Below, in pieces: positions 1 to 64,000 of a stretch of DNA of 64,000 bases. Below the pieces are notes generated by a model. The model was not told the origin of the DNA. It saw only the letters and a program-made list of their open reading frames with translations, and did no database searches. The stretch's first letter is position 1; the number at the start of each line of letters is the position of its first letter. The translations under genes and the position numbers were made by a program. The DNA is from Acidimicrobiia bacterium (GTDB taxonomy: Bacteria > Actinomycetota > Acidimicrobiia > IMCC26256 > JAMXLJ01), in assembly GCA_024281095.1 (NCBI GenBank), contig JAMXLJ010000093.1:14310-78309 (forward strand), in the 5' to 3' direction.

Positions 1-564
1 TCGGGGAAGAGCATCGCCGACGTTGCCCGTGAGCACAACGTCGACCCGCAGACTGTGATCGACGGGCTCGTGAAGGCGGCCACGGACAAGTTGCAGTCGC
101 TCGTGACCGCGGGCAAGGTCGACGCCGACCGGGCCAAGAAGGTCGAGGCGCGGCTCCCGCAGCTCGCGGCCAGGCTCGTGAACGGCAAGCTGCGCAACGC
201 CGGCCGGCCCGGCGTCCGGCGGGCGATCGTGAAGGGATCACTCGACGTCGCGGCCGACACGATCCACATCGACCGCGCCACCCTCGTGCGTGACCTGCGC
301 ACAGGCAAGAGCATCGCCGACGTCGCCCGTGACCACAACGTCGACCCGCAAGCCGTGATCGACGCGCTCGTGAACGCCGCGAAGCAGAAGCTCTCCGATC
401 TCCAGTCGAGCGGGAAGCTCACCGAGCAGCGTGTCCAGCGCATCGAGCAGCGGCTGCCGACGTTGGTCGAGCGCCTGGTGAACCGGAAGTTCGACGGTCG
501 CAACCGTCCGGCGTCCACGGCGTCCACGGCGGCGACGGCACAACCGGCAGACCTCGCGGCCTAG
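1..564 (+). CDS. Hypothetical helical-repeat protein (5' end lies before the window)
   Basis: Frame is open from base 1. Two ~100-aa repeats (GKSIADVAR.HNVDPQ.VID.LV.AA..KL) with a 300-bp DNA period. Confidence 0.75.
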   Translation, partial: SGKSIADVAREHNVDPQTVIDGLVKAATDKLQSLVTAGKVDADRAKKVEARLPQLAARLVNGKLRNAGRPGVRRAIVKGSLDVAADTIHIDRATLVRDLRTGKSIADVARDHNVDPQAVIDALVNAAKQKLSDLQSSGKLTEQRVQRIEQRLPTLVERLVNRKFDGRNRPASTASTAATAQPADLAA

Positions 565-590
565 TTCCCACGATCTGCACCCCGCACCGC

Positions 591-623
591 ACGAGCGGCC
601 GGCGCCCCCCGCCGGCCGCTCGT
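591..623. terminator. GC-rich hairpin between convergent genes
   Basis: ACGAGCGGCCGGCG-CCCCC-CGCCGGCCGCTCGT forms a perfect 14-bp stem. Confidence 0.6.
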
Positions 624-628
624 CTCGT

Positions 629-2215
629 TCAACACCAGGCGTCGTCGGGAACGCCCTCGCAGACCTCGGGCATGGAGCGCTGCCTCGTCATCGGCCGCAA
701 GACCACGCTCGTGGCACGCGGGTAGTGCTTGCCGGGCGCGTCGGGACACGGGCCGAACACCTCGGTGTCGCAGATCACCTGCGCGGTCAGCTCGCTGCCC
801 AGATCGGCGCCCTGGTTCGCCACGCCGCACACCCCGTGGGTCGCCTGCAGGTCGCCGGGTGCACCCGTGAAGCCGGTCGGGTCGAGGTTGCCGTGCCAGC
901 AGTTGCCCGGATCGTGCAAGCCGCTGATATCGCCACCGTCGCCGTTCGTCGGATTGCCGAAGAACCCGTTGCCGCGGAACCGGTTGGCGGAGACCTCGTT
1001 GCCCCAGTCGTCGTAGTAGCAGAGACCCGGTTGCTGCTGGCCGCCCTCGCAATGTGCCACCGGCGGTGGCGTACCGCTGTCGGGGAACGGCACGAGCAGG
1101 ACTCCCCACGCGCCGTTCCGGTCGAAACGGTTCTGCGTGATGGTGTCGAACCGTCCGCCCGCGACCACGATCCCCGTGCCGACCGGACCGAGCCCCGCGG
1201 TGCCGGACTGGGGCACGTTCGGGTTGTTGTTGTCGTGGATCCAGTTGTTCCGGAAGAAGGTGCACGACCGACCGGGCGAGCCCGGGCACGCGCCGCTCTG
1301 CGGCGACGGTGCGTCGTCGTTGTTCTGACTGTTCGTCGAGATGCCGGTCTTGTTGTGGTCCCATTCGGAGCGCTCGATGACGAGGTGCCCGCCGGCGTTC
1401 GTGCCCGAATACCCGAGTGCGGAGTTCTGCGCGTGCGCGTCGGTGACGAGGGTGTTGCAGTCCGGACACGCGCCGACGTAGTAGCTGGAGTCGGCCATGT
1501 TGCTCGCGTAGGTGTGCGCCAACACACCCGGGCCGTGGGAGTTGCTGGCGAAGATCCCGTACTCGGCGCGCGGCGACTTCGACGTGTCGAAGTACGTGCT
1601 CGTGGCCGAGAGATACGCGCCACGGAACGCACCGATGTGCGTCTGACCCGAACCGTCTCCCCCGTTGAACCAGATCTGGTTGCCGCCGCCCTTCGCGCCG
1701 TCGAGGAAGTTGCACACGGTCAGGTTCTCGACCGTCACGCCGTCCACCTCGAACACCTCGATGCCGTTGCGTCCTGCGCCCCGACCGGAACCGTCGGCTG
1801 GGCCGAAGTCCTGCGCCGCGGGTGCGGGGTCGCATTGCTTCGATCCCGGCTTCGTGCCGTCGACGACGACGCGGTTGCGGTCGAGGCCGCGCAGGTGGAT
1901 GCCCGGCGTGCGGATCAACACACCCGCTCCCGCCTTGTCGGCGGATACTTGGTGACCGGTGTAATCGGCGCGCTCGTGGTAGTCGCCGGGAGCGATGAGG
2001 ATCCAGTCGCCCGGGCGGGCGGCGTCGACCGCGTCCTGAATGGTGTCGAAGCCACCACGACGTCCGCGCCATTCGCCGACGCGCAGCACGCGTCCACCGC
2101 GGCGGTGCTCGCCGGCCGGCCGGCTCGCGCCGGCCGCGACCGCGCTCACCCCGATCAGGGTCGCGACGGTCATGGCCAACACCGCCGTGGCCGTGGGCGT
2201 CCGCAGGCTTCTCAT
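629..2215 (-). CDS. Secreted right-handed parallel beta-helix (pectin-lyase fold) protein
   Basis: Signal peptide, TIQDAVDAARPGDWILIAPGDYHE N-cap motif, Asn/Gly-rich PbH1-like repeats, paired cysteines. Confidence 0.75.
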   Translation of the reverse strand: MRSLRTPTATAVLAMTVATLIGVSAVAAGASRPAGEHRRGGRVLRVGEWRGRRGGFDTIQDAVDAARPGDWILIAPGDYHERADYTGHQVSADKAGAGVLIRTPGIHLRGLDRNRVVVDGTKPGSKQCDPAPAAQDFGPADGSGRGAGRNGIEVFEVDGVTVENLTVCNFLDGAKGGGNQIWFNGGDGSGQTHIGAFRGAYLSATSTYFDTSKSPRAEYGIFASNSHGPGVLAHTYASNMADSSYYVGACPDCNTLVTDAHAQNSALGYSGTNAGGHLVIERSEWDHNKTGISTNSQNNDDAPSPQSGACPGSPGRSCTFFRNNWIHDNNNPNVPQSGTAGLGPVGTGIVVAGGRFDTITQNRFDRNGAWGVLLVPFPDSGTPPPVAHCEGGQQQPGLCYYDDWGNEVSANRFRGNGFFGNPTNGDGGDISGLHDPGNCWHGNLDPTGFTGAPGDLQATHGVCGVANQGADLGSELTAQVICDTEVFGPCPDAPGKHYPRATSVVLRPMTRQRSMPEVCEGVPDDAWC

Positions 2216-2246
2216 TCCGGCCCTCCCCGTTGGGACGTGCGGGAGC

Positions 2247-3629
2247 CTACGCCGGCGTCACCGCCCACGCCGGAGGTATCGGACCACCCGGGCGGCCGGC
2301 CGTGCACGCAGACGCACCGCCTGTCGCCGAGAGTCCCGGTGCCGGGAGGACCGGCGGCTCGAGAAAGGGCGGCCGGCGTGCGTCGAGGTCCAGCGCGTCG
2401 AGCAGGTTGTCGGCGTTCGCGTCGCGATACGTCAGTGCGGGCAGGTTCCACTTCGTTTCGACGAGTTTGAGGATCGACGTGTGGTCGTGCACCACGTGCG
2501 AGACGTAGTGGCGTCGCGAGTATGGCGACACGATCACTGCAGGAACCCGGAACCCGTACTGGTCGTATCCGCCGGGGATGTCGGGCGGCACGTGGATGGC
2601 GGGCGGGATGGAATCGGGCGCGATCGCACGAGGCGGAACCACATGGTCGTAGTAGCCGCCGTGCTCGTCGTAGCACCAGATCAGGAGGGTCCTCGGCCAC
2701 GCGGGGCTCTCGAGCACCGCGCGCACGACCTTCGCGACGAACGCCTCGCCGATGCGGATGTCCTGCGGGTTCTCCTCGCTGCCGTCGGCGTTGAACGGTG
2801 GGTCCACCAGCGAGAAGAAGGGCAGCGTGCCGGCCTTCGCGTCCGCGTAGAACCGTTCGATGGTCGACAGATGAGACGAGTACTTCTGGAACGTCGTCAG
2901 CAGGATGAGGAGTTGCGCGACGTCCGACGCGTAATCGCGCCATGTGATGCCGTGCGCGTCGAGACGGTCGAAGATTGTTCCGTTCGGCGGCGGCGGCGCC
3001 ACCAATGCGTCGCTGGTGGTGCTGACGATGCCCGCCGCGGTCGCCGCGAAGAGAAAGCGCCGGTTCGGGTAGGTCTGCGCGAGGCACGACGCGAACCAGC
3101 GGTCGCACACGGGGAACTGACGGGCAAGGCCGTAATAGAACGGGATGTCGTCCGCGGTCCAGTAGCCCATGGCCACGGGGCCGCACGCCCGCACGAACCC
3201 GTCGTTGTCGCCGTCGCCGAGTGAGATGTGGCTCGCGTTCCACGCCTGGCTCGGCACGCGGTCGAGCTGGCACGTCGACGGCATGTGGAACGCGTGCACC
3301 ACATCGCCCGTGCCGTCGGGAAGCGCGACGCGCGGACGGCCGTCGTGACCGAGCCGGAACCCGTCGCCACGGCGCAGCATCCCGAGGTAGTTGTCGTACG
3401 AGTGGTTCTCCATCATCACGACGACGATGTGCTCGATCTGCGGAAGCGTGTCGACGCCTTCGGGCAATCTTGGATACGGACGGGAACCTGGTGGCCGTAC
3501 GCCGTGGCCGTGCCTCGCGCCGTCACCGGCATCGAGCCCGTCGAGCGCACGGCCGCCGAACGCGAGCCCCGCGCCGAGTGCGGCACCGCCGCGCAGGAAC
3601 ATCCGTCGCGAAACCGGTTCCCTGGCCAT
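2247..3629 (-). CDS. Tat-exported phosphoesterase / phospholipase C family protein
   Basis: SRRMFLRGG twin-arginine signal; HIVVVMMENHSYDNY, TYPNR, YDEHGGYYDH, GFRVP and DHTSILK motifs. Confidence 0.85.
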   Translation of the reverse strand: MAREPVSRRMFLRGGAALGAGLAFGGRALDGLDAGDGARHGHGVRPPGSRPYPRLPEGVDTLPQIEHIVVVMMENHSYDNYLGMLRRGDGFRLGHDGRPRVALPDGTGDVVHAFHMPSTCQLDRVPSQAWNASHISLGDGDNDGFVRACGPVAMGYWTADDIPFYYGLARQFPVCDRWFASCLAQTYPNRRFLFAATAAGIVSTTSDALVAPPPPNGTIFDRLDAHGITWRDYASDVAQLLILLTTFQKYSSHLSTIERFYADAKAGTLPFFSLVDPPFNADGSEENPQDIRIGEAFVAKVVRAVLESPAWPRTLLIWCYDEHGGYYDHVVPPRAIAPDSIPPAIHVPPDIPGGYDQYGFRVPAVIVSPYSRRHYVSHVVHDHTSILKLVETKWNLPALTYRDANADNLLDALDLDARRPPFLEPPVLPAPGLSATGGASACTAGRPGGPIPPAWAVTPA

Positions 3630-3738
3630 CCTGCCCCTCCCCTCGCAGGCCACGATTGTGCCCCGCGCGAGTCATGCGGGGGAATGGAGCGGCGCCGACC
3701 GCGTCTCGACCCCGGCCGGTGTCTCGGCCCGGCCGGTG

Positions 3739-4980
3739 TCAGCGCAGCGTCGAGCCGGCACTCGGTGCGGCGGAGTGGTCCATCGCGCTGCCGGCGAGCC
3801 AGTAGCCCCACGGCATGTTCCAGTCCATCATCGCGATGTCACCGAGCTCCGGCGCCCGGCCGGTGTTGACGACGTTCACGACGTCGCCCCGCTGCGTGAA
3901 GTTGAAGAACCAGGTCGCGCTGTCGGGACTGAGGTTCACGCAGCCGTGCGACACGTTCGTGCGACCCTGCTGACCGACCGACCACGGGGCGGCGTGCACG
4001 TACTCGCCGCCGATGCTGATCTGGACGTCCCAGAACACCGTCTCGTAGTACCCGTCGGGTGAGTTGCGCGGGATGCCGTTCGTCGCGGAATCCATGACGA
4101 CGCTCTGCTGCTTGCCGAGCACGAGATGCGAACCGTTCATCGTCGGATACTTCTCGCGGCCGAGGCTCGCGGGGAACACGTTGACGACGCGGCCGTTGCT
4201 CGTGACGGTGAGGGTGTGGGTATTGGCGTCGGCGGTCGAGATGTGCGCGTCGCCGATCGTGAAAGTCGTGCTGTGCTGTTCGGTTCCCCAGACCCCGTTC
4301 CCGGCATCGACACCCGCGAGATCCGCGATCACCTGGACCTTCGTGTTGGGCGGCCAGTACTGCTGCGGCCGGAAGTGGACTTCCTTGTCGGAGAACCAGT
4401 GCCACGCGCCGGTCAGCGGACGTGAGGTCTCCACCTTGAGGCGCTGTTCGACGGCGCGCTTGTTGGTCACCGGCTGCCGGAACTTCAGGATCACCGGCTG
4501 CCCCACGCCCACGACGTCGCCGTCGCCCGGCGTCATCTCCCACGAGAGGTGGGCCTTCGGTGCCGCGGTCGCGAACGTCGACAACGCGGTTTGCGCGTGG
4601 CCGCGGGAGTCGACGAGGTGCACACCCATCCCGTAGTGCGACGCGGGCACGAGCGCGTTCACCTCGGCGTACCACAGCGACCCGTCGGCGACGACGCTTC
4701 CGGGCACGGGGTTGCCCTGTCCGTCGCGGAACTCGACGTCGACAATCCGGCCGTTCGTGACGACGACCTGCACCCGCTGGTCGAGCGGGACGTTCGTCGC
4801 GTTGTCCGCGGGTTGCACGGTGACCTGGGCCGCGGCCACGGCGCGGGTGGACTCGCGCTCCGGCCCGTGGTCGGCGGAGCTCGAGGAGGGCGCGAGCTGC
4901 CATCCCGCCACGCCGACACCGGCCGCGACGAGCAACGACAGCATGGCGATTCCGCCTCGACGTACCTGGCGCTTCGTCAT
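3739..4980 (-). CDS. L,D-transpeptidase with Ig-like domains
   Basis: YVHAAPWSVGQQGRTNVSHGCVN catalytic motif; N-terminal TM anchor; GAWHW..DKEVHFRP..YWP Ig-like segment. Start approximate. Confidence 0.9.
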   Translation of the reverse strand: MTKRQVRRGGIAMLSLLVAAGVGVAGWQLAPSSSSADHGPERESTRAVAAAQVTVQPADNATNVPLDQRVQVVVTNGRIVDVEFRDGQGNPVPGSVVADGSLWYAEVNALVPASHYGMGVHLVDSRGHAQTALSTFATAAPKAHLSWEMTPGDGDVVGVGQPVILKFRQPVTNKRAVEQRLKVETSRPLTGAWHWFSDKEVHFRPQQYWPPNTKVQVIADLAGVDAGNGVWGTEQHSTTFTIGDAHISTADANTHTLTVTSNGRVVNVFPASLGREKYPTMNGSHLVLGKQQSVVMDSATNGIPRNSPDGYYETVFWDVQISIGGEYVHAAPWSVGQQGRTNVSHGCVNLSPDSATWFFNFTQRGDVVNVVNTGRAPELGDIAMMDWNMPWGYWLAGSAMDHSAAPSAGSTLR

Positions 4981-5192
4981 GGGCTCGGGGGAGTTCGGCC
5001 GGCGGGGGAACGGAGCATCATGCGCTGTCCGAACGCCCACCGGCAAGTTGGAACGATCCGTTCACCCTAGGACACCACGCAAGGGGGTCCGAACACGCGA
5101 GCCCGGCGCCTTCCGCAACGGAGGCCCGCACCGATCGGGCGAGGACGCGAGTACGGTCCGGGCGGCAGGAAGCAACTGGTAAGAGGGGTTCG

Positions 5193-6101
5193 ATGGACAG
5201 GCTGCGCACACCAGACGAGCGATTTGACACGCTTCCCGGATACCCGTTCCCGCCGAAGTACACCGAGGTCCCGAGCGGCGACGGAGACGAACCGCTCCGC
5301 GTGCACTACATCGACGAGGGACCCTCCGGCGGTCCGGCGGTCCTGCTCCTCCATGGCGAGCCGTCCTGGTCGTACCTGTATCGACGCATGGTGCCGGTGC
5401 TGGTACACGCGGGACTGCGCACCATCGCGATCGACCTCGTCGGCTTCGGACGATCCGACAAGCCCGCGCACCGCGGCGACTACACGTACCAGCGCCACGT
5501 CGACTGGATCCGTGCCGCGGTCGAGGCCATCGGCGCGCGTGACCTCACGTTCGTCGGCCAGGACTGGGGTGGCCTCATCGGGCTGCGGATCGTCGCGGAG
5601 GATCCCGACCGTTTCGCGCGCGTCGTCGCGGCGAACACGTTCCTCCCGACGGGTGACCGCCACCCCGGAGACGCGTTCCTCGCGTGGCAGCGGTACTCGC
5701 AGGAGACGCCGGAGTTCGACGTCGGCGGCATTGTCAACGGCGGCTGCCTCACCGCGCTTTCCCAAGCGGTGATCGACGCGTACGACGCGCCATTTCCCGA
5801 TGATCGCTACAAAGAAGGCGCCCGCCAGTTCCCGATGCTCGTACCGACATCGCCCGATGATCCTGCCGCGGAAGCAAACCGCGCCGCGTGGAAGGTGTTC
5901 GAGCGGTGGGACAAGCCGTTCCTCTGTGCGTTCAGCGACTCCGACCCGATCACCCGCGGAGCCGAGAAGGTGTTCCAGTCCGTGGTTCCCGGGGCACGCG
6001 GACGCGAGCACCCCACGATCGTCGGAGCCGGCCACTTCTTGCAGGAGGACAAGGGCGAGGATCTCGCGGCCGTCGTCGCCGAGTTCGTTCGCACCACCTG
6101 A
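5193..6101 (+). CDS. Haloalkane dehalogenase (alpha/beta hydrolase)
   Basis: LRTPDERF N-terminus, HGEPSWSYLYR, GQDWGG nucleophile Asp, GAGHFLQED. Confidence 0.9.
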   Translation: MDRLRTPDERFDTLPGYPFPPKYTEVPSGDGDEPLRVHYIDEGPSGGPAVLLLHGEPSWSYLYRRMVPVLVHAGLRTIAIDLVGFGRSDKPAHRGDYTYQRHVDWIRAAVEAIGARDLTFVGQDWGGLIGLRIVAEDPDRFARVVAANTFLPTGDRHPGDAFLAWQRYSQETPEFDVGGIVNGGCLTALSQAVIDAYDAPFPDDRYKEGARQFPMLVPTSPDDPAAEANRAAWKVFERWDKPFLCAFSDSDPITRGAEKVFQSVVPGARGREHPTIVGAGHFLQEDKGEDLAAVVAEFVRTT

Positions 6102-6166
6102 CTCCCTCGAGTCGGGACGATCTTCCGGCGTAGGACCGCGAATGGTCCCGACTGATCGGAGGGTGG

Positions 6167-7258
6167 CTAACCCGTGTGCTCGAGTTGCATGCGCTCGTAC
6201 TCGGCGCCGGTGTCTTCCCAGTCCTCGAACTGGAGCACGCCGAGTTCGCCGAAGCGCTGGCGCAGCCACCCGTCGCCCGCGTCGAGCAAGCCCAGCTTCT
6301 TGAGGTTCGGAACGATCTTCGAGAACAGCAACTTGCGGAACTCAAGCTGCATCTCACTGTGCAGCATCACGTCGCAGCATTCCCGCACGGGCAGGCCGGC
6401 CCACTCCCAAACTTCTTGGGTGAGGAACCGGTCGCGCATCTTCACCGCGGCCTCGTAGCAGAACTCCTGGCGCTCGCGGATCTCGGATCCGCTCAGCTCG
6501 CGATACGCCTCCTGGAGTGAGAGCACGCCGAACGCGACATGGCGGGCCTCGTCGGCCATGACGTACCGCGTGATCTGCTTCAGCAGGGGATCGGGCGAGG
6601 TCTGGTACTGGAAGCCGAACGCCGCGAGCGCGAGACCCTCGATCATGATCTGCATGCCGAGGTAGGTCATGTCCCAACGCGGGTCGGACACGACGTCGTC
6701 GAGCAGGGCCCGCAGATGGAGATTGATCGGGAACTCGTGCGCGAGCTTCGTCTTCAGATAGCGGGAGTAGACCTCGACGTGGCGGGCTTCGTCCATCACC
6801 TGCGTCGCCGCGTAGTACTTGGCGTCGATCCACGGCACCTGCTCGACGATCTTCGCGGTGCAGATGAGCGCGCCCTGCTCGCCGTGCATGAACTGCGACA
6901 AGGTCCAGGCCTGGCTCGCGGCGCCCAGGTCGTACCACTCGTCGTCGGTGAGCTTCTCGAACGGCGTGCCCACCCGGTCGATCGCCATCGTCGTGTTCAA
7001 CGGGTTGTTCGGATCACGTGCGATCTTCCACGGGTCCACGTCGATGTCCCAGTCGATGTCGGACGAGACGTTCCACATCGACGTCTTGGCCTTCTCGTAG
7101 AGCTTCACGAGCGCGGGCCGGCTCTGGTCGTAGTCCCAGGTGAACAACGCGTCTCCGGCGGAGCGCACGGCATGGATCGCCTGGCGCTTGTCGGCGTCGG
7201 AGATCGTCTCCGCCAACTCGTCGAGCGTTCCCGATTGCACCTCGTCGCCTGCGTCCAT
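6167..7258 (-). CDS. Ferritin-like diiron-carboxylate protein (AurF-like oxygenase superfamily)
   Basis: Two DEARH (ExxH) motifs plus HGEQGAL and IEGLALAAF; GGAGGAG RBS. Confidence 0.8.
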   Translation of the reverse strand: MDAGDEVQSGTLDELAETISDADKRQAIHAVRSAGDALFTWDYDQSRPALVKLYEKAKTSMWNVSSDIDWDIDVDPWKIARDPNNPLNTTMAIDRVGTPFEKLTDDEWYDLGAASQAWTLSQFMHGEQGALICTAKIVEQVPWIDAKYYAATQVMDEARHVEVYSRYLKTKLAHEFPINLHLRALLDDVVSDPRWDMTYLGMQIMIEGLALAAFGFQYQTSPDPLLKQITRYVMADEARHVAFGVLSLQEAYRELSGSEIRERQEFCYEAAVKMRDRFLTQEVWEWAGLPVRECCDVMLHSEMQLEFRKLLFSKIVPNLKKLGLLDAGDGWLRQRFGELGVLQFEDWEDTGAEYERMQLEHTG

Positions 7259-7327
7259 GACCGCTCCTCCCAAGCTCACCCTGCAGCCATCGTACGACCG
7301 CCGCCGTCCGGCGCGCGTGTCGTGGGC

Positions 7328-8347
7328 TCAGGCGGGCATGTAGGGGAACGTGGTCAGCATGGTGGCACCGGACTCCGTGACGAGGAACGTGTCCTCGCCG
7401 GCGACGCCCTCGTGACCGAAGCGCGCCGCGAGGACCATCCCGGGCTCGAGGACCTGGTCGTCGTCGAGCAGCTCGTCACCGGTTCCGACGCCGCGGACGG
7501 CGGAGTGTTGCGTACGGAGCTCGGCGACAGTCGTGCCGGGACGCAGCTGTTCGAGGAGCGGGTTGCGCAAGGCACGCCACTCCACGACCGCAGCTCGATG
7601 CGCCTTTGTCGGTTTGCCGCAGGGCCACGTCCGCGCCAGCCGGCCGACCCATCCGTGAGACAGCACACCGACGGAAGCGACGACGAGGTCGCCGTCGCGC
7701 ACCACACGCTCCGTTGCGAAGTTGCCGGCCACGTCGTCGTCGACGACGTGGAACACCGCGTCGAACTCGGGCGTCGTCACACCCAGGCCTCCGGTGGCCT
7801 CCACATAGGCGCCGACGAGATCACGTTCCCGCACGCCGGGAACGAGGGCGCTCAACGCGACGCGCAACGCCTCCTCGGCCACACCGATCGCAGCCCGGAT
7901 CGCACCGACGTCGGCCGCGCTCTTCACCCGGCGCACCGACGCGAGCAGGTCTTCGCCGTCGACGAGCACCGCCTCGGGAAGCAGGCCGCGCAACAACTGC
8001 GCGAACAAGGGCGTCATGCCGTCGACTCCGACCCGGCGCGCGTCGGCGACGCCGGGGATCGCGGCGAGCGCGCCCGCGATGGTCGCCGGGTTCCAGCTCA
8101 TCGGGAACAGCTGTTCACGCGACAAGGGGACGAGGTCGTCAGTCGTGCTGAGGAGATGCACGGTCGCGCGGTCGCGCACGACGACGCAGCCGGGACCGAA
8201 CGGGCGCGTTCCCGCGAGCCAGAGGCGGGTCGCCCCGCTGAGGTAGCGCGCGTTGGCCTCCCGGCCCAATACGAGCACGTCCACATCACGCCGCTTCATC
8301 TCGTCGAGGCATCGCTGCAGGTGCTCGGGATCGAACGCCGGCATCAC
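7328..8347 (-). CDS. M24 peptidase/creatinase-fold protein, metal ligands degenerate
   Basis: Creatinase N-domain (NARYLSG), RRVKS, LARTW, LEPGMV; canonical Asp/Asp/His ligands are missing. Confidence 0.75.
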   Translation of the reverse strand: MMPAFDPEHLQRCLDEMKRRDVDVLVLGREANARYLSGATRLWLAGTRPFGPGCVVVRDRATVHLLSTTDDLVPLSREQLFPMSWNPATIAGALAAIPGVADARRVGVDGMTPLFAQLLRGLLPEAVLVDGEDLLASVRRVKSAADVGAIRAAIGVAEEALRVALSALVPGVRERDLVGAYVEATGGLGVTTPEFDAVFHVVDDDVAGNFATERVVRDGDLVVASVGVLSHGWVGRLARTWPCGKPTKAHRAAVVEWRALRNPLLEQLRPGTTVAELRTQHSAVRGVGTGDELLDDDQVLEPGMVLAARFGHEGVAGEDTFLVTESGATMLTTFPYMPA

Positions 8348-9519
8348 GTGAACGGCCAGTAGTGATGACGGGTGAGGAACTCACAGCCGTCGTCGGTCAC
8401 AACGACGATCTCTTCCGCGCGGTAGCCGCCGTAGCCGTCTTCCCACGCGATCGGCTCCAGCACGACGATCATCCCCGGCGCGAGCGTCAGCGACGCGTCG
8501 AACGCGGGGCCGAGATCGGTGCCGACCAGTGGCATCTCGGCGCTGTCGGTGCCGATGCCGTGCCCGAGGTAGAGGTGCGACGGCCACGGTCGTCGCCCGT
8601 AGACCTCGCCCGCGCTCTGAACCAAGTCCGCCGCGGTCGCGCCGGGCCGTATCGACGCCGCGACGCGGTCGATGACCTCGCGCCATCGCTCGAACTGCGC
8701 CCGCTGACGGGCGTCGGGCTCGTTGCCGACGATCCACGTGCGCCCGAAGTCGGACGCGTATCCGTGGAAGTTGATGCCGGTGTCCACCCAGATCACGTGG
8801 CCCTGCTCGAAGCGCTGGTCCCGGGTGACCGTCGGGAAGACGAGGTCGCCCGTGAGGGTGAACGGACCGGCGTCGATCGACGCCGGCATCAGCTGGAAGA
8901 TCGGGTCCACCGTGTTCGCAGTCGCGCCGAGCTCGTAGATCCGCCGCAGGAATCGGCCGCTGAGCTCCGTCGCCCGCACGCCCGGTACGAGGAGCGACTC
9001 CACGTCGAGCATCGCCTGCTCGTTGATGCGTTCCGCGGCCCGGATGAGCTCCACCTCGTCGGGCGTCTTGACGACCTTCGCCGCACCCAGCGCCGGCGTC
9101 GCGTCCTTCGGCTCGCGGCCGGCGAGGACCCGGTAGAGCGCGAACGTGTACTCGTCGATCCCGACGTTGCGGGCGGGCAGGCCCGCCGCGAGTGCTCCCG
9201 CTCCTGCGTCGCGCTCGACCGGCAACGCGTCGTGCACATGATCGGCGGGAAGTTCCGGCGGCACGCCGTCGGCGAAGGCGGTGTAGAGATGTGGCCACTC
9301 GTCGTCGGCGTGCACGACCGCGACCATCCGCTGGTGCGCCGCGAGCGACGCGTCGGCTGCCGGTGCGCGAGCACCGGTCGCGTAGACGACATTCGACTGC
9401 CCGATGAGCGCCAGCGCGTCCAGCTCGTTGGCCCGCATCGCGTCCCGCAGCTTGGCGAGACGCTCGCGACGGAGCCGGGTGAAGTCGACGGCCGGCGCGT
9501 CCAGGGTCGTGGCGGTCAC
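8344..9519 (-). CDS. Xaa-Pro peptidase family (M24) metallopeptidase
   Basis: WVDTG..GYASDFGRTW, GHGIG, VLEP and YRAEE give the full D-D-H-E-E set; GTG start overlaps the upstream TGA. Confidence 0.85.
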   Translation of the reverse strand: MTATTLDAPAVDFTRLRRERLAKLRDAMRANELDALALIGQSNVVYATGARAPAADASLAAHQRMVAVVHADDEWPHLYTAFADGVPPELPADHVHDALPVERDAGAGALAAGLPARNVGIDEYTFALYRVLAGREPKDATPALGAAKVVKTPDEVELIRAAERINEQAMLDVESLLVPGVRATELSGRFLRRIYELGATANTVDPIFQLMPASIDAGPFTLTGDLVFPTVTRDQRFEQGHVIWVDTGINFHGYASDFGRTWIVGNEPDARQRAQFERWREVIDRVAASIRPGATAADLVQSAGEVYGRRPWPSHLYLGHGIGTDSAEMPLVGTDLGPAFDASLTLAPGMIVVLEPIAWEDGYGGYRAEEIVVVTDDGCEFLTRHHYWPFT

Positions 9520-10727
9520 GAGGTGACGTCCAAGCGATACGCCTCGACCGCGTTCTGCCCGAGGATGCGCGCCCGATCGGCTTCCGGCAACGGCGCCACG
9601 GCCTCCTCGACCTCCTTCAGCACGCCCGGGTGGTACTCCGGATGCGGGTAGTCGGAAGCCCACAGGATCCGACCGGCGCCGAGCCACTGTGCACATGCGG
9701 CGAGATTCCACTCCTCCGCCTCGAAGCCTGCGTAGCACTGCCGGCGGAAGTATTCGCTCGGGAGGAGGCTCAGCCACCGTTTCTCGAGCGGGAACGCCTT
9801 GACCTGTTCGTCCATGCGTTCGAGCAGCGTCGGCATCCACCCGCCGCCCGACTCGAGGAACAGAAAGCGCAGGCGCGGGAATCGCTCGCACACGCCGCCC
9901 ATGATGAGGCGGCCCATGCTGACGGTCATGTCGACGAGATTGCCGACGGCCTGCCCGAGCCCGGAGCCGCCGTGCAGCTCGTCGACCGCCGAGTTCGTCA
10001 CCATCATGTTCTCGCTCTCGAGCACGAGGCCGAACTTGCGGCACGCACCGGGCGTGTCGACGTGCACACCGGGGTGTAGCGCAACGGGCACGTCGAGGTC
10101 CTGCGCGGCCGACCAGAACGGGTCGTACACGGAGTGGCTCAACGGCAGCTCGTCGACGTACGCCGAGGGCCGGATGAACGCGCCTCGCAAGCCCAGCTGC
10201 TCCACGGCGCGGCGCAGCTCCGTGACCGCGCGATCGACGTCCTGCAGCGGAACCGCGGCCATCGCGAACAACCGCTTGGGAGAAGCGGAGCAGTACTCCG
10301 CGACCCAGTCGTTGTACGCGCGGATGCATTCGGTGACGAAGTCGATGTCGTGCAGTGCGGGAATCGGGTCGAGCGGACCGAAGAACATCGCCTGGCTCGG
10401 ATAGAGCACCGCGACGTCGATCCCGTCGCGGTCCATGTCCGCGAGGCGCGCGTCGGGGTCGTGACCACCCGGAGTGCGCAGGCTCTCCAAGAGCTCGTGG
10501 AACTGCCGGGCTGTGAGCCCGGCACCCGCGGCGATCTGGTCCTGCAGCTCGCGGCCACCGCCGCGCACGACGCCTCCGGTGTAGACGACCTCGTAGATCT
10601 CGTCCTCGACGACCTTGCGCGGGATCCAGTCCCCCCACTTGCCCGCGTCCATGCGCGCGGTCCAGAGATCGTCCGGCTCCATCGTGTGGCCGTCGGCGTC
10701 GACGACGAGCTGCTTCGTCATGCTCAT
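9516..10727 (-). CDS. Amidohydrolase family 2 protein
   Basis: VVDADGH, RLADMDRDGIDVAVLYPS, ALHP, FLESGGGW and WASDYPH motifs. Confidence 0.88.
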   Translation of the reverse strand: MSMTKQLVVDADGHTMEPDDLWTARMDAGKWGDWIPRKVVEDEIYEVVYTGGVVRGGGRELQDQIAAGAGLTARQFHELLESLRTPGGHDPDARLADMDRDGIDVAVLYPSQAMFFGPLDPIPALHDIDFVTECIRAYNDWVAEYCSASPKRLFAMAAVPLQDVDRAVTELRRAVEQLGLRGAFIRPSAYVDELPLSHSVYDPFWSAAQDLDVPVALHPGVHVDTPGACRKFGLVLESENMMVTNSAVDELHGGSGLGQAVGNLVDMTVSMGRLIMGGVCERFPRLRFLFLESGGGWMPTLLERMDEQVKAFPLEKRWLSLLPSEYFRRQCYAGFEAEEWNLAACAQWLGAGRILWASDYPHPEYHPGVLKEVEEAVAPLPEADRARILGQNAVEAYRLDVTS

Positions 10728-10948
10728 GGCTCCCCCCGGTCGGCGCGTCGAGGCACCTGACGTGCCCGTCAGGGATCTTGCCACCGCGGCGACGGGGCGC
10801 CAAGGGTGCAGTTCCGCCGAAAGGGGTAGGGTGCCGACCGGCCAAAGGGTTGGGCCGAAATGTCCGGGCAGAGTGCGTCAGGGCAGCACGCAAGGACAGA
10901 TGCGCCGCATGGGCGTCGGCGGCGCCTTTCGTTTCGGGAGGTTCGAAC

Positions 10949-12127
10949 ATGAGGGCAGGAAGGCTCCGCGGCGCGGCCGCAGGCATTGCCGGGGTCATCG
11001 CGCTGTTGGGAGCCACCGTCGCGGTGGCACCGGCTGCGTGGGCGAAGGAAGGCAAGCATCAGGAACAGCACCAACGGGACCACCACGCGGGCGCGGACCT
11101 CACGGTCTCGACGCAGGGCCACGACAGCGCGACGTGCGGCTCGGAGGACCACGCGTGCCGCACGATCGGACAGGCGGTGAAGAACGCCTCGCCCGGTGAC
11201 GAGATATCGGTCCGCAAGGGCACGTACGCGGAGTCCGTCACGATCGACAAGAAGCTCGAGCTCACGAGCGACGGCGCCGTGATCGACGCGTTCGGTCACA
11301 TCAACGGGATCGCCCTCACCAAGGACGCATCGTGGTCCGAGGTGCGCGGATTCAAGATCATCAACGCGATCGGCGAGGGCCTCGTGTCGACCGCGAACAC
11401 GGGGGTCGAGATCAGCTGGAACACCATCGAGAACAACAACCAGGGCGGAACGGTGCCGCCGAAGCAGGCGACGACTTACCCGTTGTGCACGCCGCAGGGC
11501 CCCATCCCGGGTGACTGTGGCGAGGGTCTGCACCTCGACGGCACCGTGAAGGCACGGGTCGAGCACAACGTCGTGCGGGACAACGTCGGCGGCATGCTCA
11601 TCTCCGATGACGCCGCTTCGTCGCACGACAACTGGATCGCCCACAACCTGGTCAAGGACAACAAGCTCGACTGCGGCATCACGATGCCGTCGCACTCGAC
11701 GCACACCGTGCACGACAACGTGATCGCGTACAACACGTCGACGGGCAACGGAGCCGCAGGCGTGCTCATCGCGGCATCGGGCCCCGGCGACAACGATTAC
11801 AACAACACCATCAAGGGCAACCGGATCTGGGGCAACGGCGAGGGTGGCGTGATGATGCACGCGCACGCGCCCGGCCAGACGATGGACGGCAACAAGGTCA
11901 TCGACAACTGGATCGGCACGAACAACAGCATGGGCGACATGGACTCCGGTGACATGCAGACCACCGGCATCATCGTGTTCTCGGCTGTCGTGCCCGTGAA
12001 CGGCACGGTCATCCACGACAACACGATCGTCAACAACCACTTCGGGATCTGGCTGTCGAAGATCGTCAACAGCAGTCAGGTCGACGACAACGCGTTCCAC
12101 AACGTCGTGGTGCCGGTGCAGCAGTAG
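10949..12127 (+). CDS. Secreted right-handed beta-helix (NosD/pectin-lyase-like) protein
   Basis: GGGAGG RBS, signal peptide, CRTIGQAV..ASPGD.I.V..GTY.E, Asn-ladder repeats. Confidence 0.78.
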   Translation: MRAGRLRGAAAGIAGVIALLGATVAVAPAAWAKEGKHQEQHQRDHHAGADLTVSTQGHDSATCGSEDHACRTIGQAVKNASPGDEISVRKGTYAESVTIDKKLELTSDGAVIDAFGHINGIALTKDASWSEVRGFKIINAIGEGLVSTANTGVEISWNTIENNNQGGTVPPKQATTYPLCTPQGPIPGDCGEGLHLDGTVKARVEHNVVRDNVGGMLISDDAASSHDNWIAHNLVKDNKLDCGITMPSHSTHTVHDNVIAYNTSTGNGAAGVLIAASGPGDNDYNNTIKGNRIWGNGEGGVMMHAHAPGQTMDGNKVIDNWIGTNNSMGDMDSGDMQTTGIIVFSAVVPVNGTVIHDNTIVNNHFGIWLSKIVNSSQVDDNAFHNVVVPVQQ

Positions 12128-12151
12128 GACCACGTCGTCAACACGCACGAA

Positions 12152-12181
12152 ACGAGGCCCCTGCTTCAGCAGGGGCCTCGT
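12152..12181. terminator. Intrinsic terminator-like hairpin between convergent genes
   Basis: ACGAGGCCCCTGC-TTCA-GCAGGGGCCTCGT forms a perfect 13-bp stem. Confidence 0.7.
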
Positions 12182-12224
12182 CGCGCCTGCCCCGGCCCAC
12201 GAGGTTCGGGCCGGCCGGGACGAG

Positions 12225-12728
12225 CTAGGAACCGGGGGAGTTCCCAGCTCCGACCCCGACCGGCTGGCTCCGCGCCGTCCCACCTGCCTCTGTCGCCACC
12301 GCACGCCTGTCGGTTTCTCCCAGGCGCGCCGTCATCCCCGCCAGCATCCGCCGGGCGACAGGTAACGGCAGCGAAGCCACCAGTGTTGCGAACTCCAACG
12401 CGCTGAAGGACAGGATCGTCATCGGCTCGCTCGCGGTCACCGTCGCGATGCGCGGCGACCGGTTCAGCATCGCCATCTCGCCGAAGAAGCTCCCGGGCCC
12501 CAGCGTCGCGAGATGCTGGCCCTCGATCGTCACCGTCGCGTGCCCGTCGACGATGACGAAGAAGTCGCGCCGGTACTCGCCTTCGCGGACGAGCACCCGG
12601 CCGGCGTCGACGTCGACGACCGTACTGGTCGACGCGATGCGGTGGAGCTCGTCCCGTGAGCAGCCGGAGAACAGCTGCACGTTGGCGAGATACTCGGCGC
12701 GGGGATCGTTCTTGCGCAGCACGCTCAT
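12225..12728 (-). CDS. Stand-alone cyclic nucleotide-binding domain protein
   Basis: LGPGSFFGEMAML..SPRIATV phosphate-binding cassette; no HTH. Confidence 0.85.
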   Translation of the reverse strand: MSVLRKNDPRAEYLANVQLFSGCSRDELHRIASTSTVVDVDAGRVLVREGEYRRDFFVIVDGHATVTIEGQHLATLGPGSFFGEMAMLNRSPRIATVTASEPMTILSFSALEFATLVASLPLPVARRMLAGMTARLGETDRRAVATEAGGTARSQPVGVGAGNSPGS

Positions 12729-12844
12729 GGTGCATCCCCCGATCGACAAACTTGGTGTTGGGCGTCGTGCTCCTGCAGCCTGCGCCAGATGCGGGAGTCA
12801 CCGCTGCGCGCCGGTACGCCGTGGCACTGCGTACGTCTACCCAA

Positions 12845-13510
12845 TCAGACGGACGCTCGGGAACGCAGCGCAGCCTCGTCGACCACCGTCACGCTCCGGC
12901 CGCTCGCGTGGATCCATCCGAGCGCCCGCAACGACTGCAGGCCCTTGACGACCGCCTCGCGCGACAACCCGGCCAGCGCGGCCAACTCGTGCTGCGCCAG
13001 CGGGAGCCTCACCGATCGACCGGCCCCTTCGTCGACTCCGTAGCGGTCGGTCATGTCGACGAGGCACCGACAGAGACGGGTCAGCGCGTCTGCCGTGCCG
13101 AACTCGAGCTGACGTTGCGAGCTCTCCCGCAGCCGCTCGACGATGGTGCGGAGCAGCTCGTGTGCGACCCTCGGCTGACGCTCGAGGAACGCGTCGAACT
13201 CCGAAACGGCAACGACGAGTGCGACGACGGACGTGAGCGCGATCGCGGCGGCCGACCGCGGCGCGCCGTCGACCGCCGAGAGCTCTCCGAGGATCTCGCC
13301 GGTGTCGAAGACGCCGAGGATGACGTCGCGTCCGCTTGCTGCACCCCGCGTGATCTTCACCTGTCCCGAGAGCAACACCAGCACGTCGTGGGCGTCGTCG
13401 CCCTCGTGGAACAACACCGCGCCTTTGCGCAGGGTGCGCCGGCGGCCGTGGGATTCGAGGTCGATGCGCTCGGCCGCCGTGAGCCTGTCGAGGAACGTCC
13501 CACCACCCAC
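12845..13510 (-). CDS. Crp/Fnr family transcriptional regulator
   Basis: GEILGELS..DGAPRSA cNMP domain plus LAQHELAALAGLSREAVVKGL HTH. Confidence 0.9.
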   Translation of the reverse strand: MGGGTFLDRLTAAERIDLESHGRRRTLRKGAVLFHEGDDAHDVLVLLSGQVKITRGAASGRDVILGVFDTGEILGELSAVDGAPRSAAAIALTSVVALVVAVSEFDAFLERQPRVAHELLRTIVERLRESSQRQLEFGTADALTRLCRCLVDMTDRYGVDEGAGRSVRLPLAQHELAALAGLSREAVVKGLQSLRALGWIHASGRSVTVVDEAALRSRASV

Positions 13511-13527
13511 GCACGGAAGGTTACGGC

Positions 13528-15045
13528 TCAGTCGGCCTCCGGTCGCAGGGTGGGGAACAACACCACCTCACGGATCGACGACACGCCGGCGAGGAGCATC
13601 ACCAACCGGTCGATGCCGATCCCGAGCCCGCCGGTGGGCGGCATGCCGTATTCGAGCGCGCGCAGGTAGTCCTCGTCGATGCCTTCGGCTTCTTCGTCGC
13701 CCGCGGCTCGCAGACGCGCCTGCGCCTCGAACCGGGCCCGTTGATCGACCGGGTCGTTCAACTCGCTGAAGGCGTTGGCGAGCTCGCGCCCCGCCACGAC
13801 GCCCTCGAAGCGCTCGACCAGTGCGGGATCGTCGCGATGCGTGCGGGCCAGTGGCGACACCTCGCGCGGGTAGTCGAGGACGAAGATCGGGTCGACGAGC
13901 TTGGGCTCCACCACGTCGTCGTACAGCTCCATGATGAGCCGGCCGGGGCCCCAATGCGGCTCGACCGGCACGCCGAGACGTTCGAGCACCGCCCGGAGCT
14001 CTTCCACCGGTTGCGACGGGTGCACGCGGACGCCGGCGTGCTGCTCGATGAGATCGAGCATCGGCACGCGTGGCCACGGCGGCGCGAGGTCGACCTTCCC
14101 CTCGCCCACCTCGACAACGGTGCCGCCGAGCGTGGCGCGGGCCGTCGCGGCGACGAGCTCCTCGGTGAGGCTCATCATGTCGTGGTAGTCCGCGAAGGCT
14201 TCGTACAGCTCCAGCATCGTGAACTCGGGATTGTGCCGGGTGTCGATGCCCTCGTTGCGGAAGACCCGGCCGATCTCGAACACTTTGTCGAGCCCGCCGA
14301 CGATCAGCCGCTTCAGATGGAGCTCGAGCGCGATGCGCAGCCGCAGCTCGAGATCGAGCGCGTTGTGGTGCGTGACGAACGGCCGGGCCGCCGCGCCTCC
14401 GGCCTCGGCGGTGAGCACGGGCCCTTCGACCTCGACGTAGCCGCGCTCGCCGAGGAATCGCCGGATCTCCGTGACGGCACGGGAGCGGATCGCGAAGATC
14501 CGCCGCGCGTCCTCGTTGACGATCAGGTCGACGTAGCGCTGACGGAACCGGGTATCGACGTCGGCGAGGCCGTGCCACTTGTCCGGCAGCGGACGTAGCG
14601 CCTTCGCGAGGAGCTGGAACCGCTGCACCTTGACCGACAGCTCGCCCTTCCGCGTGGTCATCACCGTGCCGGTCGCGCCGACCCAGTCGCCGCGGTCGAG
14701 GCGGTTGAAGTCGGCCTGGCCGTCCTCGCCGACCACCTCGCGCGACACGAACAGCTGCACGGAGTCGTCACGGTCGCGGATCGTCGCGAACGTGAGCTTC
14801 CCCTGGCGCCGCAACAGCACGATTCGTCCCGCGACCGTGACCTCGACCTCGGTCTCCACGTCGGGCTCGAGATCACCGAACTCCTCGCGCAGCTGCGCGA
14901 GCGTGCGGTCACGATGGAACGTGACCGGATACGGATCGACGCCCCGCTCGCGCAGCTCTTCGACGTCGCGTGCGCGCCGCGCCCGCTCGTCCTCGGAGCC
15001 GGCTGCTTCGGCTCGAGATCCTTCCGGTTCGACGGCGTCAGCCAT
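13528..15045 (-). CDS. lysS: Lysine--tRNA ligase (class II)
   Basis: OB-fold, LRPLPDKWHGL, RQRYVDL, FRNEGIDTRHNPEFTMLELY and YGMPPTGGLGIGIDRL. Confidence 0.97.
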   Translation of the reverse strand: MADAVEPEGSRAEAAGSEDERARRARDVEELRERGVDPYPVTFHRDRTLAQLREEFGDLEPDVETEVEVTVAGRIVLLRRQGKLTFATIRDRDDSVQLFVSREVVGEDGQADFNRLDRGDWVGATGTVMTTRKGELSVKVQRFQLLAKALRPLPDKWHGLADVDTRFRQRYVDLIVNEDARRIFAIRSRAVTEIRRFLGERGYVEVEGPVLTAEAGGAAARPFVTHHNALDLELRLRIALELHLKRLIVGGLDKVFEIGRVFRNEGIDTRHNPEFTMLELYEAFADYHDMMSLTEELVAATARATLGGTVVEVGEGKVDLAPPWPRVPMLDLIEQHAGVRVHPSQPVEELRAVLERLGVPVEPHWGPGRLIMELYDDVVEPKLVDPIFVLDYPREVSPLARTHRDDPALVERFEGVVAGRELANAFSELNDPVDQRARFEAQARLRAAGDEEAEGIDEDYLRALEYGMPPTGGLGIGIDRLVMLLAGVSSIREVVLFPTLRPEAD

Positions 15046-15129
15046 GGCCTTCCACCCTAACGGCCCCACGCCGGCACCAGGCTGTGCGATTCCGCGCGCA
15101 CACGCGTCGCGCGATCGACACGAGGCGCC

Positions 15130-17058
15130 TCAGTCGTGGGCGCAGTGTTCCTGCGGGGCGACGTCGAGGCTCGGATTGCGGTCGAAGAAGCCAAACGGCA
15201 CGAGGGTGAAGCCCGTGTACTCCACCGGCATGACCGGCCAGTCCTCCGGACGGGGAATGTGGGTGACGCCGAACGTGTACCAGACCACGACGTCCGTGTC
15301 GTCGAGCGCGCGATCGGCCGCGGTCCATTCCGGGATGCCGCCGCCACCCGCGTGCTGGTTGGGATACTCCCCTGCTGCGCGCATCTCGTCGCGCGAGTAC
15401 GGCGTGACCCACAGGTTCTTCGTGGCGAAGGTCGCGCGCCGGCCGATGCTCGAGTCGGGTGAGGCGAGCAGCGTGGGCGTCGACCCGGGGATGAGCTTGT
15501 AGCCGACCGGCTGGCCCACACGGTTGTGCCGGCTGGGGTTCACGATCTTCCACGTCCGACTGCGGGCCGGGTCGACGAGGCGCTGGGCTTCCGACTCGCG
15601 TGCGAGGAGCGTGGGCCGGGTCACGAACGCGTTGGCGAACGAATTGTCGGCTCCCGCGGGCACGGCTTCGACGTCGACCTCGTACACGGAGTTCGTCTTG
15701 CCGTCGATGTCGAAATCGAGCCGGAAGTTGAACAGGTGCTGGTGGTTCGGCGCCGCGAGCTGCGGAGCCACGAGCTCGCCGTACCGAGGTTGCTCATCCG
15801 GTGCGACCGCCATCGTCTGCATGATCCCGGTGAGCTTCACCTCGTGCTGGATCATCCCGTCTTCGTAGAAGTACCAGAAGAAGCCGTACTCGTAGTTCCC
15901 GACGGTGTGGATCGAACTGACGACCAGGCGCCGCCGGCGGCGCACCTCCGTGTTGCCGGTGTGCATGTCCACGTGCTTCCAGAGGATCCCGTAGTCCTCC
16001 TCGTGCACACAGATCGCCTTCTCGACGACGTACGGATCACCGCGTTCCGTCGCCATGGCGGCATCGAAGTAGCGGATCGCTCCGAGGCAGTCGCAGCCGA
16101 GCGTGAGCGAGTTCACCATCCGGCCGAGACCCCACTCACCCGCGTCGAACGCGTTCTTCCACGCGTGCATCGGGCTCGTGTCGCCGTAGGGCACCACCAT
16201 CTCGCTCAGCGACGCCCGATGCAGGATGGGCCGGACCCGGTCGCCGTCCTCGTACGCGATCGTGTGCAGGACCAGACCATGGATCGGATGCATCGCGACC
16301 CGGAAGCGCCACCGCTGCCACAGGACTTCATGGCCCTCCACCCGGAAGCTCGGCCCCTCGGGCTGCAGGATCTCGAGCGGCTTGCGGTCGTCGCGCAGCG
16401 CCCCCACGTGCTCGATGTCGTAGTTGGCGCACTCGGGCGGGATCTCCACGACCCCGTAGTCGTCCACCTGCACGACCTGACCGCTGTGGAAGTCGTAGTA
16501 GACGAGCACGCCCTCGATCGGGTGCGCGTATCCGTTGTCGGCCTCGTCGTGGCGCACGTAGGACAGCACGCGCGTGAGGCGGCGCCCGGCCTCGACGTCG
16601 AGACCGAACCGCCCGGCCGGCCAGGGGTCGAGCTGAATGCTCTCGAAGTCGGTGATGCCCCGGCGGCGCATCGCTTCCTGCCAGCGCGGGTCCTCCTTCA
16701 CGGCGATGATCGCGTCGAAGCAGTCCTCGAACAGGAGTGCGGGCTGGACGTCGTCCAGGTCGCGCCACGCAGTGACCCGTCCCTCGGTGAGCGACACCAC
16801 CGCTTCGGAAACCGTACCGGTGGCCCGATCGATCAGTACCGCCGCGGCGCGACGCTCGATCGCCCCGGACGTGTCGAACGCGTCGAGCTCGTCCTTGTCG
16901 GGCTCGTCGAGCGCGACGTACGAGAAACGCACGGTGTCGGCGAGGCCGCGCTGCTCGCGCAGCAGCGTGACCGCGGCCCCGATCTCCTCGGCGCTGAGCG
17001 GCTCCAGCGGGTGCGCGGCGCCGGTGTCGGACGCTGGTACCTCCACCGAACTGCTCAT
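15130..17058 (-). CDS. tynA: Copper-containing primary-amine oxidase
   Basis: HPLEPLS N-terminus, GNYEY topaquinone consensus, HQHLF and VTHIPRPEDWPVMP copper ligands. Confidence 0.93.
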   Translation of the reverse strand: MSSSVEVPASDTGAAHPLEPLSAEEIGAAVTLLREQRGLADTVRFSYVALDEPDKDELDAFDTSGAIERRAAAVLIDRATGTVSEAVVSLTEGRVTAWRDLDDVQPALLFEDCFDAIIAVKEDPRWQEAMRRRGITDFESIQLDPWPAGRFGLDVEAGRRLTRVLSYVRHDEADNGYAHPIEGVLVYYDFHSGQVVQVDDYGVVEIPPECANYDIEHVGALRDDRKPLEILQPEGPSFRVEGHEVLWQRWRFRVAMHPIHGLVLHTIAYEDGDRVRPILHRASLSEMVVPYGDTSPMHAWKNAFDAGEWGLGRMVNSLTLGCDCLGAIRYFDAAMATERGDPYVVEKAICVHEEDYGILWKHVDMHTGNTEVRRRRRLVVSSIHTVGNYEYGFFWYFYEDGMIQHEVKLTGIMQTMAVAPDEQPRYGELVAPQLAAPNHQHLFNFRLDFDIDGKTNSVYEVDVEAVPAGADNSFANAFVTRPTLLARESEAQRLVDPARSRTWKIVNPSRHNRVGQPVGYKLIPGSTPTLLASPDSSIGRRATFATKNLWVTPYSRDEMRAAGEYPNQHAGGGGIPEWTAADRALDDTDVVVWYTFGVTHIPRPEDWPVMPVEYTGFTLVPFGFFDRNPSLDVAPQEHCAHD

Positions 17059-17121
17059 GACCCCTCCGTTGGTTCGAACATCCGGCCGATTATCGCCCGA
17101 CGAGACCGCCGCGTGACGCGG

Positions 17122-17397
17122 TCAGGGCTCGAGCGAACCGTCGACCGGCTCGGCGGGTTCGGCACGGGCGCGCCGTGCCGCGCCGTAGGCCTCGAAGATG
17201 AGCATGGCCCCGTAGACGAACGCCACCGTTCCGACGACGTGCAGCACGAAGGACGCCTGGTGGTGGAACTGCGACTGGCCCAGCGCGTCGAGGGCCCAGG
17301 TGACGATGCGGTTGCCGAGGAATGCGAGCAGGCACAACGCCGCGGCGGCGAGCACACGCGGTTCACGGAACCATCGGGAGCGGGAGGGCGTAGACAT
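17122..17397 (-). CDS. Small 2-TM membrane protein (91 aa)
   Basis: ATG overlaps the upstream gene's TGA (TGATG); two hydrophobic segments. Confidence 0.65.
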   Translation of the reverse strand: MSTPSRSRWFREPRVLAAAALCLLAFLGNRIVTWALDALGQSQFHHQASFVLHVVGTVAFVYGAMLIFEAYGAARRARAEPAEPVDGSLEP

Positions 17398-19004
17398 CAG
17401 CGGGATGGTGCCTCCACGTTCCGGGCCTGATGGCTGACTTCGGAGGGATCTGCGTGCAACCGGTACACGTCGATCTTGTCGATGGAGCGTACGTAGCGGT
17501 AGTAGTCGGCGACGATTCCGGCGAGGCTCGGATAGTTCGTGAGCGGGTAGTACTGCGAGCCTCGGATCTTCGCGTTCGAGGTGTCGAGGATGTACTCCGG
17601 TGGCCGGCTGGCGAAGTCGTCCCAGAACTCCTTCCACGCACCGGGTGTTGCGAGATCGGGAGACACGGCCTGGGGTGGTCGCCCGCCCCAATGGCCGGTC
17701 AGGAACCCCGTCGTGATGAACCTCGTCGCCGGTTCACGGCCCGATGCCCAGTAGATCTCGGGCAGGTGCCCCCACACGAGGATGCGATCCTGCGGCTTCG
17801 TGTGAAGGGCCAGGAACCCGCTCGTCTGCGCGTATGCGGGCTCGTTGTCGAGCCGATCTGCCCAGAACGCGGCAACCGAGAACCCCGCGGCGATCATGCC
17901 TGCGAACGCCACCGTCGCGATCGAGAGCCAGACGTGCTTGCGCACGAGCACGCCCGTCGTGAGCAACACGAGCGGGGGAAGCAACTGGAGGTAGTAGTGC
18001 CCGAAGAAGCGGAACCCGATCGCCACGGACAGCGCCGCGGACAACAGCCAGAGCCACAGGTCCGCGTTCTCGCGTCGCGATCGCCACGCGAAGGGGAGCG
18101 GCAGCAGCAAGGGCATGTTGGCGCCGACGTACGAACCGGTCTTCTGCAAGAACCGCCATACGACGAACATCGAGGCGTTCTTCGCCTCGAGGTAGCTGCC
18201 GTTGCCGAGGATGGCCCAGAACAGCAGCTCCCCCGGCCCGACGATGAGGGCCACGATCGCGATCGGCACGACGAAACCCGCGAGCGTGTCTCGTACCCCG
18301 CGACGGCCGCGCAGCTTCGCGACGATGAAGATGACCGGTAGCAGCGTCGCGGCCGCGGTCTGCTTCGCCAGCGTTGCCACCGCGAGCGCCAGTCCGGACG
18401 CGACCGTGTGTTTGCGGCGCGCGAGCACGAAGCCCGCGGTCATCGCAGGCAACATGAAGATCTCGAAGTTCGCCGCCTGACCGTCTTGCGGCACGAACAG
18501 AAGGCTTCCGAGCGCGCACAACAGTCCGGCGATCCACGCGGCACGGTCTCCGTAGCGCCGTCGCGCTTCGATGGCGACGAGCCAGGCCGTGAGCGCGGCC
18601 GCGACGACGGCAAGCAGACGAACGGTCCACAGGCCGCTCGTGCCGAAGACGCGGAACGTCACCGCGTAGAGATATGGAACAAGCGGAGGCTTGCGGTCGA
18701 CCGCGTCGTGATACAGCCGTCCGCCGTGGTTGAGTACCTGCGCCTGCGTCGCGAGGAACGTCTCGTCGGAGTTGAACACGTCGACCTTGAAGCCGGCCAC
18801 GTGCAGCACGCTGAGCAGCAGGAGCAAGACCGCGAGCAAGCGCCACGGATGCCACGAGCGCGCGCCGTCCGCATGCGCTGACGCAAGCGACTCGCGCGCC
18901 TCGACGCTGCTCGCCGGCTGGGCACCGACCACGGTTCGCGAATCCACCGGGCTCCTCACCCGTTCGTCGACGTCGACATTCTGACCCGCAGCCGCATGGT
19001 TCAA
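17397..19004 (-). CDS. GT-C fold glycosyltransferase (ArnT/GT39-like)
   Basis: NSDE motif in first loop, DRKPP, LAKQ, FGHYYLQLLPPL; multiple TM helices. Start uncertain. Confidence 0.82.
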   Translation of the reverse strand: MNHAAAGQNVDVDERVRSPVDSRTVVGAQPASSVEARESLASAHADGARSWHPWRLLAVLLLLLSVLHVAGFKVDVFNSDETFLATQAQVLNHGGRLYHDAVDRKPPLVPYLYAVTFRVFGTSGLWTVRLLAVVAAALTAWLVAIEARRRYGDRAAWIAGLLCALGSLLFVPQDGQAANFEIFMLPAMTAGFVLARRKHTVASGLALAVATLAKQTAAATLLPVIFIVAKLRGRRGVRDTLAGFVVPIAIVALIVGPGELLFWAILGNGSYLEAKNASMFVVWRFLQKTGSYVGANMPLLLPLPFAWRSRRENADLWLWLLSAALSVAIGFRFFGHYYLQLLPPLVLLTTGVLVRKHVWLSIATVAFAGMIAAGFSVAAFWADRLDNEPAYAQTSGFLALHTKPQDRILVWGHLPEIYWASGREPATRFITTGFLTGHWGGRPPQAVSPDLATPGAWKEFWDDFASRPPEYILDTSNAKIRGSQYYPLTNYPSLAGIVADYYRYVRSIDKIDVYRLHADPSEVSHQARNVEAPSR

Positions 19005-19188
19005 TCCGATCGGGGTGCTCGGATGGCATGCGAACGACCGGTCCCGGACGGACCGCCATCCTTACCGACGCCGTCGACCCGCGTCACGGCACCCCGGGCG
19101 CCCCCTCAGGTCCGACGGGGTCAGACGAGCGCGGGCTCGCGCTGAACGTCGCCGCCGGCGCGCGTTCCGATGCGATGCCGCGCCGGGG

Positions 19189-19344
19189 TCAGTGGAGCTT
19201 GATGCGCAGCTGGCCGGTCGGGACGTCCCGGCGCGAGGTGAGCGCCTCCCGCCGGGCGCGGGTGCTGCCCAACAGCACCAAGGTCGCCGCGTTGACCGCC
19301 ACGAACGTCACCACCGTGATGACCACGATCAGGACCACAGGCAT
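19189..19344 (-). CDS. Putative 51-aa single-TM small protein
   Basis: Translated by hand: MPVVLIVVITVVTFVAVNAATLVLLGSTRARREALTSRRDVPTGQLRIKLH. GC3-rich codons; too short for the ORF track. Confidence 0.5.
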   Translation of the reverse strand: MPVVLIVVITVVTFVAVNAATLVLLGSTRARREALTSRRDVPTGQLRIKLH

Positions 19345-19449
19345 CCGCCTGGCATACCACATCGTGAAGAGTCAGAAGTTCATTTGACGATGCGTACGGA
19401 GTGCATCCGCGACATGAGGGGCGAACCAAAGCGGACAAATGCCGGCTTC

Positions 19450-20271
19450 TCACGTGAACGGATAAGCCAAATGAGCCAGGTACCCCTCCGGCGGGACAGG
19501 GTCATGCGTCCCGAATCCGCTCGGACGCCTGTCCTTCGGGAGGTACGCCGTTCCGAAGAGCAGATCGACGAGGGGCAGCCCGAAATTCTTGTTGCGGGCG
19601 TCGTCGTCGATGGCGTGGTGCCAATGGTGCCATTCAGGTGTGTTGACGACCCAGCGCAGGAAGGGGAACCGCATCCGCACGTTCGCGTGCTGGAACAGCG
19701 CGAGCAGCGTGACGAACACGACGACAGCGGCGAACGCGCCACCCCCGTATCCGAGCAGGAACAGCGGCATCACCGTGAAAGTCTGCGTGAAGGCCGAGTC
19801 GAGCGGGTGCAGACGTCCCGACGCTACCCAGTCCATGTACTCGATGCTGTGGTGCACCGCATGGAAGCGCCACAGAAACGGCACCTGATGCGTGAGCCGG
19901 TGGCCCCAGTAGTTGCCGACGAGGACGGTGAGCACGGCCACGGTCGCGGCCACAGCGCCCGGGAGATGGCTCTGGACATCGAACCGACGGAGCCAGATCA
20001 GCGGAAGGGCGCCGATGACGACGAACACCACCGTGGCCGCGGAGACGAGCAAATTGTTGACGAGGAGGTGGGTCAGGTCGGTGACGATTCCGGGCCGGAA
20101 CACGTTCTGCGGGCGGAGCGCGAAGAGCTTCTCGAGCGGCACGAACAGCAGGAACAAGACCGCGATCCCGACGACGGCGTTCCCGCGTACGAGCAGCGCC
20201 ACGACGAGCGCCACCGTGAACGTGATGGCGCTGAGGACTCCCGTGCGGGTGGGTCGTTCCGAGGTCTTCAT
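19450..20271 (-). CDS. Sterol desaturase / fatty acid hydroxylase family protein
   Basis: His boxes YWGHRLTH, FHAVHHS, HAN and HHWHH; KNFG..LVDLLFGT. Confidence 0.9.
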   Translation of the reverse strand: MKTSERPTRTGVLSAITFTVALVVALLVRGNAVVGIAVLFLLFVPLEKLFALRPQNVFRPGIVTDLTHLLVNNLLVSAATVVFVVIGALPLIWLRRFDVQSHLPGAVAATVAVLTVLVGNYWGHRLTHQVPFLWRFHAVHHSIEYMDWVASGRLHPLDSAFTQTFTVMPLFLLGYGGGAFAAVVVFVTLLALFQHANVRMRFPFLRWVVNTPEWHHWHHAIDDDARNKNFGLPLVDLLFGTAYLPKDRRPSGFGTHDPVPPEGYLAHLAYPFT

Positions 20272-20363
20272 GCGCCCCTTGTACGCCGCCCGTGTCAGCG
20301 GCACAACGCGGAATTGCGATGGTTTCGTGAAGCGCGTTCGGCCGGCGCCCCCGTCGCCGAGCG

Positions 20364-21422
20364 TCAGCGAATGGTGCCGAGCAGACGGTTCGCTCCCCAC
20401 TCGACGGTGTCGAGGAGCTCACGACGGCATTGCGGCGGTGGATCCGACCGCAACTCGCACGCCGCCGAGCGGATCGCGGCCGCGATGGCGCGCACCTCCT
20501 CGACGAGCGGGCCACTTCCCGCGTCGATGCGGGGCTCGAGCAGCGAGACCGCCGCTTCAAAGCGTCGCGCCCGCGCGACCGCGGCCGCGACGCGCGGGAC
20601 GAACCGCCGCAAGAGCTCGAACGCGTCCTCGTCGAAGCGCTCGCTCGGCGGCGCACCGAACGTGATGACGCCGAACAACGTGCCGTCGTGCTCGAGCGGT
20701 GCGCACATCACCGACGTGGGTCGCGACGGCGAGTGCGCGGTGTCGAGCGCCAGCGGTACCGGACCGGAGAGCAGCATCGGCTCCCGTGCCAGGGCGACCT
20801 GCATCTCCAGCGCGTCCGCAACTCGGAGGCCGTTGCCCGAGCCGTGCGACGCCGCTTCGCGCAGATCACCGTCGTCGGTGAGCAAGCTCACCGACGCGTT
20901 CGCGGCAACAAGCATCGTGGCGCCCTTTTCCAACGCCGCGTGCAGCACGACGTCGAGCTCGAGCGAAGCGCTCACGGCACGCTCGGCATCCGCGAGCGCC
21001 GCCGAATCGAGGATGCGCTCGGCCACCTCGTAGTCGACTTGGCGTGCCTCGTGCCCCAGTGAGCTCAGCCGCCGCAGGTGCATCTCCTTCTCGAGCGCAT
21101 ACGCGATGAACGCCACGCTGAACAGCAGCATCGCGAGACGTGCGGTGTCGACGTCGACGATCGAGGAGCTGCGCTTGAAATCGATCCAGAGATCGTTGGC
21201 AAGCGTCGTCAGCACCAGGCCGAGCAACACCACCACGGCGACGATCGCGATCTGCGCCCGGCGCCGCCGAATCGCCGCGTCCGTCACCCGACCGTTGCTG
21301 CGAAGCCCTGTGGCGCGTTCCTCGCGACGGATCTGGTCACGGATCGTCTCGGTCGATGCGGAGCGCGCGGCATTGAAGGCGTCGCGCGGAGGCGCAGCGA
21401 GGGCGCCGTGCGTTCTGTTCAT
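20364..21422 (-). CDS. Membrane-anchored GAF-domain protein with a degenerate HisKA-like tail
   Basis: 2 TM helices, SVMCAPL...FGVI..F...(D)ELL GAF signature, C-terminal helical hairpin. Confidence 0.7.
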   Translation of the reverse strand: MNRTHGALAAPPRDAFNAARSASTETIRDQIRREERATGLRSNGRVTDAAIRRRRAQIAIVAVVVLLGLVLTTLANDLWIDFKRSSSIVDVDTARLAMLLFSVAFIAYALEKEMHLRRLSSLGHEARQVDYEVAERILDSAALADAERAVSASLELDVVLHAALEKGATMLVAANASVSLLTDDGDLREAASHGSGNGLRVADALEMQVALAREPMLLSGPVPLALDTAHSPSRPTSVMCAPLEHDGTLFGVITFGAPPSERFDEDAFELLRRFVPRVAAAVARARRFEAAVSLLEPRIDAGSGPLVEEVRAIAAAIRSAACELRSDPPPQCRRELLDTVEWGANRLLGTIR

Positions 21423-21545
21423 GTTGGGACTCTCCCGGACGACTCTTCGCGGTATCGGAGAATACGGCCGCGAATCTTGAACGCATTGGCCCACGAACTT
21501 CGATGAACCACCAGCCTGCGCCGTGGTTCTGAGAAATTCGCCGGC

Positions 21546-22757
21546 TCAGCGGTCGTGCGCCGTCACCCAGTCGAGGATCTCGTAGTAGACGCGCAGAATC
21601 GAGTTCGCGTACCCATCGGCGGTAGCCCACGTGTGCGTGAGACCGGCCCATGTGCGGGCCTGCCCTTTGCGGAAGTTCTGATCCATGTTGGGATCGACGG
21701 GCGGATGCGCGAAGCGCGCGACGGTGATCTTCGGATCCGCGTAGACGTGGAGATACTGCATCTGCACGCGTACGCCGGTGCGCGCGTCGGGATACACGTG
21801 TCCGTGCGCGCAGCTGTCGCAGGCGCCGACACCGGCGAAGTTGTTGTCAGTTCCGTTCACGAGCCCGCCCGCCGGGTACGAGAACGAGCCGGTCTCGACG
21901 ATCGACTGCGCGAAGGCGATGTCGCCCCGTACACCCTCGTCGTGGCCCTCGCCGAGGAACAGGGCCGCGAGATCGTCGATGGTCACCGTGGTGTTGGGCG
22001 GCGGTCGCGTCGCCTTGAACCACGAGGCGAGATCGGCGGCGGTCAGCGCGGGCGTGCCCAGGATCGGCGTGTCGATACCGTTCGAGACAGAGAGCCACCG
22101 GTCGAGTCTTCGGTGAGCTGCGTCGGCCCTCACACGCGCGCCGGCCACCGCGGCATCGGCAGCCGGAACGGTACGTTCGACCGCCGTGACACGCGCCCTG
22201 CGCCTGGCCCGCTCCTCCTCGGCCTGCTTCGCGGCTCGAACCGCGGCAGCGTGATCGGCGCGGGCCTGCGCCACGACGCGCCGGCGGGCGTCGTCGGCCC
22301 GGCTCAGCAGGAGCCGGCGGCGGCCGGTGTCGAGGGGGTCCGTTACGGTGAGGATGTCGAGCGCGGGCGCGTCGCCCCCGCCTTGCATGTATGTGAGCGC
22401 GGCGATCCGGTCGAGCTCCGCTCGGGTCGCGGCGTACCGGGCTTCGGCATCGGCTGCGGCCGCGTTGAGGTCCGACGTGGCGGCGTCCGCCTGAGCGAGC
22501 GCCGCCTGGGCGGCGGCAAGATCCGCGGCGATCCGGTTGCGGCGGCCGGTGGCGTCGGACAGCGCGGCGTCGGCGGCGCCGGCGCCGGCCGACAGGCCGG
22601 CGATGCGAACGAGCGGGGTGGGGTCCGGTGCGGCGGGCGCAGCCGCGGTCGGTGGCGGAGCGGGCGCGGGCGCGGCTCCCAGCGGGATCCCGCTGAGGAC
22701 CAGGTTCATCAGGGCGAGCGCGACGACGGTGCCGGCACGGGTCACGTCCATGATCAT
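21546..22757 (-). CDS. Secreted coiled-coil + glucosaminidase (GH73-like) peptidoglycan hydrolase
   Basis: Signal peptide, Ala-rich coiled coil, RGDIAFAQSIVETG, NNFAGVGA and WATADGY. Confidence 0.8.
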   Translation of the reverse strand: MIMDVTRAGTVVALALMNLVLSGIPLGAAPAPAPPPTAAAPAAPDPTPLVRIAGLSAGAGAADAALSDATGRRNRIAADLAAAQAALAQADAATSDLNAAAADAEARYAATRAELDRIAALTYMQGGGDAPALDILTVTDPLDTGRRRLLLSRADDARRRVVAQARADHAAAVRAAKQAEEERARRRARVTAVERTVPAADAAVAGARVRADAAHRRLDRWLSVSNGIDTPILGTPALTAADLASWFKATRPPPNTTVTIDDLAALFLGEGHDEGVRGDIAFAQSIVETGSFSYPAGGLVNGTDNNFAGVGACDSCAHGHVYPDARTGVRVQMQYLHVYADPKITVARFAHPPVDPNMDQNFRKGQARTWAGLTHTWATADGYANSILRVYYEILDWVTAHDR

Positions 22758-22798
22758 CGGCACGCGGTGAGGCCCGGTTGACGGCGCGCGGGCGTGCA

Positions 22799-23992
22799 TC
22801 ACGCGGGCGTCGGACGAGCGGGCGCCAATCGGGCCCTCACCGGCCGCGGAGCATCCGGAGAGTCCGGCGAGTCCGGAGAGTCCGCCCGGGCGCCGTCCCG
22901 CACGAGGGCGACGATGGCGGCCACCCGCAGCACGACGAGGGCAAGCATCGTGTAGGCCCACGCCCTCGTCCAACCGAAGTGGTGCCCGAGCGACCCGAAG
23001 ACCAGCACGAAGATGCCGATATCCGCGAGGACGTACGCGACATAGTCACGCCGCGGCACTGCGAGCATGACGAAGAACGGCACCAGCCACAGGTCGTACT
23101 GCGGGGAGTACACCTTGTTGCTCAGGAGGAACACAGCGGTCGCCGCCGCGCTCGCGGCGATCGGGCCGAGGGCATGACGCCACGCGAGCCACGTCACAAC
23201 GGCCATACCTGAGAGCAGGGCCAGCAGGCCGCCCACGTTGCCGATCACCGGTGCACTCCCGCGGCTCACCCAGAGGTGCAGTGCAGGTGTGCGGATCGCG
23301 TAGTGCCACAGGCTGCCCCACGTCGGGGTGCGCTTCGATTGGAAGCGCAGCGCGTACAACCAACCGCTCGGTCTGGCGACGAGAACCGGCACGTTGACGA
23401 GCGCGAACGTGACTGCCGACCAACCGAACAGGCGCGCAGCACCGCGCGCGTCGCCGGAGCGCAGACGGTTTGCGACGAGCGGGGCAACGAAGAGACCGGG
23501 GTAGATCTTCATTGCCGCGCCGATTCCCAACAGCACGCCCGCGCGCGTGTCACGCTGCCGCTCGAACGCAAGGAGCCCCGCGACCGCGGGCGCGAGGGCG
23601 AAGAGATCCCAGTTCGCCGAACCGTAGAGCGCCAGCGGTGGAGCGAGCGCGAAGTACCAGGCTCGATTTCCGTAGCGACGCGCCAGCAGCCACGCGGTCA
23701 ACACTGCGAGCACGAGGGCCGCGAGCGACGTCACCGTGAAGAACGACCGCGCGGTGTCGGTGACGAGTGTGACGGCCCAGAACACCAGCCCGGTGCCCAC
23801 CGGATACTCGAAGTTCGCGTTCGGACTCACGTACGGAAACGCGTCCGGCCGAATGCCTCGGTTCTGGAAGTCGCGGCCGAGATCGCTGATGCAGGCGTTC
23901 GAACAGGCGGCGAGCCGCACGCCGATCCCGGCACCCGCGGTGAGCGCGGTGGCCACGACGATCGCCGCGACGAGCCGGTGCGGGGCGGACAC
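22799..23992 (-). CDS. Glycosyltransferase family 87 (GT-C) protein
   Basis: SD motif, FEYPVGTG, NWDL, KIYP and KVYSPQY. GTG start chosen from a TAGGAT -10 located 8 nt upstream. Confidence 0.82.
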   Translation of the reverse strand: MSAPHRLVAAIVVATALTAGAGIGVRLAACSNACISDLGRDFQNRGIRPDAFPYVSPNANFEYPVGTGLVFWAVTLVTDTARSFFTVTSLAALVLAVLTAWLLARRYGNRAWYFALAPPLALYGSANWDLFALAPAVAGLLAFERQRDTRAGVLLGIGAAMKIYPGLFVAPLVANRLRSGDARGAARLFGWSAVTFALVNVPVLVARPSGWLYALRFQSKRTPTWGSLWHYAIRTPALHLWVSRGSAPVIGNVGGLLALLSGMAVVTWLAWRHALGPIAASAAATAVFLLSNKVYSPQYDLWLVPFFVMLAVPRRDYVAYVLADIGIFVLVFGSLGHHFGWTRAWAYTMLALVVLRVAAIVALVRDGARADSPDSPDSPDAPRPVRARLAPARPTPA

Positions 23993-24066
23993 GGCGGCGA
24001 ATCCTACGGCGATGCGCCAGGGAACGGCCCGCGGGCCGCCCGAGCGCCGCAGTACGTTTCGAGCTC

Positions 24067-25278
24067 GTGAACTTCTTCTTCTTCCATTTGATGCCGTGGC
24101 CGGATTTGCCGCCACCGCGCGAGTTCCTGCGTGAGCACGAAGCCGCGTGGGTCACACTGCCCAATTCGCTCTACGACCCCACCGCCGGCGCGCGGCTCTA
24201 TACGCGCTATCTCGACGAGCTCGTCGCCGCCGAGGAGCTCGGCTTCGACGGCGTTGTCGTCAACGAGCACCATCAGAACGCCTATGGCCTCATGCCGTCG
24301 CCGAATCTGATCGCGGCCGCGCTGACGCAGCGAACCGAGCGGGTCAAGATCTGCGTGCTCGGCAACGCGCTTCCTTTGTACAACCCACCGACGCGCGTCG
24401 CGGAGGAGTTCGCGATGCTTGACGTGTTGAGCGGCGGCCGCCTGATCAGCGGGCTCGTCGTCGGCGGCGGCCCCGAGTACTACTCCTACAACGTGAACCC
24501 GACCGAGGCGCGTGAGCGTTTCCGTGAGGCGGTCGACCTCGTGCTCCGCGCGTGGACCGAGCCGGGGCCGTTCCCCTTCGAGGGCGAGTACTACAACCTG
24601 CCCTACGTCAATCCGTGGCCCCGCCCATTGCAGCAACCCCATCCGCCGGTGTGGATCCCCGGTCTCGGGAGCCCGGGAACCATCGATTACTGCGCCGAGC
24701 GCGGATTCGGGTACATGGGAGTCGCGTACTACGCGCCGCCCGAGTCATTCGGCCGGCAGGCGGCGCGGTACCGCGAAGCCGTCGCCCGCGCCGGGCGCCC
24801 GTACGAGCCCGAGAACCTCGGCTGGTTGACGACGGTCTACGTCGCCGACAGCGACGACGAAGCTCGCGCCGACGCGTACGAGCCGCTCGCGTACTTCAGC
24901 GGCAACCTGGCCGCGGGTTTCGTGGGCGCCGGCAAGGTGTGGATGCCGCCCGGATACATCGACCCGCCCGCGCTCGTGCAATTCCTCGAGGACCTGCGCG
25001 CACAGGCACAGGCCACCGCCGGCGGGGACCGCCGCGAAGCCGCGTTCCTGCGCAACCCGCTCGTCGGCGGCGTCGACACCGTGCGGGAGCGGCTTCTCGC
25101 ACTCGTGCAGGAGCATCGGCTCGGCACGGTGCTCGCGCTCATGTCGTTCGGCAACCTCGCCGCCGACAAGGTGCGGCGGAGCATGGAGCTGTACGCGCGC
25201 GAGGTCGTGCCCTGGGTGAGGGAGCGCGCCGACGCGTGGTTCGCCGAGGAATTCCCGCACGTGGCGACCGCGCGATGA
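24067..25278 (+). CDS. LLM-class flavin-dependent oxidoreductase
   Basis: AEELGFDG...NEHH, RVAEEFAMLDVLSGGRL, PRPLQQPHPPVW. Confidence 0.92.
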   Translation: MNFFFFHLMPWPDLPPPREFLREHEAAWVTLPNSLYDPTAGARLYTRYLDELVAAEELGFDGVVVNEHHQNAYGLMPSPNLIAAALTQRTERVKICVLGNALPLYNPPTRVAEEFAMLDVLSGGRLISGLVVGGGPEYYSYNVNPTEARERFREAVDLVLRAWTEPGPFPFEGEYYNLPYVNPWPRPLQQPHPPVWIPGLGSPGTIDYCAERGFGYMGVAYYAPPESFGRQAARYREAVARAGRPYEPENLGWLTTVYVADSDDEARADAYEPLAYFSGNLAAGFVGAGKVWMPPGYIDPPALVQFLEDLRAQAQATAGGDRREAAFLRNPLVGGVDTVRERLLALVQEHRLGTVLALMSFGNLAADKVRRSMELYAREVVPWVRERADAWFAEEFPHVATAR

Positions 25279-26105
25279 CAGGCATCATGCTCGACGACCG
25301 GCGCGTGGAGCTGCTTCGCATGGGCGAGGGCGAGCCCATCCTCTACCTGCACGGTCTCGCCGACGTGCACTCGGTGTTCGAGCCCGGCGAGCCGCCCCCG
25401 TTGCTCAGTCAGCTCGCCGCGGGCCGTGAGGTCCTTGCGCCGGCACACCCCGGTTACGAGGGAAGCGGTGAGCTCGGCGTGCACGCCGACGCCGAGGACT
25501 ACGCGTTCCACCTGCTCGACGTCGTGGACGAGCTGCAGCTCGACGCCGTGGACATGGTCGGCGCGTCGTTGGGCGGGTGGCTCGCAGTCGAGTTCGCGCT
25601 CCGTCACCCCGCACGGGTGCGGCGACTTGTGCTCGTCAATCCGCTCGGGTTGCACGTGCCGCGCGCGAAGACCGGGCTGTTCTTCGGCGCCGCAGCCCCG
25701 CGCGGCATCGGCGGCTTTGCCGAAGTCCGGTCGATGCTGTTCTCGGATGCGCAATCGGCGGTCGCGACCGAAGCGCTGCCCGACGACATGAGTCGCGAAC
25801 GTCAGCTTCGCTGGTTCGGAGGCCTTGCGGCTGCGGCCCGCCTCGGATGGCGCGGCCCCGAGCTGCGCAACCCGAAGCTGCGCGGCCGCCTGCGCCGCGT
25901 CACGATCCCGACGCTGCTGCTGTGGGGGAAACACGACCGCATCTCGTCGGTCGAGCATGCGCGGGCGTGGGAGCGTGAGTTGCCCGACGCGGAGCTCGTC
26001 CTCGTTCCCGACGCCGGGCACAGCGTGCCGTTGGAACGACCCGACGTCGCGTTCGACTGGATCTCGTCGTACCTGGCCCACCCCTCCGCTCCACTCACCG
26101 CGTAA
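25275..26105 (+). CDS. Alpha/beta fold hydrolase
   Basis: YLHG, GASLGG nucleophile elbow, WGKHD, AGH; ATGA overlap with the LLM gene. Confidence 0.88.
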   Translation: MTGIMLDDRRVELLRMGEGEPILYLHGLADVHSVFEPGEPPPLLSQLAAGREVLAPAHPGYEGSGELGVHADAEDYAFHLLDVVDELQLDAVDMVGASLGGWLAVEFALRHPARVRRLVLVNPLGLHVPRAKTGLFFGAAAPRGIGGFAEVRSMLFSDAQSAVATEALPDDMSRERQLRWFGGLAAAARLGWRGPELRNPKLRGRLRRVTIPTLLLWGKHDRISSVEHARAWERELPDAELVLVPDAGHSVPLERPDVAFDWISSYLAHPSAPLTA

Positions 26106-26137
26106 ACGGCCCGACTCGGACGGGCCAATCTCGAACA

Positions 26138-26186
26138 TCGGTTGGGACGATTTCGTGCTCGTACAGCGGAAAATCGTCCCAACCGA
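26138..26186. repeat. 16-bp perfect inverted repeat (REP-like element or bidirectional terminator)
   Basis: TCGGTTGGGACGATTT ... AAATCGTCCCAACCGA with a 17-nt loop, between convergent genes. Confidence 0.7.
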
Positions 26187-26192
26187 GCGGGG

Positions 26193-27134
26193 TTATTCGA
26201 AAGCGGGCATGACCTCACGCGCGAAGCGGCGCAGGGTGGCGGGGTCGGCGCGGTCGTGCGTGAAGAACACGAAGAACGTGATGCCACGTTGCACCTGTTC
26301 GCGAATGCGCTCGACCACTGCGTCGGGCGTTCCGGTGTAGCCCCCGTCGGCGAGACCCCAGCCCGGCCCGCCGAAGCGACGGTTCGCGAGCCGCATCGCA
26401 TCATCGAGCTCCGACTCGTCACCGGCGAGCACCAGGACGGCCTCGTGCGAGATGCGGATGCTCGCCGGGTCACGACCGACGTCCGCACAGTGCCGGCGCA
26501 ACGCGTCGCGCTTCGCGTCGAACTCCCCCAAGGCGTACGTCGGGCAGTTCCAGACGTCGGCGTAGCGGGCGACGATCGGAAGTGTGAACCGCTCGCCGGC
26601 ACCACCGACGTGGATGGGCGGCCGCGGCCGCTGGACCGGGGGCGGCAAGTTGGGCATGTCGCGCACGCGATAGTGAGTTCCCTCGAACGAGGTCGACGCA
26701 TGCTCGAACATGCTCGTGATCACCGCGAGTGCTTCGCCGAGCTCACTCGAACGCTCGCGTACAGTCCCCCACGGGATGCCGGCCCGCTCGTGCTCGGCCG
26801 CATACGAGCCGCTCCCAATGCCGAGCTCGAGGCGGCCGCCGGAGATCACGTCGAGTGACGTCGCCATCTTGGCGAGCAGCACGGGATGCCGGAACGTGTT
26901 GGACGACACGAGCTGGCCGGCGCGCAACCGGCTCGTGTGCGCGAGCACCGAGGATGTCAGCGTCCACGCCTCGAACGACGGTTGCTGGGGCAGCTCGGGG
27001 CCGTAGAGATGGTCGAAGAACCAGATGGAATGGAAGCCGAGCTCGTCGCAAAGCTCCGCGCGGGCGCGGATCTCGTCGTACGAGAAGCCGATCTGGGGGA
27101 GATAGATGCCGAACTCGACCTTGGAGCGCTCCAC
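26193..27134 (-). CDS. LLM-class (possibly F420-dependent) oxidoreductase
   Basis: GFHSIWFFDHL, RHPVLLAKMATSLDVISGGRLELGIGSG, PPIHVGGAGE. Confidence 0.9.
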   Translation of the reverse strand: MERSKVEFGIYLPQIGFSYDEIRARAELCDELGFHSIWFFDHLYGPELPQQPSFEAWTLTSSVLAHTSRLRAGQLVSSNTFRHPVLLAKMATSLDVISGGRLELGIGSGSYAAEHERAGIPWGTVRERSSELGEALAVITSMFEHASTSFEGTHYRVRDMPNLPPPVQRPRPPIHVGGAGERFTLPIVARYADVWNCPTYALGEFDAKRDALRRHCADVGRDPASIRISHEAVLVLAGDESELDDAMRLANRRFGGPGWGLADGGYTGTPDAVVERIREQVQRGITFFVFFTHDRADPATLRRFAREVMPAFE

Positions 27135-27143
27135 GGCCCGGGG

Positions 27144-27153
27144 ACCGTACACT
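27144..27153. promoter_or_regulatory. Overlapping bidirectional -10 hexamers
   Basis: TACACT (+) lies 6 nt before ATG 27160; TACGGT (-) lies 9 nt before GTG 27134; no RBS for either gene. Confidence 0.55.
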
Positions 27154-27159
27154 CCCGCC

Positions 27160-27609
27160 ATGCCCGGCGTCGCGTTCAACCATGTCGGCCACTGCGTCAA
27201 CGATCTGGAACGGTCGCGACGGTTCTACGAGGAGCTCCTCGACTTCACGTTCCAACGCGTGATCTCACCGCCCGACGAGCCATCCGCCCAGTTGTTGCAG
27301 ATGAAACCGCCGATCGGTATGACGGCGTGCTATCTCGGGCGTGACGGGCTGGTGCTCGAGCTGTTGCACTACGCGGACGCGGAAACCGTCCAACACGGGC
27401 CACGCGTGATGAACGAGACGGGCCTCACCCACTTGTCACTGAGCGTCGACGACATCGACGCGGTCTGCCGGCGCATTCCGGAGTACGGCGGCGAGGTCCT
27501 CGCCGACACGAATATCGGCTTCGGTGTGTTCGTGCGCGATCCCGACGGTCAGCTGATCGAGCTGCTGCCGATGAGCTACCGCGAGCAGCTCGACCAGGCG
27601 AGCAGCTGA
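27160..27609 (+). CDS. VOC (glyoxalase/bleomycin resistance) family protein
   Basis: FNHVG..VNDLERSRRFY, LELL, THLSLSVDDID, RDPDGQLIELL. Confidence 0.9.
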   Translation: MPGVAFNHVGHCVNDLERSRRFYEELLDFTFQRVISPPDEPSAQLLQMKPPIGMTACYLGRDGLVLELLHYADAETVQHGPRVMNETGLTHLSLSVDDIDAVCRRIPEYGGEVLADTNIGFGVFVRDPDGQLIELLPMSYREQLDQASS

Positions 27610-27713
27610 CCCGGCGTCGCGCGTCCGCGCGCTCGCCACGCGCATGGTGCCCATTCGCACCGGGAACGCTGACGGTCGCGTATCGTTGAACGAGGCCGAC
27701 GAAGGACGACTCG

Positions 27714-28622
27714 ATGCACGATCGGATCGGGCTCCTGTACCTCGAACGGCTCGGCGCCGACGACGTCGAGCTGCTCGCCGACGCCGCCCGACACGGCGGT
27801 TACCGCGAGGTCGATGCCGCGCGGTTGCGCGCGGAGCCGGCTCGGATCGTGCCGTTGTTGTCGGAGCAGGCCACGCGTGACGCGGTGTTCGGCACCGCCG
27901 AGGAACTCGCGACCCCGGGCCGCCTCGTCACGGCGCGTGCCACCGCGTCGGCCTTCCTCACCTTCGCGGTCGCGGTGCACCAGGCCGCCGCAGAGTTGGA
28001 CGACCTGCACTTCACCGCGGAGTGGGTGGGCCCGCGCCGGCGTCTGCCTGTGTTCGACGTGCCCGTCCTGCGCGACTTCGTCGCCGATCCGATGCGCCGG
28101 CTGTTCCTGGTCGAGCTGCTCGCGTCGTACACCCACGTTGGCAGCGGAGCCACCTGGGAACGGACCTCGCGCGGCTGGCGACGCCGTCGGTTCAGCGAGC
28201 TCGAGCCTGCGCAGCTCGCCGCGCTGCTCGAGGTCGTCCCGGAGTCGGAACGGCCCGGTGTGTACCGGCGCCTCGGCGACCTCGCCCTCTTTCTCACGGG
28301 CGTGTTCCCGGACCACACCGCGGCGCGCGGCCTCGGGCCGGCGCAACGGCTCCGCCTGCTGCGCGTCAGTGGCGTCGACGCGGACATCGACGACGTCCTG
28401 CCCGCCGATGTCACCGCACTGGGCACCGTTGGACTCCTGGAGCTGCTCGGTGAGCGTTGGTACCGCCTCGCGGTCGCGAACGCGCGGCCCCCGCTCACGG
28501 CGACGATGCAGGTGACGGGAGCAGTCTCGGAACAGTTCCGGCAGGCTCGCCGGGTGCTCAACTTCGTCACCGATCAATTCCTGTTCCCCATGCGGGGACA
28601 GTGGTTCGGGATCGCGAGCTGA
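27714..28622 (+). CDS. Conserved hypothetical protein
   Basis: Good codon bias; family-like motif RRLGDLALFLTGVFPD; function unknown. Confidence 0.7.
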   Translation: MHDRIGLLYLERLGADDVELLADAARHGGYREVDAARLRAEPARIVPLLSEQATRDAVFGTAEELATPGRLVTARATASAFLTFAVAVHQAAAELDDLHFTAEWVGPRRRLPVFDVPVLRDFVADPMRRLFLVELLASYTHVGSGATWERTSRGWRRRRFSELEPAQLAALLEVVPESERPGVYRRLGDLALFLTGVFPDHTAARGLGPAQRLRLLRVSGVDADIDDVLPADVTALGTVGLLELLGERWYRLAVANARPPLTATMQVTGAVSEQFRQARRVLNFVTDQFLFPMRGQWFGIAS

Positions 28623-28690
28623 AGCGGAGGCGTGGCCGGAGGCCGGGACGCCGCAGCGGAAGCGACCTGACAACATCGCGAGCTGAGGGG

Positions 28691-29680
28691 TCAGCGGGTA
28701 GGGCGGGGCAACGTCACTTCCGCGACGAGCGAGCCGTCCTCCTCCGAGAGCGTGAGGCTGCCGGCCAGATCCGTTGCGGCGGCAGCAACCGCCTCGAGCG
28801 CGGGCGCGGCGTCCGCGTCGGCGGTCCAGCCCGTACACGACACGGTCAGTCCCACGGAGTCCGCCGCGCTGCGCACGGTCACGGCGATGCTCTCGGAACG
28901 CTTCGCAACCGCGGCGAGCAGTTCCTGTGCCATCCGCAGTGCGCCGAGCGCGAACGCGGCATCGAGCTCGGCCTCCATCACCGCCTCGGCGAGCTCCGCG
29001 TACGTGCCGACGTCCTCGCGAAGCAGCTCGACCTCGGTGGTCAGGGCAGCAGCGAGACGCTCGGCCGGCCCGATGAGCTCCGCGTCCGCCGCCGCGGGCT
29101 CGGGAAGCCATCCGGAACGGTGCTGGCGCAGCAGCTCGAGGCGCCACAGTGCTTCCGACAGCCCGGGCGGGCCGGTCTCGAGCGACACCTGGTGCGCGAG
29201 CCGCGCGATCTGGTCCTCGAGCGCCCGGGCCCGGGCCTCCTGGTCGGAACACCGCTGCTCCGCGTCCTTCGCGTCGCGTTCACTCGCCTCGGCTCGCTGC
29301 TCCAGTGCGACGTGCGGGCGCCGGTCGCGCATCACGACGACAGAACCGCCGGGCACCACGACCTCCCGATAGACGACCGGGACCGGGTCGCCACCGGACG
29401 CGTGCACCTCACGCGCTCCGCTGGTGCGGTCATCGCGAAGCACGCGTTGATCGAACGCGCCGGGTTCGCCGAGATCGCTCGCACTCCAGCCGAGCAGTGT
29501 GCGCGCCCGATCATCGACCGCGACGACGCGACGCGCCCGGTCGAGGCGCAGTGTCGCGTCGTCGGGCGCGACCAGCGCTTCGAGCGCCGGCACTTGACGC
29601 GCAATGCGCACGGACATGATCACGAGGATCACCGCGACGACGACGAGAACGCCGGCAACCGCGACCGCGACCACACCCAC
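28691..29680 (-). CDS. Membrane PAS-like / coiled-coil protein with a degenerate HATPase_c-like domain
   Basis: N-terminal TM helix; PAS-like VVAVDDRARTLLGW; C-terminus resembles NarX/DesK-type kinase ends (LRMAQELL ... LAGSLTL ... VTLP). Confidence 0.6.
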   Translation of the reverse strand: MGVVAVAVAGVLVVVAVILVIMSVRIARQVPALEALVAPDDATLRLDRARRVVAVDDRARTLLGWSASDLGEPGAFDQRVLRDDRTSGAREVHASGGDPVPVVYREVVVPGGSVVVMRDRRPHVALEQRAEASERDAKDAEQRCSDQEARARALEDQIARLAHQVSLETGPPGLSEALWRLELLRQHRSGWLPEPAAADAELIGPAERLAAALTTEVELLREDVGTYAELAEAVMEAELDAAFALGALRMAQELLAAVAKRSESIAVTVRSAADSVGLTVSCTGWTADADAAPALEAVAAAATDLAGSLTLSEEDGSLVAEVTLPRPTR

Positions 29681-29713
29681 GGCGTGCAGGCTATGCGTGT
29701 TGTGCGCGCGCGG

Positions 29714-30670
29714 TCACCCCGCGAGCAGCTCCCGTGCGCCTGTGTCGGCCGAGGGATGACGCAAACGCGCCAGTGCCTTCGACTCGATCTGCCGGATCCG
29801 CTCACGCGTGAGGCTGAACAGCGCGCCCACCTCCTCGGGCGTGCGCGGCTCGCCCCGGTCGAGGCCGAAGCGCAGCCGCAGGATCTCACGCTCGCGCTCG
29901 TCGAGCACCGAGAGCAGCTTCTCGACCTCGGCGGGCAGCATCGCGTTCGCAGCCACGTCGAACGGCGCCTCAGCCGAACGATCCTCGATGAGGTCGCCCA
30001 GCTCGGTCTCACCATCCTCGCCGACGAGCTCCGACAGCGAGACCGGCTCCGACGCATGACGCAACAGCTCCGTGACCTTGGCCTCGGGAGTGTCGAGCGC
30101 CTCGGACAGCTCGCTCAGCGTCGGCCCGCGGCCGAGCTCGGCCTCGAGCTTGGCCCGGGTCTTCTGCAGCCGGGCGAGCTCGTCGCCCGCGTGCACCGGC
30201 AGCCGGATCGTGCGGCCGGTGTTCGCGATGCCGCGCTGGATCGCCTGGCGGATCCACCAGGTCGCGTACGTGGAGAACTTGAACCCCTTGCGCCAGTCGA
30301 ACTTCTCGACCGCGTGCATGAGGCCGAGATTGCCCTCCTGCACCAGGTCCAGAAGCGGGAGACCGGACGCCTGGTAGCGCTTCGCGATCGACACGACGAG
30401 GCGGAGGTTCGCGTTCACGAAGGTCTGACGGGCCGCTTCACCCCGGCGGGCGATGCGACCGAGCTCGGCACGGTCGGAGCGGCTCAGCGCGGCATCGGCC
30501 CGCTCGAGGGCTTCGCGCGCGTCGCGGCCGGCCTCGATCTCCTGCGCCAGACGGGCCTCGTCAGCCTTCGTGAGCAACTCGTGGCGGCCGATGTCGTCGA
30601 GGTAGAGGCGGACGAGGTCCTCGTCCGGTGCCTCGGCTCGGCGGTCGACTCGCTTGGTGGTTCGGGCCAA
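29714..30670 (-). CDS. RpoD/SigA-family sigma-70 factor lacking region 1.1 (group 2-like)
   Basis: [56 protein letters not shown]; TTG start with a GGAGGA RBS. Confidence 0.92.
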
Positions 30671-31057
30671 TGATCCTCCATCAGTCGTCCCGTCGCGGCG
30701 GGGGGCACGCGCCGGGGACGATTCCCGGGCACCCTGTGGGTGCTCCCCGGGGTCTCCCAAAAAGGAACGCCCGTTCGGCAGGCTTTGTTCCATGTTGGTC
30801 GGCGGAGCGGGCGTTCTCCGAACCGGGCGGACGAGCCCGCTGACCAGGCACGCTCTGAAGTGGTGGCGCCATGGGACGCTCCCGCCGAGCACACGGTTCC
30901 AACTCCGCCGCCGCCCCGTGCATTCCACCGAGGCGATCCAGACGTGCCCGCTCGTTCTGCCACGGAGTGCGTTACACGACCACTCCCCCCTCCGTCGGGG
31001 GATCAAACGGGCGGGAGGGCGGTCCCCGCTCCGTCTGCTGAGTACGCTGCCCCGCCC

Positions 31058-31852
31058 GTGGCCGACATCGTCGACAACTTCCGGGTCGCAGACCGCGTCG
31101 CCGTGATCACCGGGGCCGGGCGGGGCATCGGAGCGGCCGTGGCCCGGACGCTCGCTTCCGCCGGGGCCGACGTCGGTCTCACGGCCCGGACCGCCGACCA
31201 GCTCGAGGACGTCGCGGCCCAGATCCGTGAGCTCGGTCGGCGGGCCGTTGTGGTGCCGGGGGACGTCAACGACACCTCGGTGCTGGCGAGGCTGGTGGAT
31301 CGCACGGTCACGGAGCTCGGTCGCCTCGACATCGTCGTGAACAACGCGGGCGGCACGGCGCCACGGCCGTTCCTGGCGACGAGCGAGGGCTACCTCGAGC
31401 GGGCGTTCCACTTCAACGTGACGACCGCGTTCGCACTCGCCAAGGCGGCCACGCCGCACCTTCTCGAGAGCGGCGAGGGCGCGGTGGTCAACATCTCGTC
31501 CGCGATCGGACGGCTGCGTGACCGCGGGTTCGTCGCGTACGGCACCGCCAAGGCCGCCCTCACGCACCTCACCCGGCTCATGGCCGCCGATCTGGCGCCG
31601 CGGGTGCGGGTGAACGGGATCGCGGTCGGGTCGGTCGCGACGTCCGCGTTGGAAACGGTCCTCACCGACGATGCGATCCGCGAGGAGATGGTGCACCGCA
31701 CGCCGCTGCGCCGGCTCGGACGGCCCGACGACATCGCACTGTGCGCCCTGTACCTGGCGTCGCCGGCCGCGAGCTTCGTCACCGGCAAGATCTTCGAGGT
31801 CGACGGAGGGCTCGAAGAACCGAATCTCGCGCTCGGTCTGCCCGACCTCTGA
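31058..31852 (+). CDS. SDR family oxidoreductase
   Basis: [12 protein letters not shown] and YGTAK motifs. Confidence 0.92.
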
Positions 31853-31853
31853 T

Positions 31854-32456
31854 TCAGGACGCTTCGGCCGCGGCGGGGCGGTACGCGCAGACGAGCACGC
31901 CCGTGCTCGCGGTCGTCGCCGACACGAGCTCGAGTGGCCGTGCCTCGCGGTCGTCGGGGAAGAGCCGCTTGCCACCGCCGAGGAGGATCGGCTCGAGCAT
32001 GAGCCGGTACTCGTCGACGAGATCGTTGCTGATGAGCTGCCGCGCGAGCGAGGGACTGCCCATCACCTGCATCGCGCCACCCGGCTGCTCACGTAACGCA
32101 CGAATGGCGCCGAGTGCGTCGGCTGCGGGAAGCAGCTTGCTGTTGGTCCAGGTGAGGTCGTCCTGCGTCAGTGTGCGCGAAGCGACGTACTTGTCGATCT
32201 CGTTCATACGATCGGCGAACGGATCCCCGGCCCGATCCGGCCACGCCGCCGCCATCGTCTGCCACGTGCGTCGCCCGAAGAGGAGCGCGTCCGTGGCCGC
32301 CATCACCTCGCCGATCACCGGGCCCATCGCGTCGGGATCGAAGAACGGCATCGACCAGGCACCGTGCCGGAACCCGCCATCCGTGTCCTCCTCGCGGCCG
32401 CCCGGAGCCTGAACGACGCCGTCGAGGCTCATGAAGTCACTGAGGATGATGCGCAT
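31854..32456 (-). CDS. Dihydrofolate reductase (RibD C-terminal-like) family protein
   Basis: [35 protein letters not shown]; AAGGAG RBS. Confidence 0.88.
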
Positions 32457-32528
32457 GCCGGCTCCTTGGGTGAGTTCGATGGTTTCGACGCCGCGATGCA
32501 CGCGAAGTCATCGGCCTAATCTCCCCGC

Positions 32529-33113
32529 ATGGCCGCGCCCGTCATCCCGATCACCGGCAACGACGAGGCCGATCGGCTGCTCGTCGACGACCCGTTCGCG
32601 CTGTTGCTCGGCATGCTCCTCGACCAGCAGGTACCCATGGAGGTGGCGTTCCGGGCGCCGTGGGTGTTGAAGCAACGGCTCGGCGGCATGCTCGACGCGA
32701 CCGCGCTGGCGGCGATGGACCCCGACGCCGTCGAGGCGGCATTCAGGGAGAAGCCCGCACTGCACCGGTTCCCGGCCTCGATGGCGAAACGCGCTCATGC
32801 CCTCGCGACGCATGTCGTCGAGAACTACGGGGGCGACGCGGCCGCGATCTGGCGTGACGTCGACGACCCGGCGGTCCTCTTCGAGCGGCTCCGTGCACTT
32901 CCGGGCTACGGCGACGAGAAGGCGAAGATCTTTCTCGCGATCCTCGGCAAGCGGCTCGACGCCGCGCCGAGCGGATGGCAGGCCGTCGCGAAGCCGTTCG
33001 GCGACCCGACGCCCCGGTCTGTGGCCGACGTCGACTCGGCGGAGTCGTTGGCGCGCGTCCGCGAGTGGAAACGGGCCCAGAAGGCGAAGGGCAAGGGGAA
33101 AGGGGACATGTAG
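32529..33113 (+). CDS. HhH-GPD-type base excision repair-like protein
   Basis: PFALLLGMLLDQQVPME, PALHRFP.SMA, LPGYG..KAKIF, RSVADV. Confidence 0.85.
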   Translation: MAAPVIPITGNDEADRLLVDDPFALLLGMLLDQQVPMEVAFRAPWVLKQRLGGMLDATALAAMDPDAVEAAFREKPALHRFPASMAKRAHALATHVVENYGGDAAAIWRDVDDPAVLFERLRALPGYGDEKAKIFLAILGKRLDAAPSGWQAVAKPFGDPTPRSVADVDSAESLARVREWKRAQKAKGKGKGDM

Positions 33114-33115
33114 CA

Positions 33116-33874
33116 ATGCCGGCCAAGGTCGACTTCGCGTACTTCTCGTTCACCGAGATCACCGACCCGGCCGAGCACGACTCGTACAACGAGTGGCACC
33201 TGCTCGATCACATGCCGGAGAATCTTGCGCTCCCCGGCATTGCGTGGGCACAACGCTGGGTCGCCAGTCCCGACCTCCCGGTGTTCGGGGTCGACGAGGC
33301 GTTGCGTCCGGTTCACTACGTGACGGCGTACCTGATGACTGAGCCGGCCGAGCGCACACTGGGTGAGTTCATGGCGCTCGGCGAGCGTCTGCGGTCGCTC
33401 GGCCGCTTTCATCGTCAACGGCAGGCGCTGCTCGGTGGCCCGTTCCGCCTGGTGAAGTGCTACGCCGCGCCGCGCACCCTCGTGAGCGCGGATGCGATCC
33501 CGTACCGGCCGCATCGGGGCATGCTCATCACCGTCGGCGACGTCGTGGAACGCGGGCGCAGCGACGAGGTCGCGCGCTGGCTCGACGACGTGCACGTGCC
33601 CGATCTCCTCACGGTCCCCGGAGTCGCCGGGGTGTGGACGTTCCAGGCGATGCCGGGGGCGACCACCACCCTCCCACCGAACCCGCCGACGCGGTCGGTG
33701 CAGCTGTGCTGGCTCGACGACGACCCGATGACGGTCGGCGGATCGATTGCGGAGAAGGTCGGCGACGTGCCGTTCACCGACGACACCTGGCACATCGCGT
33801 ACCGGCGCACGCTCGCTCCCATCGATCCGCATGGTCCGTTCGACTGGTTCTCGCCGGAGCGGCGTCGTGGGTGA
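33116..33874 (+). CDS. Hypothetical protein with tandem EthD-like (dimeric alpha/beta barrel) domains
   Basis: YNEWH..DHMPE.LALPG and ARWLDDVHVPDLL.VPGV repeats. Confidence 0.6.
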   Translation: MPAKVDFAYFSFTEITDPAEHDSYNEWHLLDHMPENLALPGIAWAQRWVASPDLPVFGVDEALRPVHYVTAYLMTEPAERTLGEFMALGERLRSLGRFHRQRQALLGGPFRLVKCYAAPRTLVSADAIPYRPHRGMLITVGDVVERGRSDEVARWLDDVHVPDLLTVPGVAGVWTFQAMPGATTTLPPNPPTRSVQLCWLDDDPMTVGGSIAEKVGDVPFTDDTWHIAYRRTLAPIDPHGPFDWFSPERRRG

Positions 33875-34643
33875 CACGGTGGTCTACGAGCGCGACGGCA
33901 ACCTCGTCACGATCACGTACAACCGCCCCGAAGTTCTCAACGCGATCAACGCCGAGCTGCGCCAAGACCTCAACGACGCATGGACGCGCTTCCGCGACGA
34001 CGAGGAGGCGTGGGTCGCCATCCTCACGGGCGCGGGCGACTCGTTCTGCGCCGGCGCCGATCTCCACGACGGCGCGGGTGCGGCCGGCACATTCCCCGGC
34101 TCGTTCTGGGAGATCCCCACGATCAACTCGTTCGAGAGCGGCCTCGAGCTGTGGAAGCCGACGATCGCGGCAATCGACGGGTACTGCCTGGGGTACGGCC
34201 TCACCGCGGTCGCCGCGTGCGACTTCGTCATCGCGACCGAGCGGGCCCAGTTCGGGTTCCCGGAGGTCCGCCTCGGCGTGCCGACGATCGTCGGGGCGAT
34301 CAGGCTCCCAGGCCGCATCTCGATGCAGCACGCGCTCGAGCTGCTCCTCACGGGTGATCGGATCGACGCGGGACGGGCCCGCGACATCGGGCTCGTGCTC
34401 GAAGTGGTGCCGCCCGACGAGCTCATGCGGGCGGCGCGACGGCTCGCGGACCGACTGTTGCAGGCTGCACCGCTCGCGGCGCGCGCGACCAAGGAGATGG
34501 CGTACCGCGGCCGGGCGCTCCCCTGGCTCGACGCGGTCCGGATGGGTGAGACGATGCGGAGGGTCGCGGGCGCGACCGAGGACGCGCGCGAAGGCATGGC
34601 CGCGGCGCGCGAAGGCCGCGCACCGAGGTGGCGCGGCCGCTGA
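33867..34643 (+). CDS. Enoyl-CoA hydratase/isomerase (crotonase) family protein
   Basis: NRPEVLNAIN, FCAGADL, KPTIAAIDGYCLG, FGFPEVRLG. Confidence 0.9.
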   Translation: MGDTVVYERDGNLVTITYNRPEVLNAINAELRQDLNDAWTRFRDDEEAWVAILTGAGDSFCAGADLHDGAGAAGTFPGSFWEIPTINSFESGLELWKPTIAAIDGYCLGYGLTAVAACDFVIATERAQFGFPEVRLGVPTIVGAIRLPGRISMQHALELLLTGDRIDAGRARDIGLVLEVVPPDELMRAARRLADRLLQAAPLAARATKEMAYRGRALPWLDAVRMGETMRRVAGATEDAREGMAAAREGRAPRWRGR

Positions 34644-34732
34644 CCCCCCGCGTGCCAGTTGGGTCGCTCAGGCCAGCGATACCGGGGAAGATCGCCCCCA
34701 AAGGCGCGAAGTGCGTTGCAGTCGTGCGGGGG

Positions 34733-37633
34733 TCAGGAGCGGGAGCTCGACTGCTTTCGCTCGGAAGCAGTCGACATCTCGCGGGAGCGCAGCAGCGGTG
34801 CGGGGACCGCGATCTGGAAGTCGACCTGATCCGCCGGCATCGGCCGCGCGATGAGGTAGCCCTGGCACATGGTGCAGTCGAGACGGCGCAGCTCCGCGAG
34901 CTGCTCGGTCGTCTCCACGCCTTCGGCCACGACGCTTAGGTTGAGCGAACGGGCCAGGCCGACGACCGCGTGCACGATCGCCTCGCTCTCGGAGTCGCTG
35001 CCGAGCCCGTCCACGAAGGACCGGTCGATCTTCAGCACGTCGACGGGGAAACGCTTGAGGTACGCGAGCGACGAGTAGCCGGTGCCGAAATCGTCGATGA
35101 CGAGGTGGACGCCCAACGCCTTGACGGCCGAAAGCGTGCGGGCCGCACCGGCCGCGTCGTCCATCAGCACCGACTCCGTGATCTCGAGCCACAGCGACTC
35201 GGCGTCGAGACCCGAGCCGTGCAGCGCCTCGGCGATCGTCGCGACGAGCTCCGGGTCGCCGAGCTGGCGGCCCGAAAGGTTGACGCTGAGGTGCATCGCG
35301 TGCGCACCGGGCACCGTCGCCTGCCAGCGGGCCATCTGCTTGCACGCCTGCTCGAGCACGAACGCGCCGAGCGGCAGGATGAGACCGGTCTCCTCGGCGA
35401 TCGGGATGAACTCGGTGGGAGGGATCGCGCCGCGCGTCGGGTGGTTCCAACGCACGAGGGCCTCCACCCCGACGACCCGGTTCGTGAGCATCGAAGAGAT
35501 CGGCTGGTAGTGCACCTGGAGCTGGCCTTCGTCGATCGCGAGACGAAGGTCGCGTTCGATGTCGAACCGCCGCTGAGCCCGGGCCCGCAACACCTCGTCG
35601 AAGTGCTCGACCCGAGCGCGTCCACGCTCCTTCGCCCGGTACATCGCGACGTCGGCGTCGCGCAACAGCTCCTCGGGATCGGCTGCACCACCCCGCACGA
35701 ACGAGATGCCGATGCTCGCGGTGATGACGACCTGACGACCCGACGAAACCGCGATCGGCTGTGAGATCACGCGAGCGATGTCCTCCGCGCGTCGCATCGC
35801 AGCTTCGTTGTCGGGCAGGTCGGGGCACAGCACGACGAACTCGTCACCGGCGAGCCGGGCGACGGTGTCGACGTTTCGGGTCGCGGCATGGAGTCGTCGC
35901 GCCACTGCGACGAGGACCTCGTCGCCGATGAGGTGCCCCATCGAGTCGTTGACGGTCTTGAAACGGTCGAGGTCGACGAACAGCACCGCGTCGGTCGACT
36001 GGGCGCGGCGGGCATGGGCCAACGCCTGGCGGAGCGACTCGATGAAGACGGGACGGTTGCGCAGACCGGTCAACGCGTCGTGTGTCGCCTGATAGTTGAG
36101 CTGGCTCTCGGCGCTGCGCCGCTCGGTCACGTCCGAGAACGAGCACACCACCCCGTACGGGCGCGACGACGACTCGGCGAGCAGCGGCCGTGAGTTGACC
36201 GACAGCCAGCGCCGGTCGCGACCCGACCGCGCGATGCCGATGAGCAGGTTCGTGCACGGCTCGCCGGTGCGCAACGTCACCGCGGCGGGGTGATCGGCGA
36301 CGGGGAACGGCCGGCCGTCCGTGTGCGTCGCGAGCCGGTCGCCGGAGAACGCGCTGAAGAAGTCGCCGCCGATGGTCACGGGGCCGAGGATGTGCTCGGC
36401 GGCCGCGTTCGCCGCCGTCACGCGGCCGCTGTCGTCGGTGACGATGATGCCTTCCTCGAGCGCCTCGACGACCGCCGTGTAGCGCTCCTCGGCGGCCCGG
36501 CGCTCGGCCTCGGCCCGGCGCGACTCGGTGACGTCGGCACACACGACGACGGATCCGACGACGACGCTGCCGTCGAAGATCGGCGCGACCGACAGGCGCA
36601 CGTCGACGGGACTGCCGTCGGAACGCCGGTGAATGGTCTCGAGGCCGGTAACCGACTCCGTCCCGAAGCCGGCGGTCCCGCCGACCAGCTCGTCGAGTGC
36701 GCGGCCCTCGGCCTCTTCCGCGGTCCAGCCGTAGATGCGCGCCGCAGCCGGGTTCCAACTCTCGACCGCGCCGTGCGCGTCGACGCCGATGATCGCATCG
36801 GAGACGTTCTGCACCAGGCCGGCCTGGTATCGAAGGGTCGCCTGGGCCGCCCGCCGCTCGGTGAGGTCACGCATGATCACCTGGAAGGCGGGCTCACCCT
36901 CCCACTTCGTGCGCACGCTGACCGTCTCGACGACGACCTCGCTGCCGTCGGCGCGCTTGATCCGCGCCTCGGCCGGCTGCGAGTAGTCCTCGTCTTCCTT
37001 CATCGCGGCGATGCGGGCGAGCATCTCGGGCACCGAGTCGGGATGCACCCAGTTGAGCAGCGAGTCGCCGACGACCTCGTCGAGGCTGTCGATGCCCACG
37101 AGGCGCATGGCCGAGACGTTGCCCCAGCGGATCGTGCCGGCCTGGTGGACCATGATCCCGTCGGGGCTGAGCTCGACGAGCAGCCGGTAGCGGTCGATGT
37201 GTTCCTGGAGCGCCTGCGCGGTGCGCAGGTTGTCGGTGATGTCGACGACCACGCCGACGCACGCCACGGGCTCGCGGCCGCGAGCGATGATCTTCGCCCG
37301 CACGAGCAGTACGTGCGATTCACCGTCGGCGTCGAGCACGGGCCGCTCGAGCGAGTACTCGTGCCATGGCGCTCCCCCGGCCGCGACCGCGATGACGGGC
37401 TCGAGGATCCACCGCCCGAGGTCGGCGGTCTCGGGAAGCGGGCCCCGGGCGTCGCCCGCGGGCCGGAAGCCGATCACCTGCTCGAGAGAGCCCCGCCACG
37501 TGAGCTCAGCCGTCGCCAGCTCGAACCGCCAGCTCGCCATCCGCCCGACCGACATCGCGAGGTCGTGGGCAGCCGCGAGGTCGCGACCGGAGTCGCGGTA
37601 CGTCGGCTCGCCCTTCCCGCTGTCGGTGCCCAT
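34733..37633 (-). CDS. Multi-PAS GGDEF-EAL diguanylate cyclase/phosphodiesterase
   Basis: Several PAS domains, HDALTGL, RLAGDEF, VEALVRW, DDFGTGYSS, VVAEGVET. Confidence 0.93.
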   Translation of the reverse strand: MGTDSGKGEPTYRDSGRDLAAAHDLAMSVGRMASWRFELATAELTWRGSLEQVIGFRPAGDARGPLPETADLGRWILEPVIAVAAGGAPWHEYSLERPVLDADGESHVLLVRAKIIARGREPVACVGVVVDITDNLRTAQALQEHIDRYRLLVELSPDGIMVHQAGTIRWGNVSAMRLVGIDSLDEVVGDSLLNWVHPDSVPEMLARIAAMKEDEDYSQPAEARIKRADGSEVVVETVSVRTKWEGEPAFQVIMRDLTERRAAQATLRYQAGLVQNVSDAIIGVDAHGAVESWNPAAARIYGWTAEEAEGRALDELVGGTAGFGTESVTGLETIHRRSDGSPVDVRLSVAPIFDGSVVVGSVVVCADVTESRRAEAERRAAEERYTAVVEALEEGIIVTDDSGRVTAANAAAEHILGPVTIGGDFFSAFSGDRLATHTDGRPFPVADHPAAVTLRTGEPCTNLLIGIARSGRDRRWLSVNSRPLLAESSSRPYGVVCSFSDVTERRSAESQLNYQATHDALTGLRNRPVFIESLRQALAHARRAQSTDAVLFVDLDRFKTVNDSMGHLIGDEVLVAVARRLHAATRNVDTVARLAGDEFVVLCPDLPDNEAAMRRAEDIARVISQPIAVSSGRQVVITASIGISFVRGGAADPEELLRDADVAMYRAKERGRARVEHFDEVLRARAQRRFDIERDLRLAIDEGQLQVHYQPISSMLTNRVVGVEALVRWNHPTRGAIPPTEFIPIAEETGLILPLGAFVLEQACKQMARWQATVPGAHAMHLSVNLSGRQLGDPELVATIAEALHGSGLDAESLWLEITESVLMDDAAGAARTLSAVKALGVHLVIDDFGTGYSSLAYLKRFPVDVLKIDRSFVDGLGSDSESEAIVHAVVGLARSLNLSVVAEGVETTEQLAELRRLDCTMCQGYLIARPMPADQVDFQIAVPAPLLRSREMSTASERKQSSSRS

Positions 37634-37701
37634 CCTGCTCCCGTCGGAGATCAACCCCACCGGGAGTCCTATCGGCCCGACCCCGAGCCAGGTTTACGAG
37701 G

Positions 37702-37835
37702 AGATGGAGCGCAGGCGTGCTCGGAGAGCGGGACGCCGGAGCGGAATCGACCAATTGAAACCAAGATGCAGCGCAGGCGTGCTCGGAGAGCGGGACGCCG
37801 GAGCGGAATCGACCAGTTGAAACCGAGATGGAGCG
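37702..37835. repeat. 62-bp tandem repeat, ~2.2 copies
   Basis: Units 37702-37763 and 37764-37825 differ at 3 positions; a third partial copy covers 37826-37835. Confidence 0.9.
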
Positions 37836-37838
37836 GCA

Positions 37839-37871
37839 ATCCGGGCGCCGGCCCTGTCCCGGCGCCCGGAT
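37839..37871. terminator. Hairpin just downstream of the KAS gene
   Basis: ATCCGGGCGCCGG-CCCTGTC-CCGGCGCCCGGAT forms a 13-bp stem. Confidence 0.6.
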
Positions 37872-37882
37872 GCCCTGCCGGC

Positions 37883-39064
37883 TCAGGCCTCCGCGAGCAC
37901 TACGACCGAGTTGTGCCCACCCATCCCGATCGACGACTTCAAGGTGATCCCTGGCTGGCGCAGCTGCGCGCCCGCGATCAGCCTCGGGTGCCCGGCGGAG
38001 ACCTGCGGCGGTGCCGGAATGATGCCCGTGTCGTAGGCGAGACACGTGCCCGCGAGCTCGACGGCCGAGGCCGCGCCCTGGCAGTGACCTGCGAGCGGCT
38101 TGAGGGAGTAGACGCCCACCGCATCGGTGAGCAGTGTGTCGAGCACCTCCGCCTCGGCCGCGTCGCACTGCGCGGTGCCGGGGCCGTGAGCGTTGAGGTA
38201 CGCCACGTCCTCCGGTGCGACGCCGGCGCTCGTGAGGGCGTCGTCGAAGCAGCGGCGGATCTGCGCGTGGTCGGGGTTGATGTGCACGACGTGGAAGCCG
38301 TCGTGGTTCATCGATCCGCCGGCGACGCGGAGGTACGGCGCACCGCTCGTGTTCGAGACGACGTATGCGACGGATGCCTCACCCGCGGGGAACCCGCGGC
38401 TGCCCTCCTGGAACGGGCGGCACGCTTCCAGCGCGGGGATGTCGACGATCGCGACGCCGAGATCCACGAAGTGCTTGATGTTCTCGGGAAGGGCCGAGAC
38501 GTCGGTCGCGACCACGACCACGTCGTCCACGATGCCGGCGTCGATCCACATCTTCGCGGTGATGAGCGCGGCGTTTCCGGACGCGCACATTGCGGTGACG
38601 CCCATCGTGGGGCCGTGCCATCCGTGGCGCTGCATCAACAGCGACAGCGGCGTCGACGGCATGAGCTGCAGATAGTCACGGCGGCTGACGCTGGCGTTGC
38701 GCTCCAGCCAGAAGTCGTGCCACAGGTCGACCTCGCCCAGCACGATCGCGTGGATGAGCCCGACGTTCGGACCCGGGCGCCAGCCGCGGTCGGTGGCGTC
38801 CTCGATGGCTTCCTCGGCGGCGAACGTCAGCGCGCCGGAGAACCGGCTCATGCCCGCGGGCCCCTCGTCCGGAATCAGCGCCGCGTACGCGAGGTCGTGG
38901 CCGAGCACGTCGCCGTAACCGGGGTGGGCCACGACCGCCGACTCGCCCGACAGCATGCCGTTCCACAGCAGCTTGCGGCCCCAGCCATAGCCCGTGACGG
39001 TGCCGAGTCCGACGATGCCAGGCTGCGAACGCGCGCGCGACCCTGACTCGAAGCCCGTGCCCAT
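37883..39064 (-). CDS. Beta-ketoacyl synthase (FabF/KAS-like)
   Basis: Cys-His-His triad: MCASG, NAHGPGT, GHCQGA; also CRPF and GMGGHN. Confidence 0.88.
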   Translation of the reverse strand: MGTGFESGSRARSQPGIVGLGTVTGYGWGRKLLWNGMLSGESAVVAHPGYGDVLGHDLAYAALIPDEGPAGMSRFSGALTFAAEEAIEDATDRGWRPGPNVGLIHAIVLGEVDLWHDFWLERNASVSRRDYLQLMPSTPLSLLMQRHGWHGPTMGVTAMCASGNAALITAKMWIDAGIVDDVVVVATDVSALPENIKHFVDLGVAIVDIPALEACRPFQEGSRGFPAGEASVAYVVSNTSGAPYLRVAGGSMNHDGFHVVHINPDHAQIRRCFDDALTSAGVAPEDVAYLNAHGPGTAQCDAAEAEVLDTLLTDAVGVYSLKPLAGHCQGAASAVELAGTCLAYDTGIIPAPPQVSAGHPRLIAGAQLRQPGITLKSSIGMGGHNSVVVLAEA

Positions 39065-39299
39065 GAGGTGCCTCCCGGTCTGTCGCGCACCACCCTGCGC
39101 GTCGGTGCCGACGAACCTGGCCCACCGGGACTGGTCCCTCGGGGCTCATCGGCACGCCCCGCTCTCCGAGAAGCAATATACGGCTGCGCGCGCGTGTGGA
39201 ACCAGAGGCGAAAGTACCCCGTTGGATGAACGACCCAGGGCGTTCGCGCGTGCACTCAGCGCTCTCGCGGGTCGCTATGTGGTGAGTTGCGTACCCGCT

Positions 39300-41711
39300 C
39301 TACCGCACGCGCACACCGGTTTCTTCGGGCAGGCCCGGCCACGTCCACTCGGTGATCTCGGGAAGATCGTCGCCGTACTCGCGCGTGTACTGGCGCGCCT
39401 TCACCCGCATGTCCACCATTTCCTGCCGCAGTCGGGCGGCGCGCGGGCCGAGCCGGGGCACGCGGTCGATGACATCCATCACGAGCCGGAAGCGGTCCAG
39501 GTCGTTCAACAGCACCATGTCGAACGGCGTCGTGGTCGTGCCCTCCTCCTTGTAGCCCCGCACGTGGAGTTGGTCGTGCCCGTGGCGGCGGTACGTGAGG
39601 CGGTGGATCAACCACGGATAGCCGTGGTAGGCGAAGATCACCGGACGGTCCGTCGTGAACAGCGTGTCGTAGTCGCGATCCGACATGCCGTGCGGATGCT
39701 CCGAGTCCGGTTGGAGCCTCATGAGATCGACCACGTTGACGACGCGGACCTTCAGCTCGGGAAGATGACGGTGCAGGAGGTCGGCGGCCGCGAGCACCTC
39801 CAGCGTCGGGACGTCGCCCGCGCACGCAAGCACGACGTCGGGCTCCCCGTCCGAGTCGTTGCTCGCGAACTCCCAGATCCCGACCCCGCGGGTGCAGTGG
39901 AGGATCGCGTCTTCGATGGCGAGCCAGTCCAGCGCCGGGTACTTCTGTGCGACGACGACGTTGACGTAGTCGCGGCTGCGCAAGCAGTGGTCGGCGACCG
40001 ACAACAGGCAGTTCGTGTCGGGCGGGAGGTACACCCGGATGATCTCCGCCTTCTTGTTCACCACGTCGTCGATGAAACCGGGATCCTGGTGCGAGAACCC
40101 GTTGTGGTCCTGACGCCAGACGTGCGACGACAGCAGGTAATTCAGGGACGCGACCGGCCGGCGCCACGTGAGCGTCCGGCTCACCTTCAGCCACTTCGCG
40201 TGCTGGTTGAACATCGAGTCGACGATGTGGGTGAACGCCTCGTAGCAATTGAACATCCCGTGACGGCCGGTCAGGAGATAGCCCTCCAACCACCCCTGAC
40301 ACGTGTGCTCGCTGAGGATCTCCATGACGCGACCGGACGGCGCGAGATGTTCGTCGACCGGGAGGATCTTCTCGAGCCACACCTTGTCCGTCGCCTCGTA
40401 CACCGCGTCGAGGCGATTCGATGCCGTCTCGTCCGGCCCGAAGAGACGGAAGTTCCGGTACGGGTCGTTGAGTTTCACCACATCGCGCAAGAACTGCCCG
40501 AGCACGTGTGTCGCCGCCGAGCGGGTCGTGCCGGGCTTGTCCACCTCGACCGCGTACGAGCGGAAGTCCGGCAGCACGAGACCGCGCAGGAGCAGGCCGC
40601 CGTTCGCGTGCGGGTTGGCTCCCATCCGCCGGTCGCCGCGGGGAAGCCAGTCGAGCAGCTCGGGCCGCGGCACGCCCCGATCGTCGAACAGCTCGTCGGG
40701 GCGGTAGCTGCGCATCCACTGCTCGAGCAGCGCGCGGTGATCGTCACGTGTGCGGACCTCGGCGAGCGGCACCTGGTGGGCCCGCCACGTGCCCTCGACC
40801 GGCACCCCGTCGACCTCCTTCGGGCCCGTCCATCCCTTCGGAGTGCGCAGCACGATCATGGGCCAGCGCGGGCGCGCCCGATCACCGCCGTCTCGCGCGC
40901 GGCGCTGGATGGCCGCGATCTCGTCGACGACCTCGTCGAGGGTCGCCGCGAGCTGTTGGTGAACGGACGCGGGGTCGTCGCCCTCGACGAGATACGGAGT
41001 CCAGCCGGTGCCTTCGAAGAACGCCGCCAACTCGTCGTCGCCGACCCGCGCGAAAACCGTCGGGTTCGCGATCTTGTAGCCGTTGAGGGCCAGGATCGGC
41101 AGCACCGCCCCGTCGCCCACGGGGTCGAGGAACTTGTTTCCGTGCCACGACGTCGCAAGGGGCCCCGTCTCGGCCTCGCCGTCGCCGACGACACACGCGA
41201 CGAGCAGATCGGGATTGTCGAACGCGGCTCCGAACGCATGGCTCAACGAGTAGCCGAGCTCTCCGCCTTCGTGGATCGACCCGGGCGTCTCCGGCGCGAC
41301 GTGGCTCGGGATCCCGCCGGGAAACGAGAACTGGCGGAACAACTCGGCCATGCCGACCTCGTCCTGCGGCACGTTCGAGTAGATCTCCGAGTACGTGCCT
41401 TCGAGCCAGGAGTTCGCCACGATCGCCGGGCCTCCGTGACCGGGCCCGATGACATACATCGCGTCGAGATCGCGGCGCGCGATTTCGCGGTTCAGATGCG
41501 CGTAGACGAGGTTGAGGCCGGGCGTGGTACCCCAGTGACCGAGCAGGCGCGGCTTGATGTCGTCGGCCTCGAGCGGCTCTCGCAGCAGCGGGTTGCGCAT
41601 GAGGTAGATCTGCCCCACCGACAAGTAGTTCGCCGCCCGCCAATAGGCGTGGACGCGGTCGAGCTCGGCCGGCGCGAGCGGTGTGCGCGACACCGTTCTC
41701 ATCTCGCCCAT
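39300..41711 (-). CDS. xfp: Phosphoketolase (xylulose-5-P/fructose-6-P)
   Basis: [32 protein letters not shown] (ThDP motif), [27 protein letters not shown]. Confidence 0.96.
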
Positions 41712-41831
41712 GGGGCCTCCCCTCCTTCGCCGGCTTCCCGGCCTCGGCAAGGCTCTCGCACCGCCGCGGACGGCTCAAGGCCGACGAAGAGTGGCCGATG
41801 AGACACGAACGGATCGACAAGAAGGCCGAAC

Positions 41832-42989
41832 TTGGGGCGACGCTCGTCGGTCGGCTCTCGGAACGTCGACACGCCCGTCGATGCACCGCGTGCCGGACGT
41901 GACCAAAGTCTGAAGCACGATGTCGCCGGCACGCGCGCGAGCGCGGACGCCGATTTCTGGCTGCGCCACCTCAATCTCGGCCTGCTCCTGTACGGGGTGT
42001 CGATCTCGGTCAGCCTCCTGTATCTCATGCTCGTGCCAGGCCCGAACCGGCCGGTGCTGCTGGTGCTCGCGGCCGTTGCGATGCTGTCGCTCCTCGTCGT
42101 GTTCGCACTGCCGCGACGCGCGATCGCCGCGTCACCGCATCGCATGCGGTTCTTCTACACGTGGACCGGGTTCAGCGTGACGTTCGTGTTGGTGGTCGCG
42201 TCGTTCGACCGAGGCGCCGGCAGCCCGTTGTGCCTGCTCCTGTTCTTCGCAGTCGTGTACTGCGGCCTCGCCTACCCGCCGGTCGCGGTCGCGGTCACGA
42301 CTGCGGCGGCAACGACCGGGTATCTCCTGCTCACCGTCGCCGAGGACTCGGCGAGCGGCTTCCCGCTCATGACCGTGGTCGTGCTCATCGGCCTCGGGGC
42401 GGTGTCGGCCTTCGCGGCGGAGGCACGCGAGCGCGTGCGCTGGACACTGGACGTACTCGCGACGCAGGACGGTCTGACGGGCTGCCTCACCCATCGCGCG
42501 TTCCATGATCGCCTCACCGCGGAGATGGCGCGTGCCGAGCGACACCGGCGACCGCTGTCGGTCGTCATCGTCGACCTCGACCACTTCAAGCGGGTCAACG
42601 ACAGCTTGGGCCACCTCGCGGGCGACGAGCTGCTCCGGGTGGTGGGCGCGGTCCTGCGCGCGGGGCTGCGCGTCGGCGACGTCGCGGGCCGGCTGGGCGG
42701 CGACGAGTTCGCCCTCCTGCTTCCCGACACCACCCTCGACGGCGCGGTCGCGCTGGCCCAGCGCCGGCTCGACGACCTCGAGACGCGCGACATCAGCGCG
42801 ACATTCGGCGTCGCGCAGAACTGCATCCCGCCCGGCATGGGAAGCGACTGCCCGACCGACGCGAACCTGCTGCTGCGCCGGGCCGACGACGCGCTGTATC
42901 GCGCGAAGAAGCTCGGGCGGCGGCGCGTGCTCGATCACCGCTGCGCCTGTCGCGGCCGCATCCACGCCGACCTTGTCCACATCGGGTGA
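41832..42989 (+). CDS. Membrane-bound diguanylate cyclase (GGDEF)
   Basis: ~6 TM helices, DGLTG, DLDHFKRVNDSLGH, RLGGDEF. Start uncertain. Confidence 0.88.
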   Translation: MGRRSSVGSRNVDTPVDAPRAGRDQSLKHDVAGTRASADADFWLRHLNLGLLLYGVSISVSLLYLMLVPGPNRPVLLVLAAVAMLSLLVVFALPRRAIAASPHRMRFFYTWTGFSVTFVLVVASFDRGAGSPLCLLLFFAVVYCGLAYPPVAVAVTTAAATTGYLLLTVAEDSASGFPLMTVVVLIGLGAVSAFAAEARERVRWTLDVLATQDGLTGCLTHRAFHDRLTAEMARAERHRRPLSVVIVDLDHFKRVNDSLGHLAGDELLRVVGAVLRAGLRVGDVAGRLGGDEFALLLPDTTLDGAVALAQRRLDDLETRDISATFGVAQNCIPPGMGSDCPTDANLLLRRADDALYRAKKLGRRRVLDHRCACRGRIHADLVHIG

Positions 42990-43007
42990 CCGGGAGAAGC
43001 CCCCGGG

Positions 43008-43676
43008 TCAGAAGCCGAGTTCCCGGGGCGGCAGCGTGCTCGGCCCGACGTGGCGGTCGAGCCAGCGGTTGACAGGCGCCGCATCGCGCCACACCTCGAC
43101 GATGCGGTCCAGCGCTCGTTTCGTGTGCAGCCAGCGCGCCGGTGCGAACGTGCGGCCCACGGTGAGGCCCTTGCTCCGAAGCAGGTCAACCCGTGGATGG
43201 TCCTTCGGGTAACCGCGAGGCGCAGACTTGAGCGACTCGTGCGCGGCGATCTCGTACCGCTTGGCCCGCATCCGCTCGACCTCTCGAGCCAGCCTCGCGC
43301 CAGTGCGCGCGTCGGCAACCGAGCGACGCCACCGCTCCAGCTGATCCGCCGCGAGGACGTAGTACCCCGACGCCACAAGGAGCCCCTCGGCCGAGATCTG
43401 CACGTAGTACCCCGCACCGCCCGGTCCCTCGGTGACCGCGGCCGCGCTCGTCTTGTACGGGCTCTTGTCGCGAGCGAAGCGCACGTCGCGGTACGGGCGG
43501 AAGAGGTGGAGCGTCCCGAACTCGCGTTCTACTTCGGCCGCGAGCGCGAGGAACGGAGCCTTGACGGCCGACTCGTAGACATCGCGGTGCGCCTGCCAGT
43601 ACGACTTCGAGTTGTCGGTCTCGAGCCCGGCGAAAAACTCGAGCGCTTCGGCAGGCCAGCCGGCGAACGCGCGCAC
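43008..43676 (-). CDS. DUF2461 family protein
   Basis: FRPYRDVRFARDKSPYKT and LKSAPRGYPKDHPR motifs. Confidence 0.85.
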   Translation of the reverse strand: MRAFAGWPAEALEFFAGLETDNSKSYWQAHRDVYESAVKAPFLALAAEVEREFGTLHLFRPYRDVRFARDKSPYKTSAAAVTEGPGGAGYYVQISAEGLLVASGYYVLAADQLERWRRSVADARTGARLAREVERMRAKRYEIAAHESLKSAPRGYPKDHPRVDLLRSKGLTVGRTFAPARWLHTKRALDRIVEVWRDAAPVNRWLDRHVGPSTLPPRELGF

Positions 43677-43683
43677 GCTGTGT

Positions 43684-45105
43684 CTACGCGGCGGCGTCGA
43701 AGACGGCGCGCGGTGCGTTGGTGCGGTTCACCACCACGCCGATCACGTTGGCGCCACCACGTCGCAGTGCCTCGATCGCGGCGCGCACCGCACCTTTGCG
43801 GCTCGACTTCATGTCGAGCACGAAGACGGTCGCGTCGCACTGCGACGCGACCGCGAGCGCGTCCGCGAACAGCGAAACCGGAGGCGTGTCGACCACGACG
43901 AGCCTCATGCTCCGCAGCTGGTCGAGCACCGAGCGGAACGCGCGCGCGCCGAGCAGGGCCGACGGGTCGTCGCCGGAGCTTCCGCTGGGCAACACGCGCA
44001 GGGCGCTGCCGCTACGCACCCTGCGCAGCGCCGCGGCGACGTCGGCGCCCTGCAAGACGCCAGTCAACCCCGGTGCGCGGCGGACCCCGAACTGCTCGTG
44101 CGCCGAGGGCCGGCGCAGGTCTGCGTCGACGAAGACAACCTGGTCCTCGACCGCGGCCGCGGCTTCGGCGAGCTGCACCGCGACGAATGTCTTTCCGGCT
44201 TCGGGATTCGCGCTGACGACCGCGACGGTCCGCGGCTTCGCGGCACCCGACAGGAACATCAGGTTCGTCCGCAGGGTGCGGATCGACTCGAGCGTCTCGC
44301 CCGACTTGCCGCTCGGCACCCGCGCGAGCACCGGGAGCCCGAGTTCGCGCATCATCTCAGTCTCGTCGAGGCTCGAGAACCGGTCCGCCCGGTTCGATCG
44401 CAGCACCCACAACTCCGACGCGATCAACGCAGCCGCGATGAACGCGAACTCGGCGTCGCGCCCCGGCTTCGGAGAGATCGGCTTGCCGTCGCTCGCGCCG
44501 GATGCGATCGACGTGACCACGTCGGTGGGCAGCGCGGCCCGCTGGGCCAGGGCGGACTGCAATCCGGCCAGTCGAACGCGCAACAGCGCCGCCTCACGAC
44601 TCTGCGGCGACAGGCGCGCGAGCTGTTCGTTGATTCGCGTCCGCTCCGCCTGCAGGTCCGCGGTGTTGGTCTTGTAGATCGCGGCGAACCTGTTCTTCGT
44701 CGCGTTGACCAATCCGTCGGTGACGCCCTTCGCCAGACCAACCGCGTCGTGCACCGACGGGCCGTTGGCCTTCACCAGCAGCACGCCGAGGGCGACATTG
44801 TCGACCGAGAGCCGGCTCTGCGCGGTGGCGAGGTCTGCGTGCACGCCGTTGCTCTCGATCGCCTGCGTGACGATCATCGAGGACTTGCCGAGCGTCGCGT
44901 AGATGTCGGTGACGTACTGGGTCTGGCTGGTGTCGCCGAAGCCGACGAGCGAGGCACCGCTCACGACCTGGACGACCCCGAGGGCCTGATACTGCTTCGG
45001 AGCCTGCTTGCGGACCGCGTACGTGACCCCGGCGACGAGCACCGCGACGATGAGGATCCTCCACCATCCCGCGAGGATCGTGCGGAAGTGTTCGCCGACG
45101 TCCAC
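43684..45105 (-). CDS. Polysaccharide co-polymerase / tyrosine autokinase (CpsD/CapB, Wzc-like)
   Basis: Wzz-like TM region, PISPKP, ESIRTLRTNL, SANPEAGKT Walker A, DADLRRP, VDTPP. Confidence 0.88.
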   Translation of the reverse strand: MDVGEHFRTILAGWWRILIVAVLVAGVTYAVRKQAPKQYQALGVVQVVSGASLVGFGDTSQTQYVTDIYATLGKSSMIVTQAIESNGVHADLATAQSRLSVDNVALGVLLVKANGPSVHDAVGLAKGVTDGLVNATKNRFAAIYKTNTADLQAERTRINEQLARLSPQSREAALLRVRLAGLQSALAQRAALPTDVVTSIASGASDGKPISPKPGRDAEFAFIAAALIASELWVLRSNRADRFSSLDETEMMRELGLPVLARVPSGKSGETLESIRTLRTNLMFLSGAAKPRTVAVVSANPEAGKTFVAVQLAEAAAAVEDQVVFVDADLRRPSAHEQFGVRRAPGLTGVLQGADVAAALRRVRSGSALRVLPSGSSGDDPSALLGARAFRSVLDQLRSMRLVVVDTPPVSLFADALAVASQCDATVFVLDMKSSRKGAVRAAIEALRRGGANVIGVVVNRTNAPRAVFDAAA

Positions 45106-45180
45106 CGGGGCATCCTACGAGGCGGCCGGCGCCACGCGACGCGCACCCGCACGGCCCCGCCGATAGGGTGGCCGGCGCCT

Positions 45181-45705
45181 GTGGACGACTTGACCCGCCT
45201 CTTCGTCGACGCCCGCGACGGCGATCGCCTGGCGCTGGCGTCCGCAATCCGTGCCACCCAGGCCGACGTGTGGCGGTTCGTGGCGAGCCTCGTCGGGCGG
45301 GATGATGCCGACGACGTCACCCAGGACGCGTACCTCCGGATGTGCCGGGCCCTTCCCCGGTTCCGCGCCGAGTCGAGCGCCCGCACGTGGCTCCTCGTGA
45401 TCGCCCGCCGTGCCTGCGTCGACCTGCTGCGGCGTCGCGGCCGCGAGCAGCGGCGTGCCGCGTCCCGCGACCCGGACCGCCGCCTCGAAGCCGAGGCCGG
45501 GCCCGAAGTCAGCGTTCCGCTCGACGCAATGGTGCGGGCCTTGGCGTCCGAGCGGCGCGATGCCTTCGTGCTCACCCAGTTGCTCGGCTGCTCCTACGAC
45601 GACGCGGCCACGATCTGCGACGTCCCCGTGGGCACCATCCGGTCCCGCGTCGCCCGCGCCCGCGAAGATCTCGTCTCCGCGCTGGCGACCGCCGAAGCGA
45701 TCTGA
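45181..45705 (+). CDS. ECF RNA polymerase sigma factor (SigC-like)
   Basis: TQADVWRF, ADDVTQD, SSARTWLL.IARR, AFVLTQLLG.SY, VGTIRSRVARAR. Confidence 0.9.
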   Translation: MDDLTRLFVDARDGDRLALASAIRATQADVWRFVASLVGRDDADDVTQDAYLRMCRALPRFRAESSARTWLLVIARRACVDLLRRRGREQRRAASRDPDRRLEAEAGPEVSVPLDAMVRALASERRDAFVLTQLLGCSYDDAATICDVPVGTIRSRVARAREDLVSALATAEAI

Positions 45706-45788
45706 CCGGGGCCCGCGACCGACCGATGGTGGAAGTTCGCGAGTATCGGCGCAATCACCGCGCCGCGACTCCCCCTGGAAGCATCACG

Positions 45789-46679
45789 ATGAACAGACAC
45801 CAGCATGACGAACCCATCGCCTCGATGCTCTCGCGTCGGTCCTTCCTCGCCGCGACGGGCGGCCTGCTGCTCGCCGCGGCCTGCGGCTCCAACGGAGGCG
45901 GCTCGAGTCGGGGCGGCGCGGGCTCGGCCGCGAAGAACAACGTCGTGAATCCGGGGCTGCTGTCGATCGAGCCGTACGCGTCGACCGCGCCGGAACGCAT
46001 CGCCTTCGCGCTGGCGGACTTCAACGGACGGTGGATCGCGGGACCACCCGCGACCGTCGCGATGCAGCCGCCCGGCGGTCAACTCGGAGCGCCCGTGCCG
46101 GCCGCGCTGCACGCCGAGGGCCTGCCGCCGGGGCGCGGTGTCTACGTGGTCGACGTCCCGCTCGCCGCCGGAATCTGGAACGCAGTCGTGCAGGTCCCCG
46201 GGCGGTTGCCCGCCAAACTGGTCTGGCAGGCGACCGCGACGCCGACCGTCGTCGTGCCGGGCGCCAAAGCACCGGCGACACCGTCGCCGACGGTCACGAA
46301 CACGATGGGCGTCGATCCCCTGTGCACGCGGGTGCCGGCCTGCCCGCTGCACTCGGTCTCGCTCGACCAGGCGCTCGCCTCCGCTCGGCCCGTCGCGGTG
46401 ATGTTCGCCACGCCGGCGCGGTGCCAGTCGCGTTACTGCGGCCCGGTGTTGGACCAGCTGCTCGCGCTCTCCGCCGCCTACCGTGACCGGGTGCAGCTCA
46501 TCCATGTCGAGATCTACAAGGACGCCACGAGCGACGCCCTCGTGCCCACCGTCGATCAGTGGAAGCTCCCCGGCGAGCCGTGGTTGTTCGGCATCGACCG
46601 CAGCGGGACGGTGGCCGGCCGTCTCGACGGAGCGATGGGCACCGACGAGGTGCGCGCGCTGCTCGACAAGATCGTGTGA
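45789..46679 (+). CDS. Tat lipoprotein with a Cys-rich thioredoxin-like C-terminal domain
   Basis: SRRSFL twin-Arg plus LAAAC lipobox; LCTRVPACPLH, FATPARCQSRYCGP, HVEIY, EPWLF. Confidence 0.75.
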   Translation: MNRHQHDEPIASMLSRRSFLAATGGLLLAAACGSNGGGSSRGGAGSAAKNNVVNPGLLSIEPYASTAPERIAFALADFNGRWIAGPPATVAMQPPGGQLGAPVPAALHAEGLPPGRGVYVVDVPLAAGIWNAVVQVPGRLPAKLVWQATATPTVVVPGAKAPATPSPTVTNTMGVDPLCTRVPACPLHSVSLDQALASARPVAVMFATPARCQSRYCGPVLDQLLALSAAYRDRVQLIHVEIYKDATSDALVPTVDQWKLPGEPWLFGIDRSGTVAGRLDGAMGTDEVRALLDKIV

Positions 46680-47584
46680 ACGACCGCGGCGAGGCCGTCC
46701 TCGTCGAGGCACTCGAGGTCGTCGAAGCGCGCCCGCGACGGACGCTCGGCGTGCTCGCGGGCATCGCGGCCGCGGGTGTCCTCGTGGTGTATGCGCTCGG
46801 GGTGCGCACCGCGTGGGGTCAGCGCCTCGACGCGACGGCGCTCAGCGGCAGGCGCGAGCTCCGAACGCGAGCGGTGCATGCCGCGGCGCGACTGCTCACC
46901 ACGATCGACGTCGCGTCACTCCTGCTGTTGGGCGGCGCGATCGTGCTCGTGGCCCTGCTGCGTGCGCGCCCGCGCCTGGCCGCCGGCGCCGGCACCGTCA
47001 TCGCCGGTTCGATTCTCACGACGGAGCTGCTCAAACGGGTGGTGCTCACGCGACCCGACTTCGGCATCGTCGACGCGCTGGGGATGCGCGCCAGCTATCC
47101 GAGCGGCCATACGACCGTCGCGATGTCGCTCGGTGTTGCGGCGACGATGGTCGCACCGCGCCGCTGGCGGACGTTCGTCGGCGTGATCGGCGCGACGTAT
47201 GCATCCGCGATCGGCGTCGCAGTCGTCGCGACGGCGAACCACCGGCCGAGCGATCCGATCGGCGCGGCACTTGTCGTCACCGCCTGGGCCGCCGCGGTCT
47301 CGGCGCTACTCGTCGACCGCGACACGCGTGCGCCGCATCGACCGTCGCCGGATCGTGCCGGTGCGATCCCCTGGATCGCACTCGCGGGATTGGTGCTCCT
47401 CGTCGTCGCGTTCGTCGGCCTGGCGGCCACCGTCGTCGCGATCCGCAGGAACCGGCTCGACACGATCGAGCTCGGCGGCGCGTTCGCGGCATCGGCGACC
47501 GCAATCGTGGGGACCATCGTGCTCGGTACGGCAGCGCTCCTCGGAGTACTGCGCGGGATCGAGCTCGACCGCCCCTCGCGCTGA
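46676..47584 (+). CDS. PAP2 family membrane phosphatase
   Basis: LLK.....RP, SYPSGH and HRPSD motifs; GTGA overlap with the upstream gene. Confidence 0.85.
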   Translation: MNDRGEAVLVEALEVVEARPRRTLGVLAGIAAAGVLVVYALGVRTAWGQRLDATALSGRRELRTRAVHAAARLLTTIDVASLLLLGGAIVLVALLRARPRLAAGAGTVIAGSILTTELLKRVVLTRPDFGIVDALGMRASYPSGHTTVAMSLGVAATMVAPRRWRTFVGVIGATYASAIGVAVVATANHRPSDPIGAALVVTAWAAAVSALLVDRDTRAPHRPSPDRAGAIPWIALAGLVLLVVAFVGLAATVVAIRRNRLDTIELGGAFAASATAIVGTIVLGTAALLGVLRGIELDRPSR

Positions 47585-47601
47585 CGACGCCCCGGAACGG
47601 A

Positions 47602-49356
47602 TCAGAACTTCAGATCGGAGCGGCAGGCGACGCGCTCCGAAAGGTGTTGCAACTCGACCGCGTCGTCGGTCAACCACTCCTCGTACTGGTATGCGGTGAG
47701 GAGCGGCTGCTGGAGCGATACCACCAGAGCCTCGTGACCCTCGGCCGGGATCGCATAGCCCTGGAGCACCGTGTGCGCGAGATCGCGCGCTTCCTCGACG
47801 TCGAAGCGCGCGCCGGCAAGGTCGAGACGGATCACCGGGCCATCGCGCTCGAGCCGCCACGATTCGTCACCGAGCGCCCTTCGGATCTGCCAGAGCAGGG
47901 TGCGTACCCGCCCGGGCCACACCGAGGACGCGACGTTGGGCCACAGCCGCTCGGCGAGGGTCTCGCTGTTCACACCGTCGTCGCCGGCGAGAGCGAGGAT
48001 GAACACCGCCGCCTCAGCATGGCGCGTCGCGAACTTCACGGGCTTGTCACCGACGAGGATGCGTCCGCGCCCGAACGCGTCGATGCGTAGCGGCGTGTTG
48101 CTCGTCAGCAGGCGCCGGTACGCGGGATCCCGATCCATGAGTTCGATCGCGCGTCGCCTCCATTCCTCCCGGCGCTCCGTGTCGACGTCGGTCAGGAGAC
48201 GTGCGACGCAGGCCTGCACGTAGCGCGAGTGCGCCTCGGCGGCAAGGCCCAGCGCCTCGTTGAGCACGGCGCGCGCTTGGTTCAGCTGGCCCGCGTGTCG
48301 CCGACACTGTGCCAGCGCGAGCAGGATCCAGGCCCGCTCCATTGCGTTGGTGTCCTGCTCGAGAAGCGAGGTGAAACTGTGCGCCGCGGCGTCGAAGTTT
48401 CCCGAGTACAAATCGGCGATCGCGAGTGCCCGCCGGGCCCACCGCAACCAGAAGTCGTTGCGCATGACGTCGGAGAAGTAGTCGATGGCGAGGTTCGCGT
48501 CGGCCGTTGAGCGCGGCGCGTTCCACATCGCGCACGACTCCGCCCGCATGATCCGGATGATCCCGGTGAACCAATCGGTGCCGGCCGCCTGCGACATCCG
48601 CAGCGCGGAATCGAACATCGCCTCCGCGCTCGCGCGCCTGCTGCGCTGCGCGTACAGCACCCCGAGACCCGCCTCGACGAGCGCGGCCTCGAGCCGCTGA
48701 TCCGGATCGAGGATCTCGCAGTACACGCGCCGTGCGGTCGTGAGGAGCGTCTCCCCTCGGGCGAAGTCGCCCATCCACATGCTGAAGAACCCGAGATACA
48801 GCAGGCTGACGCCCTCGCCGCGGCGGTTGCGTCGCTGCCGCGCGAACGCGAGCGCGTGCTCCGCTGTCGCGAAGGCCTCGTGCACGCGCCCGTCTTGATA
48901 GGCGGCGAGCGCGAGATGCGCGAGCGCGACCTCGCTCAAGGGACCGCCGTCTTCGCCCAGGTACTCGCGCGCCTGTCGCCACCACTCCGCGGCTTCGCCG
49001 AAGTCACCCCGCCGTATCGCCGCCCTCGCACGCACGTACGCCACATGACCGAGCCCGCGTTCGTTTCCGTCGCGCCAGAACTCGTCTTCGGCGGACATGA
49101 GGAGGTGATCGAGAAGCTGATTGGTGCCGCCGGTCGGTGCTTGCAGCGCGGCAGCGGCGACCACCGAGCCCCACGGATGACCGTCGAGATCCCTCAGGTC
49201 CAGCCCCGTGAGCCAGGGCGCGACGCTCTCAGGACGCCCCGCGGCGATGAGGTCGGGCGCGAGACGGTCGAGCTCCTCGAGGACGTCTTCGCGTGCACGC
49301 TCGTCTGCGTCCGGCAGCACCGGCGGCATCACCTCGTCCTGGCTCTCGGAATCCAT
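47602..49356 (-). CDS. TPR-rich regulator with a C-terminal SARP-type winged-helix domain
   Basis: Helical TPR-like repeats; LRIDAFG...LAERLWP...VRTLLWQIRRALG SARP-like motif. Confidence 0.7.
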   Translation of the reverse strand: MDSESQDEVMPPVLPDADERAREDVLEELDRLAPDLIAAGRPESVAPWLTGLDLRDLDGHPWGSVVAAAALQAPTGGTNQLLDHLLMSAEDEFWRDGNERGLGHVAYVRARAAIRRGDFGEAAEWWRQAREYLGEDGGPLSEVALAHLALAAYQDGRVHEAFATAEHALAFARQRRNRRGEGVSLLYLGFFSMWMGDFARGETLLTTARRVYCEILDPDQRLEAALVEAGLGVLYAQRSRRASAEAMFDSALRMSQAAGTDWFTGIIRIMRAESCAMWNAPRSTADANLAIDYFSDVMRNDFWLRWARRALAIADLYSGNFDAAAHSFTSLLEQDTNAMERAWILLALAQCRRHAGQLNQARAVLNEALGLAAEAHSRYVQACVARLLTDVDTERREEWRRRAIELMDRDPAYRRLLTSNTPLRIDAFGRGRILVGDKPVKFATRHAEAAVFILALAGDDGVNSETLAERLWPNVASSVWPGRVRTLLWQIRRALGDESWRLERDGPVIRLDLAGARFDVEEARDLAHTVLQGYAIPAEGHEALVVSLQQPLLTAYQYEEWLTDDAVELQHLSERVACRSDLKF

Positions 49357-49538
49357 CCCGTCAACACCCTGACGAGGCGTTCAGGATCGACGTTCGGCTG
49401 CGCTGAGCACTGCGCCGACGGCCGGACCGGCATCGTGCGGGCCTGCCGCCTCATCGGCTGGCTCCGATCGCTGACGAAATCCCACGGGCACAATCCACTC
49501 GGTTCGCCTGACACAGCCGTCAATGGGTCTGAGGGGTC

Positions 49539-49565
49539 GGGGTGGCGTGCAGCGCACGCCACCCC
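49539..49565. promoter_or_regulatory. Perfect 12-bp hairpin in a long divergent intergenic region
   Basis: GGGGTGGCGTGC-AGC-GCACGCCACCCC. Confidence 0.5.
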
Positions 49566-49651
49566 CGGTCCCTCCTGCCCGCCGCCCAGATGCCCACATG
49601 ACCATGCCCGTCTCCGGGCTTCATCGGTAATGCAAGAACTTTCCCGCTTCA

Positions 49652-49680
49652 CGTCAAAGTCGCGTCAAAGAGCACGTCAG
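49652..49680. promoter_or_regulatory. Direct-repeat operator candidate
   Basis: CGTCAAAG at 49652 and 49663 (11-bp period); CGTCAG at 49675. Confidence 0.45.
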
Positions 49681-49900
49681 CGGCGCGCAGGGGCGGGCGC
49701 ACATGCAGGTCCACGTTGGCCCAGCATTCCCGACATGGCGCCCGCGCGCATCTCGGCGGGCCACATCTCCGCATATTGCGATTTCCCCGCAGTACCCCGT
49801 CGGGGGATCGGCGCTCTCCCGGCGGGCGCGACAGGTCGGGCCATCGGAGCGAGGGGCACAATGCCCGGTACGAGTGCCCGGTCACGGAAGGGAGTCGGAG

Positions 49901-50299
49901 GTGCGGGTTCGCGGTGTGGTGCTCGTCGCGGCGATGCTGCTCGCGGCCTGCCGCTCGTACGACCACGGCTATCGCAGCAACGTGCGGCGCTTCTTCACCC
50001 GCGCGACGGCGCTCCACCTCTCGACGCCGCCGCACGCGGTGATGCGGGCCAATCTCGACAACCGGAACCCGTGTTCGTACAACGCGCACCTCAGCGATCA
50101 GCTCGGCCGCGACGGGACGTACTTCTCGAACCTCACCACCGGCCTGTCGGCAACTGACGCGTTCGCGGTCACAGCACTCGAGGTCGCGGTGTTCTGTCCG
50201 GGTCGCTATCGCGAGCTCAAGAAGTTCGCGACACGCGCGGGATACGTCCTTCCGAACCGTCGGTGCATGGCGCGCCGCTGCGCGGACCCGGTGACGTAG
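49901..50299 (+). CDS. Small lipoprotein (DUF732-like)
   Basis: GGGAG RBS, LAAC lipobox, C...AVFCP cysteine pair. Confidence 0.6.
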   Translation: MRVRGVVLVAAMLLAACRSYDHGYRSNVRRFFTRATALHLSTPPHAVMRANLDNRNPCSYNAHLSDQLGRDGTYFSNLTTGLSATDAFAVTALEVAVFCPGRYRELKKFATRAGYVLPNRRCMARRCADPVT

Positions 50300-50381
50300 G
50301 ACTCCACCCCGCCGGCGAATCGCGGCTACACGATCGAAACCGAGGGAGCCGGAAGAACAGGCAGCGGAGGGAGCCGGAGAA

Positions 50382-51293
50382 ATGGTCGAGATCACCGCAC
50401 CTCGTGTCGAAGGCACGGTCACCGTCGCATCCGGACGCCACTACGGCTTCGCGGAATTCGGCCCCGCGAACGGACGCCCGATCGTGTGGATGCACGGAAC
50501 GCCGGGAGCGCGCCGGCAGATCCCCGAGACCGCGCGGCTCGCGGCCGCCGAGCTCGGGTTGCGCATCGTCGGCATCGACCGCGCGGGGGTGGGCGCCTCG
50601 AGCGCGCACCTGCACAACAGCCTGCTCGACGCGGCGGCCGAGATCGGCGAGGTCACGGAGCAACTCGGCCTCGATCGATTCGCGATGATCGGACTGTCCG
50701 GCGGCGGTCCGTACGTCCTCGCGTCGTGCTACCTCGCTCCCGACCGGATCGCGGTCGCCGCCATCCTCGGAGGAATGGCGCCGGTCGCCGATCCCGACGC
50801 CGCGGAGGGGGGCGTGATCAACCGTTTGTCCGCGGCGGCACCGCTCGTCGCGCGTCTGCGGATGCCGTTGTCGATGCTCTTGACGGCAGGGTTGTGGAGC
50901 TTGCGCCCGCTCGCGTCGCAGGTGTTCGACCTCTACGCGCGTCTCTCGCCCGAAGGCGATCGCCGTGTCTTCGAGCGACCTGAAGTGAAGGCGATGTTCC
51001 TCGACGACCTGCTGCGTGGGAGCCGCACCGGCCTCGCCGCGCTGTTCTACGACTTCGTCCTGATCTCACGACCGTGGGGCTTCTCGCCGCGCGACGTCAA
51101 GGTCCCGGTCCGGTGGTGGCACGGCGACGCCGACAACCTCGTCCCGCTGCGGCACGGCGAGCACATGGTGTCGCTCATTCCCGATGCCGAGCTGTCCATC
51201 CGGCCAGGAGAGAGCCACCTCGGCGGCCTGGGCGCGGCCGAAGAGGTGCTGTCGACGCTGCTGAGGGTGTGGGACGACGCGAACGTGCGCTGA
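50382..51293 (+). CDS. Alpha/beta fold hydrolase
   Basis: HGTPG, GLSGGGPY, WHGDAD, ESH. Confidence 0.9.
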   Translation: MVEITAPRVEGTVTVASGRHYGFAEFGPANGRPIVWMHGTPGARRQIPETARLAAAELGLRIVGIDRAGVGASSAHLHNSLLDAAAEIGEVTEQLGLDRFAMIGLSGGGPYVLASCYLAPDRIAVAAILGGMAPVADPDAAEGGVINRLSAAAPLVARLRMPLSMLLTAGLWSLRPLASQVFDLYARLSPEGDRRVFERPEVKAMFLDDLLRGSRTGLAALFYDFVLISRPWGFSPRDVKVPVRWWHGDADNLVPLRHGEHMVSLIPDAELSIRPGESHLGGLGAAEEVLSTLLRVWDDANVR

Positions 51294-51302
51294 GCGCGTG
51301 GT

Positions 51303-51923
51303 TCAGCGGCCCCAGTAGGCCTCGGCCGCGGTGGCGACGACCTCGACACACCCGTCGAGCGGGATCGCGGTCGAGTCGAGCACCAGGTGGTACATCGCCG
51401 GGTCGGACGGATCGCATCCGTACAGGCGGCTGACGTAGCGCGTGCGGGCGCGGTCGGTGTCGACCTGCCGCGCCTGCGCCGTTTCGCGGTCCACCTCTTC
51501 GATCTGGATCGCCTGTGCGAGCCGCCGGTCGGACGGCCCGTCGAGGCGCACGTGAAACGCTCCCGCTTGACGGCGCAGCACGATGGCGGCCGCGCGACCG
51601 AGGATGACGCCGCCCGGTCCACGCGCGATCCGTTGGATGGATTCCTCGACGAGGTTGCGGACCTGATCGCCGAAGTCCTCGGCATCCGGGACCGGGAGAC
51701 CGAAGCCGCTCCCCAGGCTGGCCAGGCGAACGAGCAACGAGCCGCGCGCGAGCTGCTGGCGTTCGTCGGACGCCAATTGCTCCCCCGCGTCATCGCGATA
51801 GGGACGATCGGCAGCCGGGATGAGGCGGTCGGCAAACGGCAGCCCGAGCCGCTCTGCCACACCCGGCGCGACGATGCTTCCACCCGCGCCGTAGGTCGCC
51901 GAGACCGTGACGACACGGCACAC
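51303..51923 (-). CDS. Cytidylate kinase-like family protein
   Basis: VTVSATYGAGGS P-loop, GVILGRAA, DRAR..Y...Y..DP.DP.MYHLVLDS; AGGAGA RBS. Confidence 0.85.
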   Translation of the reverse strand: MCRVVTVSATYGAGGSIVAPGVAERLGLPFADRLIPAADRPYRDDAGEQLASDERQQLARGSLLVRLASLGSGFGLPVPDAEDFGDQVRNLVEESIQRIARGPGGVILGRAAAIVLRRQAGAFHVRLDGPSDRRLAQAIQIEEVDRETAQARQVDTDRARTRYVSRLYGCDPSDPAMYHLVLDSTAIPLDGCVEVVATAAEAYWGR

Positions 51924-52297
51924 CGACCGATCTCCTGCAGCCATCAGCGCGTCCGCTCCGAAGTGCCGGCACCGACGGGCGCGACCGTAGACCCGGCGGG
52001 TCGGCCACGAGCGCCATGCCCGCGGCCCGGTCGAAGGTGGACCGAAGCCCCCTGTCCAGGGCTTCGCGTCCACGCCGTCGCGGCGAGCGACCGGCGGTCA
52101 CTGACGCCACCGAGGTGCGTATCGGAACGCGGGCGCCGTCGGCTTGAGCCCGGGGTACGGGGCGTCGGGCCAAATCGTCCGGGAGGATGATTTGCCGCCT
52201 GCAGATCTGGACTTTCCGTCCAAATTGCCTAAACTGCCCCTTCAGTGCACACCGGGCTGCGCGCCCGACCGTGCCTGGCGGGGGCACAGGAGGAATC

Positions 52298-52591
52298 ATG
52301 TCGAGAACAAGGGTCGCCTCGGTGGTCGCCGGGCTGTGCCTCGCGGGAGCAACAGCGCTCCTCGCGACGCCGGCGGGTGCGGCGAACTACCCGAACGGCG
52401 GGTCCACGCCGACGACCGTGACGGTCGAGGGCAAGACGCTGACCGCACCCGCGGCCGCCGTGCACGACCCGGGCCAGTCGCTGCCGTTCACCGGTGGCGA
52501 CGTCGCCGGTCTGGCCGGCATCGGCCTCGGGGCCGTTGCCGTCGGCGCGGCACTGGTGGGCAAGGGCCGGCGCGGCCGCGCGAAGGCCTGA
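52298..52591 (+). CDS. Small secreted protein with an LPxTG-like (LPFTG) sorting signal
   Basis: AGGAGG RBS, signal peptide, LPFTG followed by a hydrophobic helix and the basic tail KGRRGRAKA. Confidence 0.75.
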   Translation: MSRTRVASVVAGLCLAGATALLATPAGAANYPNGGSTPTTVTVEGKTLTAPAAAVHDPGQSLPFTGGDVAGLAGIGLGAVAVGAALVGKGRRGRAKA

Positions 52592-52607
52592 GCCGCACCA
52601 CGGGCGC

Positions 52608-53615
52608 TCAGTCGCCGAGGGCCTGAAGCTCCTCGGCGAGGCCTTCGTAATGGGAGTCCTCGCCGAGTATCCGCTCGAGGTCCCGACGCGCGAGCGCGCG
52701 CTTGCCTTCCGCTTCGTACGTCCGCGCCCGTTCGAGGAGTGCACGGTGGCGGATCACCGGCGCGCGTTTGCGCGACGTCAGGGCCTCCGCGAACGCCTCG
52801 CGCGACGCGTCCGGCAAACCCTGTTCGCGCAACGCGATGCCGCGGAACACGCACAGCAGCGCGGTCGCGTCGTCACGGTTCTCGACCCCCGAGGTGATCT
52901 CGACGATCTCGTCGTAACGCGCCGCGCGCGCGTACAGCTCCGCCAGGGACAGCGCGGTGTACGTCGTGGGCTCGAGTGCCTCGACCACGTTGATCGCGTC
53001 GTCGAGTTCGCCGTCGAGCTCGTGCAGCTCCGCGAGAGCGAGACCCACGGAGTCGCGATCGAGCCCGAGATCCGCAATCGCACCGGCCACGATCTCGAGC
53101 CGGAAGTGGAACGACACGTACTTTGTGATGAACGGATCGGCAGCGGGATCCTTGCCGCTTGCGAACACCCACGCGAGCAACGTCTTGGCGCGTGCACGAT
53201 CCCCTGACGACAACTTCAGTACCCCACTGATGGTCGCGGCAGCAAGCGCGAGGCTCGGTTCATCCTGCGTGATGCGTTCCATCGCCGCGACGTCGCGCGT
53301 CTGCACCGCTCGATAGAGATCCTTCTCTGCACGCGGCGCGAACATCCCGGGCCTGACGGGGCGCGGCGCGGGCGGTGCGGGCAGCGGTGAGCGGCGAGGC
53401 AGCGTTCGCCGCGACGCCGCGCGCGAGGCACTTCCGTGCGTCGTCACGTACGACATGCCGGTGCCGGGAACCGACACCGTGCGCTGCGTTCGACCGTCGG
53501 CGCGCTTCGTGACGCGATATCCCTTCACGCCGACGGAGTATCCGATTCCGCTCTTCGAGAAGGTCATGCGTACGCCGGGCACGAGCGTGATCGATTTCCG
53601 CAGGCGAAACCCCAA
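52608..53615 (-). CDS. DUF4236 domain + TPR protein
   Basis: GFRLRKSITLVPGVRMTFSKSG...S.PGTG.SY N-domain, TPR-like C-terminus; TTG start with a GAGGAGG RBS. Confidence 0.8.
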   Translation of the reverse strand: MGFRLRKSITLVPGVRMTFSKSGIGYSVGVKGYRVTKRADGRTQRTVSVPGTGMSYVTTHGSASRAASRRTLPRRSPLPAPPAPRPVRPGMFAPRAEKDLYRAVQTRDVAAMERITQDEPSLALAAATISGVLKLSSGDRARAKTLLAWVFASGKDPAADPFITKYVSFHFRLEIVAGAIADLGLDRDSVGLALAELHELDGELDDAINVVEALEPTTYTALSLAELYARAARYDEIVEITSGVENRDDATALLCVFRGIALREQGLPDASREAFAEALTSRKRAPVIRHRALLERARTYEAEGKRALARRDLERILGEDSHYEGLAEELQALGD

Positions 53616-53797
53616 CGCGTCCTCCTCTCCACGAGCACCGGTCGAACACCCCTGTGACGAGGGCATTTCCCGCGGGAATCGTTTTCCGAGCCGCGTGTAC
53701 TCGCCGAAACCACCGATTCGTAACCCGTTCGCCGGGTTCGAGCTACCCCATGCCGCTACGTTAAGCAAGAAGCTTGCCGACGAGGAGTGTGCCGAGC

Positions 53798-54373
53798 GTG
53801 CCGAGCTTCTTGCGCAGTAGCCGTCCGCGACTTGTGGTTCTCCTGCTTGCGTGCCTCGTGTTCGCGGCCGCGTGTGCGAGGCCCATTCGGATCACGCACA
53901 GCGCGGGCGCGCCCGGTCTCCCCGGAACCGCGACGGAGCGGCAGATCGAGCTCGATTTGCTCGACCGGGTGAACATGGAGCGCGCGGCGCGCGGGTTGAA
54001 CCGCGTCACGCTCGACCCGAACCTTGCGAACAATGCGTACGCGTGGTCGTTCACGATGGCCGCGCAGAACAGCATGTACCACAGCAACTTGTTGACCTGG
54101 ATCTCTCCGTACGTCGCCGTCGCCGAGAACATCGCCTGGGAAACCTCTCCCCCGATGACCGCGGGCGACATGCACGTGATGTGGATGCGCAGTGACCCCC
54201 ACCGCCACAACGTGCTCGCTCCGAACCTGACGCACATCGGGATCGGGGTGGCGTGCGTCAACGGCAGGATGTGGGGCACCGAGCGGTTCGGTTCCACCTG
54301 GTCGCCCGATTTCGGTGCCCTTCCGCCGGTGAGCCCGATCGTGCGGGCCGACCGCGGCGCGCTGGCCTGCTGA
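53798..54373 (+). CDS. CAP (SCP) domain lipoprotein
   Basis: AAAC lipobox, VNMERAARGL, MYHS, AENIA, WMRSDPHRHNVL, HIGIGV. Confidence 0.87.
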   Translation: MPSFLRSSRPRLVVLLLACLVFAAACARPIRITHSAGAPGLPGTATERQIELDLLDRVNMERAARGLNRVTLDPNLANNAYAWSFTMAAQNSMYHSNLLTWISPYVAVAENIAWETSPPMTAGDMHVMWMRSDPHRHNVLAPNLTHIGIGVACVNGRMWGTERFGSTWSPDFGALPPVSPIVRADRGALAC

Positions 54374-54553
54374 TGCCGGCCGGTGCACCCGTCGCGGTCC
54401 CGGCATAGGGTTCTCGCGCACGTGCCACTGGTTCGGAGGCCCGCTCTCCAGCGGGTTCGCAATCCACTGGGCGTCCCGGCCGTATGAGTTCTGTACGGCC
54501 GGTCACGTTGCAGTCATCGACCGAGCCGGGGTCCGACGAGGAGGAATGGCGAC

Positions 54554-55108
54554 GTGATCAGAACCCGAATCGTGCCGGGCGCGGCCGTGGCGGCCGCGGT
54601 GCTGGCTCTCGCGGCGTGCGGGTCCTCGGGCGGCTCGAAGTCGTCCGGCACCACGAGCACGACGGCCGGATCGTCGGCGACCTCGCAGACATCGGCCGCT
54701 TCCGGCACGCCCGCCTTGAAGACGGCGAGCAACGCGAAGTTCGGCACGATCGTCGTCGACGCCGACGGCCGCACGGTGTACACGCTCACGAAGAACGGGC
54801 AGGCGGTCGCCTGCACAGGTCAGTGCGTGTCGGTGTGGCCGCCGGTGATCCTGCCGACGGGGCAGACGACGGCGACCGGCACGGGCGTCAGCGATGTCGG
54901 CACGGCTCCGGCAGCAGGCGGCGGCACCCAGGTCACCCAGGGCGGATTGCCGCTCTACCGGTTTGCCGGCGACTCGGGGCCGGCCGACGCGAAGGGTGAC
55001 GGCATCTCGAGCTTCGGCGGCGTGTGGCACGTCGTGAAGGTCGGCGGCGGCGCGAGCGGCGCGGGCGGCGCGAGCTCCTCGAGCACCGGGTCCGGGCTCG
55101 GCTACTGA
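54554..55108 (+). CDS. Secreted lipoprotein with Yx(FWY)xxD repeats (COG4315-like)
   Basis: LAAC lipobox, GRTVY, C.G.C..VWPP, PLYRFAGD..P.D.KGDG, GGVW. Confidence 0.85.
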   Translation: MIRTRIVPGAAVAAAVLALAACGSSGGSKSSGTTSTTAGSSATSQTSAASGTPALKTASNAKFGTIVVDADGRTVYTLTKNGQAVACTGQCVSVWPPVILPTGQTTATGTGVSDVGTAPAAGGGTQVTQGGLPLYRFAGDSGPADAKGDGISSFGGVWHVVKVGGGASGAGGASSSSTGSGLGY

Positions 55109-55111
55109 TCG

Positions 55112-55927
55112 TCAGTCGCCCGCGACCGTCTGCTCGTGGCCGGCCGGCGCCGGTGTGAGATCGGCCGCGGTCAACGACGTCTCGAGCCGGCCGATCGTGA
55201 AGTGCTGCGCCTGCAGCAGCGAGACGAGACGGATCAGGTCGTCGTAGAGCGTCGGTCGCCAGTGCAGCAGGATGATGTCACCCGAACGGAAGTGGCCGCC
55301 CTGGATCGCGAGGTGGCCGTCGAGCATCGTCGCCCGCCAGAGCACCACCGCGCGCAGACCGCACGACGCGGCCGCCCAACGCGTCGCGCCGTCGTAGTCG
55401 CCGTAGGGCGGCCGGAACAGCGTCGGGCGCGTGCCGAACAACTTCGTGTACTCGTCGAGCACGCCGCACACCTCGTGCACCTGTCCATGAAGATCGAGAT
55501 GCCGCAGGTTGGGATGCGTGATCGTGTGGTCCTCGATCGTCGCGCCCGCGGCCTGCAGCTGCTGCCAGTACGCGCGTCCCGCGATCGCCGGCGTGCGCAC
55601 GAGGAACGCGGTGATCGGCAGGTGGAGAAACCGCACGAGCCCGATGACTCTGGGGTCGCGGGTGAAGCCGTCGTCGATCGTGATGAACACCACGGGCGCG
55701 GTCGTCTTCACCTGACCGACCACGGGTGCGAGCGGCCCGGGCGGCAGCGTGGTGGTCGTGGTCGGCGGCGCGGTGCTCGCCGTCGTCGTCACGGCGCTCG
55801 AGTCGCTGGGATGCGAACCGACCGCCCCGGCCCGGCGCGCGTGATGACTGCTCGACGTGCTGCACGCGGCGGCGATGCAACAAGCCGTTACAAGCAACAC
55901 CGCGATCTGGTGGAGCGGCCGGCGCAC
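55112..55927 (-). CDS. Polysaccharide deacetylase (CE4/NodB) lipoprotein
   Basis: FITIDDG, DHTITHPNL, LFRPPYG, DIILLH; AAAC lipobox. Confidence 0.9.
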   Translation of the reverse strand: MRRPLHQIAVLLVTACCIAAACSTSSSHHARRAGAVGSHPSDSSAVTTTASTAPPTTTTTLPPGPLAPVVGQVKTTAPVVFITIDDGFTRDPRVIGLVRFLHLPITAFLVRTPAIAGRAYWQQLQAAGATIEDHTITHPNLRHLDLHGQVHEVCGVLDEYTKLFGTRPTLFRPPYGDYDGATRWAAASCGLRAVVLWRATMLDGHLAIQGGHFRSGDIILLHWRPTLYDDLIRLVSLLQAQHFTIGRLETSLTAADLTPAPAGHEQTVAGD

Positions 55928-56027
55928 CTCGGCATTGTGCCCGCCCGGCCGCGAGCCCGACGCCTACGCTGTTCCTACCTGGCGTGATGCACAACATGCC
56001 CGGCCCGGGGGCTCGAAGGAGACAACC

Positions 56028-57110
56028 ATGATCCTGGAGCAGCTCGAGACCTCGGCGGCCGAATTCGAACGGGCGACGGGGTGGGCGTTGAAGCGCGAAG
56101 GCGCATGCAAGGGCACCGTCTGCGTGCCGCTCCCCCCGCGCGTCCACGCGGGCTCGCCCGGTAACGAGCGCGTCGACGTCGAGGCGGTCGCGGGACGCCT
56201 CGGGATGCCACTCGTTCACGACGACGTCGCGGGGGTCTGGGCGCTCGGGCCCGAGAGCGCGATCACGGGTCGCGCGCTCACCACCGCTGCGGCGCCCGAC
56301 CTCGAGCTTCCCGACTTCGACGGTAACCCGTTCCGTCTGTCGAGCCTTCTCGGCCAGAAGGTGTTGCTCGTGTCGTGGGCGTCGTGGTGAGGATGTCGTG
56401 AAGACCTGCCCGGGTGGCAGGCGTTGCGTGAGGAGCTCCATCCGTACGGGCTCGAGATCGTGACCGTCGCGCTCGACACCGCGGGAGGCGATGCCGCGCG
56501 ACCGTTCGTCGAGAAGGCGGCGCCGCGGCACCCGTCCTTGCTCGACCAGGCGCACTCGGTCGACGCGGCATTCGGTGTCGTGAACGTACCGAACGGCGTG
56601 TGGATCGACGAGCACGGGATGATCGTGCGTCCCGCCGAGCCTGCATTCCCCGGCCGAAACCCCGTGACGGCAAAGTTCCGTGAGATGAGTCTCGACGGCC
56701 TCCCCGACGACGTCGCCGACATGCTGCGCGAGGTGAAGAAATTCCGCACCGACCCCGACGGCTACGTGGCAATGGTGCGCGACTGGGTCACGCGTGGCTC
56801 GGAGAGCCCGTACGCGCTCGGTCCCGAAGCGGTGATCGAGCGTTCGCAGCCGCGCTCCCTCGACACGGCGCGCGCCGCGGCCCACTTCGAGCTCGGGCAA
56901 CATTTCCACCGGGGCGGCGACCACGGGCGGGCCGTCGTGCACTGGCGCGAGGCCCATCGCCTCCAACCGGAGAACTGGACCTACAAGCGCCAGGCGTGGA
57001 ACTTCGAGGACCCGGTGCGACAGGGCCCGACCGACGTTTACGACAGCTGCTGGATCGCCGACGTGAAGCGGTTCGGCGCCGAGAACTACTACCCGCCCGT
57101 CGTGCCCTGA
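56028..57110 (+). CDS. Probable selenoprotein: TlpA/ResA-like thioredoxin-fold protein with WASW-U-GC (Sec at codon 121, TGA 56388-56390)
   Basis: AAGGAG RBS. ORFs 55857-56390 and 56424-57110 share one frame and join across a single TGA into APDLELPD..G....LSSLLGQKVLLVSWASW*GCREDLP..., a continuous redoxin domain. Confidence 0.85.
56391..56425 (+). promoter_or_regulatory. Bacterial SECIS-like hairpin
   Basis: CCTGCC(56405-10)-CGGGT-GGCAGG(56416-21); G-containing apical loop about 20 nt after the UGA. Confidence 0.65.
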
Positions 57111-57578
57111 TCAGATCGCGAACCAGCTGCTCTGGAAGCGCCGAGTCGTCCCCCGGAGCGGCACCTCGACGAGGACGCTCACCTGCGCCGGCGCGAGATG
57201 GTCCAGGGAGAAGCCCCCGTAGTCGTCGATGCCGAGCGTCCGCGTCCCGCACTCGGTACGCACGGTCGCCACCGTCGCCGCGACGGGGACGACCCAGCCG
57301 CTCAACCGGCACGTCTGCGACTTCGTGCAGTCGATCTTCACCTCGAGTCGCGCACCGCCGCCACTGAACGCGAGCACGCGAGTGTGCGCGCCGCCTGGGG
57401 GCAACAAGACCTCAGCGTCCAGTACGGAGTCGTACACGAGCTCGAGCAATTCCACGTCCGCGGGCACCCGCATGCTCGCGGCGCGACGGGCGCGGATCTT
57501 GACGACGTCGGGAACGGGCTCACGGGACGCACCCACGTCACGCGGCTCCGCCGCAAGGACTCTGGTTGTCGTCTGCAT
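57111..57578 (-). CDS. Hypothetical actinobacterial beta-rich protein
   Basis: LELVYDS...RVLAF...RLSG...DDYGGF...SSW pattern. Confidence 0.6.
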   Translation of the reverse strand: MQTTTRVLAAEPRDVGASREPVPDVVKIRARRAASMRVPADVELLELVYDSVLDAEVLLPPGGAHTRVLAFSGGGARLEVKIDCTKSQTCRLSGWVVPVAATVATVRTECGTRTLGIDDYGGFSLDHLAPAQVSVLVEVPLRGTTRRFQSSWFAI

Positions 57579-57858
57579 TCAGAGTGACGATCACGACGCA
57601 ATCCTCTCGCCCGGAGTCGTGCTCCTTCGGTTTGATGCGCTTCGCCCGAGCGCGCCTGCGCCCGGTGCGACGCGCGCCACGCAGCGACGCGCCGTCCCGG
57701 CCGATGCTGATGTGTTGTCACGGATGCAGAGCGGTCGACGCACCTCCTGATACGCGAAACTCCCGCTTCTTTCTTGTATCAGGCTGACCCCGGAGGGCTC
57801 TGTCAAGGCGACGTTCCAGATCACACGAGGCCGGATCTCCGCGCCCCCCCGCAGGGAG

Positions 57859-59925
57859 ATGACGATGCACCACAGCGCCGGAGGCGGCGGGAACGACACG
57901 TCCGTCGCCTTGGTCCATGTCGGACTCCTCGGCGGGTTCCGCGTCGAGCGCGGCGGCTTGCCCATCTCGGACTTCGCCTGGCAGCGACGGAGCGCCAAGC
58001 GCGTCACGAAGCTCTTGGCCATCCGGCCGGGACACGCGGCGCATCGTGACGAGGTCCTCGAGACGCTGTGGCCCAATGCGGATCTTGCGTCGGCACGCAA
58101 CAGTCTGTCGAAGGCGTTGCACGCGGCGCGATGCGCGATCGAGCCTGAGCGCCTCCCGAGGGAAGGCTCGCCGTACATCCGGGTCAGAGACGACCTCATC
58201 ACGCTCGGAACCGAACACGTCGTGATCGATGCCGACGAGTTCCAGCGTCTGGGCCGGCACGCGTTCCACGTCGCGACGGTGCCCGCCTACGAGGATGCAC
58301 TGGCCGCGTACACGGGCGTGCTCCTCCCCGAGGATCTGTACGAGGACTGGGTGACGGAGCGTCGTGATTCTCTCGCCGAGCTCAACATTCGGTTGCTCAT
58401 CAGCCTGGCCGAGGCGTTGGAGAAGCGCGGGCGGCATCGCGCCGCCGTCGACCGGCTCCGTACCGCCCTCGAACAGGACCCGACGCGCGAGGACGTGCAC
58501 CGCCAGCTCATGCGCCTGTACGGCGCGCTCGGTGCCCGTTGCGTCGCGCTCCGCCAGTTCGAGACCTGTCGTTCCGTGCTACGCGAACGACTCAACGTGG
58601 CGCCGGATCCGCAGACGATCGCCCTGTACGAGCGGCTCTCGGCCAACGCGCTCGAGCAGCCGGTTCCGCCGCGAGAGGTCCTGACCGCGACCGGCGCCTT
58701 CGATGTCGCGCCCGACCTCGACGCGGACCCGACGACCCCGTTCGTCGGCCGGGAATCGGCCCTGGGACTGCTCCAGTCGCTCCTGGCGCGCGCCGGGCAG
58801 GGCACCGGGAGGCTCGTCGTGGTCAGCGGCGAGGCCGGCGCGGGCAAGACGCGCCTCGTCGCGCGGTTCGCCCTCGAAGCACAGCTCGCCGGCGCGTGCG
58901 TGCTCGGCGACGGTCAGAGCACCAACACCTTCCCCTACGGTCCGTTCGCGGCCGCGGTCGAGGGCTACGTCGACGACCGCTCCCGCGCCGAGCGTGAGGA
59001 CCTTGCGGCTCGTTATCCCACGCTCCGGTGGCTGGTGCCGTCGATGCACGGCCCGCGGGTGCAGCACGTCACCGCCGGCGACCGCGACGTCACCCATGCG
59101 CGTCTCGGCACAGACATCGCGCGGTTTCTCGACGATGTCGCGTCCTCGGGGCCGGTCGTCCTGCTGCTCGGCGACCTCGACGACACGCATGCCTCGAATC
59201 TGGCCATGCTCCAATACCTGGCCAACCTCGCTCGCCGTCGCCGCTGGCTGATCATGGGGACGATCCGCGAAGAGTCCCTGGGCGCCGAGAGGCGCGCGGG
59301 TCGGATGTTCACGTCTTTGGAGCGTGAAGGTCTCTGCGTTCCCCTGAAGTTGCGCGGCCTCGAACGTCCGGCCTGCGACGAGCTCGTGCGAACGTTGCTT
59401 CGAGGCTTCGCCGTCAGTGACGGCTTCCTCGATCACGTTGCGTCCTTGACGCTCGGCAACCCCTTCTTCATCGGGGAGCTCGTGCAGGCAATGGCGCAGC
59501 GCGACGACGTGGCGTCCGAGCTCGGATGGGACGATCTCACACCGGCGTCATTCCGATTGCCGGCAACAGTGCGCGGCGTCGTCGAGCGAACGCTCGGGCC
59601 CCTCGGGCGCAACGCCCGACAGGTGCTGGACCTCGTGGCGGTGGCCGGCCCGGGCGTCGGACTGCAGGACCTGCGCAACGCCACGGTGCATCTGCAGCCG
59701 TCGCTCTCGAGCGCCGAGCTGTTCACCGCGCTCGATCATTGCCTACGGAGCGGCGTGCTCTTGGAAGACGACGACTCGTACGCGCTCCGGCATGCACTCG
59801 TCCGGATGCTGCTGCTGGAAGACCTTCCACGGCACCGCCGGATCGAGTTGAGCACTGCACTCGCGCATGCGGACACGACGCCGTGTTCCGACTGCCGATG
59901 GCCCGCGGGGGTAGCCACCGGATGA
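57859..59925 (+). CDS. SARP/BTAD + P-loop ATPase transcriptional regulator
   Basis: GLLGGFRV wHTH, LETLWP, BTAD (LYEDWV..RR, DPTRE.VHRQLMRLY), FVGRE, GEAGAGKT. Confidence 0.87.
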   Translation: MTMHHSAGGGGNDTSVALVHVGLLGGFRVERGGLPISDFAWQRRSAKRVTKLLAIRPGHAAHRDEVLETLWPNADLASARNSLSKALHAARCAIEPERLPREGSPYIRVRDDLITLGTEHVVIDADEFQRLGRHAFHVATVPAYEDALAAYTGVLLPEDLYEDWVTERRDSLAELNIRLLISLAEALEKRGRHRAAVDRLRTALEQDPTREDVHRQLMRLYGALGARCVALRQFETCRSVLRERLNVAPDPQTIALYERLSANALEQPVPPREVLTATGAFDVAPDLDADPTTPFVGRESALGLLQSLLARAGQGTGRLVVVSGEAGAGKTRLVARFALEAQLAGACVLGDGQSTNTFPYGPFAAAVEGYVDDRSRAEREDLAARYPTLRWLVPSMHGPRVQHVTAGDRDVTHARLGTDIARFLDDVASSGPVVLLLGDLDDTHASNLAMLQYLANLARRRRWLIMGTIREESLGAERRAGRMFTSLEREGLCVPLKLRGLERPACDELVRTLLRGFAVSDGFLDHVASLTLGNPFFIGELVQAMAQRDDVASELGWDDLTPASFRLPATVRGVVERTLGPLGRNARQVLDLVAVAGPGVGLQDLRNATVHLQPSLSSAELFTALDHCLRSGVLLEDDDSYALRHALVRMLLLEDLPRHRRIELSTALAHADTTPCSDCRWPAGVATG

Positions 59926-62900
59926 GGCGCGCGCTCCCCGGCGCCGACGACCCCGAGGCCGGCCGTCTCGGCGTCCGCCACGCCGTGTTCGTCATCCTGT
60001 TCCTTGCACCCGGCGGTGCATTCGTCGACACGCGCGCCCTCGGAAGCGCCGGGTCGCTCCTTGCGCACCGGGCGCCGTGGATCCCGGTCGTCTCCGTCGG
60101 TACGTCGCTCTTGTTGGGCGCGGCCGCGTGGACGGCCGTCACATGGCTCCGGGGCACTGCGCTGCTCGCCGGCGCCGGCCCGCGAGCCCCGACCCGTCCG
60201 GTTCGCCTCCAGCTCATCGGTGACGACACGAACGGCGTTGTGCAGGCAACGCTCGTCCTCGTACTCGTGGCCGCGCTCGCCTGGGTGCTCTGGCACGACG
60301 CCGGCCCGTGGCAGTACGCGCTCGCCGTCGTCGCGACGATCGCGCTCGGCACCCTCACATGGCCTCGACGCCCGCCGCTCACCCGATGGGGTACACCGTC
60401 TGCGCCCGCGTCCGGCTTGTGGCGCAAGATTCCGGTCGCGAAGCTCGAGACGATTCGTCTTCTCGTGCTCCTCAACGCGGTGACCGCGCTCGTGCTCCTC
60501 GGTTCTCCGCAGCTCTTCTCGGGACCGTGGGCCGCGTCGACGGTGTTCGTCTACCTGCTCATGTTCGGGGTGAACCTCGCGATCCTCAACTCGTGCCTCT
60601 CCGCCTCGACGGGGAGCACACTCGCGCCGGCGCGCGACTACCTCACCCCCGTCGACGGGGCGACAACTTCACCGGGCGCCCCGTCGAGCCCGAGCGGCAC
60701 CACGCGCTGGGAGCGGATGAAGCTGATTCGGCTGCACACGTTCTCGTCGAAGGCAGCCCCGTCGACGCAGGCCGCGGCGACACAGGCCGCGGCGACGCCG
60801 CGCCCGGCGACGCCACGACCCCGCGGAAAGCTTCGGCGTGTCGCAGCCGCGACCGCGCTCCTCGTCGCCGCCGCGTGGATCGCGGCTGCACACCCGGGGG
60901 CGCTGCTCGTGTTCGGCTTTCTCGCTCTCGGCGTGGCGATCCCCTTCACGACCGACATCGATCGGGAGCAGGCGATCACCATGGTGCTCGCGGCCGGTGT
61001 CGGCGTGGCCACGCTCGACTACGTGGGCTGGCGCATCTCGGTGACGAACTGGCAGGGATGGTGGGTCGCGGCGCCTCTGCTGTGCGCGGAGATCCTCGGT
61101 GCGGTCCACGTCGTCGGGTACCAGTTCACGATCTGGCCTCGACCGTCACCGCTGATCGAGCCGTCCGAAGATCCGAGCCGGTACCCCATCTTCATCTTCG
61201 TCCCGACCCTCAACGAAGGCGCCGCGATCCTCCGGCGCACGTTGGAGGGTTGTCTCGCGGCGCGGGCGAAGTACCTCGAGCAGTATCCGGCCGCGAAAGT
61301 GAGCGTGGTCGTGTGCAACGACGGCCGCGCGGCCGGCGTGCCGGGTTGGGAAGACGTCGACCGGCTCGCGAAGCAGCTCGGTGTCCGGAACGTGACGCGG
61401 CAGAAGAGCGGTGGCGCGAAGGCGGGCAACATCGAGAACGCGCGCCAAGAGGTCGGCGCGACGGGTGACGCGCTCGTCGTCATCTTCGACGCCGATCAGG
61501 TGCCCGAGCCCGAGTTCCTCGTCGAGACGGTTCCGCCGTTCGCCGACCCGACGATCGGCTGGGTACAGACGGGCCAGTACTACGCGAACCTCAAGAACCC
61601 CGTTGCGCGCTGGGCCGACGACCAGCAGTCGATGTTCTACAACCTGCTGTGCCCGGGGAAAGCGGCGCTGAACGCCGCGTTCATCTGCGGCACGAACGTC
61701 GTGATCCGCGCCGCGGCACTCGACGAGATCGGCGGCCTCCCGCAGGATTCGGTGACGGAAGACTTCGCGGCGTCGATCGCGCTGCACCCGAGGTGGCGCA
61801 GCATCTACCTCAGCACCGTTCTCGCCACGGGCCTCGGCCCGCTCGACATCCCGTCGTATCTCAGGCAACAGGGTCGATGGGCGCGTGGGACGCTCGGCGT
61901 GTTCCGCAGCAATTGGCGTGACATCCTGCTGCCGAAGAAGCACGGGCTTCGGCTCGGCCAGCGCGCGCAGTACCTGCTCGCGTGTACGCACTACCTCTGC
62001 GGGCTTCGCGACCTCGTCTACATGATCAGCCCGGTGCTCTTCGTCTTCACCGCCATCCCGGCGGTGCGACGGGCGACGCTCGGCGATTACCTGTGGCACT
62101 TCCTTCCGTACATCGCGCTCGGGATCGCCGGCATGTGGTACTCGGCCCGCCGCGTCACGGGACTGCGCGGGATCATCATCGGCTTCGGCAGCTTTCCGAC
62201 GTTGGTGGGCAGCCTCGTCGCCGTGATCCTCGGCCGGAAGACCGGCTTTGCCGTCACCTCGAAGAAGCGGCAGACCGGGAGCCGACCCGTGCGCTATCTG
62301 TGGGTCTACCTGGCGTTCGTCCCTCTATGTGTCGCGTCGCTCGTCTGGGTGACGCGGGTCCACGGCGCGCAACAGACGTCGCTGTTCATCAGCGTCATGT
62401 GGATCGTCTATTCGCTGGTGCTGCTCTCGAGCTTCCTCGGTCTCGCGTGGGCCGATCTGCGTGGACAGCGCGCCGATGTCGCGTCGCTCGCGACCGCGCG
62501 ACAGGCGTACCCGTCGAAGCTGCTCGACCGCACGAATCCGCTCCTGCCGGTCGCCAGTCTGGGCTTGGCCGCGATGATGGCGACACCGCTTCTCGTGACC
62601 CCCCGGTTGGCATCACTCCCGATGTTCGCTCCGAACGCGTCGCGATTCGTGATCACCCATGATCCGTCCCGCTACGTCGGTGTTTCGCTTCCCGTGCAGC
62701 TGCTCGAGACGGGGCAACGAACGCTGGAACGTGAGGTAGGTCTGCGCTTCGGCGTCGTCGGGCGCACACAGGACATCACCGACCGATTCGACGCCCGTTG
62801 GGCGGACACGCTCGCCGCGCACAACGCGCGCCCGTGGGTCACGCTGGAGTTCGGTGTCTTCGGCCCCGATCACAAGGTTCCGCTCGGCGCGAACCTTCCG

Positions 62901-63518
62901 GCCATCATCAACCATCTGTGGGACGGCGACCTCAGGCGCTGGGCCGCCGAGATCCGCGACTACAGCCACCCCGTGTATCTCACGATCCTGCGGCATGCCG
63001 ACAAGAACTGGTCCCTGTCGTCCGCGGTGGCCAACGGTGGGATCCCGCAGGACGTCGCGAAGGCGTGGACCCACGTGCAGTCGATCTTCCGCGAGGTGGG
63101 GGCGAACAACGTCGCGTGGGTATGGGCACCGGCCGATCCCGTGGACGATCGCCCCTACGCGCCGCCGGCATCGAAGATCGACGCCGTCCTGCAGAGCTTC
63201 ATCAACTATCCGGGCACGACCTGGGGCGATCCCCAGGCTGTGCTCCACAACCTCTCGCAGCGGTACCCGGGCAAGCCGCTGTTCATTGAGGCGAGCGCGG
63301 CCGGCCCGCTGCACGAGAAGGCCGCGTGGTTGGACCGTCTCGGTCGCGCGGTCGCAAACCTACCGACGGCCTACGCCGTGCTGTACCACGAAGGTGGGCC
63401 CGGCCTCACACCCACTTCGGCCGAGGCGAAGACGTGGTCGCTCGCGTCGGACCCCGCCTCCCTCGCGACGATGCAGCGCGTCCTCGCCGAAGTGCGCACA
63501 GAGAGAAGAGTCCCATAG
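59922..63518 (+). CDS. Cellulose-synthase-like GT2 fused to a C-terminal GH26-like domain
   Basis: VPTLNE, CND, AKAGN, FDAD, VQTGQ, CGTN, TED, QQGRW, FAVTSK; many TM helices; C-terminal NNVAWVWAP...YPGKPLFIE. Confidence 0.85.
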   Translation: MRRALPGADDPEAGRLGVRHAVFVILFLAPGGAFVDTRALGSAGSLLAHRAPWIPVVSVGTSLLLGAAAWTAVTWLRGTALLAGAGPRAPTRPVRLQLIGDDTNGVVQATLVLVLVAALAWVLWHDAGPWQYALAVVATIALGTLTWPRRPPLTRWGTPSAPASGLWRKIPVAKLETIRLLVLLNAVTALVLLGSPQLFSGPWAASTVFVYLLMFGVNLAILNSCLSASTGSTLAPARDYLTPVDGATTSPGAPSSPSGTTRWERMKLIRLHTFSSKAAPSTQAAATQAAATPRPATPRPRGKLRRVAAATALLVAAAWIAAAHPGALLVFGFLALGVAIPFTTDIDREQAITMVLAAGVGVATLDYVGWRISVTNWQGWWVAAPLLCAEILGAVHVVGYQFTIWPRPSPLIEPSEDPSRYPIFIFVPTLNEGAAILRRTLEGCLAARAKYLEQYPAAKVSVVVCNDGRAAGVPGWEDVDRLAKQLGVRNVTRQKSGGAKAGNIENARQEVGATGDALVVIFDADQVPEPEFLVETVPPFADPTIGWVQTGQYYANLKNPVARWADDQQSMFYNLLCPGKAALNAAFICGTNVVIRAAALDEIGGLPQDSVTEDFAASIALHPRWRSIYLSTVLATGLGPLDIPSYLRQQGRWARGTLGVFRSNWRDILLPKKHGLRLGQRAQYLLACTHYLCGLRDLVYMISPVLFVFTAIPAVRRATLGDYLWHFLPYIALGIAGMWYSARRVTGLRGIIIGFGSFPTLVGSLVAVILGRKTGFAVTSKKRQTGSRPVRYLWVYLAFVPLCVASLVWVTRVHGAQQTSLFISVMWIVYSLVLLSSFLGLAWADLRGQRADVASLATARQAYPSKLLDRTNPLLPVASLGLAAMMATPLLVTPRLASLPMFAPNASRFVITHDPSRYVGVSLPVQLLETGQRTLEREVGLRFGVVGRTQDITDRFDARWADTLAAHNARPWVTLEFGVFGPDHKVPLGANLPAIINHLWDGDLRRWAAEIRDYSHPVYLTILRHADKNWSLSSAVANGGIPQDVAKAWTHVQSIFREVGANNVAWVWAPADPVDDRPYAPPASKIDAVLQSFINYPGTTWGDPQAVLHNLSQRYPGKPLFIEASAAGPLHEKAAWLDRLGRAVANLPTAYAVLYHEGGPGLTPTSAEAKTWSLASDPASLATMQRVLAEVRTERRVP

Positions 63519-64000
63519 CCACCGTCGCGATACCCCAGGCCGGCACGACGCGCCGGCGGACATATCCGGCGACACTTGCCGCCCTCTGGCCCATCGCGCT
63601 CATCCTCGCGGTGCAGGCGGTGGTGTCGTTGACGACGTTGCGCAACACCGCGTTCCAGGACGAAGGCCTCTACGTCTACGCCGGACGCCAGATCATCCGT
63701 CACTGGATGGGCGGTCCCGCGCCGCTCGACAACTACGCGTACTACTTCTCGGGGTATCCATACGTGTATCCCGTGGTCGGGGGGTTCCTCGATCGCGTCG
63801 GGGGCCTCGAGCTCGCGCGCAGCTTCAGCCTCGCGTGCATGCTCGGCGTCACGTCGCTCGTCTACTCCGTCACGCGCAACCTGTTCGACCGGGCCTCGGC
63901 GATCTTCGCGTCCGGCATGTACGCGGTGACCGGCGTCGTGCTGTTCGTCGGGCGTCTCGCGGTGTTCGACGCGATGTGCCTGTTCTTCATCGCGCTCGCC
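63515..64000 (+). CDS. GT-C (GT39/ArnT-like) glycosyltransferase, runs off the 3' end of the window
   Basis: Hand translation: ..LRNTAFQDEGLYVYAG..YFSGYPYVYPVVGG..GGLELARSFSL..GRLAVFDA. Start uncertain: ATA 63515 or GTG 63611. Confidence 0.75.
   Translation, partial: MATVAIPQAGTTRRRTYPATLAALWPIALILAVQAVVSLTTLRNTAFQDEGLYVYAGRQIIRHWMGGPAPLDNYAYYFSGYPYVYPVVGGFLDRVGGLELARSFSLACMLGVTSLVYSVTRNLFDRASAIFASGMYAVTGVVLFVGRLAVFDAMCLFFIALA

Follow-up and report, generated by a model that had tools for sequence, protein, structure and literature searches.

The window analysed here is the whole stretch of 64,000 nucleotides, read on its forward strand, and at 56028-57110 it carries a frame of 360 codons closed by a stop and interrupted once, at codon 121, by an in-frame TGA. 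The features used below to describe the predicted product are the following, with coordinates, strand, description and, in parentheses, the evidence for each.

56015-56021, + strand: Shine-Dalgarno-like GAAGGAG, 6 nt upstream of the ATG (sequence reading)
56028-57110, + strand: whole predicted selenoprotein gene, 360 codons and stop, one internal UGA (ORF listing, NF041054 match)
56028-56285, + strand: N-terminal domain, residues 1-86, family-specific (alignments, profile search, AlphaFold2)
56106-56123, + strand: codons of C27 to C32 (C-K-G-T-V-C), predicted beta-hairpin (invariance, strands E25-28 and E31-33)
56286-56642, + strand: TlpA/ResA-like thioredoxin-fold domain, approximately residues 87-205 (Pfam, Foldseek and PDB profile matches)
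56388-56390, + strand: UGA predicted to be read as Sec121 (codon 121, TGA column in relatives, three metagenome assemblies)
56394-56396, + strand: Cys123, partner of Sec121 in U-G-C (invariant; one-residue gap with respect to CxxC proteins)
56405-56421, + strand: SECIS-like hairpin CCUGCC / loop CGGGU / GGCAGG (conservation, frozen synonymous sites, bSECIS criteria)
56583-56591, + strand: N186-V187-P188 loop of the redoxin domain
56661-57107, + strand: helical C-terminal domain, residues 212-360 (AlphaFold2 helices)
56874-56975, + strand: TPR-like hairpin, approximately residues 283-316 (sub-threshold TPR_2, weak consensus-TPR matches)
57108-57110, + strand: true stop codon, TGA, without a hairpin of the SECIS kind 3' of it (sequence reading)

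The neighbours of the gene look unrelated to it, i.e. a polysaccharide deacetylase, a 155-residue ORF and a SARP/BTAD regulator. Searched over its full length with Rfam models at their gathering thresholds, the window gave no match, and ARAGORN detected no tRNA in it. One 240-nt contig of the RNA run X19 covers 56668-56907 with 6 differences; it derives from a relative and leaves the TGA outside, and is at most a faint hint of transcription.

The in-frame UGA

Both sequence reading and ORF listing place the start codon at the ATG at 56028-56030. Translation with table 11 splits the frame into ORFs of 177 and 228 residues, while translation with TGA as U yields a protein of 360 residues with U at position 121 (W117-A-S-W-U121-G-C123), GGA TGT lying directly 3' of the TGA and the local peptide being W-A-S-W-U-G-C-R-E-D-L-P-G-W-Q. 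A sequence-only reading of this DNA had taken the two ORFs as a single read-through protein, and this agrees with the match of the full-length translation to the NCBIfam equivalog model NF041054 (WAxxUGC_long), which scores 557.2 bits against a cut-off of 300 and aligns residues 1-358 on profile positions 1-352 of 354. The same model, described as 'ResA-like WAxxUGC motif-containing protein', turns out to be the family whose name that reading had half remembered. The W-A-x-x-U-G-C motif is present, the residue before U being Trp in 53 and Tyr in 32 of the 85 forms with Sec among the relatives described below. The gene is an ordinary member of NF041054, with the same motif, length and Sec position, and the model supplies a name only.

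The reading had further stated that the second ORF lacks a start of its own. A TTG does exist at 56424, but it is the codon of the conserved Leu133, which in the 85 Sec-form genes is mostly written CTG (41), TTG (21), CTC (8) or TTA (5), and most relatives have no start codon there. Between the TGA and this TTG, ahead of any possible restart, the invariant residues G122, C123, P128 and W130 are encoded.

The Sec machinery that had been predicted for this genome was found complete, with selA (475 bits), selB (304), selD (411) and tRNA-Sec (69) all above their cut-offs, selA and selB side by side on contig C112, and a tRNA-SeC with anticodon TCA also reported by ARAGORN. A survey of 41 related genomes gave 13 gene matches above the NF041054 cut-off (12 outright and 1 by summed pieces), and each of them contains a single in-frame TGA. 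Lowering the limit to 140 bits brings the family genes in these genomes to 32, 26 with the TGA and 6 without. selA was detected in 21 of these genomes, and its distribution follows the two forms exactly, since it is present in all 16 genomes with TGA forms and in none of the 6 with uninterrupted forms, whose completeness is 80-98%. Five of the six uninterrupted genes were read at the UGA column and have TGC or TGT there; the sixth, in genome G015, lies outside that reading. In the broader set the codon-121 column holds TGA in 85 distinct relatives and TGC or TGT in 8, and full-length proteins with CGC occur among the protein homologues, so that Cys is aligned to the UGA exactly where it had been anticipated. 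A sequencing error at this place had been considered as well; contigs of three soil metagenome runs, from three studies, span 56388-56390 and show no difference there. On this comparative evidence the UGA at codon 121 is predicted, firmly, to be recoded as selenocysteine.

The hairpin downstream of the UGA

With a 6-bp stem closing a G-rich loop of 5 nt, the hairpin begins 14 nt downstream of the UGA and is encoded by the codons of D-L-P-G-W-Q-A, in general form L-P-(G/V)-W-Q. The stem and the loop had both been described correctly from the sequence, whereas their placement immediately after the UGA had not. In its passages on the bSECIS model, the 2026 review PMC13188914 quotes a loop of 3-9 nt, a stem of 4-16 bp, a G in the first two loop positions, a UGA-to-loop distance of 16-37 nt and a minimum free energy of -7.5 kcal/mol or lower; the present hairpin falls within all of these published ranges, with a 5-nt loop whose second nucleotide is G, a 6-bp stem, a distance of 20 nt separating the UGA and the loop, and -9.3 kcal/mol. 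This energy corresponds to z = -1.75 for the 17-mer, and longer stretches around it give z-scores of -0.96 (43 nt) and 0.10 (71 nt). Folding energy was accordingly rejected as evidence for the hairpin, as it is not distinctive with respect to shuffled sequences in GC-rich DNA. Since stability is unremarkable for the composition, the case for the hairpin rests on its conservation among relatives.

These relatives were obtained by scanning one genome per species, which gave 523, of which the best 80 were kept and combined with the loci of the related genomes into 100 loci. The motif was recovered from 99 of the 100 loci in 101 rows, and one row, a spurious out-of-frame match, was dropped. All five core pairs are formed in 92/92 rows with TGA against 3/8 Cys forms; the relatives are not independent of one another, and the Cys control, at 8 forms, is small. 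The stem reads CUGCC/GGCAG in 87 of the 92 TGA rows, and the remaining five keep the pairing through G-U (4) or through a double change to CUUCC/GGAAG (1). Removal of duplicate rows of one contig reduces the 92 rows to the 85 distinct Sec forms, and the hairpin is conserved in each of them, with a loop of the type C-G-(U/G)-G-U. RNAalifold, applied to 69 nt, returns the 6-bp hairpin only.

The conservation extends to synonymous sites. Leu127 is written CTG in 83/85 Sec forms, compared with 25-47/85 at five other conserved Leu columns, and in the Cys forms the same column shows CTG (4), CTC (2) and once ATC, i.e. Ile. Pro128 is CCC in 78/85 Sec forms, compared with 10-43/85 at five other Pro columns, and CCG in 6/6 Pro codons of the Cys forms. 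Third codon positions are identical in 76-84 of the 85 genes within the hairpin and in 38-66 just outside it. It should be noted that part of the hairpin conservation lies at the protein level, as the L-P-x-W-Q peptide is itself conserved, Cys forms included. The downstream SECIS that had been postulated thus has its counterpart in a SECIS-like hairpin that is conserved in the Sec-form relatives.

Domain architecture and family relationships

The proposal of a protein in three parts, an N-terminal CxxxxC domain, a UxC redoxin domain and a C-terminal tail, agrees with the predicted structure. The full-length AlphaFold2 model, computed with 20 relatives, has a pLDDT of 84.3 and a pTM of 0.78; in it a small N-terminal domain of alpha/beta type precedes the thioredoxin fold, and residues 212-349 are helical.

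In the N-terminal domain, G18, W19, G25, C27 and C32 are invariant in an alignment of 49 sequences, and the two Cys are so in both alignments considered (20/20 and 49/49). Modelled alone by AlphaFold2, the domain reaches a pLDDT of 89.5 and places C27 and C32 on opposite strands of a beta-hairpin. No structure related to it was recovered: the best Z of VIA-align over 48,161 chains was 3.5, with no chain reaching 5, and Foldseek returned nothing from the PDB at E <= 0.001, which does not by itself make the fold a new one. A profile search for the domain yielded 1115 cluster representatives at E <= 0.001 (574 at 1e-10). Within the best 150 of these 1115, 46 end exactly before the Sec position, as calls cut at the UGA do, 9 read through with C or S in the place of Sec, and 95 are fragments or frame-shifted calls; no convincing second architecture was seen among the 19 longer matches in the same best 150. 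The departures seen there, P0076 and P0047 for example, all look like frame-shifted or chimeric metagenome calls.

The central part, residues 87-203, matches Pfam AhpC-TSA (PF00578, 53.5 bits against a threshold of 26) and Redoxin; PF00578 also takes in TlpA-like redoxins. The top Foldseek match is ResA (2h1b_A; E = 1.8e-10, target TM 0.76, rmsd 1.9 over 123 columns), which covers the central domain only, and the ResA matches as a whole share the thioredoxin fold with TM 0.73-0.77 and rmsd around 1.9 over 115-123 columns. With ResA, TlpA and DsbE the domain has in common the W-x-x-W-C...C-(K/R)-x-(E/D)-x-P context and the cis-Pro loop, but where these proteins carry CxxC the motif here is U-G-C, one residue shorter. 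In a profile search of PDB sequences, W-C-G-C-R of the family is aligned with W-C-P-P-C-R of 3kcm through a one-residue gap, from which the active site is read as a CxxC shortened by one residue. The NCBIfam models of ResA, TlpA, StoA and DsbE match this central part only and far below their cut-offs, the equivalog scores being 52.2 against 170 for ResA, 47.4 against 230 for TlpA and 28 against 123 for DsbE.

Concerning the tail, which had been described as TPR-like, the helical domain and one TPR-like hairpin stand, whereas its assignment to TPR is weakly supported: Pfam TPR_2 scores 19.1 bits at residues 283-316, below the cut-off of 27, no tandem TPR was obtained, and designed TPR proteins match the tail in single stretches of 5-11 bits. 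Neither a signal peptide nor a membrane segment was found by Kyte-Doolittle hydropathy and inspection of the N-terminus, with a mean of at most 0.97 over any 19 residues and of -0.36 over the first 30. For lack of a hydrophobic segment or signal-like N-terminus, the protein is probably cytoplasmic, unlike ResA and TlpA. ResA, TlpA and CcmG/DsbE act outside the cytoplasm; the protein described here differs from these extracytoplasmic ones in having no signal peptide or membrane anchor and in its two extra domains, and no cytochrome-maturation genes occur among the neighbours at the window's locus or at the 100 loci.

Thioredoxin-like selenoproteins are also found in eukaryotes, i.e. Sep15 (SELENOF) and SelM, with CxU and CxxU motifs, and the CxU motif of Sep15 probably closes a selenenylsulfide. 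The likeness is one of principle, namely a thioredoxin-like fold in which a single residue separates Sec from Cys and a selenenylsulfide can form; the order of the motif is the reverse of U-x-C, and both the domain context and the Sec insertion system are different.

A FastTree phylogeny of 92 proteins, with the Sec/Cys column masked, resolves two clades, the NF041054 clade with 80 rows (77 Sec, 3 Cys) and a sister clade with 12 (8 Sec, 4 Cys), proportions that describe a sample built on the best 80 of 523 relatives and are not population estimates. Mapped on this tree, the Sec/Cys label changes at least 5 times, 3 of the changes being forced by well-supported branches. The sister clade, which includes a second Sec-containing copy encoded by the same genome (G000:C162), has the same trio of domains, the hairpin and the four Cys/Sec residues C27, C32, U121 and C123, which are invariant across both clades. 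It differs in being 33-37% identical, in scoring 180-240 bits on NF041054, below the cut-off, and in the shorter linker that joins its redoxin domain to the helical one, and no NCBIfam model names it. Carriers, judged from record titles, belong to at least six phyla (Actinomycetota, Chloroflexota, Pseudomonadota, Acidobacteriota, Myxococcota and Binatota), some of the MAG labels looking doubtful; those of the Actinomycetota comprise many Acidimicrobiia, Solirubrobacterales and Frankia tisae, which has two copies of the Cys form. By the same titles the nearest named relatives of the gene are Acidimicrobiia and Actinomycetota MAGs, in agreement with the actinobacterial lineage that had been named from the sequence. 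All-against-all clustering of the 2222 ORFs of the 100 loci gave as the most widely shared neighbour an enoyl-CoA hydratase, present at 10 of the 100 loci, besides lineage-local synteny; the neighbourhood offers no clue to function.

The family is a curated and catalogued one, predicted to consist of selenoproteins. In their passages on it, the selenoproteome catalogues PMC13188914 and PMC2398784 list a UGC-containing family as predicted; the latter (Zhang and Gladyshev 2008) names it 'Prx-like (UGC-containing)', counts 46 selenoprotein sequences and 855 Cys homologues, and describes it as commoner in non-marine samples. Among the Prx-like proteins of the 2005 Sargasso Sea paper (PMC1088965), the corresponding passage notes a single UXC variant, and the main-text passages of Peng et al. 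2016 (PMC5029168) do not mention the family. Within these passages, the catalogue families and NF041054 are equated by motif and domain assignment only. They share the UGC motif, a redoxin domain of AhpC-TSA/TlpA type and many Cys homologues, and the preference of the catalogue family for non-marine samples can be set beside the relatives of the present gene, mostly soil and freshwater MAGs; the N-terminal CxxxxC domain and the helical tail go unmentioned in the catalogue passages on the UGC family. In the literature searched, the string 'WAxxUGC' did not occur in any paper and no tested function was found for any NF041054 member. In public annotation the gene is mostly truncated at the UGA to a 'hypothetical protein' of 116-120 residues, and the full-length Cys forms are named 'peroxiredoxin', 'Thiol:disulfide interchange protein' or 'TlpA disulfide reductase family protein'. 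Both the family and its standing as a selenoprotein family are already on record, and the gene of the window adds no new principle. What the analysis adds is the quantified mini-SECIS, the exact match between Sec form and selA, the shortened motif and the orphan N-terminal domain, and the unnamed sister clade.

Possible chemistry of the U-G-C site

We regard it as very probable, judging from sequence comparison and predicted structure, that the locus is a single gene and encodes a three-domain selenoprotein of NF041054, soluble and probably cytoplasmic, in which Sec121 would be the attacking residue of ResA/TlpA type. UGA-121 would be decoded by SelB and tRNA-Sec with the assistance of the hairpin, and the second TGA, 240 codons on and without such a hairpin, would terminate translation. 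Sec121 would sit in the place of the attacking Cys of the TlpA/ResA CxxC, where helix 1 of the thioredoxin fold begins, and may attack a substrate disulfide or other oxidised sulfur; Cys123 would then resolve the intermediate, giving a strained selenenylsulfide across one glycine. More speculatively, the invariant C27-x4-C32 hairpin could be the internal redox partner of the U-G-C site, and the helical TPR-like tail could hold a protein substrate. A relay between the two Cys/Sec pairs would find an analogy in DsbD, where two soluble domains exchange electrons. A tentative extension, which we consider rather unlikely, is that C27-x4-C32 docks on U-G-C and that the four chalcogens form one centre, either a selenenylsulfide/disulfide relay or a metal or metalloid site. 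Whether disulfide reductase, peroxidase or metal-site, the chemistry is what we infer here, as are the roles of C27/C32 and of the tail.

With the same gene and the same recoding, the protein might instead be a peroxidase that works like peroxiredoxins or glutathione peroxidases, a hydroperoxide oxidising Sec121 to the selenenic acid that Cys123 would then resolve. The peroxidatic motif of peroxiredoxins is T/S-x-x-C, and the residue three positions before Sec121 is Ala118 instead of that Thr or Ser. The structural matches point the same way, ResA and TlpA coming at the top throughout, and the second-best NCBIfam matches are ResA, TlpA, StoA and DsbE, with thiol peroxidase far weaker at 23.3 bits. 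AhpC-TSA is nevertheless the top Pfam match (GSHPx appearing sub-threshold), the Cys forms are in part annotated as peroxiredoxins, and the 2008 catalogue, in its passage on the UGC family, calls it 'Prx-like' (PMC2398784). The AhpC-TSA match and the old name make the peroxidase a real rival, though on balance an unlikely one.

It is doubtful, too, that C27, C32, U121 and C123 together serve as ligands of a metal, metalloid or iron-sulfur cluster, which would make the protein a chaperone, sensor or detoxifier rather than an oxidoreductase. The invariance of all four chalcogen residues across both clades would suit such a site, as would the occurrence of the N-terminal domain solely together with the redoxin domain among the matches examined, the confident modelling of the full-length protein as one body (pTM 0.78) and the CxC/UxC motifs that a review table in PMC13188914, in the part concerned, lists for metal transporters. 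Against it, no metal-handling genes recur as neighbours at the 100 loci, and NCBIfam, Pfam, VIA-align and Foldseek turned up no metal-binding family, whether by sequence or by fold. The remaining alternative dispenses with selenocysteine and takes the TGA as a real stop, the locus being a pseudogene, two separate genes or an assembly error. The two ORFs of table 11 and the public gene calls that end at the TGA are what such a locus would give, but this TGA keeps its column in 85 distinct genes spread over at least six phyla, is followed by invariant residues before any possible restart, is replaced by Cys only in genomes where selA was not found, is agreed on by three independent assemblies and lies in a genome that has the Sec machinery. 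The comparative data already contradict this alternative, to which we give practically no credence.

For the preferred reading, an NF041054 selenoprotein of ResA/TlpA type, the UGA-cut gene calls mean that proteome and metabolic inferences for soil Acidimicrobiia, and for other carriers, miss a predicted selenoenzyme. The four-chalcogen centre, if true, would be a cytoplasmic, TlpA-derived selenoenzyme of an undescribed kind, spread over at least six phyla and served by a near-invariant 17-nt mini-SECIS. The family is widespread and often multi-copy, and its Sec/Cys switch tracks selA exactly; hence, it may serve as a clean natural test case for the advantage of Sec over Cys in a redox motif spaced by one residue.

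Motif variation at the Sec position

Position 120, the residue directly before Sec121, is variable within the family, with Tyr replacing Trp in 32 of the 85 Sec forms at this alignment column; the alternation of the two aromatic residues therefore defines the motif as W-A-x-[WY]-U-G-C. Two further departures were found in the full-length relatives P0143 and P0133, one of which shows W-A-S-W-S-E-C, with a Ser at the Sec/Cys position, and the other C-S-C. The Ser-form relative would be left without the attacking residue.

Downstream neighbours and a metatranscriptome match

Downstream of the selenoprotein gene (56028-57110, plus strand), the window presents the following features:

57111-57578, minus strand: convergent ORF of 155 codons
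57859-59925, plus strand: SARP-type regulator with BTAD and AAA_16 domains
59526-63518, plus strand: family-2 glycosyltransferase ORF of 1330 codons

The convergent ORF shows a coding-like GC3 of 0.88 and yields no Pfam match. Its stop codon and that of the selenoprotein gene abut in the palindrome TGATCA (57108-57113). The listed start of the glycosyltransferase ORF overlaps the end of the regulator by about 400 nt, and the true start of this gene is probably located further in.

A 240-nt contig of the soil metatranscriptome library X19 matches window positions 56668-56907 with 6 differences, and probably derives from a close relative. It falls in the 3' half of the gene and stops short of the TGA.

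Copy number, carriers and a sister clade

Family copy number varies widely between genomes. The related genome G026 harbors four Sec copies over the NF041054 cut-off (300 bits) and one sister-clade copy, distributed over contigs C56, C93, C270, C324 and C41. Frankia tisae carries two Cys-form copies spaced by about 1.4 kb (L067:3001-4071 and L067:5438-6574). Some carriers (L046, L063 and L084) bear the label of a Burkholderiales or a Klebsiella pneumoniae MAG, whereas the tree places their copies among Acidimicrobiia or betaproteobacterial sequences; mis-binned contigs may account for the labels.

Outside the window, the genome from which it comes hosts another gene with this architecture:

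G000:C162:36466-37323 (L022:1129-2166), minus strand: paralogue of 346 codons

It shows a single in-frame TGA, within F-A-T-W-U-G-C, and carries the same hairpin. Its NF041054 score, 213.6 bits, lies below the cut-off, and none of the other NCBIfam models claims it. The sister clade containing this paralogue comprises 8 Sec and 4 Cys forms in the tree, and under standard annotation its genes would be left unnamed and split.
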